This document shows, one piece after another, positions 1-64,000 of a DNA stretch of 64,000 bases (positions are counted from its first letter, which is position 1; each line of letters begins with the position of its first letter). This stretch comes from a virus (lineage: Duplodnaviria; Caudoviricetes), in the IMG/VR virus record IMGVR_UViG_3300046170_000287, positions 643-64,642 of that record; one strand, 5' to 3'. The notes beneath the pieces were generated by a model. That model made no database searches and was not told the DNA's origin. It saw only the letters and a program-made list of their open reading frames with translations. The position numbers and the translations under genes were made by a program.

Positions 1-30
1 AAGGAGGATTGTCTAGTCTAAAAGCCATAG

Positions 31-186
31 TTATTGTTTATAAGGAAACATTTTATTTAATGCGCCTTTTCTAGCAGCACAACCGCAAGGGATGTTAAGT
101 CCCTTGCTAACTGTGTCTACCATTTTTTTAATACCAGTAGCTTTAGTAAACTTCTCTACACTGTCTCCTAAACCTTTGGATTTCAT
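31..186 (-). CDS. Small basic hypothetical protein (MKSKGLGDSVEKFTKATGIKK...CGC...), not in the ORF track
   Basis: ATG at 186 to TAA at 31-33 read by hand, 51 aa, tightly packed with its neighbours. Confidence 0.65.
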   Translation of the reverse strand: MKSKGLGDSVEKFTKATGIKKMVDTVSKGLNIPCGCAARKGALNKMFPYKQ

Positions 187-187
187 A

Positions 188-595
188 TTATGATACTATA
201 AAACTTCTAATGTATAGTTGTTTAGCAGGATCATACTTAGCAGTAGCGTCGTCTGTATCTTGACCTAAGCTAACTGTTGATTTTACACCACCTGGATTAG
301 CTGTTATTGCTTTAGTAATAGAGCTTTTCAACATGTTTAAAATTGTTGATGTTGCAGGTTTTGAAGCGCTAGGTAATGCCGTAGCTGATACAGCAATACC
401 TACTGTTACTACTTTTGCTGAATTAAGAAAAGTAATAGTAGCAACTGGTACACTGTTATTAGCTTCTAAGCTACATACAACAGTTGCAATGTCTCCAGCT
501 GGTACTAAATTGTCTCCATCTTGAGCAGGAGCTGCTAGGTTTGTACTCGCTAGCGTGTATCCGTTTGTTACCGGAAAATTAATAAATTGTGCCAT
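188..595 (-). CDS. Hypothetical protein, possibly virion structural
   Basis: 135-aa ORF in the late-strand operon; no recognised motif. Confidence 0.6.
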   Translation of the reverse strand: MAQFINFPVTNGYTLASTNLAAPAQDGDNLVPAGDIATVVCSLEANNSVPVATITFLNSAKVVTVGIAVSATALPSASKPATSTILNMLKSSITKAITANPGGVKSTVSLGQDTDDATAKYDPAKQLYIRSFIVS

Positions 596-670
596 TTTGT
601 TTTGTTTTTAATTGTTTGACTTGGTTTTGGTTGTTTTGTTTAGGTTTATACAGTCCTAATCTGTTTATTT

Positions 671-967
671 TTACATATTTTTTTCTATAGCCGCTTGTCT
701 CTTTGATTCGTATTTAGACATTTTTCCGTCTTTATCTAAATCACCTTTCATCATTGCCATAGAATTGCTGTATTTCATTTGCGGCCCACCCATTCTAGAT
801 TTGCTAGCATGTTGAGACATCCAAGATCCGCCATAATTAGCTTCTCCTTTTCCTTTTACAATGTCATCTATTGGATTGTATTTTAAATCAGCACTCATTT
901 CATTAGGCGAGTGACCCATTTTGTTCGGTGAGTAACTCATGTGTGGCCCTCCTTTACAATGTCCCAT
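671..967 (-). CDS. Small Met/Gly-rich protein with an EF-hand-like loop
   Basis: DLDKDGKMSKYE fits the 12-residue EF-hand loop; repeated SP/GP-x-x-M units. Confidence 0.6.
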   Translation of the reverse strand: MGHCKGGPHMSYSPNKMGHSPNEMSADLKYNPIDDIVKGKGEANYGGSWMSQHASKSRMGGPQMKYSNSMAMMKGDLDKDGKMSKYESKRQAAIEKNM

Positions 968-978
968 AATTTTTGTTT

Positions 979-1233
979 TTAACTGTTGTGTTTTTTATCA
1001 TATTTCATATCGCCTGCTAATTTTGAAATATGTTTCTCGTCAGCAGTCATTTTCTCGTCGCTATGCCCGTGATGATCATCATATAATACATCACGCTTTA
1101 AATAATCTATATGAGCCGCGTCGTCTCGCTCAGTAGCTTTATAATTTTCTTTAGTAACTTTTGTATCAGCATGATCCATACAGCATCTTGCGTTACCTGT
1201 GTATTTTCCGTAGTGTCCTTTTGTATATCCCAT
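979..1233 (-). CDS. Small His/Asp-rich hypothetical protein
   Basis: ORF packing; DDHHGHSDE segment. Confidence 0.6.
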   Translation of the reverse strand: MGYTKGHYGKYTGNARCCMDHADTKVTKENYKATERDDAAHIDYLKRDVLYDDHHGHSDEKMTADEKHISKLAGDMKYDKKHNS

Positions 1234-1251
1234 TTTATTTTTTTTTGTAAT

Positions 1252-1902
1252 CTAGAGTAAGTCCTGTAATCCTTTATTTTCTGGTTTGTTTAACAGTTCC
1301 TTAAGCTCGCGAGCATCAGCTATTTTTTCCTCATTTGTTTTGCTTCCGCGCAAAGCAGCAGCATCTTGTATTCTTTTCTCCATAGCTTTTTTAGCTTTTT
1401 CTTTTGCTGATGTAAGTCTACTTTTTATTTTAGCTGTTTTTTTGTCAAATTTAGCCTTATCTGGATTATTGTTTTTAATGTCTTTTTCAAAGTTACTATA
1501 ATTGCCAGTAATAGCCTGCATAGCTTTATTAACATTTTTTAATTCATCATTTGACGGTCCATACTTTTTTAAAGATTTCTTTTCTCTTTTTGCAACTCTT
1601 TTTTCTAATCTATCAGCTACAGCTTCAGGATCTTTTCTAGCTTGAACAGCTTTTACAGTTGCATTAGTCAACTGATTAAACATGTTTTGTAAACCTTCTC
1701 TATTTGAAGCATATATTTCAGCACCATATCCAGCTTGGAAAGCATCCATTGACAACGGTGTAGACTCTTCTTCTTTTTTAATTCCTTGATATATTTCAGG
1801 ATTTGGATTACTACCTTTTGGCCCAAAAGTATTTTCTTGTTTTTCAGTCATAAACAAAGATGATTTTTTGCTCATGAAATTCTTGCTAAATGGTGAACTC
1901 AT
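1252..1902 (-). CDS. Lys-rich coiled-coil protein with SPF-type leader
   Basis: N-terminus MSSPFSKNFMSKKS resembles the leaders at 29.1-30.3 kb. Confidence 0.65.
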   Translation of the reverse strand: MSSPFSKNFMSKKSSLFMTEKQENTFGPKGSNPNPEIYQGIKKEEESTPLSMDAFQAGYGAEIYASNREGLQNMFNQLTNATVKAVQARKDPEAVADRLEKRVAKREKKSLKKYGPSNDELKNVNKAMQAITGNYSNFEKDIKNNNPDKAKFDKKTAKIKSRLTSAKEKAKKAMEKRIQDAAALRGSKTNEEKIADARELKELLNKPENKGLQDLL

Positions 1903-1905
1903 ATT

Positions 1906-2106
1906 TTATTTTTTAGCGCAACCAAAGTTTTTAGCATAATTAGCCATTTTAACAACTTCTTCGCTGTATTTATCTTTCTTTGACATTACAGCGCTAGCCG
2001 CAGAACACGCGTCTTTAAAACCGTTTTTCTTAGCCCAAGCCGTAAACTTACCTTTGTTTTTTTCCTTTATTTCTGGAAATTCTTTAAAAAATGGAGAACT
2101 GTACAT
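1906..2106 (-). CDS. Small basic protein with SPF leader (IKEKNKGKFTAWAKKNG)
   Basis: ORF packing; basic composition. Confidence 0.65.
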   Translation of the reverse strand: MYSSPFFKEFPEIKEKNKGKFTAWAKKNGFKDACSAASAVMSKKDKYSEEVVKMANYAKNFGCAKK

Positions 2107-2321
2107 TACTTATATACTTTAGCGCATTGAGTTATTGGCTTGCCGTTGTAATAACTTTTAGCTTTTAACACTTGCATACCTGTAATACCAGAGCTAGAAC
2201 CAATTCCGTGTATTCTACCTTCTTGATCTAATGGCCCGTCCCATATGGCGCTTTCACCTACAACGCCGTGAACGTTTTTAGATGCCATTGTTTTATTATA
2301 ATTTGGATCTGTTTTATGCAT
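2106..2321 (-). CDS. Hypothetical protein
   Basis: Stop codon overlaps the next start codon. Confidence 0.6.
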   Translation of the reverse strand: MHKTDPNYNKTMASKNVHGVVGESAIWDGPLDQEGRIHGIGSSSGITGMQVLKAKSYYNGKPITQCAKVYK

Positions 2322-2336
2322 AATTTTTATTTTTGT

Positions 2337-2795
2337 TTATAATGAATTTAAAAGGTCGTCTGACATAAAACCTTCTTCTTGTGTTGATAATGGTCCAGGT
2401 GCTGCTATTTTATTTTGCATGTTTTGAAGACCCTGCATAGGGGTAATTGGATTATCACCTAAAGCATTATTATTCATTTGCATTGTAGCAGGATTAAAAT
2501 TACCATAACCTCCTACTAAACCATCTACAGTAGCAGTTCCTGGTTGAGACACATCTGCATTAGCCGCAGCCATAGAGGCTCCCGCTGCGTTTGTTTGAGA
2601 TCCCATGTTTTCTAAAGCACTTACTCTATTTTCAAGACCTTTAATTCTACCTTTAGCTCCTCCTCTTTGTCTTCCACCAAAAAGTCCTGCAATTGCTCCT
2701 AGGTTTCCCGAGAGATTACGACCTATTCCTCCACCACCACTCATACCCAAAGCTCTAGCGGCTGCTCCTATAAATTTGACTGGACTATTACTCAT
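2337..2795 (-). CDS. Gly-rich hypothetical protein with SP leader
   Basis: Begins MSNSPVKF; 4-bp overlap with the upstream gene. Confidence 0.6.
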   Translation of the reverse strand: MSNSPVKFIGAAARALGMSGGGGIGRNLSGNLGAIAGLFGGRQRGGAKGRIKGLENRVSALENMGSQTNAAGASMAAANADVSQPGTATVDGLVGGYGNFNPATMQMNNNALGDNPITPMQGLQNMQNKIAAPGPLSTQEEGFMSDDLLNSL

Positions 2796-3232
2796 CTGTT
2801 TTTATCTTTGTTTACGTTATAAATAGCTTTAGTCATAACTTTGTCAGTGTATGTTTCGCCATTAATTATTTTGTTTCGTCTACCTGTATTTATATCTTCT
2901 TCACCAAGCATTATTCTGTATATTCTACTTATAAGTTGCTTGCCTTTAAAAGATACTTTATATATATGGTACTTTTGAGTGGTTCTGTTTCTGTGCCTCC
3001 AGACTTTAATCCAGTCTTGTTTCAACAGCCTATTCCAGCGCCGGTTATCCCAACTGTAAGAATAAACACCCATTTCAAAGTCTTTCTTGGTGAAAAACTC
3101 TATACAATCAAGGTATATAAGAAGTTCCAGATCTGCATCGTTTAAATCATTATTACGACAAGCCCATTTTCTTATAATACGATAGTGCTTTAAGAGGTTT
3201 AGTTCTCTAATGTCACTAGCGTCTAATCTCAT
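2792..3232 (-). CDS. Putative winged-helix (MarR-like) DNA-binding protein
   Basis: LNDADLELLIYL...RLLKQDWI...YKVSFKGKQLI pattern resembles wHTH; translationally coupled to groES. Confidence 0.45.
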   Translation of the reverse strand: MRLDASDIRELNLLKHYRIIRKWACRNNDLNDADLELLIYLDCIEFFTKKDFEMGVYSYSWDNRRWNRLLKQDWIKVWRHRNRTTQKYHIYKVSFKGKQLISRIYRIMLGEEDINTGRRNKIINGETYTDKVMTKAIYNVNKDKNR

Positions 3233-3489
3233 AATACAACGACTATGTCACCTGACTTTATAACGTGATAAGATTTTTTATCAACTTCTATTTTATGGCC
3301 AGCATGACGATCAAAGTATATAGTATCGTTTTTTTTAACGCCTGCTACTTCTTCACCCGCAGATACAACACTTGCTTTAACGTAGCGTATATCTTCTCTC
3401 TGGCTTTCTGCAAGAAGTAAACCACCATCTGTCTTAGTAGTCCCTTCTTTTTCTTTTATTATAATTAAGTTTCTACCTATTGCCTTCAT
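3229..3489 (-). CDS. groES: Co-chaperonin GroES (Cpn10)
   Basis: KTDGGLLL mobile loop, VVSAG, VKKND, VIKSGDIVVV; adjacent to groEL. Confidence 0.9.
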   Translation of the reverse strand: MKAIGRNLIIIKEKEGTTKTDGGLLLAESQREDIRYVKASVVSAGEEVAGVKKNDTIYFDRHAGHKIEVDKKSYHVIKSGDIVVVL

Positions 3490-5032
3490 CTATTCTTAAA
3501 TTATTGATTACACAATCAGTAGATAATATTGTTGTTGCTACAGAAGCTGCATTTTGAAGAGCGCTCTTGGTGACTAGTAGTGGATCTATAATACCCGACT
3601 TAATCATATTTACCATTTTTCCTGTAACCACATTGTAGCCTTGTCCTTTTCTTGTTGGTGTCTTTCTATCAGATTCTAGACCTGCGTTTTCAAGTATAGT
3701 TTTAAAAGGGGCTTTTATAGCTTCTAATAAAACTGTTTCACCTATTGACTTAGCTGTTATATTTGTTGCAGCGTTTAATAGAGCAATACCACCACCAGGA
3801 ACAATCCCTTCTTTGATAGCAGCTTTAGTAGCACAGATAGCATCTTCTACCCTATCTGTTTTTTCTTTTAATTCTATTTCTGAATTAGCACCTACTTTAA
3901 CTATTGCTATTTTAGCAGACAGCATGGCTAATCTTTTTTCTAGCTTTATAACCTTATTAGGATTTTTTTCTTTAACTAGTTCTTTTTTAAGAGTTTTTAT
4001 TACATCATTAATCTCTTCGTTTGCCTCTTCTATTTGAAGAACAGTGTCTTGATGCGATGTGACACTTTTTAAGCATGTACCTAAATGATCAACTTGTATC
4101 ATTTCCATGTCATCACCTAGGTCTTCGTTTATAATAGTAGCGCCAGTAAGCAATGAAAGGTCTTCGAGCACTTGTTGTTTACTAACTCCGTAAGTAGGTG
4201 CGTTTATAACATTTACTTTTATATTACCCTTCATTTTATTCATAGCTAGAGCTGATAAAACACCTTGTTCTAAATCGCCTATAATAAGCAAAGGTTTGTT
4301 GTTTTTTATTACGTACTCTAGCACAGACTGAATCTGTCGTATTGTATCAACTGGTGATTCTAATAAAAGCACTAATGGCTTTTCAAGTTCAGCAGTTTTA
4401 GTCGCTTTGTTAGTTATAAAGTGTGAGTTAGTTATACCTTTATCGTATTGAACCCCATCTACAACTTCTACAGATGTTACACCATCTGAAGCTGTTTCCA
4501 TCATTACAACACCTGTGTTATCTACAGCTCTAAAAGCATCAGCTATTATTTTACCTAGCTTTGGTTCATTGTTAGTTGATATAGTAGCTATTTGATCTAT
4601 CATGCTACCTTGAACATCAACAGTAAGTAGTTTCAAATAATTAACTACTTTTTTAACAGCTAAATTAATACCGTCTTTCAACTCTCTTGAGTTTGTTTTA
4701 TCTACTACTTTATAAGCTTCTAGTAATATAGCATGCGCTAATACTGTAGCTGTTGTAGTTCCATCACCGGCTTCTTGTACTGTTTTACGCGCTGCTTCTT
4801 TTAAAAGTGTAGCACCCATATTTTCTACTGGATCTCGCAGAATTATTGAATCTGCTACTGTTACACCATCTTTAGTTATAACTGGTCTTCCAGTGTGATC
4901 TTCTAGCATAACGCATTTACCGCTAGCTCCAAGAGTGGAGCTAACAGCTTGCGTTAGTTTTTCAATTCCTTTAAATACATTATCTCTAGCATTATTACCA
5001 AAGTTAAGATTCTTGACTATTAAGTCTGACAT
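3473..5032 (-). CDS. groEL: Chaperonin GroEL (Cpn60), phage-encoded
   Basis: ITKDGVTVA, AGDGTTTATVLA, EGIVPGGG, GIIDP motifs; lacks the GGM tail. Confidence 0.97.
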   Translation of the reverse strand: MSDLIVKNLNFGNNARDNVFKGIEKLTQAVSSTLGASGKCVMLEDHTGRPVITKDGVTVADSIILRDPVENMGATLLKEAARKTVQEAGDGTTTATVLAHAILLEAYKVVDKTNSRELKDGINLAVKKVVNYLKLLTVDVQGSMIDQIATISTNNEPKLGKIIADAFRAVDNTGVVMMETASDGVTSVEVVDGVQYDKGITNSHFITNKATKTAELEKPLVLLLESPVDTIRQIQSVLEYVIKNNKPLLIIGDLEQGVLSALAMNKMKGNIKVNVINAPTYGVSKQQVLEDLSLLTGATIINEDLGDDMEMIQVDHLGTCLKSVTSHQDTVLQIEEANEEINDVIKTLKKELVKEKNPNKVIKLEKRLAMLSAKIAIVKVGANSEIELKEKTDRVEDAICATKAAIKEGIVPGGGIALLNAATNITAKSIGETVLLEAIKAPFKTILENAGLESDRKTPTRKGQGYNVVTGKMVNMIKSGIIDPLLVTKSALQNAASVATTILSTDCVINNLRIDEGNR

Positions 5033-5061
5033 ATTATATTATATTAAATTAGAGTATTGGT

Positions 5062-5352
5062 TTACTTAAAGGTTTTAACTACTTTTGGTCCGTTTAAAAA
5101 TTCAACTTTCTTCTTGTAGTGCTCAATAGTTTTATCTATTGAAGTTTCAGCAGCTTCCATTGTCTCTCGCCGCGTAACATCCTTCCAGGTTTCTTCATCT
5201 CGAAGATCTTGGTATTCTGTTTGGTAATAACCATTTGGTAATTGAACTATACGCCAGTTTGCTTTATCAGCTATATGATTCCATAGTTTAATTTGGTTTT
5301 CGTTTGGTTGTGGTTGACTAGTCCACGAATTAGTCTCGTAAAAAAACGTCAT
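5062..5352 (-). CDS. Hypothetical protein
   Basis: 96-aa ORF downstream of a late-type promoter motif. Confidence 0.65.
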   Translation of the reverse strand: MTFFYETNSWTSQPQPNENQIKLWNHIADKANWRIVQLPNGYYQTEYQDLRDEETWKDVTRRETMEAAETSIDKTIEHYKKKVEFLNGPKVVKTFK

Positions 5353-5406
5353 TGGTTTTGGTTTTATGTTATTATTTGGTTTGCACTCATCCGTGCCGGG
5401 TATATC

Positions 5407-5439
5407 TTATATACTCACTTGGTTTTAGTGATTTTTACT
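5407..5439 (-). promoter_or_regulatory. Late-type promoter motif (GTAAA...AAGTGAGTATATAA)
   Basis: Matches a motif repeated in five other intergenic gaps. Confidence 0.6.
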
Positions 5440-5755
5440 TTTCTATAGTTAAAGTAACTGATGTAGGGTTTTCTAGTTCTGATACTTGATTAGATACACC
5501 TTGTTCAATAGCACTAACTTCATCTTCACCCATAGCCTCTTTTGTCCATTCAACTATTATGTCATTTGTTAATTCGTCAAACGGTATAAATTCTTTTTCA
5601 GAATCTAATTCTACTATTTGAGTTCCAAAATTACTTGCTACATAAGTATCCGAAACACCAGTTAAAACCCAGTGTACATTATAAACTACATCTGTTTCGC
5701 CATTTGCTTGAGGGTAAACATCTACTGTCTTACAGTTCCATTTATATGTTATCAT
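5435..5755 (-). CDS. Acidic tail-fibre-associated protein (putative chaperone)
   Basis: MITYKW...VYNVHW...FIPFDELT...WTKEAMG pattern typical of small proteins following fibre genes. Confidence 0.5.
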   Translation of the reverse strand: MITYKWNCKTVDVYPQANGETDVVYNVHWVLTGVSDTYVASNFGTQIVELDSEKEFIPFDELTNDIIVEWTKEAMGEDEVSAIEQGVSNQVSELENPTSVTLTIEK

Positions 5756-5759
5756 TATA

Positions 5760-6266
5760 TTAATTTATTTGTTTTGCGTCTTTTGTATAATTTCTATTTT
5801 CTTTTGGTTGAAACAAACCAGACATGTGAAATAATCCATTTTTCTTCCATTTACCGTTCCATTGTTTGCCGTGTTTAGTCCAACGATCGTGGGCTTTAGC
5901 AAACTTCCAGACTTTTATTCCGTTGTCTTTACCTTTAAATATTTTGTCATATGTTTTAACCCAATACATATCAAAAGGTCCTATAGCCCTAGCCTGTAAC
6001 ATGAGCTCTCTAGTTCTATGATCAGCTTTACCAGTGACACATATATCTATATCTGTTGTTGGCCAACCTTCTAGTATACCACCAACTACATATAGTTTAT
6101 GATGTAACCAGTCTAACTTTAATAATTCTTTTATATAACTTTTATATATAGGATCTTCTAATCCATATATGTAAGGTATAAACATAAAACTGCCGTTTAC
6201 GTTTTTTACTTGACCATCTTCAAATACGTTATAATCTTCTTCTTTCCAAAAAGTTTTTAAATCCAT
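5760..6266 (-). CDS. Putative Pol-beta-superfamily (minimal) nucleotidyltransferase
   Basis: LYVVGG-x8-DIDI plus a later acidic residue (PFDMY). Confidence 0.5.
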   Translation of the reverse strand: MDLKTFWKEEDYNVFEDGQVKNVNGSFMFIPYIYGLEDPIYKSYIKELLKLDWLHHKLYVVGGILEGWPTTDIDICVTGKADHRTRELMLQARAIGPFDMYWVKTYDKIFKGKDNGIKVWKFAKAHDRWTKHGKQWNGKWKKNGLFHMSGLFQPKENRNYTKDAKQIN

Positions 6267-6740
6267 TTATTTTTTTACTGAGTTAAGTAAACCACTTTCA
6301 AAACTCCACGTTTCCTTACCAACTGTTTTACTTCCGGTAAATCCACTTACAGATGCGTTATTACCATCTTTACCATCTTTACCATCAGCACCAGCTGGAC
6401 CTTGTGGACCAGTTGCTCCTTGTGAACCTGTAGCTCCAGTATCTCCTTTAGGACCTTGTGATGCTGCAGATGAAGAGTCTTTACCAAAAGCATCTTTTAT
6501 AAAAGCGTGTAAGTCTTCTACGTCTTGTCTTACATCTTCTATCTGTCTTAACATAAATCTGTTGTACTGATATAAACCATCGTCATTATATACTTCACTG
6601 ATATCTGTTAGTGAAGATAAGTCATCAGATATTTCTTTAGATACAGTGTACTCACCATCACTACCTTTAGAAGCAAGTTGCTTGGAACTACCTTCTTTAA
6701 ATAGCTTTTTACCTCTTATGTTGTCATCTATATTTGCCAT
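6267..6740 (-). CDS. Collagen-like repeat protein (fibre/whisker component)
   Basis: About 11 consecutive Gly-X-Y triplets (GPKGDTGATGSQGATGPQGPAGADGKDGKDG). Confidence 0.75.
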   Translation of the reverse strand: MANIDDNIRGKKLFKEGSSKQLASKGSDGEYTVSKEISDDLSSLTDISEVYNDDGLYQYNRFMLRQIEDVRQDVEDLHAFIKDAFGKDSSSAASQGPKGDTGATGSQGATGPQGPAGADGKDGKDGNNASVSGFTGSKTVGKETWSFESGLLNSVKK

Positions 6741-8728
6741 TATACTTGTTCAAATTCTACTATTATTGTTGCACTTACACCACGCAGGTATTTATTGATT
6801 GCACTTTTAGAATAGCCAAACTGTAAGCTATCACCCTTACTAAATGTGTAACTACTTGGCTCCCATTCTACTTGACCACTTGACACAGAGATAGCGCCAG
6901 AAGTTGTAGGCGAGCTATAGTTTGCGTTTTTATATATTTGAAAATTTACACTAAAACTAGTGCTTGCTGATCCACTTGTGTTATGAAATCTAACTCTTTT
7001 TATAGAACCATCAGCTGGACAATCAAAAGAATTATAATATTGATTTGAAGTTGTTTCAACTAAATTGTTAAAAGGAATCCGCAAGGAATTCATAGTATTA
7101 GTATCGTCAGAAAAATTACTAGTTATTATTGTTTGTGTATTTGCAGGCGTGTGTGCGTCTACGTAGGCTTTGTTAGCAGCATCTGTTGATGCGCTAACTG
7201 TGTCAACACCTTGTATTCTACCTGTTCCACTTAAACTAATATCACCACCTGTTACTGTTAAATCTCCTGTTAAAGTAGTATTAGCACAATCCAACTTTAA
7301 ATCAGTGCCATCTTCATTCGCATTAATAATGCTTTGTATTTTAGCTCCAACAGTTGTTCCATCAAACGCAAATGATATTTCACCAGAAACATCGCCGCCA
7401 GAATTACCACTAGTAGAAAGTCTTAAAGTTGAAGTTTGATCATTGTTATTAAATACATCTAGCTGAGCGTTAGGACTAGTTGTGTCAATGCCAAGCTTGC
7501 CGGTTACTGCGACACCAGTTGATAGTGTTTCAAACTTTTTAACATTGTTGTGATATAAGTCTACGCTACTGTTAAAATTACAATCAACGTATGTTTCGCC
7601 ATTAGCAGATTCTAATAACAAGTTAGTAGCTTGTATTTTTAAATCGCCAGATCCATTTTCTAATATAACACTATATGGTGAACCAAAATCTGCATGTCCT
7701 ATTATTAAATCTCCAGTTCCAGTAGATCCAAATCTAGCGTAAACGTTATCGTTAAAACGAATATCACCTGTCATTGTTCCTCCTGTAGTAGGTAAAAATC
7801 CTGAAACAGAGACATTTTCCCAAGCAATACCAGAGCCGGTTGAAGTTAGAACTTGACCATCTGATCCCTGTGATGTTGATATCTTAAGATTATTTAAATC
7901 TACTGTACCGTTTACATCTAACGCTTCTGAAGGACTCGTTGTTCCAATACCTAATCTACCATTTGTGTCTAAAGTAGCAACAGTACTCCCGCTTGAATTT
8001 AAAAATCTAGCTATATCTTGGCCGTTACCACCTCCTTTTACTTGTAAACCTGTAGATTGCGATGAATAAAAGTTTCCTGCAAGGCCTCCAGTTAACACAT
8101 CTAAACCCGCTACTGGGCTAGTAACTCCAATACCAACTTGCCCTACGTTTGTTATGGTCATTTTAGTAGACATGTTTCCATTACTACTAGTGCCAAAATT
8201 AAGATTATGTGAGTTGTCTGCCCCGTTTCTTATTGTGCCTATAGTACCAGCCGCAAATCCATCAAAACCATTGCCACCCATTCTAAAGGTTATTTTAGGT
8301 CCAAATCCATTCGCAGCAGTTCCACTAGTCATCATGCCAATGTCCACTGCTGAATATTGCGCATTTGTAAAACTACTATTATAATAAAACTTAGCTACAC
8401 CATCTGTACCTACAACCTGTAGTTTTCTACTAGGACTAGTTGTCCCAATACCTACGTTAGTATTATTAAAAATAGTTTTTTGATTAGCTGAATCAATTTC
8501 CATAAATGATTGGTTTTCACCTCCACTTATATCACCTATTTTATATATGTATGTATCGTTGTTTATACTTAAACCCGTTTCGTTACCTTGAGTTACTAAT
8601 AAAGTAGAACCATTTACGTGTAGTTTAGCGCTAGGACTAGTTGTGCCAATACCAACTTCATTATTTATACTATCGACATATAATGTTCCACTGTCGGCGT
8701 TTACATCTGTTAAAAATTGTATTGCCAT
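6740..8728 (-). CDS. Tail fibre / receptor-binding protein
   Basis: Five (V/L)GI(G/D)(T/V)TSP repeats, Gly/Ser/Thr-rich, DAANKAYVD motif. Confidence 0.8.
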   Translation of the reverse strand: MAIQFLTDVNADSGTLYVDSINNEVGIGTTSPSAKLHVNGSTLLVTQGNETGLSINNDTYIYKIGDISGGENQSFMEIDSANQKTIFNNTNVGIGTTSPSRKLQVVGTDGVAKFYYNSSFTNAQYSAVDIGMMTSGTAANGFGPKITFRMGGNGFDGFAAGTIGTIRNGADNSHNLNFGTSSNGNMSTKMTITNVGQVGIGVTSPVAGLDVLTGGLAGNFYSSQSTGLQVKGGGNGQDIARFLNSSGSTVATLDTNGRLGIGTTSPSEALDVNGTVDLNNLKISTSQGSDGQVLTSTGSGIAWENVSVSGFLPTTGGTMTGDIRFNDNVYARFGSTGTGDLIIGHADFGSPYSVILENGSGDLKIQATNLLLESANGETYVDCNFNSSVDLYHNNVKKFETLSTGVAVTGKLGIDTTSPNAQLDVFNNNDQTSTLRLSTSGNSGGDVSGEISFAFDGTTVGAKIQSIINANEDGTDLKLDCANTTLTGDLTVTGGDISLSGTGRIQGVDTVSASTDAANKAYVDAHTPANTQTIITSNFSDDTNTMNSLRIPFNNLVETTSNQYYNSFDCPADGSIKRVRFHNTSGSASTSFSVNFQIYKNANYSSPTTSGAISVSSGQVEWEPSSYTFSKGDSLQFGYSKSAINKYLRGVSATIIVEFEQV

Positions 8729-8749
8729 TTAATTTAATTTAATTTATTA

Positions 8750-10624
8750 TTATCCTACGTATGTAAGTAGTACCTGGTAAGCTGAATCAGCTGGTGTTCC
8801 AGTGAATGCGACTTGTAAGTTTGCTGCAGATCTTGTTATATCTGCATATACTGTTTGACCAGCGGCAGTTACAACTTCACACTTAGTGTTTATAGCTGTA
8901 GAACCAGAACCAAATACAGAAGCGTTAGAAACATCTACTGTAAAAGTTCTTATACCTCCAGAGTCTGCTTTTGATACATATGCTAATCCGCTGTTTAATA
9001 CAATGTTTTTACCTAAAGCTCCAGTGTCTGTAGAAGCTATTGTAACTTCAGTTGCGCTGTTTCTAGTAAGAGTTATATTAGATCCAGCTGTTAATTGTAC
9101 AACTGAATTATCTGTACCAGATGTAGAAGTTAGATTTAAATCTACATTACTACCATCTTGTGTAGCATTTAGGTCGTAAGTTTCATCAGTGTTTGTAGTG
9201 TAAGAAGGAACATCCCAAGTATTGTCTTTACTTAAAAATCTTGTTCCTGTAGTAGAAGTTCCGTCTACAGCAGTTAAATCTACATCACCTATTGTAACCG
9301 CACCTATTGCTGCGGAATTTGTTGTTCCGTAAGCTACATAAGTACCTCCATTGCTATTAGTAAAAGTTGTAACACCTTCGTCGCCTTGTACTATAACCCA
9401 ATCATTAATATCAGATGTACCTTGTGCTGCATCTAATTTAGCAATAACAGAATCACCAACATCTAATGTTACAGATCCATAGAAACTACCAGCTGTTGTT
9501 ACAACATAGTAATCACCAACCGATACCGCAACTCTTGAAGCACCTGTTGTTAAGTTACCACCGCCATCTAGTGCACCTGTGCCAGCATTAAAACCGTCTT
9601 TAAAAGTTAATCCTCCAGCAACTAAACTATCTACATATGCTTTTGAAGCTGCGTCTGTGTTAGCGGAAGGTGTTGTTGGAATAGTAACTTGTCCACCAAA
9701 GCTTGATTGACCAGTTCCAGATACTGTTAATTCTCCACCAACTGTAAGATCATCTACTATTGTTACATCATCTTCTAGGTCAAAAGTTAATGTACTTGTA
9801 CTAGATCCAGTTACTTTAACAGTGGTAGATGTTCCATTTACATTTACTATATCAGTACTACCATCACTTCCAGTTAAAACAATATCAGGATTAGCGCCGT
9901 TAGTTGTAGGTAGTGTATATGTAGTATTAGTATTAGTAGGAAAAGTTACTGTTTGAATATCTACAGCTGTAATGTGACCAGTTGAGTTTGTTGTTATAGT
10001 ATTAACTAAATCAACTGTACCGCCAGATCCTGGAGATGAAGATGAAGTTGTATCTGATCTAGTTGTAGAATCGTGAGTAAGCGTTACTGTTCTTGTACCT
10101 CCAATAGAACCTGATATATAAGTTCCACCTACGACATTTACTGTTTGTCCGTTTGAAACTGTTTGATCAGTTCCAGTTGTAGAACCAATATCCCATGTTG
10201 ACATACCTCCAGCAGTTCCATTTGCTGCTGCTGTTATTCTACCTTGAGCATCAATTGTAATATCCGCTAACGTGTAAGAACCAGGAGTTACTGATGTGTT
10301 TGCTAAATTAAAACTAATACTAGTCCCTGAGTTACTTGTTTCTATAGTGCTGTTTCCACTTGTAAAAGTAACAGTATCATTATTAACAACATCAGCATTA
10401 GAACCACCTGTAGCTATAATCCATTTATCGTATGTACCACCTTGATCTCCAACATCAACCCAGCCAGCGCCTGTAAATATTCTAAGTTTATCAGTTCCTG
10501 TGTTATAATATATTTTACCCTGCACTGAATCACCAGCAGATGGATCGGCTGATAAGTTTTCTATTGCGACTTCTTCTAGGTAATTATTATTTAAGTCTAA
10601 GTTGTTTACAAATTGTATTGCCAT
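8750..10624 (-). CDS. Tail fibre-like structural protein
   Basis: Thr/Gly-rich beta repeats; GSYTLADITIDAQGRITAA and DAASKAYVD fibre motifs. Confidence 0.75.
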   Translation of the reverse strand: MAIQFVNNLDLNNNYLEEVAIENLSADPSAGDSVQGKIYYNTGTDKLRIFTGAGWVDVGDQGGTYDKWIIATGGSNADVVNNDTVTFTSGNSTIETSNSGTSISFNLANTSVTPGSYTLADITIDAQGRITAAANGTAGGMSTWDIGSTTGTDQTVSNGQTVNVVGGTYISGSIGGTRTVTLTHDSTTRSDTTSSSSPGSGGTVDLVNTITTNSTGHITAVDIQTVTFPTNTNTTYTLPTTNGANPDIVLTGSDGSTDIVNVNGTSTTVKVTGSSTSTLTFDLEDDVTIVDDLTVGGELTVSGTGQSSFGGQVTIPTTPSANTDAASKAYVDSLVAGGLTFKDGFNAGTGALDGGGNLTTGASRVAVSVGDYYVVTTAGSFYGSVTLDVGDSVIAKLDAAQGTSDINDWVIVQGDEGVTTFTNSNGGTYVAYGTTNSAAIGAVTIGDVDLTAVDGTSTTGTRFLSKDNTWDVPSYTTNTDETYDLNATQDGSNVDLNLTSTSGTDNSVVQLTAGSNITLTRNSATEVTIASTDTGALGKNIVLNSGLAYVSKADSGGIRTFTVDVSNASVFGSGSTAINTKCEVVTAAGQTVYADITRSAANLQVAFTGTPADSAYQVLLTYVG

Positions 10625-10630
10625 TTTTTA

Positions 10631-11317
10631 TTAATTTAGATATGCTTTACCAGCAAATTGAGCTGTATTTGTTATTGTTAAGTTGTTACTGTCTACATAG
10701 TCAACTTGACTAAAGACGTTTGTGTTCGATGTATCTACTACAGACACTGATGGGAATTTATTAAGATTATGATTTACATTCCACACTAAAGCCGGTACGC
10801 CTTGAGTAAATACAAATGTTTTATCTTCAAGACCACTTGATATTGTAAATGCAGCAAAGTCATAATGCTTGTCTAAAACAAGTGATCCATTACCACCTAT
10901 ATTTGTCAATGCTAAAGCATATACAGTAGGTGTTACTTGAGCATAAGAATCTATTTTGTAATGACCAAATTGATCTATTCTATTTTGCTCGTTTATTAAT
11001 ATGTTATTACCTACTAAATAGTCTATAAAAGCTTGAGTTTGTTGACCAGATGAATCTGTTGTAGATATACTAATAGTTGTAAAACTAGTCATAGCATCTC
11101 CATCAGCTGGTCCTGTAAAAGCTCCTGTTAAAGTAGGTGCGTCTGTAAACTTAAACACCATTTGACCAGATATAGATATCTTACCTTTTATATTTAAGTA
11201 TTCAGCAACAGCTTTTGCTGTAAAGTTTCTGGTTAATCTATTAGTGCTTTCGGTTCCAATCCAAGCATCGTTATCTTCAACCTGTAAGTCTCTTGGATAA
11301 GAACTTATTCTTGCCAT
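10631..11317 (-). CDS. Tail-associated structural protein
   Basis: C-terminal WNVNHNLNKFPSVSVVD...GKAYLN module common in phage tail proteins. Confidence 0.6.
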   Translation of the reverse strand: MARISSYPRDLQVEDNDAWIGTESTNRLTRNFTAKAVAEYLNIKGKISISGQMVFKFTDAPTLTGAFTGPADGDAMTSFTTISISTTDSSGQQTQAFIDYLVGNNILINEQNRIDQFGHYKIDSYAQVTPTVYALALTNIGGNGSLVLDKHYDFAAFTISSGLEDKTFVFTQGVPALVWNVNHNLNKFPSVSVVDTSNTNVFSQVDYVDSNNLTITNTAQFAGKAYLN

Positions 11318-11320
11318 GCG

Positions 11321-11875
11321 TTAATCTTGTATATTAAATATTCTATATGTAATCCACAAAGTCATTGTAGTTGTAGCTGTACCTGTTTCAGTAGGTGCCG
11401 CTGCACTTTGAAGAACTAATTTACTGCCAAACTCTGTTTCACCTGCCGTGAGATCTGGTATGTAATAAGATGTTGGTTGTTTATTAGCAATAGCTTGAGG
11501 TATAACATATTTAAAAGGAGTGACACCTGCGCTTGATTTACTTGTTATTTCTAAATCATTAGCAAAATCTAACTTGTTTAATACAGTATTACCTGTGACT
11601 TCAAACACAACTCCATATACTTGAATTATATTTTTATCAGGCCCAGGATTATCAATTAATATTTTTACTGGAGAGTTTAATGTTCTAAGCTCAGCTGTGC
11701 TTAGAATAACTTTTTCTGTTTTAATATAAGAAGTAGAGGCTAAACCTAACACGCTTGATACTGAAAAGTTTCTAGTCTTAGGTTGGTCACTGCTATTAAC
11801 AGATGGCACAGATGTTCCAAGAATTAAATCTCCATCTTTTGGTGTGGCTGTAGGATAAGAGTTTATGTTTGCCAT
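11321..11875 (-). CDS. Structural protein; N-terminus paralogous to 10631-11317
   Basis: MANINSYP...IGT/LGT...TRNF shared with the neighbouring gene. Confidence 0.55.
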   Translation of the reverse strand: MANINSYPTATPKDGDLILGTSVPSVNSSDQPKTRNFSVSSVLGLASTSYIKTEKVILSTAELRTLNSPVKILIDNPGPDKNIIQVYGVVFEVTGNTVLNKLDFANDLEITSKSSAGVTPFKYVIPQAIANKQPTSYYIPDLTAGETEFGSKLVLQSAAAPTETGTATTTMTLWITYRIFNIQD

Positions 11876-11876
11876 A

Positions 11877-12128
11877 TTATGTGTTTTGTGTAGTGTCGTT
11901 AGTTAGTATATCGTAATCATGTGTTAGCATAGACGCATCACCTCTTGTTAATGCTCTGTCACCCGCCGTCATATTGTTTCTTTTGTGGAATTTATCGCTA
12001 AGTGTACCATTTGTGTTTAAGAATCCGTTTTTTTGCATCATTTTCATAGCAAAAGCTTGGTTACCGCCTAGTTGTTCCATTAGTCTAGGAATAAGCTCCC
12101 CGCGTCCTGTAAATCTAGTAGTTTCCAT
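11877..12128 (-). CDS. Hypothetical protein
   Basis: First ORF after the late-type promoter motif at 12133-12165. Confidence 0.6.
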   Translation of the reverse strand: METTRFTGRGELIPRLMEQLGGNQAFAMKMMQKNGFLNTNGTLSDKFHKRNNMTAGDRALTRGDASMLTHDYDILTNDTTQNT

Positions 12129-12132
12129 ATTT

Positions 12133-12165
12133 ATATATACTCACATATAAAGCGAAAAACTTACA
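12133..12165 (-). promoter_or_regulatory. Late-type promoter motif (TGTAAG...ATGTGAGTATATAT)
   Basis: Same spacing as the other copies. Confidence 0.55.
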
Positions 12166-12169
12166 AAGT

Positions 12170-12214
12170 GTGACAATAGGGTACTACTTATATACCTTAT
12201 AAGGCTAATGTCAC
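12170..12214. repeat. 45-bp inverted-repeat box A (GTGACA-N33-TGTCAC)
   Basis: GTGACAATAG...AGGCTAATGTCAC; second copy of identical length at 18167-18211. Confidence 0.8.
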
Positions 12215-12390
12215 TATATAAAACTAGGGCTATAGCAAATAGAGAGCATTTGTGTTGAATTTTTCTGAAAATTTTGTATTTTTTTTGTAAAATCGTTTTG
12301 TAAAATCGGGCCCCGGTGTTAATATATCGAATTTTGTTTAATTAATTAGCATTTTTGTTACGTTATCAATAATCTTTTGGCATTTACTAA

Positions 12391-12426
12391 TTACAAACAA
12401 AACTGTTATTCAATTGGATAATAATA
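12391..12426 (+). promoter_or_regulatory. Early-type promoter motif, copy 1
   Basis: TTACAAACAAAA-N13-GGATAATA. Confidence 0.7.
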
Positions 12427-12468
12427 ATGTAACTAATAAATACTAATACTAATAATAAATAAATAACT

Positions 12469-12696
12469 ATGCAAATTCTAAATTCAAAAAGATTCGTCAT
12501 CAGACAATCACTAATCGGTACTGACACTACTATCAATGTCACTTTCAAAAATGGTAAAACATTCAAATATTCTCACGACAAAGTGTGGGAAATTATGAAA
12601 GATAAACTAACTAACATGAATTGTTTTATCAAATACAAGTCTTACACTTCTTCAACTAGTGTACCTGTAATAGTCAGAGATAAAGAGGTAATATAA
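12469..12696 (+). CDS. Early hypothetical protein
   Basis: First ORF after an early motif; AACT-ATG leader. Confidence 0.7.
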   Translation: MQILNSKRFVIRQSLIGTDTTINVTFKNGKTFKYSHDKVWEIMKDKLTNMNCFIKYKSYTSSTSVPVIVRDKEVI

Positions 12697-12708
12697 TAAT
12701 GCCTCTTT
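12682..12708 (+). terminator. Possible hairpin/terminator
   Basis: AAAGAGG...CCTCTTT inverted repeat spanning the stop codon; weak U-tract. Confidence 0.3.
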
Positions 12709-12896
12709 GTCATGACAGACTGTCACTGACCAACACTATTACTATAAATTAAACTAATAAATAATTATACACCTATAAATAAAACTAATATGAGAAAATT
12801 CATTCACACTATCATCTTGAAAATCAGTAGCTTTAAACTATCTGACTATGTAGAAATTGGCAGTTCACCTGATGAAACAACTTGGAGATAACAACT

Positions 12897-12936
12897 TCAC
12901 AAACAAAATACAATATCCTTTGGATAATATAATAAA
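12897..12936 (+). promoter_or_regulatory. Early-type promoter motif, copy 2
   Basis: TCACAAACAAAA-N13-GGATAATATAATAAA. Confidence 0.7.
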
Positions 12937-13094
12937 ATACTAACTAATAAAATAATAATACTATGTCTAACAAATCTTACACCTTACTAAAAATATCACT
13001 CAGAGTTTTCAAAAAACATTACCTTGAACTTACAGATGAGCAAAAGTCTGAAGTGTTAGACATATACTATGATTTCTATTAAAATAATATAACT

Positions 13095-13346
13095 ATGCAA
13101 CACAGAAATATACCATACGAATATCGTGAGTGGACTTACGAAGGCACTAAATGTTCTGCATACACATGCAAATACTTTAACTTCTATCCTTATCACATTA
13201 TATCTTTTTCTACTGATACAGAACAAGAAATGATAGCTCAAATTGATGAGTATGTAGATAATAAAGAAGTATACAAAATAAAAAGAGATTTGTCTACTAA
13301 AGCAGCAGGTGAATTCTACAAAACATTAACTTATAAAGGAGATTAA
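13095..13346 (+). CDS. Early hypothetical protein
   Basis: ORF with AACT-ATG leader. Confidence 0.65.
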   Translation: MQHRNIPYEYREWTYEGTKCSAYTCKYFNFYPYHIISFSTDTEQEMIAQIDEYVDNKEVYKIKRDLSTKAAGEFYKTLTYKGD

Positions 13347-13640
13347 TTATGAAATATATAACAATACTAGATTTTTCAGAAGGTAAAGTATACCAATATG
13401 AAATACAAGATGACCAATATGAATCAACAGAAAGCTTAGAATCATTCATATGTGACAAAGGTTTTAGCCTAGGTAACATTGAGTGGATGAGTCACTATGA
13501 TAAAAAAATATACTAACTATGAAAACAAGTAAAAAAAGAAAGTTTTCACACCATAAACTACTACAAGCTCAAATTAAAATGCTTGAACAAGAGTATTATG
13601 ATAGATTAAATGCTGAGATACCTCAATGGCAACAAGAGCT

Positions 13641-13680
13641 TTACAAATAAAATACAATAACTATTGGATAATATAATAAA
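13641..13680 (+). promoter_or_regulatory. Early-type promoter motif, copy 3
   Basis: TTACAAATAAAA-N13-GGATAATATAATAAA. Confidence 0.7.
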
Positions 13681-13687
13681 CAAAACT

Positions 13688-13879
13688 ATGCAACAAATAA
13701 AATTCTTACCAAACAACCAAATTCGCCTCGGCACTAAAACCTACAAAGGCTATCATGTCGGCGAGCTACCACCTAAATTTGCTTTTATCTACAACGAAGA
13801 TGAAGACAAAGATGGCGTCAGCGAATGGTTCAACTACAAAGGTCTAACTTATATTGAAAAAGTTGAGCTCCCATGGTAG
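13688..13879 (+). CDS. Early hypothetical protein (start moved to ATG 13688)
   Basis: The track's TTG start lies inside the promoter motif; AACT-ATG at 13688. Confidence 0.6.
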   Translation: MQQIKFLPNNQIRLGTKTYKGYHVGELPPKFAFIYNEDEDKDGVSEWFNYKGLTYIEKVELPW

Positions 13880-14124
13880 TAACTAATATGAAACAACTGC
13901 TTGTCTATGCAGAGCAGCAAAAGAAATTACGTGCAAGCGAGCATAGGCGCAAGCACGCGCATGACGGCCAGTGCAGTGGACTTAGCAATGCTGAGTACAA
14001 TAGAGTAAAGCATTCGCAGAAATCTACCTTTACGAAGGCTAGAAAGTTCACTCACAACCGTATGTGGCGGGATAATACAAAGAAATTTACAGTAGAACAA
14101 CTAAAATTAATAAAAACCCTATGA
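13873..14124 (+). CDS. Early basic hypothetical protein
   Basis: Overlapping operon packing. Confidence 0.6.
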   Translation: MVVTNMKQLLVYAEQQKKLRASEHRRKHAHDGQCSGLSNAEYNRVKHSQKSTFTKARKFTHNRMWRDNTKKFTVEQLKLIKTL

Positions 14125-14552
14125 CAAATTATCAAAAAGAGCAGTTTATGCTCGAAGAACAGTTCGTAAAGCGTCTGCTTATCGACTACGGAATTAGAGA
14201 AGTAACAACACAAAGACAGGCTAAAAATGGTACTCGTGAGTTTGAGTTTCCTGTACCTGCATACACTAAACAAAGACTTGAGTGGTATAAGCGCAAGAAA
14301 TATGAATTTAAAGACCTACCACGACTACGCATTGCTTGTTTTAAGTCAGGTTATGTACGTAAGCAAAACGGTCAATGTAGAGCGTATCAACTAAATCCTG
14401 TTTATGAGCAAAATAATAGATGGGTGTGGCAAAGAAACAATGGTGAGTTGTATATATCAAAAGGTATGACTAAAGCTCGCGCACTTATATATTCACCAAT
14501 AACAAGATTAAACTTTATGTTAAACTATTACCTTAAAAACTACGCAAAATGA
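14121..14552 (+). CDS. Early hypothetical protein
   Basis: ATGA overlap with the previous gene. Confidence 0.65.
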   Translation: MTNYQKEQFMLEEQFVKRLLIDYGIREVTTQRQAKNGTREFEFPVPAYTKQRLEWYKRKKYEFKDLPRLRIACFKSGYVRKQNGQCRAYQLNPVYEQNNRWVWQRNNGELYISKGMTKARALIYSPITRLNFMLNYYLKNYAK

Positions 14553-14737
14553 AAGAATATATAGATAATGAATTAAGTAAACTAAATCGTGGCGTAATAG
14601 CTACGCCTACAGAAGATTACCTTGAACGTTTTTCAAAAGCCAACAACGGAAGTAATGATTTTTTACTAATGCAAATGGCTAAAAACTATGGCTATAAACT
14701 AGCTTTACTTAACATTAAAGACAAAATAAATGAGTAA
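14549..14737 (+). CDS. Early hypothetical protein
   Basis: ATGA overlap. Confidence 0.6.
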   Translation: MKEYIDNELSKLNRGVIATPTEDYLERFSKANNGSNDFLLMQMAKNYGYKLALLNIKDKINE

Positions 14738-14924
14738 AATGAAAGAAATAGATTCGATAGCGCAAGGCGTAGCGGATCACTGTTGGGAAATACTATATGA
14801 TAGTGTTGCTTGGCAAATAGCAGATCAGCCTGTAAACGGTGATGATTACAATGATCTTCACGCTGATGTAATGGATCGAGCAATCGAATACCTTTACAAA
14901 CAAAATACAAACGCTGTTGGATAA
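14730..14924 (+). CDS. Early acidic hypothetical protein
   Basis: Operon packing. Confidence 0.6.
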   Translation: MSKMKEIDSIAQGVADHCWEILYDSVAWQIADQPVNGDDYNDLHADVMDRAIEYLYKQNTNAVG

Positions 14925-14933
14925 TATAATAAA
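14894..14933 (+). promoter_or_regulatory. Early-type promoter motif, copy 4
   Basis: TTACAAACAAAA-N13-GGATAATATAATAAA. Confidence 0.7.
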
Positions 14934-14940
14934 CAAATAT

Positions 14941-15129
14941 ATGTATTGCAAATGTGGTCAAACCGTACACCCAGTACGGATCGAGTTAGGTTATAGAACG
15001 TGTGTTCAGTGTTCAACAACTAAAACGTACAGTTATGTGCCTATCATCGAGCACAAGACAGGTAATACAATACAAATCGTCAGCCAAGAGGTGAGCGCTT
15101 CAGTTCACAGAGCTTGGCGGCGTAAATAG
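14941..15129 (+). CDS. TraR/DksA-like C4 zinc-finger protein
   Basis: CKCGQTVHPVRIELGYRTCVQC resembles the DksA/TraR finger (C..C...I...RL....C..C). Confidence 0.5.
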   Translation: MYCKCGQTVHPVRIELGYRTCVQCSTTKTYSYVPIIEHKTGNTIQIVSQEVSASVHRAWRRK

Positions 15130-15181
15130 CGTGAAGAACAACCACAGCTTGAAATAGTAGTGCACGGTTGTGAAGCGTAAA

Positions 15182-15347
15182 TAGCTAGACGAGTAGCTTA
15201 ATTAGGTTAAAGTAGGCGAGAACAGACACCTTGTAACTTTAACACATAAGTGAATTGCTAGCGGGAACTAGGTCAGGTTAGAGACGCAAGACAGGCTTCG
15301 CGACTCAGGCTACCGACGGGTATGAGGTTCGAATCCTCACTAGTTAC
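15182..15347 (+). ncRNA. Structured RNA ending in a tRNA-like T-arm/acceptor domain with no canonical anticodon arm
   Basis: T-arm TGAGG-TTCGAAT-CCTCA; AACTAG/CTAGTT acceptor-like stem; GTTAAAGT/ACTTTAAC stem upstream. Confidence 0.55.
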
Positions 15348-15350
15348 AAA

Positions 15351-15429
15351 GGGGGTGATATGGTTTTGACGTAGTAAAAAGCCTGCAAAGGAATTACTAC
15401 GGAAGACAGTTCGATTCTGTCCACCTCCA
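15351..15429 (+). ncRNA. Minimal tmRNA-like RNA (tRNA-like domain only)
   Basis: 5' GGGGGTGATATGGTTTTGAC tmRNA-type start; acceptor GGGGGTG/CACCTCC with G3-U70 and A73; T-arm GACAG-TTCGATT-CTGTC; P2-like CGTAGTAA/TTACTACG closed by CCT-GCAA-AGG. Confidence 0.75.
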
Positions 15430-15450
15430 CTAATTTTAAAACAAGAACAA

Positions 15451-15654
15451 ATGCCAAATATGAGTTATTGTCGGTTTGAAAACACCGTCACAGACATGAG
15501 AGATTGCATAAATGCGATCGAAGATCGAGAAACAGATGAGCTTAGCAACTATGAAGTTAATGCTCTTTCAAATTTTTTAGATCTTGCAAGAGAAATTACT
15601 AACCTCGAATATGAAATCGAGCAAATACTAGGTGAATATGACAGCAAAAGTTAG
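15451..15654 (+). CDS. Early hypothetical protein (NMSYCRFENT)
   Basis: ORF with A-rich leader. Confidence 0.65.
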   Translation: MPNMSYCRFENTVTDMRDCINAIEDRETDELSNYEVNALSNFLDLAREITNLEYEIEQILGEYDSKS

Positions 15655-15910
15655 ACAAATGACAAGTAATAGCTCAGGTAATCCTGTAGCTAATCAATTC
15701 GTTATATATACTGATGAAGGTACTTACTTTCAAAGCTATGACAGCGTTATTGCTTTTAGAGATAATAATCGTAAAATTATACTAGATAATTACCATTGGG
15801 ATTACTCACGTACTACAGGTAAATACCGTAATCAATTTTTAGGTGAAGGTATTGTAGATACAAGAGCTAAGATAGAATCAGGTGAGTATGAACTAGCAGA
15901 TCTTAACTAG
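15638..15910 (+). CDS. Conserved-looking phage early protein (NQF...FQSY...YSRTTGKY)
   Basis: Motif pattern seen in small phage early proteins; function unknown. Confidence 0.65.
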   Translation: MTAKVRQMTSNSSGNPVANQFVIYTDEGTYFQSYDSVIAFRDNNRKIILDNYHWDYSRTTGKYRNQFLGEGIVDTRAKIESGEYELADLN

Positions 15911-15950
15911 TTACAAACAAAAAACAAACACTAACGGATAATATAATAAA
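15911..15950 (+). promoter_or_regulatory. Early-type promoter motif, copy 5
   Basis: TTACAAACAAAA-N13-GGATAATATAATAAA. Confidence 0.7.
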
Positions 15951-15958
15951 ATAAAATT

Positions 15959-16207
15959 ATGAAAAGACTTACACTTTACGAAAGACTAAAGCCCGAAGTT
16001 AAAGGCGCTTTACTATCAAACATGGCTAAATATGAAGGTACTATCACAAGTATCATTGAAAAGCTTAGCAACGAAACATTTTATTCTAATCTAACAATCA
16101 GTGACATTAGCTCATTATATACATTTTCAGATATAGAACTTATTAAAGTTTCTGCTTGGGATTTTAAATACGGCGATAACATTCTAACATCTAAAGACTA
16201 TGAATAA
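15959..16207 (+). CDS. Early hypothetical protein
   Basis: ORF directly after promoter motif. Confidence 0.65.
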   Translation: MKRLTLYERLKPEVKGALLSNMAKYEGTITSIIEKLSNETFYSNLTISDISSLYTFSDIELIKVSAWDFKYGDNILTSKDYE

Positions 16208-16409
16208 AGATATAAAAGAAAGAGCTAGACATAAAGCTTTTGCAAAGATAAGCTTTTTAGAGCTAGAAAACAGAACTTACATAAGAGATATTAAAGCAGG
16301 TGGCACAGGTAGATTATCAGCTGATTTACTAAAACGCTGCTTAAGCTCTAATAAAAATGAATTACTAACGTGGCAGTACATTGCTAAACTAATAGAAACA
16401 GATGAATAA
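16200..16409 (+). CDS. Early hypothetical protein
   Basis: Overlapping packing. Confidence 0.6.
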   Translation: MNKDIKERARHKAFAKISFLELENRTYIRDIKAGGTGRLSADLLKRCLSSNKNELLTWQYIAKLIETDE

Positions 16410-16854
16410 AACACTAACACAAGAATTAATAGAACAAAAACTAGAAGAAAAAGGCTGGAAATTAACTCACGCTGAAAATATGACTTATGATCAAATGTCT
16501 GAAAAAGTACTTGATTACTACAATGTAGAGCTTACAAACAGGTTTGATAATAAATGCCAATACTATATATATACCGAATCAACTAGAGATGGCTATGAAG
16601 TATGGGTTGCAGCAGAAGATGTAAAAAATGTGTGTATATCAGAAGATGTATACTACTACGACAGTGATATTCATGATGCGCTAATTGATGCGATAAAAGA
16701 CGAGCTCTCACCTATTTATGTAGACGACACTGAAGCTGAATATATTAGCTATGCTATTGAAGAATTATATGACTATTTATACGACATAAAACTACAAGAA
16801 ACTGAAACAGAGCTTGAAGATGAAGGTTACGAGTGGCCTAAAGTTGAAGCATAA
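16402..16854 (+). CDS. Highly acidic early protein
   Basis: Strong Asp/Glu and Tyr enrichment. Confidence 0.65.
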   Translation: MNKTLTQELIEQKLEEKGWKLTHAENMTYDQMSEKVLDYYNVELTNRFDNKCQYYIYTESTRDGYEVWVAAEDVKNVCISEDVYYYDSDIHDALIDAIKDELSPIYVDDTEAEYISYAIEELYDYLYDIKLQETETELEDEGYEWPKVEA

Positions 16855-16861
16855 TAACAAA

Positions 16862-16934
16862 TGACTCATGGTGTAATTGGTAACACGTCTGGTTTTGGTC
16901 CAGAAGAGTTCAGGTTCGAGACCTGATGAGTCAA
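16862..16934 (+). tRNA. tRNA-Gln (anticodon TTG)
   Basis: Full cloverleaf: TGACTCA/TGAGTCA, GTGT/ACAC, TCTGG-TTTTGGT-CCAGA, TCAGG-TTCGAGA-CCTGA; CCA not encoded. Confidence 0.93.
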
Positions 16935-16953
16935 CTAATTTTAAAATAAATAA

Positions 16954-17184
16954 ATGACAGAAGAAGAAATGGAAAATATAGCAGATCTAGTAGTAAAAAA
17001 ACTAGTTAAGCTACAACAAGATGGTGAAATATATTTAGGTTTAGCTCAAGAAGATTTAATATTATCTGAAATAGCTAGACTTACAACTCTATTGTCATCA
17101 CACGAAGAGCAAGAGCATTATGAAGCTGCTGCTATTATACACAATAAAATAAAACACTTAGAAAACAAATTAAAAAACTTATGA
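16954..17184 (+). CDS. Small protein with a UVR (UvrB/C-like) coiled-coil motif
   Basis: EEQEHYEAAAIIHNKIKHLE resembles the UVR consensus E.YE.AA..RD.I..L. Confidence 0.5.
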   Translation: MTEEEMENIADLVVKKLVKLQQDGEIYLGLAQEDLILSEIARLTTLLSSHEEQEHYEAAAIIHNKIKHLENKLKNL

Positions 17185-18008
17185 TAAAACCAATGCTTGC
17201 ACACAAGGTCGGTAAAAAAGAAGTCGACTGGTCTGCAAAGAATTTTATACAACCAAAGCTTGACGGCGTGCGTTGTATATTTACTAAAGACGGCGCGTAC
17301 TCTCGTACCGGTAAACAATTTAAAAACGTAGCTCATCTTGAAGAAGATCTTGAAGACTTTTTTAATGACAACCCTAATTCAATACTTGACGGTGAGTTGT
17401 ATAATCACGATCTAAAGCATGATTTTGAAAAGATCATATCTTTGGTCAGAAAACAAAAACCAACAGACGAGAATCGGTTTGAAGCTGGTAATCTTGTACA
17501 ATACCACGTGTATGATACTATATGGGACGGTGTTACATATGAAGATCGTTACAATTGGCTAAGAATGAACTTGCCAATATACAAAACTATGACACTTATT
17601 GCTAATACTACAGTTGATAGTATTGGTGAAGCTAAAATGCTTCATGACGTACACTTGGCAAAAGGCTACGAAGGTTCTATGCTGCGTACAAATGGATTGT
17701 ATGAGCAAAAACGATCATACAACTTACAGAAGTTTAAAGACTTTCATGACACTGAAGCTACAATTGTAGGCTATGAAGCAGGTAAAGGTAAATTTACAGG
17801 TCTTATTGGCAAGTTTTTTATGCAAGATGATGACGGTAATAAATTTGGCTGTCCAATCGGTAAAGGTTACAACTTTGCAGATCGTAAAGTAATACTTGAC
17901 AATATACACGACTATATTGGTCAAAGAGCTACTTTTACGTACTTTCAACGTACAAATGCAGGTAGTTACAGGCACCCATTATTTAAAACAATTAGAAACT
18001 ATGAGTAA
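17181..18008 (+). CDS. ATP-dependent DNA ligase
   Basis: Motif I QPKLDGVR, LDGELY, EGSMLR, LQKFK; C-terminal OB domain (GSYRHP). Confidence 0.93.
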   Translation: MIKPMLAHKVGKKEVDWSAKNFIQPKLDGVRCIFTKDGAYSRTGKQFKNVAHLEEDLEDFFNDNPNSILDGELYNHDLKHDFEKIISLVRKQKPTDENRFEAGNLVQYHVYDTIWDGVTYEDRYNWLRMNLPIYKTMTLIANTTVDSIGEAKMLHDVHLAKGYEGSMLRTNGLYEQKRSYNLQKFKDFHDTEATIVGYEAGKGKFTGLIGKFFMQDDDGNKFGCPIGKGYNFADRKVILDNIHDYIGQRATFTYFQRTNAGSYRHPLFKTIRNYE

Positions 18009-18166
18009 ATTAATATGGAAATTATATCATGAGAATATGATATCAGACGAAGTAGTAGGAATTTTATTAGATAAACTATATGAGTAGACTAAAGACGTAT
18101 AAGCATTTAATTGCAACCGATGCATTCGGTATAAGAACCAAAATTAAGAATTTTGTTAAACCAAGG

Positions 18167-18211
18167 GTGACAAAAGCCCTTAAAGGTAATAAAGTAAGAG
18201 GCTAATGTCAC
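18167..18211. repeat. 45-bp inverted-repeat box B, overlapping the start codon of the HTH gene
   Basis: GTGACAAAAGCC...AGGCTAATGTCAC; same length as box A. Confidence 0.8.
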
Positions 18212-18819
18212 ATGACAGAAATATAAAATGGTTAAATGATAGGCATGTTATTTACAGGAGAGATCCAGTAAGTGACGTGCCTACCGTTGAAACCGCTCAT
18301 TACAAATACTATGAAGATGGTACACACGAGTGTTATCACTTGTTTAATAGCAAGGCTAAGATAACTACGTACAGGTCTTTGAAGTGGCATTTTTATGTTT
18401 TATATTTTCTTAATCAAGATAAAGGTTTGTTACCTACAAATGTATATGAATTTATAGCTGACAAAGAAAACGGTTTTGTAACATTTTTTATAAGTGATAG
18501 AAAACTACAAGCTATGATAGATGATGTATTTCAAAATGGTGGCGAACCACCTGTAAATAAAAAACGTAAAATACTATTTAAAGACTATAGCGGTTTAACA
18601 CCTAATGAAAAAATGAGTATAGTAGGCACGTTGATTGGTAGATCTAGTCGCGTAGACGGTGAAGCAATTTACCAATGCATGCTAGATATAAATGATTATG
18701 GCAAAAAAATAACGTGGAGCAGAGTAGCGGGTCTACTTAATTGTTCTACTAGAACTATTCAACGTAATATTAACGATGCTTTAAAGCAAGAAAAACAAAT
18801 ATTAAATGAAGAAATATAA
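18205..18819 (+). CDS. DNA-binding protein with C-terminal HTH (regulator or replication initiator)
   Basis: ITWSRVAGLLNCSTRTIQRNI helix-turn-helix. Confidence 0.6.
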   Translation: MSHDRNIKWLNDRHVIYRRDPVSDVPTVETAHYKYYEDGTHECYHLFNSKAKITTYRSLKWHFYVLYFLNQDKGLLPTNVYEFIADKENGFVTFFISDRKLQAMIDDVFQNGGEPPVNKKRKILFKDYSGLTPNEKMSIVGTLIGRSSRVDGEAIYQCMLDINDYGKKITWSRVAGLLNCSTRTIQRNINDALKQEKQILNEEI

Positions 18820-19561
18820 TGTACAAAACTATATAAGGTATAAAAATGATCTTAAAAAATCTATGCCTGAAGAAAAGTTTTATGATTATTACACAAGAGA
18901 CGAACTTATAATAAAGTTTATGCCACTTGTAGAAAATCTAGCTCGTAAGTTTTCAACAACACAGCAAGCATCAGGCGTATTAAGTATTAATGATCTTATA
19001 CAGATCGGCGCAGAAGGTTTAATAAAAGCTGTAGACAAGCTTGATTGGCTAATGTTAGCTGACTCAGAAGACATAGAAAAAACATTAAAGTCGTTCTTTG
19101 CAAAACGAATAAAAGGCATTATTAGAAGACGTATAGACATGGCTCGCGGCGGTATGCGTATACCAGAGCATAAGCTAAATGAAATACGTAAAAATCCTAA
19201 AGACAAGAAAATGGTTGAAATATTTTTCAACAGTATGTTTTTAAGTATAGATGCTAGAGTTACTAATGACGACGAAGAAAATATGATGTATCAAATAGCA
19301 GACGACTCAGAGCCTTATAATATTCAGCTCATGAACGTTTATTTAAAAAGCTTGATGCAAAAATACTTAAATAAAAACGAATATGAAGTGTTAAGACTTA
19401 GTTATGGTCTTGACTGTGACAAGCATTCTGCTAATGAAATTGCGGCTAAACTTAAAATCAAAGGATCAGGCGCTTACGTGCGTGTTTCAGAGCTAAAAAA
19501 GCAAGCTGTACAAGCATTAATCGACAATGTTGATCACTCGCAAGTGCTTGACTTTGTATAA
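18806..19561 (+). CDS. Sigma-70-family RNA polymerase sigma factor
   Basis: Region 2 (LVENLARKF...DLIQIGAEGLIKAVDK), MRIPEH, region 4 (EVLRLSYGL...EIAAKL...VRVSELKKQAVQAL). Confidence 0.88.
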   Translation: MKKYNVQNYIRYKNDLKKSMPEEKFYDYYTRDELIIKFMPLVENLARKFSTTQQASGVLSINDLIQIGAEGLIKAVDKLDWLMLADSEDIEKTLKSFFAKRIKGIIRRRIDMARGGMRIPEHKLNEIRKNPKDKKMVEIFFNSMFLSIDARVTNDDEENMMYQIADDSEPYNIQLMNVYLKSLMQKYLNKNEYEVLRLSYGLDCDKHSANEIAAKLKIKGSGAYVRVSELKKQAVQALIDNVDHSQVLDFV

Positions 19562-19569
19562 GTTATAAA

Positions 19570-19602
19570 TGTAAATCATTAAATCAATGTGTAATTATAT
19601 TA
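19570..19602 (+). promoter_or_regulatory. Late/middle-type promoter motif upstream of the recombination-replication operon
   Basis: TGTAAA...GTGTAATTATATTA, same spacing as the minus-strand copies. Confidence 0.45.
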
Positions 19603-19624
19603 ATATACCAAAACAATAAACCAT

Positions 19625-20167
19625 ATGACCATAAATGAAAAACTGGCTACAATCCAGACAAAGTTTAAATCTAAAAAATCAAGATTTAACTCATTCGGCA
19701 AATACTACTTCAGATCAGCCGAAGACATTCTCGAAGCAACAAAACCCTACCTATTAGAGTTAGGAGTATCAGTAACGATTAATGAAGAACTAGTCGATAA
19801 CCACGTTATGCCTATAATGAAAACAACTGCAACTGTATCGGATGGCGAAAATGCTATACACGCTACAGCTTTAGTTGGTGTTGACATTAATCAAAAAGGT
19901 ATGCAAACACCTCAACAGTTCGGTTCTGCTTCGAGCTACGGTAAGAAATATGCCTTAGGCAATTTATTTCTAATCGACGACACTCAAGACAGCGATGCTG
20001 TTAATACACACGGTAAAGCACCAAAAGCAAAAAACACATTAACCTCTACAAAAGATCCAGCTTTTTCAAAAGCTAGAGCCTATTTAAAATCAGGAGGCAA
20101 GTTAGATGCTATAAAAGCTAAATATGCCTTATCTAAGGAAGTTGAGGCCGAATTAAATACTCTATAA
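19625..20167 (+). CDS. ERF-family single-strand annealing protein
   Basis: FGKYYFRSAEDIL; QQFGSASSYGKKYALGNLFLIDD...DSD. Confidence 0.85.
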   Translation: MTINEKLATIQTKFKSKKSRFNSFGKYYFRSAEDILEATKPYLLELGVSVTINEELVDNHVMPIMKTTATVSDGENAIHATALVGVDINQKGMQTPQQFGSASSYGKKYALGNLFLIDDTQDSDAVNTHGKAPKAKNTLTSTKDPAFSKARAYLKSGGKLDAIKAKYALSKEVEAELNTL

Positions 20168-20892
20168 TGAAAGACGTATTAAAAAAGCTAGAAAATGACG
20201 AACACTATTATGGTAAATTTGGAAAACAATACCTTAGTAATTCTGATATTTCTACGTTACTTACAAATCCTTTAGCGCTTGGTCAACCATCAAAGCAAAT
20301 ACCAGCTTTCTTGGTTGGCGGGTACTTTCACACGGCTATACTCGAACCTGAAAAACTTAAGAAGTTTAAAATAGTAGAGTCAACCACAAGAAATACTAAA
20401 GCGTATAAAGAGATATCTGGCGGTGAAATGTGTTTACTACAACACGAAGTAGATAAGATCGATCTAATGACTGAAAAGGTATTAGCAAACGATATGTGTA
20501 GAGATCTTATACGCGGAATAAATGTAGAATACGAACGACCAGGTATTGCAGAGCTTGAAGGTTTAAATTGGAAAGGCAAAGCAGATATAGTAAACCATGA
20601 TGAAAAACTTATTATTGATCTTAAAACAACAGCAGATCTAAATAAGTTTAAGTGGTCTGCATCTAAGTACAATTACGATTCGCAAGCTTACATATACAGT
20701 AAGTTATTTGGTTATGAATTTGTTTTCATAGCTATAGATAAAACAACGCATCAAATAGGTATATTCGACTGTTCTCCACAATTTTATGAGAGAGGAGCTG
20801 ATAAAGTTCAACGAGCATCAGAACAATATAAACTATTTTATCAATCCGAGGATTTTGATCCTCAACAATTTTTTATTAATCAAACCCTATAA
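20167..20892 (+). CDS. PD-(D/E)xK exonuclease (exonuclease VIII/DUF3799-like)
   Basis: LSNSDI, GGYFHTAILEP, KGKAD, IIDLKTT, YDSQAYIY. Confidence 0.8.
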   Translation: MKDVLKKLENDEHYYGKFGKQYLSNSDISTLLTNPLALGQPSKQIPAFLVGGYFHTAILEPEKLKKFKIVESTTRNTKAYKEISGGEMCLLQHEVDKIDLMTEKVLANDMCRDLIRGINVEYERPGIAELEGLNWKGKADIVNHDEKLIIDLKTTADLNKFKWSASKYNYDSQAYIYSKLFGYEFVFIAIDKTTHQIGIFDCSPQFYERGADKVQRASEQYKLFYQSEDFDPQQFFINQTL

Positions 20893-20896
20893 ACAA

Positions 20897-21076
20897 ATGG
20901 CAAGAACCAGAAAAAACCAAACAAAAGTATGCAGTGTAACAGGATTAGAAACTAGCATAAACAACTTTTACAAAAACCAAACACACGTTAAAGCTGTAGA
21001 TAATCTACGTCGTAACAGTAATGCTACTAAAGATCAGATGCAGCGCATGTTTAATCAATTAAATTCTTACGTATAA
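20897..21076 (+). CDS. Hypothetical protein (start moved to ATG 20897)
   Basis: A-rich leader; avoids a long overlap with the exonuclease gene. Confidence 0.55.
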   Translation: MARTRKNQTKVCSVTGLETSINNFYKNQTHVKAVDNLRRNSNATKDQMQRMFNQLNSYV

Positions 21077-21381
21077 TGGCAAGTATAATTAAAGCTAGTA
21101 TTAACCTTAATGATATACCTAAAGATAAAATTATCATAGGTAAAAAAGGTAAATACTTACCTATAACAATAACGATTAATGATGAAGTCGATCAGTTCGG
21201 CAATCAAGGCCCTATTGTTGTAGCGCAATCAAAAGAAGAGCGTGAGTCTAAAACAGCTAAAACCTACCTAGGTAACGTTCAAGTTGTATGGACTAACGGC
21301 GACAATGTTGCAACTGCGCCACGTGATGACCAACCGCAACGAGCAACACCAGCAGCAGCTGAGGTAGATTTACCATTTTAA
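21076..21381 (+). CDS. Single-stranded DNA-binding protein (putative)
   Basis: Acidic C-terminal tail ending DLPF; located before the primase-helicase. Confidence 0.7.
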   Translation: MASIIKASINLNDIPKDKIIIGKKGKYLPITITINDEVDQFGNQGPIVVAQSKEERESKTAKTYLGNVQVVWTNGDNVATAPRDDQPQRATPAAAEVDLPF

Positions 21382-21390
21382 TTAAATTAA

Positions 21391-23118
21391 ATGCAGACAA
21401 CAGAGATCAATGGATTCTTGATTGATGATTTCAATCAATATAAGCTAGAAGAAGGGAAGAAACAAGGGATTTGTCCTTTGTGCTCTCACACTAGAAAACC
21501 TAAGAATCAAAAGGCAAAATGTGCGTCTTATGATTGGGAACGGGGTCTCGGTACTTGTCACAACTGTAACACATCATTTCAATTACACACGTATCAACGT
21601 AAAGGTGATACTACAAGAGTGTATGAAAAACCTAAACAACCTGATCCTGAATATCCTGGGTTAGATTATGGTTTAGACGATAAGGTTACACAGTGGTTTA
21701 AATCAAGAGGAATATCATCAGAGACCTTGCTTGACTTAAAGGTTGGGCAGGGCTCTGAATATATGCCTCAAACTGGTAAAACCGAGAACGCTATAAAGTT
21801 TAATTATTTCATAGGCGGTGAGTTAATAAATATTAAATACCGTGATGCAAGAAAAAACTTTAAATTATATAAAGGAGCTGAAAAAGTATTTTATAATATT
21901 GATAGCACTATAGGTTATGACTCTTGTGTCATAGTTGAAGGTGAAATGGATGTATTAGCTTTACATGAAGCTGGTATTACAAATGCAATATCTGTACCTA
22001 ACGGTGCTACATTAAATACTAATAACTTAGATTATCTTGATAATTGTATTGATTATTTTGAAGATAAAGAAAAAGTTATATTAGCTGTAGATTCAGACGA
22101 AGCAGGTCAAGCATTACAAGCGGAGCTTATAAGAAGATTAGGATCTGAGGTATGCTACATAGCTACGTTTGATGATTGTAAAGATGCTAACGAATATTTA
22201 TTAAAATATGACAAACAAAAACTGGCAGAGCGTATTACAGGATCAAGACCGGTACCGCTTGAAAATGTCACGACATTTAGGGACATTGAAGACGAAGTCA
22301 CGGACTTTGTACGTAACGGGTTTAAGCCTGGATATCAAATTGGCTTGGAAAACTTTGACAATATCTTTTCAACTTATACTGGTCAGTTTATTACTGTCAC
22401 TGGTATTCCGAGTAGCGGGAAATCAGATTTTGTCGATCAGATGGTTATTGGCTATAACAAAAACTATGGCTGGAAAACGGCGTTTGCTAGTCCGGAAAAT
22501 GTCCCAACTTACCTTCACGCGCATAAGTTAATGCGTAAGGTTTGGCAAGGCATGCCAACAGCAGCTGATATACACGGCGATAGATGGAATAAAGTAGCTG
22601 ATCATTGCAATGCAAATTTCTTTCATATTGACATGGAACGATATACACTTGAATCAGTGCTACGTAAAGGCGCTGAGCTAGTTAAACGTAAAGGTATTAA
22701 ATGTCTTGTTATTGATCCGTTTAATAAAGTAAGAGACATAGACTGCAAAACAGAAGATGTTAATCGCTACACAATGGAGTACTTAACAAAAATTGAAATG
22801 TTCGCTAAAAAGTTTGATGTTTTAGTTTTTGTTGTAGCACACCCAACTAAAATGTATAAAGACAAAGACGGCAAGATTGAAGAGCCTACAATGTACAGCA
22901 TTAAAGGTGGTGGCGAATGGTACGATGCTAGTTATCACGGTATATTAGTTCATAGAGATTATGAAGCTAGAACTGTTAAAGCTAAAGTACTTAAAGTTAA
23001 GTTTCAAAACCTTGGTGAAAATCAAGCTGAAGCACATTTTAAGTGGGAACCAAAGTCTGGTTGCTTTATACCACACGAACCTATTAGTATTAATGACGAG
23101 CCAATGCCTTGGGAATAA
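21391..23118 (+). CDS. Primase-helicase (T7 gp4/Twinkle-like)
   Basis: Zn finger CPLC...CHNC; TOPRIM VEGEMD and DSDEAG; Walker A GIPSSGKS; LVIDP; VAHP. Confidence 0.93.
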   Translation: MQTTEINGFLIDDFNQYKLEEGKKQGICPLCSHTRKPKNQKAKCASYDWERGLGTCHNCNTSFQLHTYQRKGDTTRVYEKPKQPDPEYPGLDYGLDDKVTQWFKSRGISSETLLDLKVGQGSEYMPQTGKTENAIKFNYFIGGELINIKYRDARKNFKLYKGAEKVFYNIDSTIGYDSCVIVEGEMDVLALHEAGITNAISVPNGATLNTNNLDYLDNCIDYFEDKEKVILAVDSDEAGQALQAELIRRLGSEVCYIATFDDCKDANEYLLKYDKQKLAERITGSRPVPLENVTTFRDIEDEVTDFVRNGFKPGYQIGLENFDNIFSTYTGQFITVTGIPSSGKSDFVDQMVIGYNKNYGWKTAFASPENVPTYLHAHKLMRKVWQGMPTAADIHGDRWNKVADHCNANFFHIDMERYTLESVLRKGAELVKRKGIKCLVIDPFNKVRDIDCKTEDVNRYTMEYLTKIEMFAKKFDVLVFVVAHPTKMYKDKDGKIEEPTMYSIKGGGEWYDASYHGILVHRDYEARTVKAKVLKVKFQNLGENQAEAHFKWEPKSGCFIPHEPISINDEPMPWE

Positions 23119-23373
23119 ATGGCATGGGGTAAAAAGATAAACATGGGTACGTACTCGGCGTCAAAGTTAGAACTAAAAGCTTATATATGGTGTATAAGAA
23201 ATAAAATATATATTGCACCTAAAGCTATTAACGACGCTAAATGGTCTATTGTTATAACAAACAACGGTAAAACACATGAAGATCCTAGTCATTATATTAA
23301 AGACTTAATATGGGAGAAGATTTACGAATATTATAAATACTATTATGAAAAACACATTTCACAATGCAGATGA
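23119..23373 (+). CDS. Hypothetical protein
   Basis: Abuts the primase stop codon. Confidence 0.6.
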   Translation: MAWGKKINMGTYSASKLELKAYIWCIRNKIYIAPKAINDAKWSIVITNNGKTHEDPSHYIKDLIWEKIYEYYKYYYEKHISQCR

Positions 23374-23986
23374 AGCATATGACGCTTTACTTGATGAGGT
23401 TATTATAAACGGTATAGAGTTTGATGGCACGCAGGCTATATTTAACTGCGGCTTTTATATGATAAACCCCGAAGATAATCACATAACAAACAAACAGCGT
23501 AACTGGAGTTTAGAGTACGCTGAAGCTGAATGGCAATGGTATTTGTCTGGCGATCCTAGCATTGATAAGCTTGGCGAACTGTATGGTAAGATACCACCAA
23601 TATGGGAACGTATGGCAGACAGTGATCGTAAAGTCAATAGCAACTACGGTTATCAATGGAAACGTAAAGCTCAAATAGACTATGTCTGTGCAAAGCTTAA
23701 ATCAAATCCTAACACACGTCATGCGGCAATTAGTATATACGACGGCAAAGAATATGATAAATACAAGAAGGATACGCCGTGTACTTATGCAGTTCAGTTT
23801 ACGATCATAGGTAAACAATTGTGTATGTCCGTCTATATGCGTTCTAATGACATCTGGTACGGTTTCTGTAATGATCAGTATCAATTTTCATCATTACAAA
23901 AAATGATTGCTTACAGACTGAATTTAGAAATTGGTTGGTATTACCATCACGCGCACAACATGCATTTGTATAATGATAAACTTTAA
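23345..23986 (+). CDS. Thymidylate-synthase-fold enzyme, T4 gp42-like dCMP (hydroxy)methylase
   Basis: NSNYG, PCT (not PCH), MRSNDIWYGFCND with Asp at the position of the ThyA dUMP-specifying Asn. Confidence 0.75.
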   Translation: MKNTFHNADEAYDALLDEVIINGIEFDGTQAIFNCGFYMINPEDNHITNKQRNWSLEYAEAEWQWYLSGDPSIDKLGELYGKIPPIWERMADSDRKVNSNYGYQWKRKAQIDYVCAKLKSNPNTRHAAISIYDGKEYDKYKKDTPCTYAVQFTIIGKQLCMSVYMRSNDIWYGFCNDQYQFSSLQKMIAYRLNLEIGWYYHHAHNMHLYNDKL

Positions 23987-23991
23987 AAAAT

Positions 23992-24792
23992 ATGTATTAT
24001 TTATACCACATACCGGGTAAAAAGATCGGTGTTACACGTGATCTTAATACACGGGTTACCCTTATGCAAGGTTATAAGGAGAATGAGTATGAAGTTCTTG
24101 AACAGTCAGACGATATAAGTTATATATCAGACCGTGAAATAGAACTTCAAAAGTCTTACGGCTATAAAGTCGATAGAAAACTATATAAACACTTATTTAA
24201 TAAAATGAATATAAACGCAACACAACAAACCTCAACTTTCCCTTGTCCAGTCAATAAATTAAAAGGACAATTACACGATAACATAGGTCTTACTTGGCAT
24301 ACAGAATTTGGCCAGTTTAAAATTACTAAACAAAATATTCTGTGGATAATTAGAAATGTTAAAGAGTCAATGTATAACAATGAAAGATGTTATATATATA
24401 ATAAAGCTTTTTATGAAGCTTTCTTTAATCCTCATCACACGCCTCAACCTGAATTAAAATACGATACTAGTGTAGATAAAATACCAGGTCGTTTTGATCT
24501 TATAAGAATGTGGGCTAAAGACAGAGGTATTTATGATAAAGGTAATTCACATACGCAATATGTAAAGCTGATGGAAGAGGCTGGTGAACTAGCTGCTGCA
24601 TTGCTTAACAAGGATAAACCTGAAATACAAGATGCTATCGGTGATATGGTCGTAGTACTTACAAACCTAGCAGAGCTTGAGAACTTTGCAATCGAAGATT
24701 GCGTTGATTTAGCTTATGCTGAGATATGTAATAGAACTGGCGTGATGCACAACGGTACATTTGTTAAAACAGGAGTAAAAGAAACGTTATGA
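23992..24792 (+). CDS. Fusion: GIY-YIG-like N-terminus plus C-terminal MazG-like NTP pyrophosphohydrolase
   Basis: YYLY...KIGVTRDLNTR...E; KLMEEAGELA...DAIGDMVVVL. Confidence 0.75.
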   Translation: MYYLYHIPGKKIGVTRDLNTRVTLMQGYKENEYEVLEQSDDISYISDREIELQKSYGYKVDRKLYKHLFNKMNINATQQTSTFPCPVNKLKGQLHDNIGLTWHTEFGQFKITKQNILWIIRNVKESMYNNERCYIYNKAFYEAFFNPHHTPQPELKYDTSVDKIPGRFDLIRMWAKDRGIYDKGNSHTQYVKLMEEAGELAAALLNKDKPEIQDAIGDMVVVLTNLAELENFAIEDCVDLAYAEICNRTGVMHNGTFVKTGVKETL

Positions 24793-25103
24793 AAATAGAT
24801 ACTAAAGACGAGATAGTACTAGCAGTACTTAAGAAAATGGATCAACGCAGTATGATCGGTCAAAAGAAATACGGAGCTACAATGATGCAAGAGATTGAAG
24901 GTCAAGAAAAAGATCTTAATCGTTTCTTAGTTGACGTACAGGAAGAACTAATGGATGCTTTGCTATACATTGAAGCTGCTAAACGTTGTTTGACTGATGA
25001 GATCGAAGAGGCAATGCTTAATCGTATAAACGTTATAGGTCAAAATGGTAATGATGGTTTACACTATCACGATATAGAAATAAATGAAGCGGAGACCTTA
25101 TAA
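24789..25103 (+). CDS. Putative all-alpha NTP pyrophosphohydrolase-like protein
   Basis: R...GQKKYG...QEELMDALLY pattern. Confidence 0.55.
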   Translation: MKIDTKDEIVLAVLKKMDQRSMIGQKKYGATMMQEIEGQEKDLNRFLVDVQEELMDALLYIEAAKRCLTDEIEEAMLNRINVIGQNGNDGLHYHDIEINEAETL

Positions 25104-25542
25104 ACGTAAGAAAAAACGCGGGCCAGTACAGTCAAAGAAAGTATCATACGATGGTATTAACTTTGCATCTGGCCTTGAGCGTTATATGTATATGGCTTTG
25201 AAAAATGCAAAGATCAAGTCTAAGTACGAAGGTGAAACCTTTGTTTTATTAGCTGGTTTTCATTTTGATAATGAAGTATACGAAAGATGTGCTAACGGCA
25301 AAGGTGATTACAAAAACAGAGGCTGCAAACGTATACTACCTATTAAGTACACACCTGATTTTATTGGTGATGACTTTATAATTGAAACAAAAGGTAGAGC
25401 TAACGAGTCATTTCCAATGCGTTGGAAGTTATTTAAAAGACTTGTTATGACGCAGTTTCCTAACGTAACACTATATAAACCACAAAATCAAAAAGAATGC
25501 GACGAGACAGTAAAGTTAATCCTTTCGAGGCGAAAAGGATAG
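25084..25542 (+). CDS. Endonuclease I-like junction resolvase (T7 gp3-like)
   Basis: FASGLE, YTPDF, IIETKG. Confidence 0.8.
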   Translation: MKRRPYKRKKKRGPVQSKKVSYDGINFASGLERYMYMALKNAKIKSKYEGETFVLLAGFHFDNEVYERCANGKGDYKNRGCKRILPIKYTPDFIGDDFIIETKGRANESFPMRWKLFKRLVMTQFPNVTLYKPQNQKECDETVKLILSRRKG

Positions 25543-25647
25543 CAAGACAAAAGTACGCTGAGCGTCAAATAGATAAATGGTGGCAATGGAGCTGGGAAGC
25601 GCGAGGCAAAATAAAATATAAAGAACTAATAGAAATACAAGACAAAT

Positions 25648-25797
25648 ATGGCATCAGAACAGAATAAACAATGGAGCTTGTCAATAGGTACTTATCCAGG
25701 CATATTATTTGGATTAAGATCATACGAAGAAGACAACCAAACAACGCACGTAGCATACTTACCTTTTATAGATGTTGCATTAGAAATATATAAGTAA
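25648..25797 (+). CDS. Small hypothetical protein (MASEQNKQWSLSIG...), not in the ORF track
   Basis: 49-aa ORF whose stop overlaps the nrdB ATG (TAATG). Confidence 0.5.
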   Translation: MASEQNKQWSLSIGTYPGILFGLRSYEEDNQTTHVAYLPFIDVALEIYK

Positions 25798-26765
25798 TGG
25801 GATTATTTGATGAAAGAATAGCGTATAAACCTTTTGAATATCCAGAGTATTACACAGAAGGTTGGTTAAAGCAAGCTCAAGCATTTTGGTTACATACTGA
25901 AATACCAATGAGTGGAGATGTTAAAGATTGGAACGAAAAATTAAATGATAAAGAGAAAAACTTGGTCGGAAACATATTACTCGGTTTCGCGCAGACCGAA
26001 TGTGCAGTCTCGGATTATTGGACGCAGAAGGTTGTCGGATGGTTTCCGAAGCACGAGATACAGCAAATGGCTATGATGTTTGGTTCGCAAGAAACAATAC
26101 ACGCAGTAGCATACAGTTATTTAAATGAAACATTAGGACTAGAAGATTATGAAGCATTCTTACATGAACCGGCGACGGCTGAGAGATTTGATAATCTGGT
26201 TGCTTACGACGGCAGTAATTCTGTGGGCATTGGTAAAAGCTTGGCTGTATTTTCAGCCTTCGCTGAAGGAGTTAGCTTGTATAGTGCTTTTGCAGTGCTG
26301 TATAGTTTTCAGCTTAGAAATTTACTTAAGGGTATCGGGCAACAAATGAAATGGTCTGTGCGTGATGAAAGCTTACACAGTAAAATGGGTTGCAAGCTTT
26401 TCCGCGATATGTGCAGCGAAAACAATCAATTGTTGAATTTATGTCAAGAAGATATAGTAAAAGCTGCAGAAACTATGGTTGCTTTAGAAACTAAATATAT
26501 TAAGAAAATGTTTGAGATGGGTGATATAGAAGGTATATCAGCAAATGATCTTACGCACTTTATAAAAAAGAGAACAAATGAAAAACTTGTTGAGCTGGGT
26601 TACATTGACCTTTGGAACTATTTCGCATATGACAAAAATGCAGCAGCTAATCTTGATTGGTTCTATCATCTTACCGGCGGGGTCACTCATACTGATTTTT
26701 TCGCGATACGGCCGACAGATTATAGCAAAGCTGGTGAAGGAGAAGACTTTGAAGACATTTGGTAA
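25797..26765 (+). CDS. nrdB: Ribonucleotide reductase class I beta subunit
   Basis: YKPFEYP, FW, ETIHAVAYS, AEGVSLYSAF, RDESLH, HTDFF. Confidence 0.93.
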   Translation: MGLFDERIAYKPFEYPEYYTEGWLKQAQAFWLHTEIPMSGDVKDWNEKLNDKEKNLVGNILLGFAQTECAVSDYWTQKVVGWFPKHEIQQMAMMFGSQETIHAVAYSYLNETLGLEDYEAFLHEPATAERFDNLVAYDGSNSVGIGKSLAVFSAFAEGVSLYSAFAVLYSFQLRNLLKGIGQQMKWSVRDESLHSKMGCKLFRDMCSENNQLLNLCQEDIVKAAETMVALETKYIKKMFEMGDIEGISANDLTHFIKKRTNEKLVELGYIDLWNYFAYDKNAAANLDWFYHLTGGVTHTDFFAIRPTDYSKAGEGEDFEDIW

Positions 26766-26839
26766 TTGGTGTAGAGTTTATGAAAAAAGTATTAACCTTG
26801 GAATAGACTTAACAGAAAAAGAAATAGAAAAAGATTTAT

Positions 26840-27073
26840 ATGAAAGGAAGCAAACAAAGTAGAACAGATCTGCTAGAAAAAAAACTACAAGCAACAATAA
26901 ATATAATTAAACAATTATTAGATGAAAATGCTTACTTAAAAGATCTAGCCGTTGGTACGCTAGAAACAGTAAAGCTTATGCCTGGTTACGACAAAGCTAT
27001 TGAAGAACTTAAAACTAAATTAAAAGATGGACAGGAAGAGAAGGTGGAAGTACCGGCTGCTGAAGACGCTTAG
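26840..27073 (+). CDS. Hypothetical protein
   Basis: ORF between nrdB and nrdA. Confidence 0.6.
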   Translation: MKGSKQSRTDLLEKKLQATINIIKQLLDENAYLKDLAVGTLETVKLMPGYDKAIEELKTKLKDGQEEKVEVPAAEDA

Positions 27074-27296
27074 GTATACTAATAAGCTTACGTCATATCA
27101 AAAAGTAGCATCACGTATAGGTTATATGGGTGCTGGTTTTGTTATAGCTGGACAATGGACAATTGAACCTATATTTTTTATTATAGGATTTATATGTGTG
27201 ATAGTACAAACGTCATCACGTAAACAATGGAACTTAGTAGCTTTAAACGTTAATGGTTTAATAGCATGGATCATACACTTAATAAACGGAATATAA
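27027..27296 (+). CDS. Small membrane protein (about 3 hydrophobic helices)
   Basis: Basic N-terminus followed by hydrophobic stretches; abuts nrdA. Confidence 0.6.
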   Translation: MDRKRRWKYRLLKTLRYTNKLTSYQKVASRIGYMGAGFVIAGQWTIEPIFFIIGFICVIVQTSSRKQWNLVALNVNGLIAWIIHLINGI

Positions 27297-29018
27297 ATGT
27301 GGAACAATGAATGGAAAAAAGGAGAGGATTACCCTAAATGGGGTGATACGGACGTATACAAAAAAACTATCGCTGGTGGGTATTTACTACAAGATGAAAC
27401 ACCACGTGAAGCATATACAAGGGTTGCTAAGACTGTTGCTAGACGATTATATAAGCCGGAAATGGCAGACACGTTTTTTCAGTATATTTGGAATGGTTGG
27501 CTCTGTTTGGCTAGTCCTGTGTTATCCAATACAGGTACTGATCGTGGTTTACCTATTAGCTGTTTTGGTATCGATGTGGCTGATTCTATACAAGATATTG
27601 GACAAAAAAACTTAGAGATGATGCTACTCGCTAAGCATGGCGGTGGAGTTGGTATCGGTATAAATCAAATAAGACCCGCAGGCGCTAAAATTACAGGCAA
27701 TGGAACAAGTGATGGCGTTGTGCCGTTTTGTAAAATATACGATTCGACAATACTTGCCACTAATCAAGGATCTGTCAGACGAGGAGCTGCATCAGTTAAT
27801 ATTAATATTGATCACCCCGATTTCGATGAGTGGCTTGAAATACGCGAACCCAAAGGTGATGTCAACAGACAATCACTTAACATGCACCAGTGCGCTGTGG
27901 TTGGCGATAAATTTATGCGACGAATTGAACAAGGAGATAGAGACGCTAGAAAACGTTGGGGAAAATTACTTCAAAAGCGTAAAGCTACTGGCGAACCTTA
28001 CATCCTTTTTAAGGGGAATACAAATAAAAATAACCCACAAGCCTATAAAGACAACGGCTTAAAAGTTCATATGACAAACATATGTTCTGAGATCACATTA
28101 CACACAGATGAAAACCATAGCTTTGTATGTTGTTTATCATCTTTAAATTTAGCAAAGTATGAAGAATGGAAAGGTACAAACCTTATATACGACGCCACGT
28201 GGTTTCTTGATGGCGTTATGGAGGAATTTATTCAAAGAGCAAAAGGACTTAGAGGTTTTGAAAATGCCATTCGTTCTGCTACAAAAGGACGAGCACTTGG
28301 GTTGGGTGTACTCGGATGGCACACGTATCTCCAAGAAAAGAGCATTCCTTTTGAAGGTCTTCTTGCTCAGTTTGAAACTAGGAAAATATTTTCGCAAATT
28401 AAAATCGAGTCTGAACGCGCTAGTATGGCTCTTGCTGAAGTTTATGGCGAACCTTTGTGGTGTGCTGGTAGTGGTTATCGTAATACTCACCTTAGGGCTA
28501 TTGCTCCCACTGTTAGCAATTCAAAGCTTAGCGGAAACATTTCACCCGGAATAGAACCTTGGGCTGCAAATGTATTTACAGAGCAATCAGCTAAAGGAAC
28601 TTTCATAAGAAAAAACCCTACACTTTTAAAATTATTTAGAAAACTTAAAATTAATAACAATGAAACATGGGATAAAATTCTGGCAGATGGTGGTAGTGTT
28701 CAAGGTCTATCTGAGCTTGATGGGATTACAATGGGACCTCACGATGTACCAGCTAAAGACGTTTTTAAAACGTTTAAAGAGATCAATCAACTCGAACTAG
28801 TAAATCAAGCTGGTATTAGACAGCAATACATAGATCAGTCTGTTAGTTTAAACTTAGCGTTTCCTAGCGTAGCTACACCTAAGTGGATCAACCAAGTTCA
28901 TATGTCAGCATGGAAAAAAGGTATTAAAACCTTGTACTATACTAGAACTGAATCAGTACTACGTGGTGATATAGCGCAACAAGCTATGAGTGAAGATTGT
29001 ATTGCCTGTGACGGATAA
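27297..29018 (+). CDS. nrdA: Ribonucleotide reductase class I alpha subunit (no ATP cone)
   Basis: SPVLSN, PISCF, GGGVG, TNICSEI, VCCLSS, APTVSNS, KTLYY, C-terminal CIAC. Confidence 0.95.
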   Translation: MWNNEWKKGEDYPKWGDTDVYKKTIAGGYLLQDETPREAYTRVAKTVARRLYKPEMADTFFQYIWNGWLCLASPVLSNTGTDRGLPISCFGIDVADSIQDIGQKNLEMMLLAKHGGGVGIGINQIRPAGAKITGNGTSDGVVPFCKIYDSTILATNQGSVRRGAASVNINIDHPDFDEWLEIREPKGDVNRQSLNMHQCAVVGDKFMRRIEQGDRDARKRWGKLLQKRKATGEPYILFKGNTNKNNPQAYKDNGLKVHMTNICSEITLHTDENHSFVCCLSSLNLAKYEEWKGTNLIYDATWFLDGVMEEFIQRAKGLRGFENAIRSATKGRALGLGVLGWHTYLQEKSIPFEGLLAQFETRKIFSQIKIESERASMALAEVYGEPLWCAGSGYRNTHLRAIAPTVSNSKLSGNISPGIEPWAANVFTEQSAKGTFIRKNPTLLKLFRKLKINNNETWDKILADGGSVQGLSELDGITMGPHDVPAKDVFKTFKEINQLELVNQAGIRQQYIDQSVSLNLAFPSVATPKWINQVHMSAWKKGIKTLYYTRTESVLRGDIAQQAMSEDCIACDG

Positions 29019-29025
29019 AAACAAT

Positions 29026-29053
29026 GAAGGGGACCTCGTTTGAGATCCCCTTC
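29026..29053. terminator. Hairpin terminator between the convergent early/middle and late blocks
   Basis: GAAGGGGACCTC-GTTT-GAGATCCCCTTC stem-loop just after the nrdA stop. Confidence 0.7.
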
Positions 29054-29086
29054 GGTTACAGGAACTTTTGGGTATGGTACGCCCAG

Positions 29087-29314
29087 TTATTTTTGTTCCT
29101 TATTTTCTTTTCTATCTAATTTTTTACGTAGTCTTTTATATATTCTTTTAGCTTTATTTTCTTCTGGACTTTCTTCATAGTCTTCAGAGTCTGATTTAGA
29201 TCTAATAAAAGCTGCTCTTCTAGCCATTTCTACTTCTTTTCTTAATTTTTCAAGTTTATTTTTTTCTTCTACAGGGCTTTTCTGCATAAATGGACTTGCA
29301 AATTTACTACTCAT
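29087..29314 (-). CDS. Small charged protein with leader MSSKFASPFMQKSP
   Basis: Leader shared with the neighbouring genes. Confidence 0.7.
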   Translation of the reverse strand: MSSKFASPFMQKSPVEEKNKLEKLRKEVEMARRAAFIRSKSDSEDYEESPEENKAKRIYKRLRKKLDRKENKEQK

Positions 29315-29319
29315 AATAT

Positions 29320-29562
29320 TTATTTTTCTAATTTATCATCAATTTTTATTACATAAGGCCCTTTAGCGTCTACTTTTACAGAGCTATAGTCTTGACCTGA
29401 AACTGTTTTACCAATAGCTTTATCTAAATCGTCTTCACTAACTAAAGCTCCTTCTTTATAATCTCCTTTTAGTCTTATTTTATTTCCAGTAGTGCTACCT
29501 CTACCAGGTTTTGATTGAAAAGGTTTCTTCTGCATAAAAGGACCTGAAAATATACTGCTCAT
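29320..29562 (-). CDS. Small protein with leader MSSIFSGPFMQKKP
   Basis: Shared leader. Confidence 0.7.
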   Translation of the reverse strand: MSSIFSGPFMQKKPFQSKPGRGSTTGNKIRLKGDYKEGALVSEDDLDKAIGKTVSGQDYSSVKVDAKGPYVIKIDDKLEK

Positions 29563-29567
29563 AATAT

Positions 29568-29708
29568 TTATTTTTTACAAACACACTCCGCTACCGGACA
29601 GTCTTTTACGTTAACAATTAATTTTGAAACTAACCAATTCCATTTACACATTAGCTTGCACCAGCAAGCTTGCATCCATAATCCTAATTTTACTAATAAT
29701 TTTCCCAT
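29568..29708 (-). CDS. Small Cys/Trp-rich peptide (MGKLLVKLGLWMQACWCKLMCKW...CPVAECVCKK), not in the ORF track
   Basis: 46-aa ORF that exactly fills the gap between neighbours. Confidence 0.55.
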   Translation of the reverse strand: MGKLLVKLGLWMQACWCKLMCKWNWLVSKLIVNVKDCPVAECVCKK

Positions 29709-29712
29709 TGTT

Positions 29713-29985
29713 TTATATTTTTTTATATTTTTCAGGTTGTGAAGGTATGTTATTTAACACACCATCTTCTGCTTCTACAAATACCCCATGCTTATTACTA
29801 TAAAAAGAACCATCTTCTCCAAATTCGTTATAAGCTCTGTTTTGTAATTTCATTTTATCTTCTTCGCTAACTTTACTTGCTTTTTCACTGTATTTTTTTT
29901 GAAAATCTTTTACAGCTTTATTTACTTTTAAAGGATCTATAGGACTTTTCTGCATAAAAGGTCCTGAAAATTTTGATGCTTCCAT
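29713..29985 (-). CDS. Small protein with leader MEASKFSGPFMQKSP (start moved to ATG 29985)
   Basis: Shared leader; A-rich sequence before the ATG. Confidence 0.7.
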   Translation of the reverse strand: MEASKFSGPFMQKSPIDPLKVNKAVKDFQKKYSEKASKVSEEDKMKLQNRAYNEFGEDGSFYSNKHGVFVEAEDGVLNNIPSQPEKYKKI

Positions 29986-29986
29986 T

Positions 29987-30265
29987 TTATTTTTCTTTAT
30001 GTTTATTACAAAAGTTTTTAGCAGCTTCTTTGCTACCAAAGCCCCATTTTTTTAATGCCATTTTTAATTTAGTTGGTTCGCCTTTAGCATTTTTTAAAGC
30101 GCCAGCCATGCCTCCAAATCTACAAGCAAACGAAACTCTACGTTTACCCGTTCCAGATGTTTGTCTATCACCTAGTGTTTTTCCAGTTTCAGACTTATGC
30201 TTTGATCGCATTTTTTTATTTTGCTTCTCATAAGAAGCTTCTGTTATTTTAAATGGTGAATTCAT
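29987..30265 (-). CDS. Small basic protein (RRVSFACRFGGM) with SPF leader
   Basis: Very basic; begins MNSPFKI. Confidence 0.65.
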   Translation of the reverse strand: MNSPFKITEASYEKQNKKMRSKHKSETGKTLGDRQTSGTGKRRVSFACRFGGMAGALKNAKGEPTKLKMALKKWGFGSKEAAKNFCNKHKEK

Positions 30266-30687
30266 ATATTACAATATTCTTTATAAGCATCAAAACAAGG
30301 GCATGCCTTTGCTGAGAACTCGTTGTGTCCATGTATTGTTGCATTTGGGTGCAACCTCTTTAGTGTTTTAAGCAAGTCTAATAAACTTTCTTTTTGTTTT
30401 ATTGTTCTAGTATCTTTAGCAATCCATTTGCCATTAGAACCGCGTTTTGATTCAACTCCTCCAATATAGCAAATTCCTATAGAACCTTCGTTTTCGCCTT
30501 TAACATGAGCGCCTTGTTTATATATGCTACGACCGTACTCTATAGTACCGTCTAATAAAACTACATAGTGGTAGCCTATACCACTCCATCCTTTTTTTAA
30601 ATGCCATCTATTTATTTCTGCAGCATCCAATTCTCTACCTTCTTGTGTAGCTGAGCAATGAACTATAATTTTATTTATTGCTCTCAT
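30262..30687 (-). CDS. Endolysin, N-acetylmuramoyl-L-alanine amidase (T7 lysozyme-like)
   Basis: IIVHCSAT, IGYHY, GAH, SIGICYIGG, GHNE...KACPCF. Confidence 0.93.
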   Translation of the reverse strand: MRAINKIIVHCSATQEGRELDAAEINRWHLKKGWSGIGYHYVVLLDGTIEYGRSIYKQGAHVKGENEGSIGICYIGGVESKRGSNGKWIAKDTRTIKQKESLLDLLKTLKRLHPNATIHGHNEFSAKACPCFDAYKEYCNI

Positions 30688-30871
30688 TTTCTTTTTTAAT
30701 ATTGATCCATTTAGAAATAGTATAACCTATAGTTATAAGTAATAATAATATTTTCAAACCGTCTTCTATGTGTGTAAAGGTAGTAATACCTAGCGCACCC
30801 GCATTCATAGCGTATAGCTTCATATCTGATAAACTCATTTTATTCTCCACATTTTTTAGATGGATCTGCAA
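30671..30871 (-). CDS. Putative small holin
   Basis: Hydrophobic helix LKILLLLITIGYTI plus basic tail, directly upstream of the endolysin; true start probably the second Met. Confidence 0.5.
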   Translation of the reverse strand: MQIHLKNVENKMSLSDMKLYAMNAGALGITTFTHIEDGLKILLLLITIGYTISKWINIKKENESNK

Positions 30872-31328
30872 CCTGTCTCCAGTCTTGCTTAACCCAGTCT
30901 TTTAAATTTTTACTACTAGTACCTTTAACATTGCTGCTACTAGATCTAACTCTCTTTCCATCAGCCGCGGCAGCTCGCTTAGCGTTAATAACCTTTTGTC
31001 TTTCTTCTTGGCTCATGCTAGCTATTTTAGCTTTAGGTAAACATACTTTAGTTGTACCTCCACCTTTGGCTTTTGTTTTTTTAACTGGTGAAGATTTACG
31101 ACAACTTCCTTTAGCATTTTTTTTAGTGCCTGGAACTCTCTCGTAACCTTTCCAGCAGTCTAAAGGTGATGTTCTTTTTTTCTCTGCATTAGCTAAGCTA
31201 GCATCGTTACCAGATCCTCTACCTGCTGCTGCAGCTGTTCTGCTACGCATTTTATTCCAAGGTTGAGTGTGCATTACATTAGCCCAGCAATGGCCTAAAG
31301 GCGAGTCTGTTTTTTGTTTATAAGCCAT
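30840..31328 (-). CDS. Basic protein with internal SP motifs (CWKGYERV, LKDWVKQDW)
   Basis: ATG at 31328; DSPL, TSPL and SSPV separate short modules. Confidence 0.65.
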   Translation of the reverse strand: MAYKQKTDSPLGHCWANVMHTQPWNKMRSRTAAAAGRGSGNDASLANAEKKRTSPLDCWKGYERVPGTKKNAKGSCRKSSPVKKTKAKGGGTTKVCLPKAKIASMSQEERQKVINAKRAAAADGKRVRSSSSNVKGTSSKNLKDWVKQDWRQVADPSKKCGE

Positions 31329-31456
31329 TAGCACTTACCTTTTTTCTGCTGCTTTGAAGCCCACATATTAGCGTATGCGCTAGGGTATACTTTAAATTTT
31401 TTCTTTGCTGCCGCTTTGCAAGACGCTGTTAGTTTTTTCAATATCGCTGATGCCAT
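31328..31456 (-). CDS. Small basic peptide (KKKFKVYPSAYANMWASK), not in the ORF track
   Basis: 42-aa ORF whose stop overlaps the next ATG. Confidence 0.6.
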   Translation of the reverse strand: MASAILKKLTASCKAAAKKKFKVYPSAYANMWASKQQKKGKC

Positions 31457-31463
31457 AGTTTAT

Positions 31464-34400
31464 TTATTTATCCATTAATTCTAAAATCTTTTCAACTCTA
31501 TTTTTCTCGTATCTAAGATCTCTTATTTCTTTTTTAGTAAGCCCAAACTTGGTTAATGTTTTAACTTGATCTGGTTTATTTTCTGCTTTAATAGAGTCAA
31601 ATTGTCTTCTAAGTTTAGCTTCATTTGATTCTTTTGGTTTTACAACTTCAACTTCTTCACCATCTACAATAACTTTAGAATCTTCTTTAGCTTTCTGTAA
31701 TTCAATTATTTTTTTAACTCTATTGTTTTCTTTACCTAAAGCTTTTATTTCTTTTTTAGTAAGACCTAAATCTAAAAGCATGTCTATTTGATCTTTAGTT
31801 TTAGTATCTTTTTTCATTGTATCAAACTCTCTTTGTTGTATCTCTTCAGGCGTTGGATCTGCTTTTGCATCCCAACCTCCATAATAAGGAAGACCTACAT
31901 CGTATGTAGAGTAACCAGCTGCTAAAGCTATTTTTTGCCACTCAGCTGTTTGTTCGCTTAATATACCTCTTATGTTATTAACTTTTTTAACAACACGATC
32001 TAAAGGCACGTTTGTAAATGCAGTAAATATTTGTGATCCTGCTAAATAAGCTGGGTTGTCTAAGCTAAAGCCTTTTTCTTTAATCTCCTTCATGTTCCAG
32101 CTAAAGCTTTTTAAACCACCTACTATTTTTCTATATTTAGAACTAATAGCTGGTGAAAAACTTAAAGCTTCTATAGCAGCTTTTTCGTACTCAGGTCTTT
32201 TTTTGTCAGACTCTGATATTATTTTTAGCACTGTATTTTTAGCAGCAACCATAGCTGCCCCAGCAATACCTAAACCTTTTAACTGAGAATCTATCATGCC
32301 GTTAGCAACTCTAGTTATTTTTTGTTCATTTCTTGCCTTTAACTTAGGATCTTTTTCATCTTCATCACTACCAAAACCTATAGCGAATAAAGCCTGTTGC
32401 AGTGAGTTAAATATTAAATTTTGTATAGCGCCGTAATAAGCTATTTTAGATATGTGTTCTTTAGCATCACCACGACCTGCTATTAAATCTTGCGCAGCTC
32501 TTTTTTGTATTCTAACGTACTGCATTGGAGTATTAGCCCAGTTAAGTATAACACGACCAGCGCCAGAAGCTTGCTGCATACTAATTTTAGAAGCATCACT
32601 AGACTGCTGACTTTCTTCTGCAACATCTTTAAAGTCTTCAAATGCTTTTTCTTCTGCAAGTTTTTGATCCATGCCTTCTTTAGCATACTTCTTAATTCTG
32701 TTTCTATAAAAAGTAGAACCACCAGAAGCTATAGCAAAACTATCTGCATATCTAGTAAGAACAAAACCTTTACTAAGTAAATATGATATAGCGGCATTAA
32801 CTTTGTTTTTAGAGTCTTTAACAGCATCAGCTATTTCAGATTCACTTACGTTTATTTTAAGACCATTACGACGCTGAACTAGATAGTCAGAGTTCATGAG
32901 CTTCATAAAGTCTCCCCAGAACTGTTTTTGGTTAGCAAAAGCTTTACCTGCCGCTATAGGATTATTATCACCCCAATTTAAAAAGTTTACAGAAGATATA
33001 GTTTGAAGAAGTGCAGATCTAGTATTTAAGAACATCACGGCACCAACAGAGTTGTTAGTCCAGTCTAGCACTTTATTTGTTATTTCACTACCACCAATTG
33101 GTCTATTACTACCTGACTTCATTCTACGAAGAGTATCTTCTAAAGCTTTACGCCATCGAGTACCATACGCAGCTTCCATTTTATTTAGATTTTCAGGTGA
33201 AAATATAATGTCTACATTTTCTCTAAAAGTCTTTTGGTATTCTGCTCTATTGACTTTGTTTATACCACCTATTATATCAGTAGTTAAATTACCCGCTAAC
33301 CAGTTTTTACCAGGTTCAGGATATCCTTTACCTTTTTGACTTACTATAAGTTGATCTGCAAATGTTTGAAGCTCAGAGCTATCAGTTACAAATTTATTTA
33401 GTTTTATTATATCAGCCTTTGATAAACCAGGTATTGACATACCTTGTTTGGTCCACATATAAGTTCTAAGAGCATGCTGATATGTAAATTTACCTACACC
33501 AGTTTCTTTTTTAAGCGTAGTAGGTATAGTCTTATACATGGACTTTAATGCCATGAAGTCATTAGCAGCAGATATCTTAGCTTGTATAGCTGAGTCTTCT
33601 GCTCTGTTGTAAGGATCAATAAGATTGTTTTTAAGGAATTCAAAATGTGCTTCACCTTGTTTGCCTTTACCTATCATTTTATACAGTAAACCTTTAAAGT
33701 CTTCAGCTGATGAAGCCATTGTAAGCCAATCAAATCTACCTTTATTTTCACCTAATGTTTTAGCTTTAGCAGCAGAAAAAGTTTTAAAAGCTTCAATACC
33801 GCTACTAGCCTCTATCATTTCATTAGTTATAGTATTAAAAGTCTTAGCATTACTAAACTTAGCTTGTTGTACCTTGCCTTTAACATCAGCTTGATCTAAC
33901 ACTTCTTTTACGGCTTGCACGTTTTTAAGCGCATCATCAGCAAAATAAAAATCATTATAACCTTCAGATACTTTATCCATGATCCATCGGCCTTTAGCAC
34001 TAGCTTTACCATCAGCTAGTCCAGTTATATTTTTTAAAGGTATATCAATACCTAAAGCTTTCATAAATTCTCTTATAGGACCAGCGGCATCTTGAGGTCT
34101 AGCTGTTAATACAAATAAATCTTCTGTACCTCTTGCGTCTGCTATTTTTTTAGCTACATCAAACAAAGGTCCTTTCTTACCATCAACTACTTTACTAAAT
34201 TCGCTAAAATCAAACTTAGCTCCTTTGCTTTCTAATTCAGCGGCTCTTTTAGCAAACTCTGTTGCGTTTATTTTAAATGTCTCACCACTTGGAAAATCTT
34301 TTAAAACTCTAGCTTGTTGCTCTTCGTTTAAATTTTCAAAGTTTTGTTTAGAGCTAGGCTTGTTTTCAAATTCTTTTTTAAATATTCTTCTAGCAGCAAT

Positions 34401-37400
34401 ATCAAGCATTTCTATGTCGATTGGTCGACCTGGCATTTCAACTAAAACCTTACTATTAGATCTAGCTAATGTATCGTCAAAATCAAATACTCTAATTTTC
34501 TTTTCTTTCTTAGGTACTGGCTTACCGTTCTCTATATTTAAAGATCTTGAGTTTTCTAATGCTGCGTCAGCTGCTCTTAAGTTTTCAACAACAGCTTCAT
34601 TTGTAGCGGCTTTATCAAATCTAAAAGAACTAGATGCTAGCTCATTCATTTTAACTGCACTCTTAGCTTTTGGATCTACAACTTTCTGTAACTCTTGATA
34701 ATCTTTTTTAGCTCTTTCTCTTGTTATTTCTCCTGTTAAAACTTTTGTTATTAGTTCATTAACAACTTTAGAATTTTCTAATATCTCAAAAGGTGTTGTT
34801 ACTTTTTTAGATTTACCTACAAAAAACTCACCAATAGATTTTTGTGTTTTAGTAAACGCGTAGGCAAAAGGATCAATAGTGTTTTCAATAGTATACCTAA
34901 CAAGAGATGCTGTGCCTTGTGGTAAAAAATCTAACTTACCCTCTCTTACCGCATTAAGAACTTTATCATAGTATTCAGGAGGTAAATTTTTATCAAGAAA
35001 AACAGATAAACCTTTGTCATCATTATACCGTAAAGCACCTTGACCATATATAGCTTTTATGTCTTTAAATTCTTGTTTAACCGTTCCTCTTTTAGCTGCT
35101 TCTAAAAGCATTAGCCCTATTTTATTAACAGGAGCCATATGCTCTTCTTTTACTTTAACTGAAACTGCTTTACCCGTTAAACGGTTTATAGGATAGAAAA
35201 CAAGTGCTGCTCCAAATCTATTCAAATGACTCTGACCTTTTGCACTATCCCTTAAAAACTGTTCAAATATTCCGTACTTACCTTTGCCTTGTTTTGTTTT
35301 TAAAAACTCTTGTATTTTTAAGTAAAAATTTTCTACTTCGTCTAATCTAAATTTATTATTCCTAAGAATACTACCATCTCTTAAACCTTTATTGACTTTA
35401 CCAGCTAAAAACATTTCAGCAGCAGCGTATGTAAATCTAGTGGCTTTTCCTTCTCTTATACTTTTTCCATATAATTTTTCAAAAGTTGGAATATCTCTAA
35501 AGGTTAAATCTCTTCCACCCGTCATGCTTTGCTCTACATATCTTTGACCTTCAGGGTAGAATTCAAAAAATGATTTAAAATCTTTTACAGCCGCTTTATA
35601 CTCAGGAGATTTTGTATCTATAATAGTATAGCCTTTTAATAAACCTGTTTTTTTAGACTTTTCAAAAACTTTATCCCTTACAAAAGACGGTTGAGTGTAT
35701 TTTAATTCTTCACGCTCTTTACCTGTTGTAATCTTAGGCACTTTTTTATCTTCACTAAACTTAGCACCCAGTTTTGCTCTTTGACCCGCATTACCTTCTA
35801 AGTATTCTAAAGCATTGTTTTTAAAATAAGAAGCTAATACTACTTTTAAAGGTTGAGATCTTCTGTATAAAGGAACTGGTTTACCATTTTCAAGTGGATT
35901 AAACTCTAGAGGCTTACCGTCATAACCTTCTACTGTTATATTTTTACCTGAAATTATATCTCTAAGTGTTTTTAAAGATCCAGGTTTTAAATCACCTTTT
36001 TCAGTTAGTAGTGCTTTACCTACTTTTGTTTGCTTAAATCCAGGTGTATTAATTCTAGAGTGTATAGCTTGTAAGTTATCTAATATAAATTGCTTAGCTC
36101 TAGTCGCTGCAGCTTTTTCACCAGCAGGGAAATTCCTATTAGGTATCATTAAAGCTTTTATACCAGCCTCAGACTCAATGCCGAGCATTTTAGCGTAAAA
36201 CTCTGCTAATGATCTAGGTGTTTTTAAGTCTTTATATTTATTAATATCTATATCTTTAAAGCTGTCTAGTACTTGAATTTTTAAAGCTTCTTGTATTGCT
36301 TGCTCAGATGTCTGTCCTTCTTTTACTTCAATGCCTAGGTTTTCTACAAACTCAGGTTTCATTTTAATTTCAGAAGGCAATCGCTTGGTTGCAGTTACTT
36401 TTTCTTTTTCTTTAGTTGTTTCTTCAACAGCAACATCTTTCAAACCAACTAAATCATCTACAGAACTATCAAACTCTTTACCTAGATTTCTATCTGCTAT
36501 TTCTATGTATCTTTTAAATCCGGTTTTAGTAGAAAAACTATTATTTAAAAATAAAGACAAATCACCTACTTTATCTCCTTTTTCAACTTTAGCAGCATAG
36601 TCATTAATAACATCTAGCATACCTCTTTTACCTGTCATTATTTCATCAACAAGTAATTGTTCGTCATAACCTGGTCTGTTCTTAAATCTTCTTGCCAAAG
36701 ATATAGCTGTAGGTCTTAATAATTCTAGTATTTCAAAGCTAGCTCCTTTGCCTTTTTCTTCAAATAATTTATTAACAGTATTTGAATTATTTTTACTTAA
36801 ACTAAACGGAGCTGATGGAGCTGCTAGCTCTAAGTTTTCTGTAGTTGTTTCAACTTCAACTTTTTTAGGTGTTTCTTTTATTTCAACTCTGCCAAGATCT
36901 TGAGCTTTGAGCATGTCAAAAATACCTTTACCTGTTTCAGGGTTTACTTCTATATTAGGTAAGAAGCTTTTAAACGCAGGTACTAAACCAGCTAAGCCTT
37001 CACCAAAGCTTTTGCTAAATTCTATTTCACCTCTTTTAATAAGCTCAGCCAGTACAGTTATGTTTTCTTCATACCACTTTTCTTTAGATTGACCTACGTC
37101 ATATCTAGAGGCTAACTCTTCGTCTAACACTTGTTTTTGTCTTGGCGTAAGTTTACCTAATACACCATCGATCATCTCTATACCTTCAGGTGTTACATTG
37201 CCTTCGGCGTCTTTAAAAGAATCTTTTAATATTGAGTGAGGTATTTCATGAGTAACTGGCGTAAAGTTTCTTTGTTGTAAAGCAAACTCTCTGTTGATAA
37301 CTTTATTACCGTCTTTATCTGTAAAAGCTATTTTGCCTTTAACATCTTCTGCTTTAAATCCAGACTCATCATACCGTTGTTGAAACTCCTCTGGCGTTCT

Positions 37401-40400
37401 AGCTTCAACTACTGTGCCTTTAGAAGGATCTGCTTGCTTTATATCTTTTTCATAAGCGGTTATAGCAGCGCCTTGTAGTTCTGACTGTATGTTGTTGTAA
37501 AGTTCACCGCCTTTTATATACTTACTTAGCTCTTGCTCAGCGCTTTTTGTAGCCTGCTTGTTTTCAAGAAGTTCAGATTCTGATAAATTATTTTTATCTA
37601 ATTTTTTTAATCTATAAATTTCTTCGTTTAGCTCTTGTTTTTTTAGTAAAAACTCTCTAGCATTTTGTCTAGCTGTTGTTCCTTTTGGTGATACAAACTC
37701 TATAGGATTTAAAGGCTGCAAACCATATGGCGTTAACATAAAAGACTTACCATTTAGTTGAGCTTCTATTAAAGATTCATTTAATATTAAATTTTGTAAA
37801 TAAGAATCGTTAACAGAATTTTTTTGTATACCTAATCTTTTATAAAGCATACCTACGCCGTCTAGCCCATAATAAGATAATACTTCTCCGTCTCTATCGT
37901 TTAGCTTTTCTCCGTTTTTTATTTTTTGAGACACTAGATAAAACTCAGATTCTCTTGGGGCATTACCAGCGTTTTTCTCTGCTTGAATTAATTCATAGGC
38001 AGCATTGACAGCTATTTGAGTGTCAACTACTCTGTAATCTTCTTTTAGCTTTTTAAATTCAGCGTCAGCCTCTTGTTTAGTTATCTTACCTTCTCTTTTT
38101 CTTTTTAGTAAGTCGTTTACTTTATTATCAAAAGCACTGTTAAGTTCTGCTTTTGCGTTTTCTTCAGGTGCTCTTAAACCTTCTGGAGCTTGTGTAGTAG
38201 TATCTGTTTCTAGTTTAATTACTGAGGTTTCAACACCTAGTCTTTGCGCAGATTCTTTAGCTTCTAAATCTAATCTACCGCTAGTCTTAGCGCTTATAAC
38301 ATCGCTTTTAAATTCTTTGCCAATGCTTCGCATGTTGGGTATAGCCTTAGTAAAAGTCCCAGCTATAATCATTTTTATAGTTTCAACAGCTTGAGTATGC
38401 AGGGAAACAGTTAAATTACCTTGTTCGTCAAATAAACCGCCAGTAACGGCACCTCCAAACTGATATGTAGTTGCGCCACCAAATCCACTACCAACAGATC
38501 TTGAAACTCTTTTATAGGTATTAGGAGTATATTTTGTTAAAGCGTTTACAACTGGAGAGAACATTCTACCCATTTTAGATTTACCTAAAAACTTAACAAA
38601 AGGATCATACATAGAGTGACCTACTGCTAACGATGCTCCAAATCCTGCAGAAGAAGGTAATTCTTCTAAACTAAAATCTCCTGTTCTATACTGGCCAACT
38701 ATAGTACCTCCAGTAAAAGTTGTGGCTTGACCAAGAGCTGCGTTTGCTGTTTTAAAAGCAGGTAGCGCATATGGTATTTTTGAAAACTTTTTGCTCTGTG
38801 TAGCTAGTTTATTTGCCCATTTTTGTGTTTTACCTACAATATTACCACTACCTCTAGTAAACAAATACACATCACCCATCCAAGCTAATAGATCTGGTGC
38901 GGTAGCACCTATCTCTTGCCTCATGCTCTCTGGAGCCTTAAGGCCACCTCCTGGTATTTGTATGGCTAAAGAGTTATTTAAAGCTTCTTTGCTTGGAGTA
39001 AAACCATTAGTTTGCATCCAGTTTAAATAAGTATCTTTAACTTGTCTGTCTGTAGGAGCTGCATCACCACCTAGTAAATTAACTGTAGCAGTGTAAAATT
39101 CATCAGTAAAACCCCCTTGTTCTGTTGTTAAAGGATCTCTATCTAGCTGAAAAGCTCTGTTTACTATTTTATAATTTTCTACAGCGTCATTAAAAGCTTT
39201 TATAAGAGGGTGACCATCTTCGTCGTCTATAGCTCTTACGTCTAATTTTTCTAAGTAACCAGGAAGTCTACCATTTAAAGCTATTTCTTCTACTAAGCTA
39301 GATATATCTTCAGTCCATTCAAATCCTTTTTGACCTTTATAACCTCCATTTTTACTAAAAAAACTAGGATCATTGGCAGCGCCACTGTTTACTTTATCCC
39401 AGTTATATATCTCTTGCGCTAAACCAACAATTTTAAAATAATCATTATTTAGTTTTTGTTTTAAAACATCTTTTTCTGTTGTATCAGCTAATTTTTTAGC
39501 CTTTTGAAAAAGTTCTATTTCAGATTCTTGTACTTCATCAAGGTCTAGGTTTTTTATCTCATCTCCAAAAAATAATCTTTCTCCATAATTTTCTTTAGAA
39601 GCTTCTTTGTCTTGCTCTTCAGGGCTTAATTCTAAAAACTTTAATTCATTTTTAGTAAGAAACTGCTTACCGTCTTGTAAAACTTCATCAATACTTACGT
39701 CGTTGAATTTTAAATTAGCTTGAGATCCTAAGTAATCAGTTCTATAATTTTGTACACTAGAAATATTTACAGCCTTAGATCCATCGCTTCTTTCTTTTTC
39801 AGCTTCTCTAGAGCTTTTAATTGTAGGAAAATAACTACTTCCTATTGAGTTTCCATATTTATCTAAAGAAGATTGTATAGCGGGTTCATTGTTTGTCTCC
39901 CACACTTGATTTCCTAGTTGATTGTTTAAATCTACAGGATCATATTTTTGAATTACAACTTCATCTATTGTACCTATAGTTCCTTCAAAGTCTTTGTTTT
40001 GTGTATAAGTTATTATTTCAGCATTAGGAACTTTTGAAACATAATCTTTTACATTTTTAACATTTTCAAATCCGGGTTCTTTATTGTCAATTCTTTCTTG
40101 AATCTGATTAAAAGTGAATTCATCAAAACCTGTTTCACCTCTAGGTATTATAACTCTACTTTCAAAATTAACTTCTCCATTTTCTAGTAGATTAACACCT
40201 TCTCGCTGTGCTTGTTTTTTAGATTTAAAATCTTTTTTAGCTTTATCATGCTTTGCTTTTTGCTTTTCGTACTCTTCAAGCTGCATGTTATATATTACAT
40301 TTTGCCCAAACTCAAGAGTTCCAAAGCCACCTGTAGTGTCACTTAAGCCTTGTACAGGAGATATATTTAAACCATAATCATCTTGATATAGTGATTGTCC

Positions 40401-40622
40401 ATTTCCAGAATCTAAAGCTTCGGATCCTGTATTGCTTTGCGACTCCTCGATCGGATCCTTTATTTCCGGGGAGTCTTGTATCTTTACTTCTTCAACCTCT
40501 ATTGCTTCTGGAGCTTTATAGCTTGTAGATGCTTTCCACTCCTCTATTCTTCTCTTCATCTCTGTAGGATCAAGAGGAGGTTGAATAGCTTGTAGTTCTT
40601 GTACTTTTTCTACTAATGTCAT
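31464..40622 (-). CDS. Giant (3052 aa) polyvalent internal virion/ejection protein with HExxH and HAD-like domains
   Basis: THEIPH...EE zincin-like motif; RVFDFDDTL...VLTAR...K...FADD HAD motifs I-IV; follows the ejection-protein genes. Confidence 0.7.
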   Translation of the reverse strand: MTLVEKVQELQAIQPPLDPTEMKRRIEEWKASTSYKAPEAIEVEEVKIQDSPEIKDPIEESQSNTGSEALDSGNGQSLYQDDYGLNISPVQGLSDTTGGFGTLEFGQNVIYNMQLEEYEKQKAKHDKAKKDFKSKKQAQREGVNLLENGEVNFESRVIIPRGETGFDEFTFNQIQERIDNKEPGFENVKNVKDYVSKVPNAEIITYTQNKDFEGTIGTIDEVVIQKYDPVDLNNQLGNQVWETNNEPAIQSSLDKYGNSIGSSYFPTIKSSREAEKERSDGSKAVNISSVQNYRTDYLGSQANLKFNDVSIDEVLQDGKQFLTKNELKFLELSPEEQDKEASKENYGERLFFGDEIKNLDLDEVQESEIELFQKAKKLADTTEKDVLKQKLNNDYFKIVGLAQEIYNWDKVNSGAANDPSFFSKNGGYKGQKGFEWTEDISSLVEEIALNGRLPGYLEKLDVRAIDDEDGHPLIKAFNDAVENYKIVNRAFQLDRDPLTTEQGGFTDEFYTATVNLLGGDAAPTDRQVKDTYLNWMQTNGFTPSKEALNNSLAIQIPGGGLKAPESMRQEIGATAPDLLAWMGDVYLFTRGSGNIVGKTQKWANKLATQSKKFSKIPYALPAFKTANAALGQATTFTGGTIVGQYRTGDFSLEELPSSAGFGASLAVGHSMYDPFVKFLGKSKMGRMFSPVVNALTKYTPNTYKRVSRSVGSGFGGATTYQFGGAVTGGLFDEQGNLTVSLHTQAVETIKMIIAGTFTKAIPNMRSIGKEFKSDVISAKTSGRLDLEAKESAQRLGVETSVIKLETDTTTQAPEGLRAPEENAKAELNSAFDNKVNDLLKRKREGKITKQEADAEFKKLKEDYRVVDTQIAVNAAYELIQAEKNAGNAPRESEFYLVSQKIKNGEKLNDRDGEVLSYYGLDGVGMLYKRLGIQKNSVNDSYLQNLILNESLIEAQLNGKSFMLTPYGLQPLNPIEFVSPKGTTARQNAREFLLKKQELNEEIYRLKKLDKNNLSESELLENKQATKSAEQELSKYIKGGELYNNIQSELQGAAITAYEKDIKQADPSKGTVVEARTPEEFQQRYDESGFKAEDVKGKIAFTDKDGNKVINREFALQQRNFTPVTHEIPHSILKDSFKDAEGNVTPEGIEMIDGVLGKLTPRQKQVLDEELASRYDVGQSKEKWYEENITVLAELIKRGEIEFSKSFGEGLAGLVPAFKSFLPNIEVNPETGKGIFDMLKAQDLGRVEIKETPKKVEVETTTENLELAAPSAPFSLSKNNSNTVNKLFEEKGKGASFEILELLRPTAISLARRFKNRPGYDEQLLVDEIMTGKRGMLDVINDYAAKVEKGDKVGDLSLFLNNSFSTKTGFKRYIEIADRNLGKEFDSSVDDLVGLKDVAVEETTKEKEKVTATKRLPSEIKMKPEFVENLGIEVKEGQTSEQAIQEALKIQVLDSFKDIDINKYKDLKTPRSLAEFYAKMLGIESEAGIKALMIPNRNFPAGEKAAATRAKQFILDNLQAIHSRINTPGFKQTKVGKALLTEKGDLKPGSLKTLRDIISGKNITVEGYDGKPLEFNPLENGKPVPLYRRSQPLKVVLASYFKNNALEYLEGNAGQRAKLGAKFSEDKKVPKITTGKEREELKYTQPSFVRDKVFEKSKKTGLLKGYTIIDTKSPEYKAAVKDFKSFFEFYPEGQRYVEQSMTGGRDLTFRDIPTFEKLYGKSIREGKATRFTYAAAEMFLAGKVNKGLRDGSILRNNKFRLDEVENFYLKIQEFLKTKQGKGKYGIFEQFLRDSAKGQSHLNRFGAALVFYPINRLTGKAVSVKVKEEHMAPVNKIGLMLLEAAKRGTVKQEFKDIKAIYGQGALRYNDDKGLSVFLDKNLPPEYYDKVLNAVREGKLDFLPQGTASLVRYTIENTIDPFAYAFTKTQKSIGEFFVGKSKKVTTPFEILENSKVVNELITKVLTGEITRERAKKDYQELQKVVDPKAKSAVKMNELASSSFRFDKAATNEAVVENLRAADAALENSRSLNIENGKPVPKKEKKIRVFDFDDTLARSNSKVLVEMPGRPIDIEMLDIAARRIFKKEFENKPSSKQNFENLNEEQQARVLKDFPSGETFKINATEFAKRAAELESKGAKFDFSEFSKVVDGKKGPLFDVAKKIADARGTEDLFVLTARPQDAAGPIREFMKALGIDIPLKNITGLADGKASAKGRWIMDKVSEGYNDFYFADDALKNVQAVKEVLDQADVKGKVQQAKFSNAKTFNTITNEMIEASSGIEAFKTFSAAKAKTLGENKGRFDWLTMASSAEDFKGLLYKMIGKGKQGEAHFEFLKNNLIDPYNRAEDSAIQAKISAANDFMALKSMYKTIPTTLKKETGVGKFTYQHALRTYMWTKQGMSIPGLSKADIIKLNKFVTDSSELQTFADQLIVSQKGKGYPEPGKNWLAGNLTTDIIGGINKVNRAEYQKTFRENVDIIFSPENLNKMEAAYGTRWRKALEDTLRRMKSGSNRPIGGSEITNKVLDWTNNSVGAVMFLNTRSALLQTISSVNFLNWGDNNPIAAGKAFANQKQFWGDFMKLMNSDYLVQRRNGLKINVSESEIADAVKDSKNKVNAAISYLLSKGFVLTRYADSFAIASGGSTFYRNRIKKYAKEGMDQKLAEEKAFEDFKDVAEESQQSSDASKISMQQASGAGRVILNWANTPMQYVRIQKRAAQDLIAGRGDAKEHISKIAYYGAIQNLIFNSLQQALFAIGFGSDEDEKDPKLKARNEQKITRVANGMIDSQLKGLGIAGAAMVAAKNTVLKIISESDKKRPEYEKAAIEALSFSPAISSKYRKIVGGLKSFSWNMKEIKEKGFSLDNPAYLAGSQIFTAFTNVPLDRVVKKVNNIRGILSEQTAEWQKIALAAGYSTYDVGLPYYGGWDAKADPTPEEIQQREFDTMKKDTKTKDQIDMLLDLGLTKKEIKALGKENNRVKKIIELQKAKEDSKVIVDGEEVEVVKPKESNEAKLRRQFDSIKAENKPDQVKTLTKFGLTKKEIRDLRYEKNRVEKILELMDK

Positions 40623-40632
40623 TTAATTAAAT

Positions 40633-41727
40633 TTAAAGTTTGTTATCATCAATGAACTTTTGAGCTTTAGCTTTTCTAGCTTCTGCTAAATTAAATACAG
40701 CAGCATCTTCTTTCACAGTTGGAAACTTATTTGTTATAAATGGCTTTAAATAATTATTCATAAAGTATTCTTTATATTTAATTTCAAACAAAAGTTTATT
40801 TTCTTGTGAAAGCGGAAGATCATATTTATATGACCAAGATCTAGATCCAGCATTAGCGTTTTGAGCCATTTGATCATCTTCATCTACACTTGTTCCTTGA
40901 GCAATGTAAACATTCCAAGCAGCTACAACTTCTTGCTCCTGGTTTAACATACCCGCTACTTCAGCATTTATAAAAGGATCAGACTTTTTTTGTATTTTAT
41001 CCATATCAAACTTCAGCAGGTTTCTACCCATGTTTGAACCTATATCTAAAATTTCATAATCAAAAGTTCCATCAGGATTTTTCATTATAAATTCTTCAGA
41101 TATTTTAGCAGTAGGACTTAATTCACCTTCTATTATATCTTCATCTTTAAACAAACCTACTTTTGTAAGTAAAGAAAGCATTAAGCCATTTATGTCTGGT
41201 GTTTCAGCTATTAAATCTGTATTAGATTTTATTAAAGAATCTAGAGCTGTATTGTTTATTCTTAAAGGTTGATCAAACAAAGGGCCTTCAAAAATTATTT
41301 CCTGACTGTTGTTCGGAAGTAAATTAAGAGTAACCATATATCCGTCATTTTTAGAAAACCCAGCTTTACTGGTCATTATAGAGTTAGCAACTAAATATTC
41401 ATAGTTGTTATTAACATCATAATTAGCACTTTCTGTTACTGATAATTCTGCAAAAATGTTTTCTAAAAAATCTATAGTTTTAGCCGGAGCTTCTTCTATT
41501 TGTTTTAAAATTTTATTTTCATATAAACAAGTAGGATCTTGACAAGTTTTATTTTTAATAGCCATTTTCAACTGAGCATATACTTTAGCTGTACCTTCGT
41601 ACGCTCTTTCTATTATATTATAATTATAATCAGACGATGTAGAGGTAAAAATTCTGTCATAAGCCGCGGCGTTACTTTGATTGTACTGCTTTAGCGTAAG
41701 ATTTATTAATATATTTTTGTCTTCCAT
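40633..41727 (-). CDS. Putative internal virion protein
   Basis: Located between the pilot-like and giant genes. Confidence 0.5.
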   Translation of the reverse strand: MEDKNILINLTLKQYNQSNAAAYDRIFTSTSSDYNYNIIERAYEGTAKVYAQLKMAIKNKTCQDPTCLYENKILKQIEEAPAKTIDFLENIFAELSVTESANYDVNNNYEYLVANSIMTSKAGFSKNDGYMVTLNLLPNNSQEIIFEGPLFDQPLRINNTALDSLIKSNTDLIAETPDINGLMLSLLTKVGLFKDEDIIEGELSPTAKISEEFIMKNPDGTFDYEILDIGSNMGRNLLKFDMDKIQKKSDPFINAEVAGMLNQEQEVVAAWNVYIAQGTSVDEDDQMAQNANAGSRSWSYKYDLPLSQENKLLFEIKYKEYFMNNYLKPFITNKFPTVKEDAAVFNLAEARKAKAQKFIDDNKL

Positions 41728-41740
41728 TTTTTATTATTGA

Positions 41741-42460
41741 TTAACCCGGAGTTGCCAGAGACATTCCTATAGAGCCTAATGATCCTATCATACCTGTTAT
41801 AGCTGCTGATTGATCTCTTTTAGCTGCTGCTTGAGCTTGAGCAGCTGCACCCGCCATAGCTGCATGTCTATTTATTTTAGCATTTTGTCTATCTTCTAAA
41901 GCGTTAAATGTAAATTGCTTTCCAGCGGCCATAGCACTTTGAACTCTTTGGGCTTCTGACATTTCTAATCCTTGTATTCTTAACTTTTCTTGTAATTGAA
42001 ATTGTTCTTGTTGTAGTTCACCTTCGGCTCTTAGTTTTTCGTTGGCAACTTCTTGTTTTTCTATGTCAGCTGAAATACCTTGTTTAGATTTTAAAGCGGC
42101 TTGAGCTAAAGCCGTGGCGCCTCCAGAGCCTGCTCCTGTTGCTAGCATAGTGTCTAGCGTGTTAGCCAAAGCTTGATCTGATTCTTCCATTTGTATTTCC
42201 GTAGCTTGAGTAGCTACACTTAGATTATTAAATGGATTAGTTACTTGATTAGATAAATCCACGGCCATATCAGCTACACTTTTAACTCCTTCATATGGAT
42301 TTACTATAGGTTGTCTGTTAGCTTCAAGCTTGTTTACAATTTTCAAATGTTTAGCTCGCTCTCTAGCTGCTCTTCTAGCTGCTTTTTTAGCTGAACCAGA
42401 ACCTATTAAGCCTCCGATTAAACTAGCTCCTGCGCCGATACCTGCTACTGCTACACTCAT
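41741..42460 (-). CDS. DNA pilot/ejection protein-like
   Basis: Gly/Ala hydrophobic N-terminus (VAVAGIGAGASLIGGLIG), Gln/Ala coiled coil, hydrophobic C-terminus. Confidence 0.65.
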   Translation of the reverse strand: MSVAVAGIGAGASLIGGLIGSGSAKKAARRAARERAKHLKIVNKLEANRQPIVNPYEGVKSVADMAVDLSNQVTNPFNNLSVATQATEIQMEESDQALANTLDTMLATGAGSGGATALAQAALKSKQGISADIEKQEVANEKLRAEGELQQEQFQLQEKLRIQGLEMSEAQRVQSAMAAGKQFTFNALEDRQNAKINRHAAMAGAAAQAQAAAKRDQSAAITGMIGSLGSIGMSLATPG

Positions 42461-42461
42461 A

Positions 42462-42974
42462 TTACTTTTTTATTTTTAATTTTTTAATCATGCTTTCTAC
42501 GCTAATGTCAGGATCGTTAAAATCTTTAGCTATAACATCGTCTAATGTTTCTTCTACAGTTCTTTTATCTGTAGCATGCACTGTTATCCAAACTGTGTCT
42601 TCATGCATATATATTATTCTTTTTGTGCCTGGTAAAGTTATACCAGCGTAAGGAGCTTTTATTCTTTCAACCCCTGTTTCAGTTAATACTGATAAATCTC
42701 CTTTTAAAACAAAATAAGGATGTTTCTTCTTGTGTATGCCAGTAGATATTATTTGCCCTTTTGGCATAAATATTTCTCTTATATACAAGCCGTCGGCAAA
42801 AGTATGCTTAAGAGGATTAATTTTATTTAGCTCTTCACTTCTACCTGGTTTTTCAGGATCGCCATAAGAGCCATCTATTTCTAATATTTGTTTTTCAAAT
42901 AGCATTATAGTTTTTCTATAATGATCTATTTGTTGTATTTTTTCTAACTTTTTTTTAGCTAAAGCTTTTTCCAT
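42462..42974 (-). CDS. Cupin-fold protein
   Basis: HTFADGLYIREIFMPKG...IHKKKHPYFVLKG...PGTKR...DTVWITVH. Confidence 0.65.
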   Translation of the reverse strand: MEKALAKKKLEKIQQIDHYRKTIMLFEKQILEIDGSYGDPEKPGRSEELNKINPLKHTFADGLYIREIFMPKGQIISTGIHKKKHPYFVLKGDLSVLTETGVERIKAPYAGITLPGTKRIIYMHEDTVWITVHATDKRTVEETLDDVIAKDFNDPDISVESMIKKLKIKK

Positions 42975-42984
42975 TTAATTAAAT

Positions 42985-44256
42985 TTAATATGAAGATTCT
43001 ATAAAATCACTAGACACAGCAAACAATTCACTGTTATTTGAATAACCTCCGCTGTTAGCTGTTAAGAGTAAAGCGGTGGCTGTGAAACCTTTTATACCAG
43101 ATATAGATCCGCCAAATATTATTTCACCCTGAGTTGCTGGTGATGAGTTTATTAGATTAGCAAAATATTTATTTTCTTTTTTTGAAAACTGGTTTTGTAA
43201 ATATTGATTATCTAATTGTGCTAATGTTGTAGGCATTACAAAAGGAGTTATAGGTAAAGCAGAATCCGTGCCAGTTACCATATTAGACAACTGCCAATCT
43301 CCATTACCTTCATAGTTTATAGTTTTAAAGTTCTTAGATACAGATGGACTCGTATTAAATATAGTGGTTATGGTAGAGGCGGACTGCGTATCATAAAAAT
43401 AACCTCTATTTACTTGAGTTGAATAATGCTGATATATTCCTCCTCCACTTGTAGTATAAAAATTATTTCTAATACTAAAAATATTATTAGGAACGTAGCT
43501 ATATCTACTAGTCCAACCATTTATTGCTTCATCAAAGCTCAATGTATTTACTTGACCTGAAGTAGGTACCATACTTAAAGTATAACACTTGTTATGTATA
43601 TCCCAACCTCCTAAAATATTACCGCTACCAACTATGGCTAGATTATCTCTAAAATAATCCACCATACCGTAGTTAGATATTTCAGTTATACCATCTATTG
43701 AAAGCCTTAGAATAGAACCTTTATCTGCATCTGCAAAGTACTTTTGATATCCATAAACTGCAAAACTTTCTGGGTTTCTACTTATTCCAAATTCTCCTGC
43801 GTAAGGTTGTATTCCACCTATTACAACATTAGAAGCTGTTTGAATAGGTTGTCCTTCTTGTGTGTAAATAGCGTCTTTATCTATTAAAGCTCTATTAACT
43901 TTTCTTTCTTGAAAAATTACTAAATTAGTATCTTCTGCATAAAGTCTTTGAACACTACCTTTTCCTGGATCTACTTTTTTAGTTATTTGATCACCAACTG
44001 AAAATACATTAGATTGATTAATTCCTGTTCTAGAATTAAAAATACCCGAATATATCAAGCCGTTAGAAAGAGTTTCTCTGTTGTTTTCTTCAGAATAAGC
44101 AAAAGCTCGTGGTGCTAAACCTGTTTGAACATTATTATAGCCACCTCGTATTCTAGACTCTTCAATATACCAGTTATTGAAGGGGGCTAAATTTCTTAAA
44201 GATATATTTTTAAGAACATAAGTATTATAGTACTTTACAGGTATTATAGTAGGCAT
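42985..44256 (-). CDS. Tail stabilisation/nozzle protein, C-terminal-type partner
   Basis: EESRIRGGYN, GISRNPESFA, GWTSRYSY, KNFKTINYEG, KKENKYFA; beta-propeller-like. Confidence 0.6.
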   Translation of the reverse strand: MPTIIPVKYYNTYVLKNISLRNLAPFNNWYIEESRIRGGYNNVQTGLAPRAFAYSEENNRETLSNGLIYSGIFNSRTGINQSNVFSVGDQITKKVDPGKGSVQRLYAEDTNLVIFQERKVNRALIDKDAIYTQEGQPIQTASNVVIGGIQPYAGEFGISRNPESFAVYGYQKYFADADKGSILRLSIDGITEISNYGMVDYFRDNLAIVGSGNILGGWDIHNKCYTLSMVPTSGQVNTLSFDEAINGWTSRYSYVPNNIFSIRNNFYTTSGGGIYQHYSTQVNRGYFYDTQSASTITTIFNTSPSVSKNFKTINYEGNGDWQLSNMVTGTDSALPITPFVMPTTLAQLDNQYLQNQFSKKENKYFANLINSSPATQGEIIFGGSISGIKGFTATALLLTANSGGYSNNSELFAVSSDFIESSY

Positions 44257-44258
44257 AT

Positions 44259-44291
44259 GTTTATTATCACTTGTTTATTTATAATTTTAAT
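44259..44291 (-). promoter_or_regulatory. Late-type promoter motif (AAGTGATAATAAAC)
   Basis: Intergenic copy of the repeated motif. Confidence 0.5.
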
Positions 44292-47200
44292 TATGGTCCT
44301 TTAAGGAATTGTTGATTTGCGCCACCCGGATTATTATAGCCTGTAGCTAAAGGATATCTGTCTTGCTGTGCGCCCAAACCTTGTGATCCTGGTTGATAAC
44401 CAGCTCCAGGAAAAACGTCATTGTTTCCATTTCCATAAAAATTGATATCTACACTGGAAGTTCCTAGTGATGAAAAAGAAACTGGCACAGTGCTTCCTGG
44501 GATATTTAAAGGGTTTATTGTTTCTGTGCTTTTAAATATCTGAAATCGCGTTGAGTTTGGCGCGTTGCCGCTATTAAAATATTGAAAAACACAATTTAAT
44601 AAAGCGCCATTATTGTAGTCATAAGTGCCTGTTGCTGTTGGAGGTGTTGGATTTTGTTGACCTGGTGTAACATCAACAGCTTGTTGATTATTAGTAGGAT
44701 CAAATCCATCAACTTCCCCAATTATAGCCCATGAAGAAAAACTATAACTTCCAGTAGGTTGACTTTGCTGTGAACTTACAGACCAAGACGCAAAATTATA
44801 AGGTTGAGTTCCATCTGGTTTTATAAAACCAACATCAGCCGTAGCGGTGTTGTTTGGAGGTGTGTTGGATGGAACTATGACTTGAGCGCTAGGGGAGTTG
44901 GGTAAGTTGTTTGGCATTAAAAGTCTTCCGTATATGTAATACTTACCACTAAATGGAGGATTACCCTGCTGCGGTCTAGTATAGTTAAGTATTTGAAAAT
45001 AAGTGGTTCTAACTTTTGTAGCATCAAACCCTGGATTCATACCCCACGACGTAGAGTTTGGATCGGTTGCTTCATTAGGATTATTAAATTCACCATCGTT
45101 TCCACCGCTTCCAAATAATTCAAGATAGGTTCCTAGATCAACTCCATTAGTGTCTTTATCAAAAAATCTATATCTTAAATCTGTAAAATCTTGTTGACCT
45201 ACAATCCAATTTATAACAACTTCTTCAGTTTGACTACTAGTATCTTTTAAAACCATAGTAGCGTTGTATTGACCAGCGCCACCCACAGTGCTACTCTGTG
45301 TTGTATCTACTCCTTCACTGTTTATCATTTGTAAAGTAAACCGTTGTTTAAAAACACCACCAGAATTTACGCGAGGTGCTTGAAACGTTATATTAACAAT
45401 GTCTTGTGGAAGTCCAGCATATTGTGTTGAGCCCACGACCCAGCTTGAATCCCAAGTGGTAACATCTCCAAGCCCATTTGTTTTTACAACTCTATCTACA
45501 CTCCAACCGTAGCCAGTATTTTGAGTTTCAGGACTTACACCAGTAGCAAACATTACTTGATCATTTCCAGTAGACTGCGGTGGTGAGCCGCTGGGACTTG
45601 CTAAAGTTGCAGAGCCATTAGCTCCACCTGGTGATATCGGTGCGGTGTTGGTTACATTATGAGAACAAATAGTTTTACCATCACTGTAATCTAATATATT
45701 TCCTGTTGGAATAAAATTAGGATCACTTATTACAGGATCTGAATTAGTAAGTTGAAGCGTTACATTTCTTTCTACAACAGTATTATTAGCCATTGTAAAC
45801 GCTATTCTTGCTAAGTATCTACCTCTTTGATCCGCACAGGTATCAGGTTCTAAAGGAGTTGGGTTTGCTCCAGCAGGCTGACCAGCGTAAAAAGTTTTTG
45901 CAGTCTGTATGGTATAACCACCAACTCCGCCATTAACTAACGTGAATGATGGATTAAATGTATCAGCATAATCTACACTAGTATCTAAATTTCCTTGAGT
46001 ATCATGATTAAATATAGTAACAAACTCACCAGTTGTATCAGTTAAACTAACACCATTTTCTTGAGGAAAAAACGGACTTGTTATAGTAGTACCTACTACA
46101 GTGCTTTCTGGAAAATTAACATTAACAGGCGTTACATTTGTTATTATATCGTTATCATTTGCTATATCATTATTAATATCTGATATTAAACCTCCAGTTG
46201 AAGTCTCGTAGAACAATTCTAAATTAGAAACAAAAGGTGATGTCTCTACAATAGATAAACTAAGATTTGGAGAATAAGGATAATTACCTCTTGTAGTCGA
46301 TCCAGCCGCTTCAGGAGCAGTATATAAACCTGTAGTTAATCCAATTGGTTCTGATGAAGTAAATTTTACAACCTGAGGTTTTTGATCGTAATTATATATT
46401 GCGTTATTATTTAAAAAAGGTGGTACCTGACCTGGTACAACTACGCCCTGATCATCAACCTCCTCGGGCCCAATACTTGGAAATGCATCATCTATACCAC
46501 CCACTAAGTCTGCTCTATCAGCTGTTGACGCTGGTAAAAACTGCTTATTAGTTATAAGCTCATATTCAGTGTTACCGCTAAATGTAGTAAAAAAAGCAGC
46601 TTGATTTTCAACTCTTGGAAAAACAGCAGAATCACTTGTAAATTGATTTTGTATAGGTCCAACCTCTTGTAGGTTTCTAGGTATTTTGTTTATGTTATCA
46701 GCTACTAAAGTTGAAAAATAAATTTCATTTATTTCTACCTCGCTAGGTATAGGTGTGCCACCAGCGCCTGCGCCACTAGTAAATATAGGATAACCATTTA
46801 TAAAACCTGGTAAATACGCATTATAATAGTCCTGCTCTTTTTGTTTTATACCTACTCTGTACGTATAAAAACCAAGAGGATTTATATCATAACTAGCAAA
46901 AGTTCTAACAGCAGATAAAGAAGGGGGATTTTGAGCTGCTGGCGTAGCGTTAAATAAATATTTTATTGATATTTGTTCTTTTGTTTCAAATATAACGCCA
47001 TAAGGTTCTGTATGACCGGCATCTACTGGTGTGACAGAAGTAGTTTCAGTATAGTCTATGTATTCACCTGTCCATTTTTTACCTACAGCAAAATAGCTAG
47101 TATAAGTGTTAGCAAAATTAGGGAATAAAGGCGTTTGTGTAAATGATCCTCCAGCTTGGTATTTATGTCTTCTGTTAGGGCCATATAATATTTCTACTTT

Positions 47201-49615
47201 GACATTAGTTCTTACGGGTAAAGCATTATTAAATGTTACCCTTAAAAAAGGACCACTAGTTGCTATAACATAATCAAACGCAGCACCTAGCGCCTGTAAA
47301 GCCCAACCATTTCCATTTTGATTTGTATATACGTTTAAAACATTATTTGTATCAATAGCGCTTGCGTATTGTAGTTTTGTACCAAAAATAGTGTTAGCTT
47401 GACCCGTTGGATAACCTGGAAAAGAAGAATCAGAAGGATCTTCTACGCTAAAGAAATTTTCGCTTTCACTTAAAAAATAAGGTCCTGGTCCACCGGATGG
47501 ATTTACATCAAAATAATTTCCTTGAGCATAAGCCCCAGGATAACCACTAATACCATTAGATTCTATTTCTTCTGGTATTTGTTGTAAATAATTAATAGTA
47601 GCGTTGTCACCTCTCCAATCTGTTAAACCATTACTACTAGCACTTGAAAAACTTAAAGGCTTGTATGTACTAAATATATTAGAACCTGGTTGTGGATTTC
47701 CATTATTGTCTAAAAGGCCATCATAGTTAGATAAAACTATATCTGTTTGTCTTCCATATTTATCTGCTAATACAAAACCTACTTGATAGTTTCTATTTTG
47801 TTTTAAACTGTGTTGAGGATATTCTTCAAAATCTTGCTCACTTTTTTGGTTTGTTCCTATGTAATAAAACAAACCATTTGGAGCGCTATTTCCTTCAATG
47901 TAGTTGCCATAAATAACTCTATTGCCAGCTGTTTCTTGTGCTAGTGCTCTAACTGGAACTTTATCAAATGTTCTAGTAGACTCAAAACTAGGTAGTGTTT
48001 TTACAGGTTCTTTAGACTGATAAGAATATTGAAAAATATTTGTATAATTTAAAGAACTTATAAAGTCAGCATTAACTTTTATGGTTTCTAAAATTTGATA
48101 ATTAGATGAATCACTTGCTTTAAATAAAACATCTATATCTGTTATTTTGTAATCATTTATTATATCTATGCTAGGTAGTTCTATATTTAAAACAGCATTG
48201 TTTATACTGTTTTCCATAAATCTTACAACAGTTGTAACAAAAGCGTCATTTTGATCATTGTTTAAAAAATAACCATCTTGTTTAGGTATAAAAACATCTT
48301 GACTCCACGGTGCAACAACAGAGTATTCATTATCATCAAATTTAAATCTATAACTAAATCTAGCAAATTTTTCTGTTAAAAAATCAGGATCACCATTCCA
48401 TCCGGTGTATGCTGGTTCTTTTACAACTCTTACAGAATAACCTTGTGTAGGATCTAAAATTGTTGGGAATTGAACAGCCTGATTAGCATCTTCAATTCGT
48501 AGACCCAAATTATTAGCGCCTGCTACTATAGGATCACTATTCCAATATGTTGTTTGTGTTCCAAGTTTTTCAAACGCAAGTTGACTTGATACAACTTTAC
48601 GCGATCCAGCTGGTTTAGCATTAAAACCTTGAGCGTTCGTGCCAACAGGAGTATCCCAAAGATCAGTGGATTTCATGTTTAAACCATTAGTACTACTAGG
48701 CGCACCAGCAGCATTTTGCGCTAAAGAAACCCAGTTTGCTTGTGTTGGTATTCCAAAACCTATAGGTGCTAATCCTCTAGAATCCATTACAGCATACTTG
48801 TTGTAAAGAAGACCGTAGATTTCTCCATTGCCTGGATTGTTATCATAATAACACCAAGCACCTACGCCAGCGGCACCAGCAGCGTTCCAATCAGTTATTG
48901 AGTTTCCGTCTACTATTGAATCTCCGTTTCTGTATTTCTTAACAGCTAGATTAGATGTGGAAATAACAAATGGAATCATGCTAGTTGTAAACGGGTCAGA
49001 AGCATCTGACATGGTAGAAGGAAGCACTGTTTCTTCTGGTAAAAATGGATTAGCAACTACACCCCTAAGGTTTATAAAATGAGGTGGAGAATTTGGTGCA
49101 AATTTAGCTACAGATATTTGATCTTCATTATAATAATAACTATTATTTGCTGAAGCTATGTCTACATTTATTTTTCTTGGTTGATTTTTATTGTCAGTAA
49201 AAAATAACAAATTTTCAATTAAATTAATAGCGTTGACTCTATTTTGTGTAGAAAAATTTAACCAACTACCAGATACTAAAGTTTGAATAGAACCAGCAGT
49301 TTCTGTAAATACATCTATAGAACAATATGCTGATGAGGGCGCCGTATCAAAACCTGTATAATCTGTTTTAAAAACAAATGCTCTAGCATTACTTTCATCT
49401 ACATAAACACCAATTATAACAGCATTTACTCCAGCTGGATTATTATTAGATATTAAAAAATTACCAGGTATAGATTCTAAAGCACCTACATCACTTGCTT
49501 CTGATCTAGACACAGCAACGTTTAAAGCATCTCTATATTGATTGCTAGGTATTAATCTTTCGTCTAGGTCTTTGTTCATTTTAGACCCGATGAAACTGTT
49601 TTTAGATTCGGCCAT
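44291..49615 (-). CDS. Large tail stabilisation (nozzle/muzzle-like) protein with an inserted Fib_succ_major-like domain
   Basis: KMNKDLDERL...YRDALN, LLFFTDNKNQPRKINV, RFSYRFKFDDNEYS, GNRVIYGNY; insert WCYY...YGLLYN...GYSVRVVKE. Confidence 0.7.
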   Translation of the reverse strand: MAESKNSFIGSKMNKDLDERLIPSNQYRDALNVAVSRSEASDVGALESIPGNFLISNNNPAGVNAVIIGVYVDESNARAFVFKTDYTGFDTAPSSAYCSIDVFTETAGSIQTLVSGSWLNFSTQNRVNAINLIENLLFFTDNKNQPRKINVDIASANNSYYYNEDQISVAKFAPNSPPHFINLRGVVANPFLPEETVLPSTMSDASDPFTTSMIPFVISTSNLAVKKYRNGDSIVDGNSITDWNAAGAAGVGAWCYYDNNPGNGEIYGLLYNKYAVMDSRGLAPIGFGIPTQANWVSLAQNAAGAPSSTNGLNMKSTDLWDTPVGTNAQGFNAKPAGSRKVVSSQLAFEKLGTQTTYWNSDPIVAGANNLGLRIEDANQAVQFPTILDPTQGYSVRVVKEPAYTGWNGDPDFLTEKFARFSYRFKFDDNEYSVVAPWSQDVFIPKQDGYFLNNDQNDAFVTTVVRFMENSINNAVLNIELPSIDIINDYKITDIDVLFKASDSSNYQILETIKVNADFISSLNYTNIFQYSYQSKEPVKTLPSFESTRTFDKVPVRALAQETAGNRVIYGNYIEGNSAPNGLFYYIGTNQKSEQDFEEYPQHSLKQNRNYQVGFVLADKYGRQTDIVLSNYDGLLDNNGNPQPGSNIFSTYKPLSFSSASSNGLTDWRGDNATINYLQQIPEEIESNGISGYPGAYAQGNYFDVNPSGGPGPYFLSESENFFSVEDPSDSSFPGYPTGQANTIFGTKLQYASAIDTNNVLNVYTNQNGNGWALQALGAAFDYVIATSGPFLRVTFNNALPVRTNVKVEILYGPNRRHKYQAGGSFTQTPLFPNFANTYTSYFAVGKKWTGEYIDYTETTSVTPVDAGHTEPYGVIFETKEQISIKYLFNATPAAQNPPSLSAVRTFASYDINPLGFYTYRVGIKQKEQDYYNAYLPGFINGYPIFTSGAGAGGTPIPSEVEINEIYFSTLVADNINKIPRNLQEVGPIQNQFTSDSAVFPRVENQAAFFTTFSGNTEYELITNKQFLPASTADRADLVGGIDDAFPSIGPEEVDDQGVVVPGQVPPFLNNNAIYNYDQKPQVVKFTSSEPIGLTTGLYTAPEAAGSTTRGNYPYSPNLSLSIVETSPFVSNLELFYETSTGGLISDINNDIANDNDIITNVTPVNVNFPESTVVGTTITSPFFPQENGVSLTDTTGEFVTIFNHDTQGNLDTSVDYADTFNPSFTLVNGGVGGYTIQTAKTFYAGQPAGANPTPLEPDTCADQRGRYLARIAFTMANNTVVERNVTLQLTNSDPVISDPNFIPTGNILDYSDGKTICSHNVTNTAPISPGGANGSATLASPSGSPPQSTGNDQVMFATGVSPETQNTGYGWSVDRVVKTNGLGDVTTWDSSWVVGSTQYAGLPQDIVNITFQAPRVNSGGVFKQRFTLQMINSEGVDTTQSSTVGGAGQYNATMVLKDTSSQTEEVVINWIVGQQDFTDLRYRFFDKDTNGVDLGTYLELFGSGGNDGEFNNPNEATDPNSTSWGMNPGFDATKVRTTYFQILNYTRPQQGNPPFSGKYYIYGRLLMPNNLPNSPSAQVIVPSNTPPNNTATADVGFIKPDGTQPYNFASWSVSSQQSQPTGSYSFSSWAIIGEVDGFDPTNNQQAVDVTPGQQNPTPPTATGTYDYNNGALLNCVFQYFNSGNAPNSTRFQIFKSTETINPLNIPGSTVPVSFSSLGTSSVDINFYGNGNNDVFPGAGYQPGSQGLGAQQDRYPLATGYNNPGGANQQFLKGP

Positions 49616-49621
49616 TAAATT

Positions 49622-50860
49622 CTAGTGTTTTATCCATTTAGATTTACCTCTCATAACTTGATTTATTTCATCAAGCTTAATATTAGATAATCTTATTTTT
49701 GCGTTTCTAAGTTTAGCTCTTTTTTCCTTTTTAAGTCTTTGAACAATATACTCAGGTTGACCAAGTCTAGTAGATATTATAGCGTGAAGTATGTAGGCGT
49801 ACATAGCTTCTTCTGCCATTTTAGGTACTTTAGAATCTAAATCATACGCTAAACCGTCTGATATGTATTCTAAAATAATTAATTTATCTTTTAAGTTACT
49901 AGAAAAAGAAACTTTACCTTCTCTTTCGTTCATATTAAACCAGCCGTTTACTTGACTATACTGAGGATCTAAACCGTATTGTTGACCGTAAAACAAACCA
50001 TTATCAAAACCATAGTAATTTGCCCAATAAGCAAACTCATCTAGATTATTAAAAAAGTTTTGATTTATCAACGAATCATTAGCGTTTTTCCATCTCTCTA
50101 CTGTTATAGATGTTCCTTCTGTATTTTCACCAAAATTATCTTGAGTTGGAATACCTAAGTTATCTTGTGTAGGTGTTTCATAAGGACTTTTTGTTAAATT
50201 ATTTGCTGGATATATAGGTCTTTTAACACCTAGTTGATCTATCCAAGAAAAATTTACATAGTTAACATAGTCTTGTGGAAGTGCTAAACTTAAGCTAGGT
50301 GGTATAGTTAATTCTTGAGAGCTTATACTTTTTAAAGTGTCATAACTAAACTCTTGCATTGCTCTTTTAGCATGAAATATAACATCAGTTCTTTTTACGT
50401 TTGGTATAAGTTTTTGCATACCTACGTAAGCAACCATGAAATTGTTTATAACGTCATTTACTTTTACGTATTGATAACTACCATAGTTTTCTTCAACAGT
50501 ATCTCCATATGCTTTTTCAGCTTCTGTTTGACCGTAATTACCACCGTCTAATCTTTTTAACTGCACCGCTATATATATACTAGCGGTTAGTGCTCCAGTT
50601 ATAGTTATAACGTTTTTACTAACTGTATAATCACTAGTATACTCTGACCAACTGTTTGGATTTGGCATACCAGTTGTACTAGTGTATATTTTAAAATTAT
50701 TTAATGCATAATTAACATCACTAGGATTGTAACTTCCAAAAATTAAATCTGTGTTGAAAGTAGTTGTAAACTTTTGACCGCTAAGAGTCCCGCTTGCTGC
50801 GCCTCTAAAAGCTTGTACGCCTTGGTAATATTGTTCGTTATTTTCTGTTATTAAACCCAT
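49622..50860 (-). CDS. Head-tail connector / tail ring structural protein
   Basis: Position; LPQDYVNYV, LEYISDG, AKLRNAKIRLS. Confidence 0.55.
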   Translation of the reverse strand: MGLITENNEQYYQGVQAFRGAASGTLSGQKFTTTFNTDLIFGSYNPSDVNYALNNFKIYTSTTGMPNPNSWSEYTSDYTVSKNVITITGALTASIYIAVQLKRLDGGNYGQTEAEKAYGDTVEENYGSYQYVKVNDVINNFMVAYVGMQKLIPNVKRTDVIFHAKRAMQEFSYDTLKSISSQELTIPPSLSLALPQDYVNYVNFSWIDQLGVKRPIYPANNLTKSPYETPTQDNLGIPTQDNFGENTEGTSITVERWKNANDSLINQNFFNNLDEFAYWANYYGFDNGLFYGQQYGLDPQYSQVNGWFNMNEREGKVSFSSNLKDKLIILEYISDGLAYDLDSKVPKMAEEAMYAYILHAIISTRLGQPEYIVQRLKKEKRAKLRNAKIRLSNIKLDEINQVMRGKSKWIKH

Positions 50861-50866
50861 GTGCTA

Positions 50867-51796
50867 TTAATTTCTTGCGTTAGCTTTTTCTTGTGCAACT
50901 TCTCTAGCCGCAACATCAATTATAGTAGGATCTTTTATTACAACACCAGCATATAATAATATTTTTAAAATAACATTTGTTTGCTCGGTAGGTTCAAGCT
51001 CAAAATCAATTGAACTAGAAGGATCCCACACATAATAACCCGTAGAAGATGTGAAGTTCCATAAAACATCATTTGGTTTTCTTATATAACTAGCCTGCAC
51101 TTCTGAAGATATGCTTTGAGGATATATTATTATATTATTGTTTTCGTATAAATACACTGGATAATGCAAAGAGGGTTTTGTTAGTGTTGATAAATTTAAT
51201 TTAGCTAATTGATTTCTTTCAACTCTTTCAACTTCTTTATCTTGCTCAAATATAACAGTACCTAGTTTATAAAAATCACTAGGATAAAGAGTTATTAATA
51301 TTACATCACCAGCATTAGGAATACTACCTGTTAAATTAAAAAAACCGCCAGTTATATTAAAACTACTATAAGATTGCCCGTTTAAAGTAACTACTACAAC
51401 ACTTTGCTCTACTTGAGCTTGAGTTATTGTAGTTAAAGCAAAAGATGTTGTTAAAGGATTTGTTACAGCGTATGTGTATGTTTGAGTTCCGCTTGCTACA
51501 CCTGAAGAAGATGGTGGTGTAAATAATTTAGTTAAACCAGCGCCATTGTAATTACAGTCGCCAATTTGCTTAAAAATGTCTAGTTTTTGTTGAACATTAC
51601 TATACCTGTCCCCGTATTCACTTTCATTTTGAGAAAAATTAGACTGTTGATAAATAGTTTGAAAATACTCTTCAACAGTTTCTAGTTGAACTTGAGTGGC
51701 TATTTTATTAAACTCATTAGGAGTCATATAACCCCTTTGTTCTTTATTTATAATTAATAAGACTGTTTTATATACCGTATCTACGTTTATAGCCAT
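50867..51796 (-). CDS. Head-tail adaptor / ring structural protein
   Basis: Position after the capsid genes; NKEQRGYMTPNEFN, YIRKP. Confidence 0.55.
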   Translation of the reverse strand: MAINVDTVYKTVLLIINKEQRGYMTPNEFNKIATQVQLETVEEYFQTIYQQSNFSQNESEYGDRYSNVQQKLDIFKQIGDCNYNGAGLTKLFTPPSSSGVASGTQTYTYAVTNPLTTSFALTTITQAQVEQSVVVVTLNGQSYSSFNITGGFFNLTGSIPNAGDVILITLYPSDFYKLGTVIFEQDKEVERVERNQLAKLNLSTLTKPSLHYPVYLYENNNIIIYPQSISSEVQASYIRKPNDVLWNFTSSTGYYVWDPSSSIDFELEPTEQTNVILKILLYAGVVIKDPTIIDVAAREVAQEKANARN

Positions 51797-51810
51797 TTTT
51801 TATTTTTTAT

Positions 51811-51849
51811 ATACTATAAAGGCGGCCGAAACCGCCTATATTATAGTAT
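51811..51849 (-). terminator. Extended hairpin overlapping a late-type promoter
   Basis: ATACTATAA-AGGCGG-CCGAAA-CCGCCT-ATA-TTATAGTAT. Confidence 0.55.
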
Positions 51850-51873
51850 CACTTGTTTTTATAGTTTTTTATC
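51841..51873 (-). promoter_or_regulatory. Late-type promoter motif (AAGTGATACTATAA)
   Basis: Copy of the repeated motif. Confidence 0.55.
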
Positions 51874-52674
51874 TATAGACTTATAGATCTCAACACCTTC
51901 ATCTGTTTTTAAGAAAGCAGCAAATGCTGAGTAAGGGTTTTCGTCAAAAGGTACATTCATTAGTTTTCTACCGTTTGATCCCCATGTAAATGTTCTTTGA
52001 TCACCTGATAGATTAATTATACCAGCTTCAGCAGCTCTAATAGCTGTATTTCTTAATTGAACATTGTCATCATTAGCTAAGCTAATAAATAATTGTGGGT
52101 TAGATCTCGCGAATAAACGTATGTCTCTTTTAAGTTCTTTAGAGCTCATGTCATTTACTTTTGAGCCAACTTCTACTCTTAAAATAGCTTCAATTTGATC
52201 TATCTCCATATTTCTAGCTGCATTTAAAGCATCAATCTGCATGTCTAAAACATCTAATTGATCTTCAGCTTCTGCCACAGCACTAAACTCTTCATATAAC
52301 TTACCTTTTAAAGGGTGGTATAAAGATAATAGTTTTTGTAGATTTTGTTTTTCTTTAGGAACACGTAAAGATCCGTCAATAAATCTAATGTGACCCATTG
52401 TGCATTCACCTTTTTGCTCATCTACTAGTGGTGAATCTTGATTTGTAGCATATCTTATTTCTCTTTGTTTACCTGTTTTTGTGTCAAAATAAAGTAAAGC
52501 GTGTTTTCTAGTATGCTTACCAGGTATTGTAAGAGTTAAAGGAGATTTATTTCCTTTTAAATAATAAATTCTATCTTTAATTTCCCACTCATTTTTTGTG
52601 GGTTTAGGAGCGGTTTTTACCGCAACCTCTTGAGGTGCAACCTCAATAGTTTCTGCTGTAGCTTTTTTAGCCAT
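51859..52674 (-). CDS. Capsid-region hypothetical protein
   Basis: Directly downstream of the major capsid gene. Confidence 0.65.
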   Translation of the reverse strand: MAKKATAETIEVAPQEVAVKTAPKPTKNEWEIKDRIYYLKGNKSPLTLTIPGKHTRKHALLYFDTKTGKQREIRYATNQDSPLVDEQKGECTMGHIRFIDGSLRVPKEKQNLQKLLSLYHPLKGKLYEEFSAVAEAEDQLDVLDMQIDALNAARNMEIDQIEAILRVEVGSKVNDMSSKELKRDIRLFARSNPQLFISLANDDNVQLRNTAIRAAEAGIINLSGDQRTFTWGSNGRKLMNVPFDENPYSAFAAFLKTDEGVEIYKSIDKKL

Positions 52675-52697
52675 AATATAATAAAATTAAATAGTTA

Positions 52698-52734
52698 TAA
52701 AAATAATACCCCGCCCGAAGACGGGGATATTATT
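52698..52734 (-). terminator. Intrinsic terminator after the major capsid gene
   Basis: AATAATACCCCG/CGGGGATATTATT stem, followed by a T-run on the minus strand. Confidence 0.75.
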
Positions 52735-52749
52735 AAGTTTGAATCATTA

Positions 52750-54237
52750 TTAGATTCCTTTGAATAATACAAAGTTGTTAGCAGCTTGTGTTACTAAACA
52801 TCTTTCAGATAGGAAGTTTACTTCCATAGCATCTAATGTAGATGTAAACGCTCCACCAGCAGAACCAGTCAACCAAGACTTCATACGACGATCATCAGCT
52901 TGTGAAGCTCTGTATCGTACATGTAAGAAAGGTCTACGTATGTTAGTTCCTAATACTTGATCGTATACTGTTGATGTTCCAGCAGGTACTAATACACCTT
53001 CAATAGAACTAATTCCAGCCATACCTCCACGAGTAGAAGCATCGTTCAAATATTTCCAGTCAGTTTTGTAGAAATCATAAGATCCTCTACGGAAACCACT
53101 AAATCCAAGATTTAATGCCATTTCCTCAGAGTTTTCAAATAAACCAAAAGCAGTACCACCGGCAGTTCCACCAGAGATCGCAGCTAGCATATCATCAAAA
53201 TCAAGAGCTGTTTGTCTTTGTAAGAAAAGCATATTTTCTTCAATAGCGCCTTGAGTATCTAAGTTTTTCAAAATAGCGTCAAATTCGTCTAGTCCAGCAG
53301 CAGCAGTGAATCCTACTTCTACGTTACCACGAGCTTGAATAGCAGCAAAAAGACCTTCTGATCCTCTTTGTGTTGCTCCACCTACAGTGTCAAATTCAGC
53401 TTCAACCATAGACATTTCTAGGTAATCTTCAAAACGTAGTCTTGTTTCAGACTCAGCTTTTAAATACCATAAATATCCAGATGTTCCGTCTTCAGTAGCA
53501 ACTTCAACCCAACCAATCTGTGCCATATCAGAACCATTAACTACGTATTGGCTTCTTAGGATAATTGGTGAATTAGAAAATTGTGTAAACTGAGGCTCAA
53601 CTGAAATTCTAGCTTGGTTTGCACCACCTGCGGCAAAAGCTCCGTCCATATCTTGTCCTTTAGCGTATTGAGAACCGTAAACAAATACTTTAGCACCAGT
53701 AGTAGCAGCAGCTCCAGCAGCAATACCACCTATTTGAACATTGTCAAATGGTTGTACTACGATATCTTCAGCCGCAAGACCAGATCCAGCGTATGCACCA
53801 GAGTTAGTTACGATAGCTTTGCTTTCCTCACCTGTTACAGGGTTTAAGAAAACAATAGTATCATTGATCGAAATAACATTAGCTAATCCAGCAGTACCAG
53901 CTACAAATAAGGTAATAGTACTTGTAGTACCAGCTGCGTTAACAACTTCTACGCCTTTATAGCTAATATGTAATCTGTTTTGCTCAGACCAAATTACTTG
54001 ATCAGATGTCATTGGCATTTCAGCGCCAACCATTCTCAAGAATCCAGATAACGTTCTGTTTCCATAACGCTCTACTTCTTGTTCATAGATCTCAGGTAGA
54101 TACTGTTGAGCAAAAGTGTCACCACCATTACCAGCGCCAGCAGCACCGGCAGGATCATTAAATTGTAGGTAGTTGCTATTTAAAATCTCTTGCGTTTGCG
54201 AAGGGACTAAACTACCAAATTGAGGAGTTAAACTCAT
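52750..54237 (-). CDS. Major capsid protein
   Basis: Follows portal and scaffold, followed by a terminator; WSEQNRLH, SEGLFAAI, NLGFSGFRRGSYDFYK. Confidence 0.8.
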   Translation of the reverse strand: MSLTPQFGSLVPSQTQEILNSNYLQFNDPAGAAGAGNGGDTFAQQYLPEIYEQEVERYGNRTLSGFLRMVGAEMPMTSDQVIWSEQNRLHISYKGVEVVNAAGTTSTITLFVAGTAGLANVISINDTIVFLNPVTGEESKAIVTNSGAYAGSGLAAEDIVVQPFDNVQIGGIAAGAAATTGAKVFVYGSQYAKGQDMDGAFAAGGANQARISVEPQFTQFSNSPIILRSQYVVNGSDMAQIGWVEVATEDGTSGYLWYLKAESETRLRFEDYLEMSMVEAEFDTVGGATQRGSEGLFAAIQARGNVEVGFTAAAGLDEFDAILKNLDTQGAIEENMLFLQRQTALDFDDMLAAISGGTAGGTAFGLFENSEEMALNLGFSGFRRGSYDFYKTDWKYLNDASTRGGMAGISSIEGVLVPAGTSTVYDQVLGTNIRRPFLHVRYRASQADDRRMKSWLTGSAGGAFTSTLDAMEVNFLSERCLVTQAANNFVLFKGI

Positions 54238-54252
54238 AATTTTAAGTTTTTA

Positions 54253-55452
54253 TTAGTTAAATTTTTTAGTTTTTATTTTAAGTTTTGTAGAATCAGCACC
54301 TGAAATCGCTCTTACTTTAAAACCGTTTAAAAACACATCTCCTTGAGAAGTCCTAGCTTTAGCGTTACTCAAGTTTTTTGATTTGTTTACAACGTCTTTT
54401 ACAGCGTCTGCTTTTCCTTGCTCATAAAAATGAGCGGCAATCTTATCTACGTTTTCAGCAGCATACATAGCCTTGTGATAACCATTTACATCTTTAACAC
54501 TACCGTTTTCGTCAAGGAACTTCCCAACGAGGTTTGTTATATTAGACTGGTTTTCTGCAACTTTATCTTTGTTTTGAATATTATACTTATATTTCTTTTC
54601 ACCAACACTGATATCAAAACCTTTGAAATCATCGCTAAAAAGCTTTTTTGTATTATCTTTAAACGTTTGATGCTGTTGCTCAGCTTGTTCTTGTTGCTTA
54701 TTATATCTATTGAAAAAATCCATAGCTTTTTGTTGTTCTTGAGTAACGCCCGGTCTCAACTTGATCTCGTCGTAATATTTACTCTTTGTTTCTTCTAAAA
54801 AGTTTTTGGCTTTTGCAACTTCTTCTTTAAATGCAAGTTTTTTCTTTCTTGCATCTCTTTCCTCGTCTATGTCTTCATCTATAACAAAATCTTCTAATAA
54901 AAGATCTATATCTTCAGACTCTAGATAAGGCTTATTTTTTTTGTAATACTCTTTTAATAAAGTAACATCGTCAACGCTAGAGTAGTCGGCGTTTAAACGA
55001 GTATAATCTTCTATTGTCCCACCTGTTTCTTCCATGAAAGAAATTAGCTTTTCAATATTTTCAGGTAAAGGTTTACCTAATACTTTTTCATCTCTAATAG
55101 CTTCCTTAACATCTGCTTCAACTTGTTTAACTTCAGCTTCAGTTACTTCTTGGATTGGAGAAAACCCTTCAGTAGTCTCGTTGGACTCTTGTACAGGTTC
55201 TTCCACCTTGTCGCTATCTCCGGATGGTGTATCTCCAGATACCTTTTCTGTTTCTCCGATTTGAATGGCATCGTCTTCTTTTTTTATTTCTACTTTAGTT
55301 ACATTATCTTCTAACTCTACTAAAGGTTCTTTTGGATTAACATTTACTTTTACAATGTTATCTTTTGTTTCTACTAGTTTTTTAGGTGTTTTCTTTTTAA
55401 TTTTAAAATCACCCTCCTGCTTAACAGGTTCATTTGTTTTTACTTCTGACAT
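54253..55452 (-). CDS. Capsid scaffolding protein (putative)
   Basis: Acidic low-complexity N-terminus, coiled coil, position between portal and major capsid. Confidence 0.65.
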   Translation of the reverse strand: MSEVKTNEPVKQEGDFKIKKKTPKKLVETKDNIVKVNVNPKEPLVELEDNVTKVEIKKEDDAIQIGETEKVSGDTPSGDSDKVEEPVQESNETTEGFSPIQEVTEAEVKQVEADVKEAIRDEKVLGKPLPENIEKLISFMEETGGTIEDYTRLNADYSSVDDVTLLKEYYKKNKPYLESEDIDLLLEDFVIDEDIDEERDARKKKLAFKEEVAKAKNFLEETKSKYYDEIKLRPGVTQEQQKAMDFFNRYNKQQEQAEQQHQTFKDNTKKLFSDDFKGFDISVGEKKYKYNIQNKDKVAENQSNITNLVGKFLDENGSVKDVNGYHKAMYAAENVDKIAAHFYEQGKADAVKDVVNKSKNLSNAKARTSQGDVFLNGFKVRAISGADSTKLKIKTKKFN

Positions 55453-55483
55453 AATATAATATAATTAAATAATTAAATAACGT

Positions 55484-57865
55484 TTACATAAAAGCGTTAA
55501 CGTCTTGTTGTTGTTCAAAGTTTATTGGCAAGCCATCATTTTTTCTTTGACTTATCATTTCACTCTGTTGCGTACCTTCCATTTTTATACGCTTATCTTT
55601 CCTGTCTTCTTTTGAATTTTCTTTTTGATTAACTTGTTGAACATCCATTTGTTTTAATTGCATGTTAAACTGATGTTGCATTTGCATTTTTTGTTGATCA
55701 AGTTGTGCTTGAACTTGCATTTTTTGTATTTCCATTTGAGTCCTAGACTTTTCGTATTGAACCTTAGAACCACTAATTGCTTCTTGCTTTTGCACTTCAG
55801 CCATTGCTGTTTTTTCAGCAGTAGAAGCCTGCGCATCTGCTTGAGCTTGAATATTAGCTTGTTGATTTTTTTGATCTTTAATCATTTTTTGCTTGCGCTT
55901 AGATTTAAGCATTTGATTAGCAAGCTTTAAGTTTTTTATTTGTCTAAGATCTATGGCGTCATCTAAATCAATACCACCGTTTTGTAAAGCAGTTTGAATA
56001 TTAGCTTCAAGTTTAGCTTCTTCTTCTTCATCTGGTTCTAGTTCTAAAAATATACCAAAATCGTGTAGATTTAAATCGCTTACTTGCTCTAATGTTTTTA
56101 TATTAAATAAAGATATAGAGTTTTTTAATGACTCTGCTGTTAAAGGAAATTCTAAAGCATCTGCTATTTTTAATGAAACATTTTCAGCTAGTCTTAGTGT
56201 AACATATAGGCTAGCTTGGTTAATATGTTTAGTTGCAGTATTAGAAGCGTTAGCAGCTAATTTTTGTAATCCAACTAATGTATTACGATCAGGTAGACTA
56301 CCATCTCTAGCCTCATTAAGTCCTGTAACATCACGTATCATTTGTAGATAATACTGATATGTTTGTATTAAACTAGCTATCTTAGCATTACCACCGCTGC
56401 TTTGTAGTTCTTGTATTGGAACTTTACCAGAATTCAAGTCACCATCTTGAGTAAGAGATCTACCAACAATACTACCAGTTTGAAAATACATATTTAAAGC
56501 TTCTGCTGGATTATAATTTGTACCATTGCCAAGATCAACTTCAGCCAAACCGTCCATGTCTAAATACACGCCATCTGGAACCATTCTAGATAAAACTTGT
56601 TGAAGTTTTAAATGAGTAAGTTGAATCATGTCTGCAAAACCTATACACTTACTTATTATAGAGTCAATTCTACCTTTGTACATTCTAGGTGCACATATAG
56701 CGTAATTCATTTCTACTTTAGTAGTATCAGACATAGGTCTTGACATATTCTCTGCTAATTCCCATTTAAGCATTGTATCTGTTCCTACTACTTTAGCACC
56801 GCTGTATAGAACTTCAATAGATCTTGAAACTCTTTCAAAGTTATCATTTTCAGGTGGATTAAAAGTATCTGGTTTTTCAATAGCTTTTATTAAACCCTGG
56901 TCTGTTTGTTTAATTTTAAAAACTTGATTATGATATGTTTTATAGTCAAAATATAAAACCTGAACAGTGTTAGCATCGTATCCACCCCATCCAGTTATAT
57001 ACTGTCTATTACCAGGCATTTGCTGTATACGCTCTAATTCTTCTTTAGATATATTAGGAAATTCTTTTTTTAGTTCTGGTATTGTTATTGATTTTATTTC
57101 ACCTACATAGTATATATCTTCAAAATTAGGATCTTCTGTATATGAATAAACCATATAAGCTGGATCTACATAATCTAATGTAATACCGTTAGCTGTATTA
57201 AAATTTGTTTTAGCAGCAGCAATACCACACGTGACTAAATCCATGTTTAATCTTCTTCTTATTAGGTCGTATTTATTTTGCGCAAAAACAGTAGATATAG
57301 CTTCTTCTTCAGCTATTTCAATACTCTGCTTATAAGAAAGTTGCATATGTAATTCTAGCTCTTCGTCTGATTCTGGAACTAAACCATTGTCAGCACTTTG
57401 AAACATATCAACACCTAAAGTTTGTTTTAGGTTTTGTAAATATTCTTTAGATAGCATATCTTCATACAATCTAGAAGCGTAATTTGTTCTTTTCTTTAAA
57501 GAAGCTGGGTCTTGAGCATATGCTTTTATTTCATAGGCTTTTTGAGATATACCGTTAACTACTATGTCAACAAATTTAGAAAGTATAGGAACTGGTTTCC
57601 AGTCTAAATTTAAATAAGACAAATCACCATTAATAGATAATTCATCTTTATATTTTTGAACAGGTTGCTCTCCTCTAGCATATAATCTAAGAGTATTAAA
57701 ATTATTCCAATTAGTTAAATACCTATTGCCATTAGTTCTACCAGATCTAAACCATTCATATTCAATAGCCATAGCTACTTGACTTCCGTATTTAATGCTA
57801 GCTTTTTCTGCATCACTAACTACTTGGCTAGGAAAAGAACTATTTGAATTAGTATATATATTCAT
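55484..57865 (-). CDS. Portal protein
   Basis: 793 aa after terminase; IRDVTGLNEARDG; Gln-rich C-terminal barrel. Confidence 0.85.
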   Translation of the reverse strand: MNIYTNSNSSFPSQVVSDAEKASIKYGSQVAMAIEYEWFRSGRTNGNRYLTNWNNFNTLRLYARGEQPVQKYKDELSINGDLSYLNLDWKPVPILSKFVDIVVNGISQKAYEIKAYAQDPASLKKRTNYASRLYEDMLSKEYLQNLKQTLGVDMFQSADNGLVPESDEELELHMQLSYKQSIEIAEEEAISTVFAQNKYDLIRRRLNMDLVTCGIAAAKTNFNTANGITLDYVDPAYMVYSYTEDPNFEDIYYVGEIKSITIPELKKEFPNISKEELERIQQMPGNRQYITGWGGYDANTVQVLYFDYKTYHNQVFKIKQTDQGLIKAIEKPDTFNPPENDNFERVSRSIEVLYSGAKVVGTDTMLKWELAENMSRPMSDTTKVEMNYAICAPRMYKGRIDSIISKCIGFADMIQLTHLKLQQVLSRMVPDGVYLDMDGLAEVDLGNGTNYNPAEALNMYFQTGSIVGRSLTQDGDLNSGKVPIQELQSSGGNAKIASLIQTYQYYLQMIRDVTGLNEARDGSLPDRNTLVGLQKLAANASNTATKHINQASLYVTLRLAENVSLKIADALEFPLTAESLKNSISLFNIKTLEQVSDLNLHDFGIFLELEPDEEEEAKLEANIQTALQNGGIDLDDAIDLRQIKNLKLANQMLKSKRKQKMIKDQKNQQANIQAQADAQASTAEKTAMAEVQKQEAISGSKVQYEKSRTQMEIQKMQVQAQLDQQKMQMQHQFNMQLKQMDVQQVNQKENSKEDRKDKRIKMEGTQQSEMISQRKNDGLPINFEQQQDVNAFM

Positions 57866-60076
57866 TTAACTTATTATTTTTGATGTAGTTCCCCTGTTGT
57901 CGTATCTTTTAATACCTAAATTAACGGGTTCTATTATTCTTTTATTTACTGGTGAATATCTATGTTTATTACAAGCCATAAGAGCAAGTCCAGAGCTAAT
58001 AGAGGCATCGTGCTTTGTTCTATTATTTATATTAAATCTAGCCCAGTCTTCTAGTGTTTTTTGAAAATACATATCACCATAACCTGTTTCTTTTAAACCA
58101 ACATAATTTTCTATATACGTTTCAATTGCAGAAGCATGAGCTTGTTTTATATCTTCACTTGAGTTTGGTATACCACCTAATTCTCTTTCTGTTATAGATA
58201 ATTTATTATACTTTCTATCTGGTCTATTCATTGAGAAACCTCTATAACCTCTTTTTTTAAAATAATATAATAGTCTTGGTTTGTTATTTTCAGCTAATAT
58301 TGGCATACCATAAAAAACACAAGCCATTAATACATCTTCAAAAAATATTTCAGCTGTTTGTGGACGAGCTATATATTCTAAAAAGAAATGATTAGGAGGT
58401 ACGTCTTCCATTGAAAATTTAGTAAGACCATGTAAAGATCCTTTAGAACCTCTTTTATCTACTGTGCCTGATATATCATATGGGTCACATCCAAATGCGC
58501 CCATAAAGTCATTACCAGGATAGTTAGTGCTATTTTTTTTATAACGCCTGTTTTGTAGATGCGATGGTGGAACCCAGCTTATTTTAAATCTACCATTTTT
58601 ATTTGGAACAAATATAACATTAGTATCTTTTTCTGCGTTTTGCCATTGAAAACTCCCCTGTGTTATATTGATAGAATTTTTTAAATCTTCATTAAAATCT
58701 ATTTGCTCATAAATCTTAGTTAGATTAAATAAAGATTCTTTTGATTCATCTCTAAATGCGTGCTTTTCAGTGCGCGGAAACTGTCTATAAAATTCATTTA
58801 AAGCATCTTGATCTTTTTTAAGACCGTCTACTTCATTATTCCAGTATTCTATTACACCTAAATCAATTGTTTCGCCTTGAGGTCCTTGCTTTGGTTTTTT
58901 TGGCGTATCGAAGACAGGTAATCCATAAGAATCAATGTATCCTTCGTAATTCCATTCCATAGGTATAAACAAGCTATATAGTCCAGAGCGAGTTTGTCCA
59001 TTTGCATTTCTTTGATTGACGTCTGAGTCATTATAAAGTTTTTTAAAATTATCACCGCCTTTATCTAATGAATTACTAGTCGAACCCATCATGCATTTAC
59101 CTATAATCCTACTACCTAGTCTTAAGGTTGTTTTCGTAACCCTCCAGTTATTGAGGATGTTCGTCGGACGTTCCCATTTGCCGCTTTCATCGTGGACGAG
59201 TAGCTTGAGTTTCTCACCGTCATACGAGTTGTCGCCCGTGTTTTTCCAGTCGATCGTAGTGTCGAGCCCGTCGAGTTCGCGTAGCGTTTGGTTTGTTTCA
59301 AGTTTCTTACGGGTGTATTTTGTGGCCGGGACTCTAAATGCAAGTTCGGTCTTGGGGCGATCCATACCGTCCTGGATGGGCTTAAAAAAGAACGGGTAGT
59401 TGACTGATATTGGTACCACTTTATCCGTGAACATCTTCTTCGCATCAGGTCCAGATTTCGATAGTATTCCATATCTAGAGTCAGAGGATATGGTTGCCAG
59501 GTTAACCACCTCGCCTGATGCCATAAATGAAAATCCAGATCTTCTGTTCTTAAGGTAGCACAGTCCATATGAACGTACATCGGCTTTGCAAGCCTCCCAA
59601 AAGATATAGAATAATCTATTTGATTCGCGAAAGTCCGGTTTACCAACGTCGATTTTGCTCCACTGCAAGTACATATAGTGAGTACCAGTAATATAAGTAC
59701 CCACACCCTTATTATAGAACCAAAACCCTTCTTCTCTGCGAGTAAATTCATTATCGATGTAATCATACCATTTTTCTTTAAAGTCCAGTGGATATTCTTC
59801 CCAGTCAAATACTGATTTTATTTTACTTAAAACTTTAGGATATTCAGTATATTCCCATCTGTCTGTTTCAAATTTATGTACTTTTGTTTTTTCAGGTAAA
59901 GCTATTTTAAGGTTTTGTATTTCATATATATCACCTATTTTACCCGTTTTGCTTATAACAATAATATCATGTTCTTTGTTATAGCCATATTCCCACTTAT
60001 CATACCTATTCATTCGTTTAAGAACTTTAGGTTTTATGTGGTCTTTTAAAACTTTATATAATGACTGTTTGTACAT
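57866..60076 (-). CDS. terL: Terminase large subunit
   Basis: LKNRRSGFS Walker A variant, LLVHDESGK Walker B, GCDPYD nuclease motif, AENNK, HDASISSG. Confidence 0.9.
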   Translation of the reverse strand: MYKQSLYKVLKDHIKPKVLKRMNRYDKWEYGYNKEHDIIVISKTGKIGDIYEIQNLKIALPEKTKVHKFETDRWEYTEYPKVLSKIKSVFDWEEYPLDFKEKWYDYIDNEFTRREEGFWFYNKGVGTYITGTHYMYLQWSKIDVGKPDFRESNRLFYIFWEACKADVRSYGLCYLKNRRSGFSFMASGEVVNLATISSDSRYGILSKSGPDAKKMFTDKVVPISVNYPFFFKPIQDGMDRPKTELAFRVPATKYTRKKLETNQTLRELDGLDTTIDWKNTGDNSYDGEKLKLLVHDESGKWERPTNILNNWRVTKTTLRLGSRIIGKCMMGSTSNSLDKGGDNFKKLYNDSDVNQRNANGQTRSGLYSLFIPMEWNYEGYIDSYGLPVFDTPKKPKQGPQGETIDLGVIEYWNNEVDGLKKDQDALNEFYRQFPRTEKHAFRDESKESLFNLTKIYEQIDFNEDLKNSINITQGSFQWQNAEKDTNVIFVPNKNGRFKISWVPPSHLQNRRYKKNSTNYPGNDFMGAFGCDPYDISGTVDKRGSKGSLHGLTKFSMEDVPPNHFFLEYIARPQTAEIFFEDVLMACVFYGMPILAENNKPRLLYYFKKRGYRGFSMNRPDRKYNKLSITERELGGIPNSSEDIKQAHASAIETYIENYVGLKETGYGDMYFQKTLEDWARFNINNRTKHDASISSGLALMACNKHRYSPVNKRIIEPVNLGIKRYDNRGTTSKIIS

Positions 60077-60351
60077 TAGCTAGATCTTCCTTCAGCAAAA
60101 CCTTTAAAAGCTCTTTGTTCTTTAACTTCTTTTGGTTTATCATTTAATAGATTTTCTTCTTCTTCAATACGACTAAGTATTTCAAATGCATCAAATATAG
60201 CTAGTTTTTTAGTAGCCGCAGCATTTTTAAGTCTATCAGCTGATATATCATCATCTGAATCAACAATAGCTTCTTTAGCCACCTTGATTAACTCCTCTAC
60301 TGCTCGCTGCCCAGCTTGGATTATATTCTTTTTCGTCTCCTTGGTGTTCAT
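60076..60351 (-). CDS. Terminase small subunit (putative)
   Basis: Small helical protein whose stop overlaps the terL start. Confidence 0.5.
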   Translation of the reverse strand: MNTKETKKNIIQAGQRAVEELIKVAKEAIVDSDDDISADRLKNAAATKKLAIFDAFEILSRIEEEENLLNDKPKEVKEQRAFKGFAEGRSS

Positions 60352-60901
60352 ACTTAATTACAATATCATTAGATTTCATACAATAAAGTCGTTTGTCTTC
60401 GACTAAAAACTCCCATTCACTGTTAGGAGTAAACCCTACAAGATCACCTGGGATTATATTAAGCGCTTCTAAGGACTTATTACCGTATTTAAGTATACCA
60501 ATAAGGCTAGCCTCTTTATCAAGCGTTAGATCTTGTTTGCTTTTTATAGGTGTTATAAAGCATCTATTATTTATAGTCTTCCAGTTTTTTTTATTTTTAT
60601 ATAAATATATTTGGTCAACTGCACAGAAATAGTAATTATCTTTAAAATAAGATCTGCTTTTTTTCTTTTCACCTCTCATATCATAAAACGTTCTAAAAAC
60701 ATTTTGATGTATGATTATTATAGCGCCTTTTTTTATAGGTGTTGAAAAGGCAGCTGGGGTTTCTACAACCCTAGCTAACCTATTTACAAACTTCCAGTTT
60801 TCAATTTTAGTATTTACAACTAATTTTTTATCACCTACGTTAACAGTATTGCTGTATTTATCGCCAACTGGTTCGACAATAAAATCGTATATACTTTTCA
60901 T
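60275..60901 (-). CDS. GroES-like protein (tandem Cpn10-like domains)
   Basis: INNRCFITP...PGDLVGF...EFLVEDKRLYCMKSNDIV follows the GroES strand pattern; the N-terminal half is similar. Confidence 0.55.
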   Translation of the reverse strand: MKSIYDFIVEPVGDKYSNTVNVGDKKLVVNTKIENWKFVNRLARVVETPAAFSTPIKKGAIIIIHQNVFRTFYDMRGEKKKSRSYFKDNYYFCAVDQIYLYKNKKNWKTINNRCFITPIKSKQDLTLDKEASLIGILKYGNKSLEALNIIPGDLVGFTPNSEWEFLVEDKRLYCMKSNDIVIKYEHQGDEKEYNPSWAASSRGVNQGG

Positions 60902-61128
60902 TAATACTCTAAATCGTATTCAACAGATATAGCCATGTTAGAATTAAACTTCTTCCACGGTAATACTTCGTCTTTTTTCTTTATATGAATATTATAAGAT
61001 CCGTCAGAATTATTGAATAAAATATAAGCTATTTCGTGACCACCATATACTTGTTGACCTACAGAATAGTGCATAGCGTCGTTTTTGTAATCAGAACCTA
61101 TACTGATTTTTCTTATAACTGAATCCAC
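60901..61128 (-). CDS. Hypothetical protein (IRKISIGSDYKNDAMHY)
   Basis: Operon packing; GTG start. Confidence 0.65.
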   Translation of the reverse strand: MDSVIRKISIGSDYKNDAMHYSVGQQVYGGHEIAYILFNNSDGSYNIHIKKKDEVLPWKKFNSNMAISVEYDLEY

Positions 61129-61373
61129 TACTTTTGTTCTTTTTCTACTTCAGAGTATTCACCGGTTTTTAAATCAATATTTACACTACCGTATTTTTCT
61201 TCTAATTCCTTTTTTTGAATATCTATTTTCTCGTTAATTCCAGCTATTTTATGTAATTGAGAATGTTTTTGAGCTTCTAAAATACCAACGCTATTAATAA
61301 CAGCGTCTAGGCTTTTTGTTAATTCAACTATATTTTCTAATTCTTTTTTAGTTATTTTTTTAGCTTTTGCCAT
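61128..61373 (-). CDS. Small coiled-coil protein
   Basis: First gene after the tandem promoter motif. Confidence 0.65.
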   Translation of the reverse strand: MAKAKKITKKELENIVELTKSLDAVINSVGILEAQKHSQLHKIAGINEKIDIQKKELEEKYGSVNIDLKTGEYSEVEKEQK

Positions 61374-61403
61374 AATTTAATTTAATTTGATTGTTATTTA
61401 TAA

Positions 61404-61428
61404 TTATATAGTCACTTATATATCACTT
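61404..61428 (-). promoter_or_regulatory. Tandem late-type promoter motifs (AAGTGATATATAA and AAGTGACTATATAA) heading the packaging operon
   Basis: Two overlapping copies of the motif. Confidence 0.55.
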
Positions 61429-62038
61429 ATTTACATACAATTATACCATCTCTAGTTGCGTTTGTGTCTGTGTTTGTAATATAATCTACAGCTAGTGGTA
61501 AAAATTGACCTGCTACAACTTGGCAAGACACTTCTTCATCAGATGTAGGTATTCCTCTTTCTAGTTTAAGAATTTGAAAAGTACAATCCGTTGATCCAGC
61601 TGGTCTTCCAGTTTCAACAACAGTTATAATATCACCTACGTTATATCCAGATCCACCATTTATTATTTCCATTGATTGAACAGCACCTCCAGCATCAACA
61701 AATACCTGAACTGTTATACCAGAAGCATTGTTTGGATTTGAATCTGTTGTGGGGAAAGTTGTTCCAGCTGTATAATTTGTTCCAGCGGTTAATTGTTTAA
61801 AAACAACGCCTTCACCTTTTATACCTACTTTTAAAGAAGCTTTTGAAGTTCCAGCGGGTATAACCTTAATACCACCAGATACACCACAGTATAAAACAGA
61901 GCTATTTAAATACCTACCATATTTACCTGTTTGATTTTCAAAAGGCCAAGCTAATATACCATCAGGCGTGCCAACATGAACGCTTTTACATTGAAATGCT
62001 TTACCGGCTACACCGGTGTCTATTGAAAATTTACTCAT
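61427..62038 (-). CDS. Putative virion structural protein
   Basis: GTNYTAG...INGGSGYNVGDIITV beta module seen in phage structural proteins. Confidence 0.5.
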   Translation of the reverse strand: MSKFSIDTGVAGKAFQCKSVHVGTPDGILAWPFENQTGKYGRYLNSSVLYCGVSGGIKVIPAGTSKASLKVGIKGEGVVFKQLTAGTNYTAGTTFPTTDSNPNNASGITVQVFVDAGGAVQSMEIINGGSGYNVGDIITVVETGRPAGSTDCTFQILKLERGIPTSDEEVSCQVVAGQFLPLAVDYITNTDTNATRDGIIVCK

Positions 62039-62042
62039 TTTT

Positions 62043-62495
62043 TTATTTATTACTTATTGATTTAAACTTTTCTGCGCCTCGTGAGCCAAAATATGCTACA
62101 TACACAGTTGTTGTTAATGTTTTTAATAGATTTATCCACTCTTGTTCAACAGTAAAATCTATATAACCATGACTATCAACCCATATAAAAGATACAGTCA
62201 TTATTGTTAAAAATATTAAACTCATTGGTCTAGTGTTTTTACTAAGCCAAGAGTCTGAACTCATATCGCTTTCCCAGCGCTTCGATACTTCTTGGGCTTC
62301 AACTATATCTTGTTCTAATAGTTTTAAAGCCATTTCTTTATCAGGTGGTGGTAAAGTTTCATCTCTATCGATTAAGTTCTTTACAACACCTAATAAGCCT
62401 TTATCTGGCAGTACATCTGCTAGTGAATCTAATACTCCAGATTTACCAAGCAAAAACTGACCGACTTTAGTTTCTTTGAATTTTTTTTTAGGCAT
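62043..62495 (-). CDS. Holin-like membrane protein (3TM-holin type)
   Basis: RWESDMSSDSWLSKNTRP, two hydrophobic helices, AYFGSRGAEK. Confidence 0.7.
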   Translation of the reverse strand: MPKKKFKETKVGQFLLGKSGVLDSLADVLPDKGLLGVVKNLIDRDETLPPPDKEMALKLLEQDIVEAQEVSKRWESDMSSDSWLSKNTRPMSLIFLTIMTVSFIWVDSHGYIDFTVEQEWINLLKTLTTTVYVAYFGSRGAEKFKSISNK

Positions 62496-62496
62496 A

Positions 62497-63144
62497 TTAA
62501 TTATTTACAATACCAAGAGCCTGCGCTTTTTCTTCATCAAATTGTTGTTGTGCCGCTATTTGAGCTTCATAATCTTTCATTTGCTGATTATATCTAGGCA
62601 TAGATAATCTTTTTCCTTCATTATCTTGAGCTACTTCAAGCTGCGTATATGCTTTTTGTACTGGCCTAACAAGAGTTTTTTGTTTGCCTGGTTCAAAATT
62701 TAAAATTTCTGGAATATTAACAACAGCCGTGCTTTCTCCAGGTGCTCTATTTAAACTAGGATCTACTGGGTTTGAAACTGAATAGTTTGCATCTCTACTT
62801 ATAGTTCCTTGAATATATGTAGGCTGGTCTACCGCTCTAACTTTTTTAGTTCCTGGATAATAATAACTTCCACCTGTTATAACTTTATTAGCATTCCACT
62901 GTGTTGGCTCAGTAAATGTAGTGTCGTTATATTGTAAATTTCTTAATTGTTCTGGTGTCATTGTTGAAATCTGTTGATTTCTATCAGCTTCATACGCGTC
63001 TACATCGTATTGAAAATCTGCTAAATTACTACCGTTTCTTGTAAATTTATTTGTGCTTGGATTTATATTAGTACGGTATTCGGCCTTTTGAAGGTTTGGA
63101 CTAGAATTATACCCTGGTCTTCCTATTTTATGTTTTAGTTTCAT
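62497..63144 (-). CDS. Hypothetical protein with SP-type leader
   Basis: Begins MKLKHKIGRPGYNSSPNLQ. Confidence 0.6.
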   Translation of the reverse strand: MKLKHKIGRPGYNSSPNLQKAEYRTNINPSTNKFTRNGSNLADFQYDVDAYEADRNQQISTMTPEQLRNLQYNDTTFTEPTQWNANKVITGGSYYYPGTKKVRAVDQPTYIQGTISRDANYSVSNPVDPSLNRAPGESTAVVNIPEILNFEPGKQKTLVRPVQKAYTQLEVAQDNEGKRLSMPRYNQQMKDYEAQIAAQQQFDEEKAQALGIVNN

Positions 63145-63146
63145 AT

Positions 63147-63776
63147 TTATCTTTTATAATATTCAGGGCATCCGCCGCCTTTACATGGAGTTATAAGATT
63201 TCTAATTCCTCGAAAAGAAATATTAGGTACAAATCTATTTAGATCTATATCGCGAACAAATCCAAGATCAGGTAATGGCAAATTTATATTTCCAATTCCA
63301 GATTTTCCACTACCTTGACCAGTCGTTATGCTTCCTAAAGTAGGTGGCGCTGCCACTTCTGGTCTTTTAAATACTTCAGTATTAGTGCTTGTTGTTCCAG
63401 GTATTATTTGATCTGGAGTTCCTTTGCCAGTAGTTACTTTTTCTGATGGGGGTACGATTATTGGATCTGAATCAGGGGGATCACAATTAAATGTTCCTGT
63501 TCTACCTGGTCCAGATTTTATACCTCTACAATCATCCGCGTATGTAACGCCTTTTGGATCAAATGTACTTCTTCTACCTGGAGTTTTTTCTACAACTGGT
63601 TCAGGAGCCGGCGTGCCTTTGATTATTCTTTCTGGTGTTGTAGTAGTTATTATTTTTCTATAACCTCCATCAGGTGTCTCTTCATACCTTTCATTAGTAC
63701 TAACATTAGTATTCTGCTGCATAAGAGGAGTATTCATCCGCAAAGGCCCACCACCTTGATATTTCATTTTAAACAT
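63147..63776 (-). CDS. Pro/Thr-rich hypothetical protein with MFKMK...GPLRM.TPLMQ leader
   Basis: ORF packing. Confidence 0.6.
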   Translation of the reverse strand: MFKMKYQGGGPLRMNTPLMQQNTNVSTNERYEETPDGGYRKIITTTTPERIIKGTPAPEPVVEKTPGRRSTFDPKGVTYADDCRGIKSGPGRTGTFNCDPPDSDPIIVPPSEKVTTGKGTPDQIIPGTTSTNTEVFKRPEVAAPPTLGSITTGQGSGKSGIGNINLPLPDLGFVRDIDLNRFVPNISFRGIRNLITPCKGGGCPEYYKR

Positions 63777-63777
63777 T

Positions 63778-63999
63778 TTATTCTTTTTTTACGTATTCTA
63801 TTTCAAAAATACCATTCATATTAACTATTGAAGCTATTAAAGTTTTTTTATCTTTAACAACAAAAACAACATTAGTTTTCCAGTTGTTTGGAACATAATT
63901 GTTTTTTAGGTATAATTTATTTTTATTATACCTAATATCTGTAGTTTGTAAAGGATTTCCTGAAACAGAACTAACAGAGTTTACATTTATTTTATTTTC
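63778..63999 (-). CDS. Partial CDS (3' end; starts beyond the window)
   Basis: Open frame from the window edge to TAA at 63778-63780. Confidence 0.55.
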   Translation of the reverse strand, partial: ENKINVNSVSSVSGNPLQTTDIRYNKNKLYLKNNYVPNNWKTNVVFVVKDKKTLIASIVNMNGIFEIEYVKKE

Positions 64000-64000
64000 T

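What the first reader, a model, noticed from the sequence alone, without database searches (positions are those of the whole stretch)
15351..15429. Phage mini-tmRNA: intact alanyl tRNA-like domain with the whole mRNA-like domain replaced by a GNRA hairpin
Seen: the 5' end GGGGGTGATATGGTTTTGAC has the stemless D-loop and UUGAC signature of tmRNA rather than a tRNA D-arm. The acceptor stem GGGGGTG/CACCTCC has a G3-U70 wobble and A73. The T-arm is GACAG-TTCGATT-CTGTC. An 8-bp P2-like helix (CGTAGTAA/TTACTACG) is capped after only 16 nt by CCT-GCAA-AGG. Known: G3-U70 is the AlaRS determinant; SmpB binds this tRNA-like domain; normal tmRNA is about 350 nt with pseudoknots and a tag ORF; tag-less tmRNAs are known from some protist mitochondria. 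Inference: this 79-nt RNA, made from an early promoter, could titrate host SmpB/EF-Tu and block trans-translation, protecting phage proteins from SsrA tagging. Alternatively it could enter stalled ribosomes and add Ala without a degradation tag, for example to counter tRNA/mRNA-cleaving defences. I know of no described phage system like this.
Basis: partly seen in the sequence, partly recalled or inferred. Interest (0 to 1): 0.88.

Follow-up and report, generated by a model that had tools for sequence, protein, structure and literature searches.

The report
Tag-less mini-tmRNA of a phage
A marine phage carries an 80-base RNA gene that is only the tRNA-like end of the bacterial ribosome-rescue RNA (tmRNA); it belongs to a large, little-noticed phage family that probably competes with, or short-cuts, the host's rescue-and-tagging system.

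Summary
Window 15351-15432 (+) matches Rfam tmRNA at 64.7 bits (cut-off 47), with 304 central model positions replaced by 12 nt.

It is not a one-off relic. Pattern scans of IMG/VR found 63 contigs, then at least 119 with a looser pattern (163 loci and 129 distinct sequences in all, mostly 78-79 nt). The same strict pattern hit only 1 contig in 185,579 prokaryote species genomes. The helices covary strongly. G3-U70 and A73 held in 63 of 63 contigs when those positions were left free.

The claim that nothing like it is described is wrong. Mycobacteriophage DS6A's "TLD only" tmRNA is in print, with SmpB titration already proposed (PMC4131195, PMC11915505). DS6A scores as a member of this family. 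I also found unannotated copies in the cultured Streptomyces phages BRock and LuckySocke.

None of 47 carrier contigs encodes SmpB. The most likely function is an alanine-charged competitor of host tmRNA that depends on host SmpB and prevents SsrA tagging. Whether it inhibits rescue or rescues without a tag is unresolved. Verdict: a new member of a known kind.

The parts
15351..15357 (+). Acceptor stem, 5' strand (GGGGGTG); G3 of the G3-U70 pair is at 15353
   Evidence: In the family alignments the pair is G-U in 52 of 52 and 84 of 84 distinct rows.
15358..15369 (+). D-loop analogue without a stem (ATATGGTTTTGA, followed by C15370). This is the tmRNA-specific, SmpB-contacting region.
   Evidence: Aligned to the RF00023 consensus AucuGGaUUCGAC. 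The SmpB contacts of this region in full-length tmRNA are described in PMC8363625 (passages).
15370..15401 (+). P2a helix (15370-15377 with 15394-15401). It encloses a purine-rich internal loop (AAAG 15378-15381 and AA 15392-15393) and a 3-bp stub capped by the GCAA tetraloop (15382-15391). This replaces the whole mRNA-like domain and the pseudoknots.
   Evidence: P2 pairs covary in 6 of 7 positions. Full-length tmRNAs show the same P2a plus purine loop before P2b.
15402..15404 (+). Linker GAA (GAC in most family members)
15405..15421 (+). T-arm GACAG-TTCGATT-CTGTC
   Evidence: Four of 5 pairs covary.
15422..15429 (+). Acceptor stem, 3' strand (CACCTCC; U70 at 15426) plus discriminator A73 (15429)
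   Evidence: U70 and A73 were found in 63 of 63 contigs when those positions were left free in the scan.
15430..15432 (+). 3' trailer CTA. CCA is not encoded, so host 3' processing and CCA addition would be needed.
   Evidence: CCA is encoded in 33 of 129 distinct family sequences.
14887..14943 (+). Promoter-like 57-nt repeat (one of 4 copies). It is the nearest one upstream on the same strand and a possible start of the transcription unit that holds the mini-tmRNA.
   Evidence: family D1. The next copy at 15904-15960 lies downstream. Function is not shown.

Best explanation
The element is a genuine phage gene for a TLD-only ('mini') tmRNA. It consists of the acceptor stem, the SmpB-binding D-loop analogue, the T-arm and helix P2a with its purine-rich internal loop, closed by a stable tetraloop. 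It has no resume codon, tag frame, stop codon or pseudoknots.

Inferred mechanism. The RNA is cut out of a polycistronic early transcript by host tRNA-processing enzymes and receives CCA. Host AlaRS charges it with alanine through G3-U70 and A73. Host SmpB binds it, since the phage encodes none, and so does EF-Tu. It then competes with host tmRNA for SmpB and for stalled, non-stop ribosomes. Because it cannot template the SsrA tag, nascent chains on stalled ribosomes are not tagged for degradation. After alanine transfer the ribosome would have to be released by a host back-up route (ArfA/ArfB-type release or drop-off).

What is shown: the identity, family membership, conservation and phage-specificity. 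What is inferred: charging, SmpB binding and the effect on tagging.
For: Identity: RF00023 at 64.7 bits against a cut-off of 47, the fold, and R1 at 88.7 bits.

Selection on structure: in 52 distinct sequences 97.7% of cells pair, against 67.5% in shuffles and 46-55% with slid partners. In an independent set of 84 distinct sequences the figures are 98.1% against 64.2% and 42-52%.

Selection on alanine identity: freeing position 70 and the discriminator, and then position 3, returned the same 63 contigs each time. All 63 have G3-U70 and A73, and none has G3-C70. DS6A, BRock, LuckySocke, Tomas and Nibb, found by BLAST or by model rather than by pattern, also have G3-U70.

Discrete size class: 129 distinct sequences with a mode of 78-79 nt. 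Only 7 contigs have a 51-81 nt insert.

Phage-specific: at least 163 IMG/VR contigs against 1 contig in 185,579 species genomes.

Dependence on host factors: SmpB is found in 0 of 47 carrier contigs of 30 kb or more (0 of 24 that are at least 90% complete). The own genome has no SmpB, RF-1 or Pth. No protein cluster within 5 kb is shared by more than 8 of 101 mini clades.

Precedent: a TLD-only molecule inhibits tmRNA in E. coli, as cited in PMC4131195 and PMC11915505. A 63-nt engineered TLD hairpin binds SmpB in crystal structure 2CZJ (PMC3985003, passage).

The deletion end-point is not random. The P2a/P2b purine loop seen in full-length tmRNAs is kept.

Weak expression hint: contigs from all 4 RNA libraries laid cover 15332-15453.
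Against: No experiment bears on this RNA. Alanylation, SmpB binding, processing and any effect on tagging are all inferred.

The published inhibition was reported to be independent of chargeability (PMC4131195 citing Mao 2009). A pure sponge would therefore not need the G3-U70 and A73 that are so strictly kept, which suggests that something beyond titration is selected.

Streptomyces phage Tomas carries a divergent mini (R1 38.9 bits; no Rfam hit) together with a full-length tmRNA at 104.4 bits. That is odd if the mini's only job is to block trans-translation.

The benefit to the phage is not evident from sequence.

The RNA-library contigs cannot show a transcript, its ends or its strand, and DNA carry-over is not excluded.

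The scans fixed most of the TLD by design, so the invariance of those positions says nothing. Only positions 3, 70 and 73, the stems and the central module were free.
Confidence: 0.55

Rival explanations
1. Productive tag-less rescuer. Ala-mini-tmRNA with SmpB enters stalled ribosomes, accepts the nascent chain and frees the ribosome, by host ArfA/ArfB/Pth or by repeated rounds that add several alanines. Ribosomes trapped on cleaved host or phage mRNAs would return to the pool without SsrA-directed degradation. The RNA would be a helper of translation, not an inhibitor.
For: The alanine identity set is strictly kept, which a sponge would not need. A full-length tmRNA and a mini coexist in phage Tomas. 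Many copies sit inside phage tRNA clusters, that is, among translation-supporting genes: 13 of 50 loci scanned have ARAGORN tRNAs, and BRock and LuckySocke do too. Jakobid mitochondrial and some plastid tmRNAs also lack a tag frame yet are conserved (PMC3985003, PMC11915505, passages).
Against: No release step is encoded. RF-1-domain (ArfB-like) genes occur in only 2 of 47 carrier contigs and Pth is absent from the own genome. SmpB is not supplied (0 of 47), so total rescue capacity stays limited by host SmpB. The only published test of a TLD-only RNA reports inhibition (cited in PMC4131195).
Confidence: 0.27
2. Passive SmpB sponge. The RNA only sequesters host SmpB, and charging is irrelevant.
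For: [quoted passage not shown] The SmpB-contacting D-loop analogue and the GAC/GGAC junction are kept.
Against: G3-U70 and A73 are invariant where they were left free: 63 of 63 contigs, and the pair is G-U in 52 of 52 and 84 of 84 rows. A full 7-bp acceptor stem covaries. None of this is needed for SmpB binding alone.
Confidence: 0.1
3. Decoy or bait for another host factor that recognises tRNA-like or tmRNA-like RNA, such as an anti-phage nuclease, RNase R or a tRNA-modifying enzyme, rather than a player in trans-translation.
For: The gene is accessory and patchily distributed: 0 of 3 nearest cultured relatives carry it, and there are mosaic junctions exactly at its 5' end. A phage anti-CRISPR is reported to use tRNA and tmRNA fragments (PMC11662646, passages).
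Against: Nothing in the sequence points to such a target. The features kept are exactly those tmRNA needs for AlaRS, SmpB and EF-Tu.
Confidence: 0.05
4. Non-functional relic or cis signal. It could be a deletion remnant of a full-length phage tmRNA, an attP fragment of ssrA, or merely an RNase P processing signal in the early transcript.
For: It lies between ORFs in a polycistronic-looking early region. Temperate phages often carry 3' pieces of ssrA. Phage Nibb's copy lies next to an integrase.
Against: There are 129 distinct sequences with compensatory changes in all three helices. Both halves of the TLD are present. The own genome has no tyrosine integrase, and only 5 of 47 carrier contigs have one. 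A processing signal would not need G3-U70, the SmpB-binding loop or the P2 internal loop.
Confidence: 0.03

Closest known systems
Mycobacteriophage DS6A 'TLD only' tmRNA (tmRNA Website tmID 11587; PMC4131195, PMC11915505)
   Same: Same architecture and size. It lies at JN698994 28478-28560 and comprises a 7-bp acceptor stem with G3-U70, a stemless D-loop analogue, a short P2 with an A-rich internal loop, a CCGC-ACG-CGG type cap and a T-arm. It scores 58.1 bits with the model built only from environmental phage copies. It is phage-encoded and has no tag frame.
   Different: The host is an actinobacterium and the phage is temperate (integrase gp56). Its D-loop analogue differs (GCAAUGGUGGUCGAC), so it scores below the Rfam cut-off (43.2 bits). 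The window's phage resembles Flavobacteriia podophages and has no integrase. DS6A was reported as a single case, not as a family.
Tag-less organellar tmRNAs (jakobid mitochondria; about 65-bp Mallomonadaceae plastid genes)
   Same: They have the tRNA-like domain without a tag reading frame or pseudoknots, and they are conserved (PMC3985003 and PMC11915505, passages).
   Different: They are cellular, organelle-encoded genes that replace the organelle's only tmRNA. The phage RNA is an extra copy that acts beside a complete host tmRNA. No direct sequence comparison was made here.
Engineered TLD hairpins used for structures (T. thermophilus 5' 25 nt plus 3' 34 nt joined by UUCG, PDB 2CZJ)
   Same: The design is the same: TLD plus the first part of helix 2, closed by a stable tetraloop. 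It binds SmpB and together they mimic a whole tRNA (PMC3985003 passage).
   Different: It is artificial. The natural phage version also keeps the P2a/P2b purine internal loop.
Full-length phage tmRNAs (cluster C mycobacteriophages such as Bxz1, Bacillus phage G, Streptomyces BE-type phages)
   Same: They are phage-encoded ssrA homologues, often in tRNA clusters (PMC4131195).
   Different: They carry a tag frame (for example ...ALAA* in the annotated Streptomyces phages) and pseudoknots. The window RNA has neither.
Canonical bacterial tmRNA (Rfam RF00023)
   Same: The TLD is homologous end to end, at 64.7 bits.
   Different: 304 of 374 model positions are missing: PK1-PK4, the mRNA-like domain and helix 5.

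Membership tests
tmRNA (RF00023), canonical | tRNA-like domain: the 5' and 3' ends form a 7-bp acceptor stem with G3-U70, plus a T-arm and discriminator A | tested here: met
tmRNA (RF00023), canonical | Stemless D-loop analogue (GG.UU.GAC) and a GAC/GGAC junction that bind SmpB | tested here: met
   Aligned to the consensus at high posterior probability. Binding itself was not tested.
tmRNA (RF00023), canonical | mRNA-like domain with a resume codon, tag reading frame and stop codon | tested here: not met
   Only 32 nt lie between GAC and the linker, all within one hairpin. No frame is possible.
tmRNA (RF00023), canonical | Pseudoknots PK1-PK4 and helix 5 | tested here: not met
   304 model positions are replaced by 12 nt.
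tmRNA (RF00023), canonical | Score at or above the Rfam gathering threshold | tested here: met
   64.7 against 47 bits
TLD-only (tag-less) tmRNA, phage DS6A type | Little more than the TLD, about 65-90 nt, encoded by a phage | tested here: met
   79 nt plus trailer in a 64.6-kb virus record
TLD-only (tag-less) tmRNA, phage DS6A type | Sequence and structure homology with the DS6A RNA | tested here: met
   Model R1, built without DS6A, scores DS6A at 58.1 bits and the window at 88.7 bits. They share the P2 internal loop and capped stub.
TLD-only (tag-less) tmRNA, phage DS6A type | Inhibits host tmRNA function when expressed | not testable with these tools
   Known only from citations of Mao et al. 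2009 in PMC4131195 and PMC11915505. That paper is not held.
TLD-only (tag-less) tmRNA, phage DS6A type | Alanylation by AlaRS | not testable with these tools
   The identity elements G3-U70 and A73 are present and conserved. Charging was not measured.
tRNA-Ala (ordinary tRNA) | D-arm with a stem, and an anticodon arm with a 7-nt loop | tested here: not met
   There is no D-stem. The apical loop is the 4-nt GCAA on an 8-bp plus 3-bp arm. ARAGORN makes no call. The best clan match is tmRNA.

The most novel reading that the evidence does not exclude
Virulent phages of many bacterial phyla carry a dedicated, alanine-charged mini-tmRNA that performs template-free rescue. With host SmpB it adds one or, through repeated rounds, several C-terminal alanines to chains on ribosomes stranded by mRNA destruction, whether caused by the phage or by abortive-infection RNases. 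It then hands the ribosome to a stop-codon-independent release factor. This would be a viral counterpart of tag-less or Ala-tail rescue that uncouples ribosome recycling from SsrA proteolysis. It would also be immune to nucleases that cut the mRNA-like domain of host tmRNA.
Probability: 0.2. Interest if true: 0.8.

Novelty: new member of a known kind. Interest (0 to 1): 0.55.

Why it matters
Trans-translation is the main ribosome-rescue path of bacteria and a drug target, and how phages deal with it is largely unknown. The literature I could search holds one phage TLD-only tmRNA (DS6A), treated as a curiosity.

- At least 163 viral contigs and 129 distinct sequences carry it.
- It is almost absent from bacterial chromosomes.
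- Its carriers mostly lack integrases, and none encodes SmpB.
- Its alanine identity elements are under strict selection.

That makes it a widespread phage accessory gene aimed at the host rescue machinery. It also occurs unannotated in cultivable Streptomyces phages (BRock, LuckySocke), so the inhibitor-versus-rescuer question can be tested at the bench.

ARAGORN, the usual phage annotation tool for tRNA and tmRNA genes, misses these genes or miscalls them with spurious tag peptides. They are therefore under-annotated.

Tried and rejected
1. Stop codon at the tip of P2 (a zero-length tag). A UAA, UAG or UGA spans the end of P2 and the internal loop in 82 of 129 distinct sequences, against 45.5 +/- 4.3 in shuffled 8-mers. 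However, 47 sequences lack it, including DS6A and L191. Helix 2 also points out of the ribosome like a long variable arm (PMC3985003, PMC8363625, passages). I rejected it as a decoded stop. The enrichment follows from the U/G-AAR loop motif and is otherwise unexplained.

2. Dedicated protein partner. I clustered all ORFs of 60 aa or more within 5 kb of 164 loci. The best cluster (RusA-like by eye) is shared by 8 of 101 mini clades, and the others are portal, terminase and capsid genes. There is no partner.

3. Pfam on the 10 ORFs flanking the window copy gave 0 families.

4. N4-like identity, suspected from the 3052-aa ORF. PHROGs gives no match, and the terminase is nearest to Flavobacterium and Cellulophaga podophages. 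I dropped this idea.

5. Cultured close relatives. BLAST of the window RNA against 50,697 phage records gave no hit covering more than 34% of it. The short hits were followed up in four phages. RaK2 gave no Rfam match at E 0.001 or better, Lpa804 and Av-05 gave tRNAs, and PA_L9 gave a permuted tmRNA.

6. Sigma-70 and terminator scan around the gene. It found 5 promoter-like sites against 5.0 expected, and 0 terminators, so it is uninformative.

7. RNA libraries. Only assembled contigs were available. They cover the gene but cannot show ends, strand or level, and parts without cover mean nothing.

8. The upstream tRNA-like element. ARAGORN at low stringency gave mutually inconsistent models, and Rfam found nothing at E up to 10.

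10. Mao et al. 2009 is not held, so its experiment is known to me only through two citing papers. Supplementary tables of PMC11915505 (the tmRNA database) were not open. They may list further phage TLD-only sequences and could lower the novelty of the family-level result.

11. Searches for prior descriptions: 'mini-tmRNA' gave 0 papers. Searches found only the DS6A mentions.

Full report
OBSERVATION. The acceptor stem pairs GGGGGTG with CACCTCC, giving G3-U70 and A73. A stemless ATATGGTTTTGAC segment follows. The 8-bp P2 pairs CGTAGTAA with TTACTACG and encloses AAAG, CCT-GCAA-AGG and AA. The T-arm is GACAG-TTCGATT-CTGTC. The 3' trailer is CTA, not CCA.

Rfam's tmRNA model RF00023 matches it end to end (model 1-374) at 64.7 bits against a gathering score of 47, E 6e-23. 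In that alignment 304 central model positions are replaced by 12 nt. The minimum-free-energy fold reproduces all four helices at -28.7 kcal/mol, z -3.5. ARAGORN reports only a tRNA-Gln at 16862-16935. A pattern made of tmRNA TLD consensus positions has 1 match in the window and none in 100 shuffles.

THE GENOME. The window is bases 643-64642 of a 64,642-nt IMG/VR virus record that CheckV rates 100% complete. PHROGs name a primase/helicase, ribonucleotide reductase, portal, large terminase and structural proteins. The 3052-aa ORF has no match. The terminase is 43% identical to those of Flavobacterium 'elemo' podophages, and it also hits Cellulophaga, Tenacibaculum and Maribacter phages. A marine Flavobacteriia host is therefore likely but not shown. 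The genome has no tyrosine integrase and no SmpB, RF-1-domain or Pth gene.

The RNA gene lies among small + strand ORFs with no Pfam match. A 57-nt promoter-like repeat occurs four times in this region, at 12890, 13634, 14887 and 15904, and three of the copies end at an ORF's start codon. The mini-tmRNA lies in the unit that starts at 14887, after a 62-aa ORF and 19 nt before the next ORF. It is probably cut from a polycistronic early RNA, but this is inference. The sigma-70 scan was no better than shuffles.

A FAMILY, NOT A RELIC. I scanned IMG/VR for TLD halves separated by 20-50 nt, using GGGGNNGANNNGGNTTNGAC ... TTCGANTCNNNNCNNCTCCA. This found 63 contigs, which together with the window gave 46 distinct sequences.
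- In all there are 163 loci and 129 distinct sequences of 63-90 nt. Seventy-six of the 129 are 78 or 79 nt long.
- Only 7 contigs have a 51-81 nt insert, so the mini form is a discrete class.
- The strict mini pattern matched a single contig in one genome each of 185,579 prokaryote species: a 20.8-kb contig of an 'archaeon' MAG, with an Rfam tmRNA score of 65.9 bits.
- A covariance model (R1) built from the first 46 sequences scores all 100 new loci at 47.9-82 bits. True tRNAs in the sources searched score 25 bits or less.

COVARIATION. On 52 distinct sequences, 97.7% of cells form standard pairs. The figure is 67.5% in shuffles (0 of 500 reach the observed value) and 46-55% when the partners are slid. 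The covariation score is 0.76 against at most 0.115, and 13 of 19 pairs change on both sides. On the later set of 84 distinct sequences the figures are 98.1%, 64.2%, 42-52% and 0.83. Both alignments were fitted to the model, which favours pairing. RNAalifold on the plain MAFFT alignment found the same three helices, with 12 of 19 pairs changed on both sides.

ALANINE IDENTITY. The first scan fixed G3, U70 and A73, so their invariance there means nothing. I repeated the scan with position 70 and the discriminator free, and then with position 3 free. Each scan returned the same 63 contigs. U70 and A73 are therefore present in 63 of 63, G3 in 63 of 63, and G3-C70 in none. The five cultured-phage copies, found by BLAST or by model rather than by pattern, also have G3-U70. 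CCA is encoded in 33 of 129 distinct sequences.

THE CENTRAL MODULE. After a P2 of about 8 bp, most copies have a purine-rich asymmetric internal loop. It reads U/G-A-A-R-N on the 5' side and R-A on the 3' side; an A-R-R motif is found in 112 of 129 sequences. A 2-5 bp stub closed by a stable tetraloop follows (GCAA, GUGA, CACG, CAAG and others). Many share GAAAGCCGCACGCGGA.

In 102 distinct full-length tmRNAs from viral contigs, P2a of 7-8 bp is followed by the same kind of purine loop (for example GAAG with GGAA) before P2b, by inspection of the 60 printed. The mini form is therefore TLD plus P2a plus that loop plus a capped P2b stub. The deletion end-point is conserved. I do not know what the loop does.

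PRIOR ART. Hudson, Lau and Williams 2014 (PMC4131195; passages) list 'Mycobacterium phage DS6A (TLD only)'. [quoted passage not shown] 2009. That paper is not held. The 2025 tmRNA database paper (PMC11915505; passages) repeats this and adds CDS-less plastid genes of about 65 bp.

I located the DS6A gene at JN698994 28478-28560. It scores 43.2 bits with Rfam, below the cut-off, and 58.1 bits with R1. It has the same architecture, including the A-rich loop and a CCGCACGCGG cap. The kind is therefore known. My other literature searches found no description of a family.

NEW CULTURED CARRIERS. BLAST with three environmental copies led to the following records.
- Streptomyces phage BRock: KX925554 97140-97220, minus strand, 64.5 bits.
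- Streptomyces phage LuckySocke: OR725497 17977-18057, 57.1 bits.
- Both are unannotated and lie in tRNA clusters just after tRNA-Val. The BRock genome announcement does not mention the gene (PMC7453282, passages).
- Streptomyces phage Tomas: a divergent copy (R1 38.9 bits, no Rfam hit) together with a full-length tmRNA at 97147-97421 (104.4 bits).
- Mycobacterium phage Nibb: a 73-nt copy (31.8 bits Rfam, 37.8 bits R1) beside its integrase.
- The three nearest cultured relatives of the window phage have no tmRNA-like gene (0 of 3).

CONTEXT ACROSS CARRIERS.
- Among 47 carrier contigs of 30 kb or more (24 of them at least 90% complete), SmpB occurs in 0, an RF-1-domain (ArfB-like) ORF in 2, and a tyrosine integrase in 5.
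- Five large contigs searched with RF00023 have the mini and no full-length tmRNA.
- No protein cluster within 5 kb is shared by more than 8 of 101 mini clades.
- Thirteen of 50 loci scanned have tRNA genes nearby.
- Close relatives of the window phage share the identical or nearly identical RNA but differ immediately upstream. RNA-library contigs show junctions exactly at 15350/15351. The gene therefore behaves as a mobile accessory module.
- All four RNA libraries laid have contigs over the gene. This is only a weak hint of expression.

MECHANISM. What is shown: a conserved, phage-specific, stand-alone RNA gene. It keeps everything tmRNA needs to be processed, alanylated, bound by SmpB and EF-Tu and placed in an empty A site, and it lacks everything needed to resume translation.

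From established knowledge, TLD plus SmpB mimics a whole tRNA. An engineered TLD hairpin of the same design binds SmpB (PDB 2CZJ). Helix 2 leaves the ribosome between the subunits (PMC3985003, PMC8363625, passages). So the phage RNA should engage host SmpB and stalled ribosomes and compete with host tmRNA, with the result that nascent chains are not SsrA-tagged.

The strict retention of G3-U70 and A73 argues that charging matters, which a pure sponge would not require. The coexistence with a full-length tmRNA in Tomas argues against simple blockade.

I rate the readings as follows.
- Charged competitor that prevents tagging: 0.55.
- Productive tag-less rescue: 0.27.
- Passive sponge: 0.10.
- Other decoy: 0.05.
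- Relic or processing signal: 0.03.
Identity as a TLD-only tmRNA I put at about 0.97.

VERDICT. The finding is real and correctly read. It is a new member of a known but barely described kind. The family-level picture (size, phage specificity, selection on alanine identity, conserved truncation point, cultivable carriers) is the added value. Interest is 0.55.

Noticed in passing
window 15263-15347 (+); also L022/L062, L035, L039, L049: A second tRNA-like element lies directly upstream of the mini-tmRNA. It has a 6-bp acceptor-like stem (AACTAG with CTAGTT) and a T-arm (15323-15339, TGAGG-TTCGAAT-CCTCA) that covaries among relatives (GAGAG/CTCTC, GAAGG/CCTTC). A variable 40-65 nt insert takes the place of the D and anticodon arms. 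There is no G3-U70 and no CCA. It sits 0-200 nt upstream of the mini in 5 distinct related contigs. Rfam finds nothing at E up to 10, and low-stringency ARAGORN models disagree with each other.
   Followed up: partly
window 12890-12946, 13634-13690, 14887-14943, 15904-15960 (+): Four copies of a 57-nt promoter-like repeat (..CTTTACAAA.AAAATACAA...TTGGATAATATAATAAA..). Three of the four end at the ATG of a small ORF. They probably mark early transcription units.
   Followed up: no
window 15183-15198 and 15243-15262 (+): Two short intergenic motifs are conserved with related contigs (L013, L027, L028, L035): a hairpin-like AGCTAGACGAGTAGCT and CACATAAGTGAATTGCTAGC. Their function is unknown.
   Followed up: no
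window 31464-40622 (-): A 3052-aa ORF has no PHROG match at 1e-5. It lies beside a 1774-aa virion structural protein.
   Followed up: no
window 16862-16935 (+): An ordinary tRNA-Gln(UUG) scores 63.9 bits. Part of it is 94.6% identical to a tRNA-Gln of Cellulophaga phages.
   Followed up: partly
L203 (Tunturiibacter phage Tunturi_4, PP885687) 1121-1882: A permuted (two-piece) tmRNA (RF04321, 79.2 bits), unannotated, lies directly downstream of gp53, which is annotated as an 'RF-1 domain peptide chain release factor' (ArfB-like). A phage is thus carrying two ribosome-rescue functions side by side.
   Followed up: partly
L197 (Pseudomonas phage PA_L9) 339-723; L202 (Acinetobacter phage BUCT628) 1421-1725: Permuted tmRNA genes with no annotation in the records (115.7 and 123.9 bits with RF04321).
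   Followed up: no
L223 1298-1377 and 3208-3291: One 59-kb viral contig carries two mini-tmRNAs 1.9 kb apart. The second is divergent (R1 42.7 bits) but has G3-U70 and A73.
   Followed up: partly
L199 (Streptomyces phage Tomas, NC_070781) 1476-1556, and record 97147-97421: A divergent mini-tmRNA and a full-length tmRNA occur in the same genome.
   Followed up: partly
L002, L005, L034: ARAGORN anchors on the mini-tmRNA's 3' end and reports long 'tmRNA' genes with implausible tag peptides. In L005 it also calls a tRNA-Val that overlaps the mini. This is a likely source of wrong annotations in phage records.
   Followed up: no
L307 (G004 52363-52551) and L308 (G024 27616-27801): ArfB-like ORFs of about 120 aa with an RF-1 domain occur in 2 of 47 mini-tmRNA-bearing contigs. 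In G024 the ORF lies about 4.6 kb from the mini.
   Followed up: no
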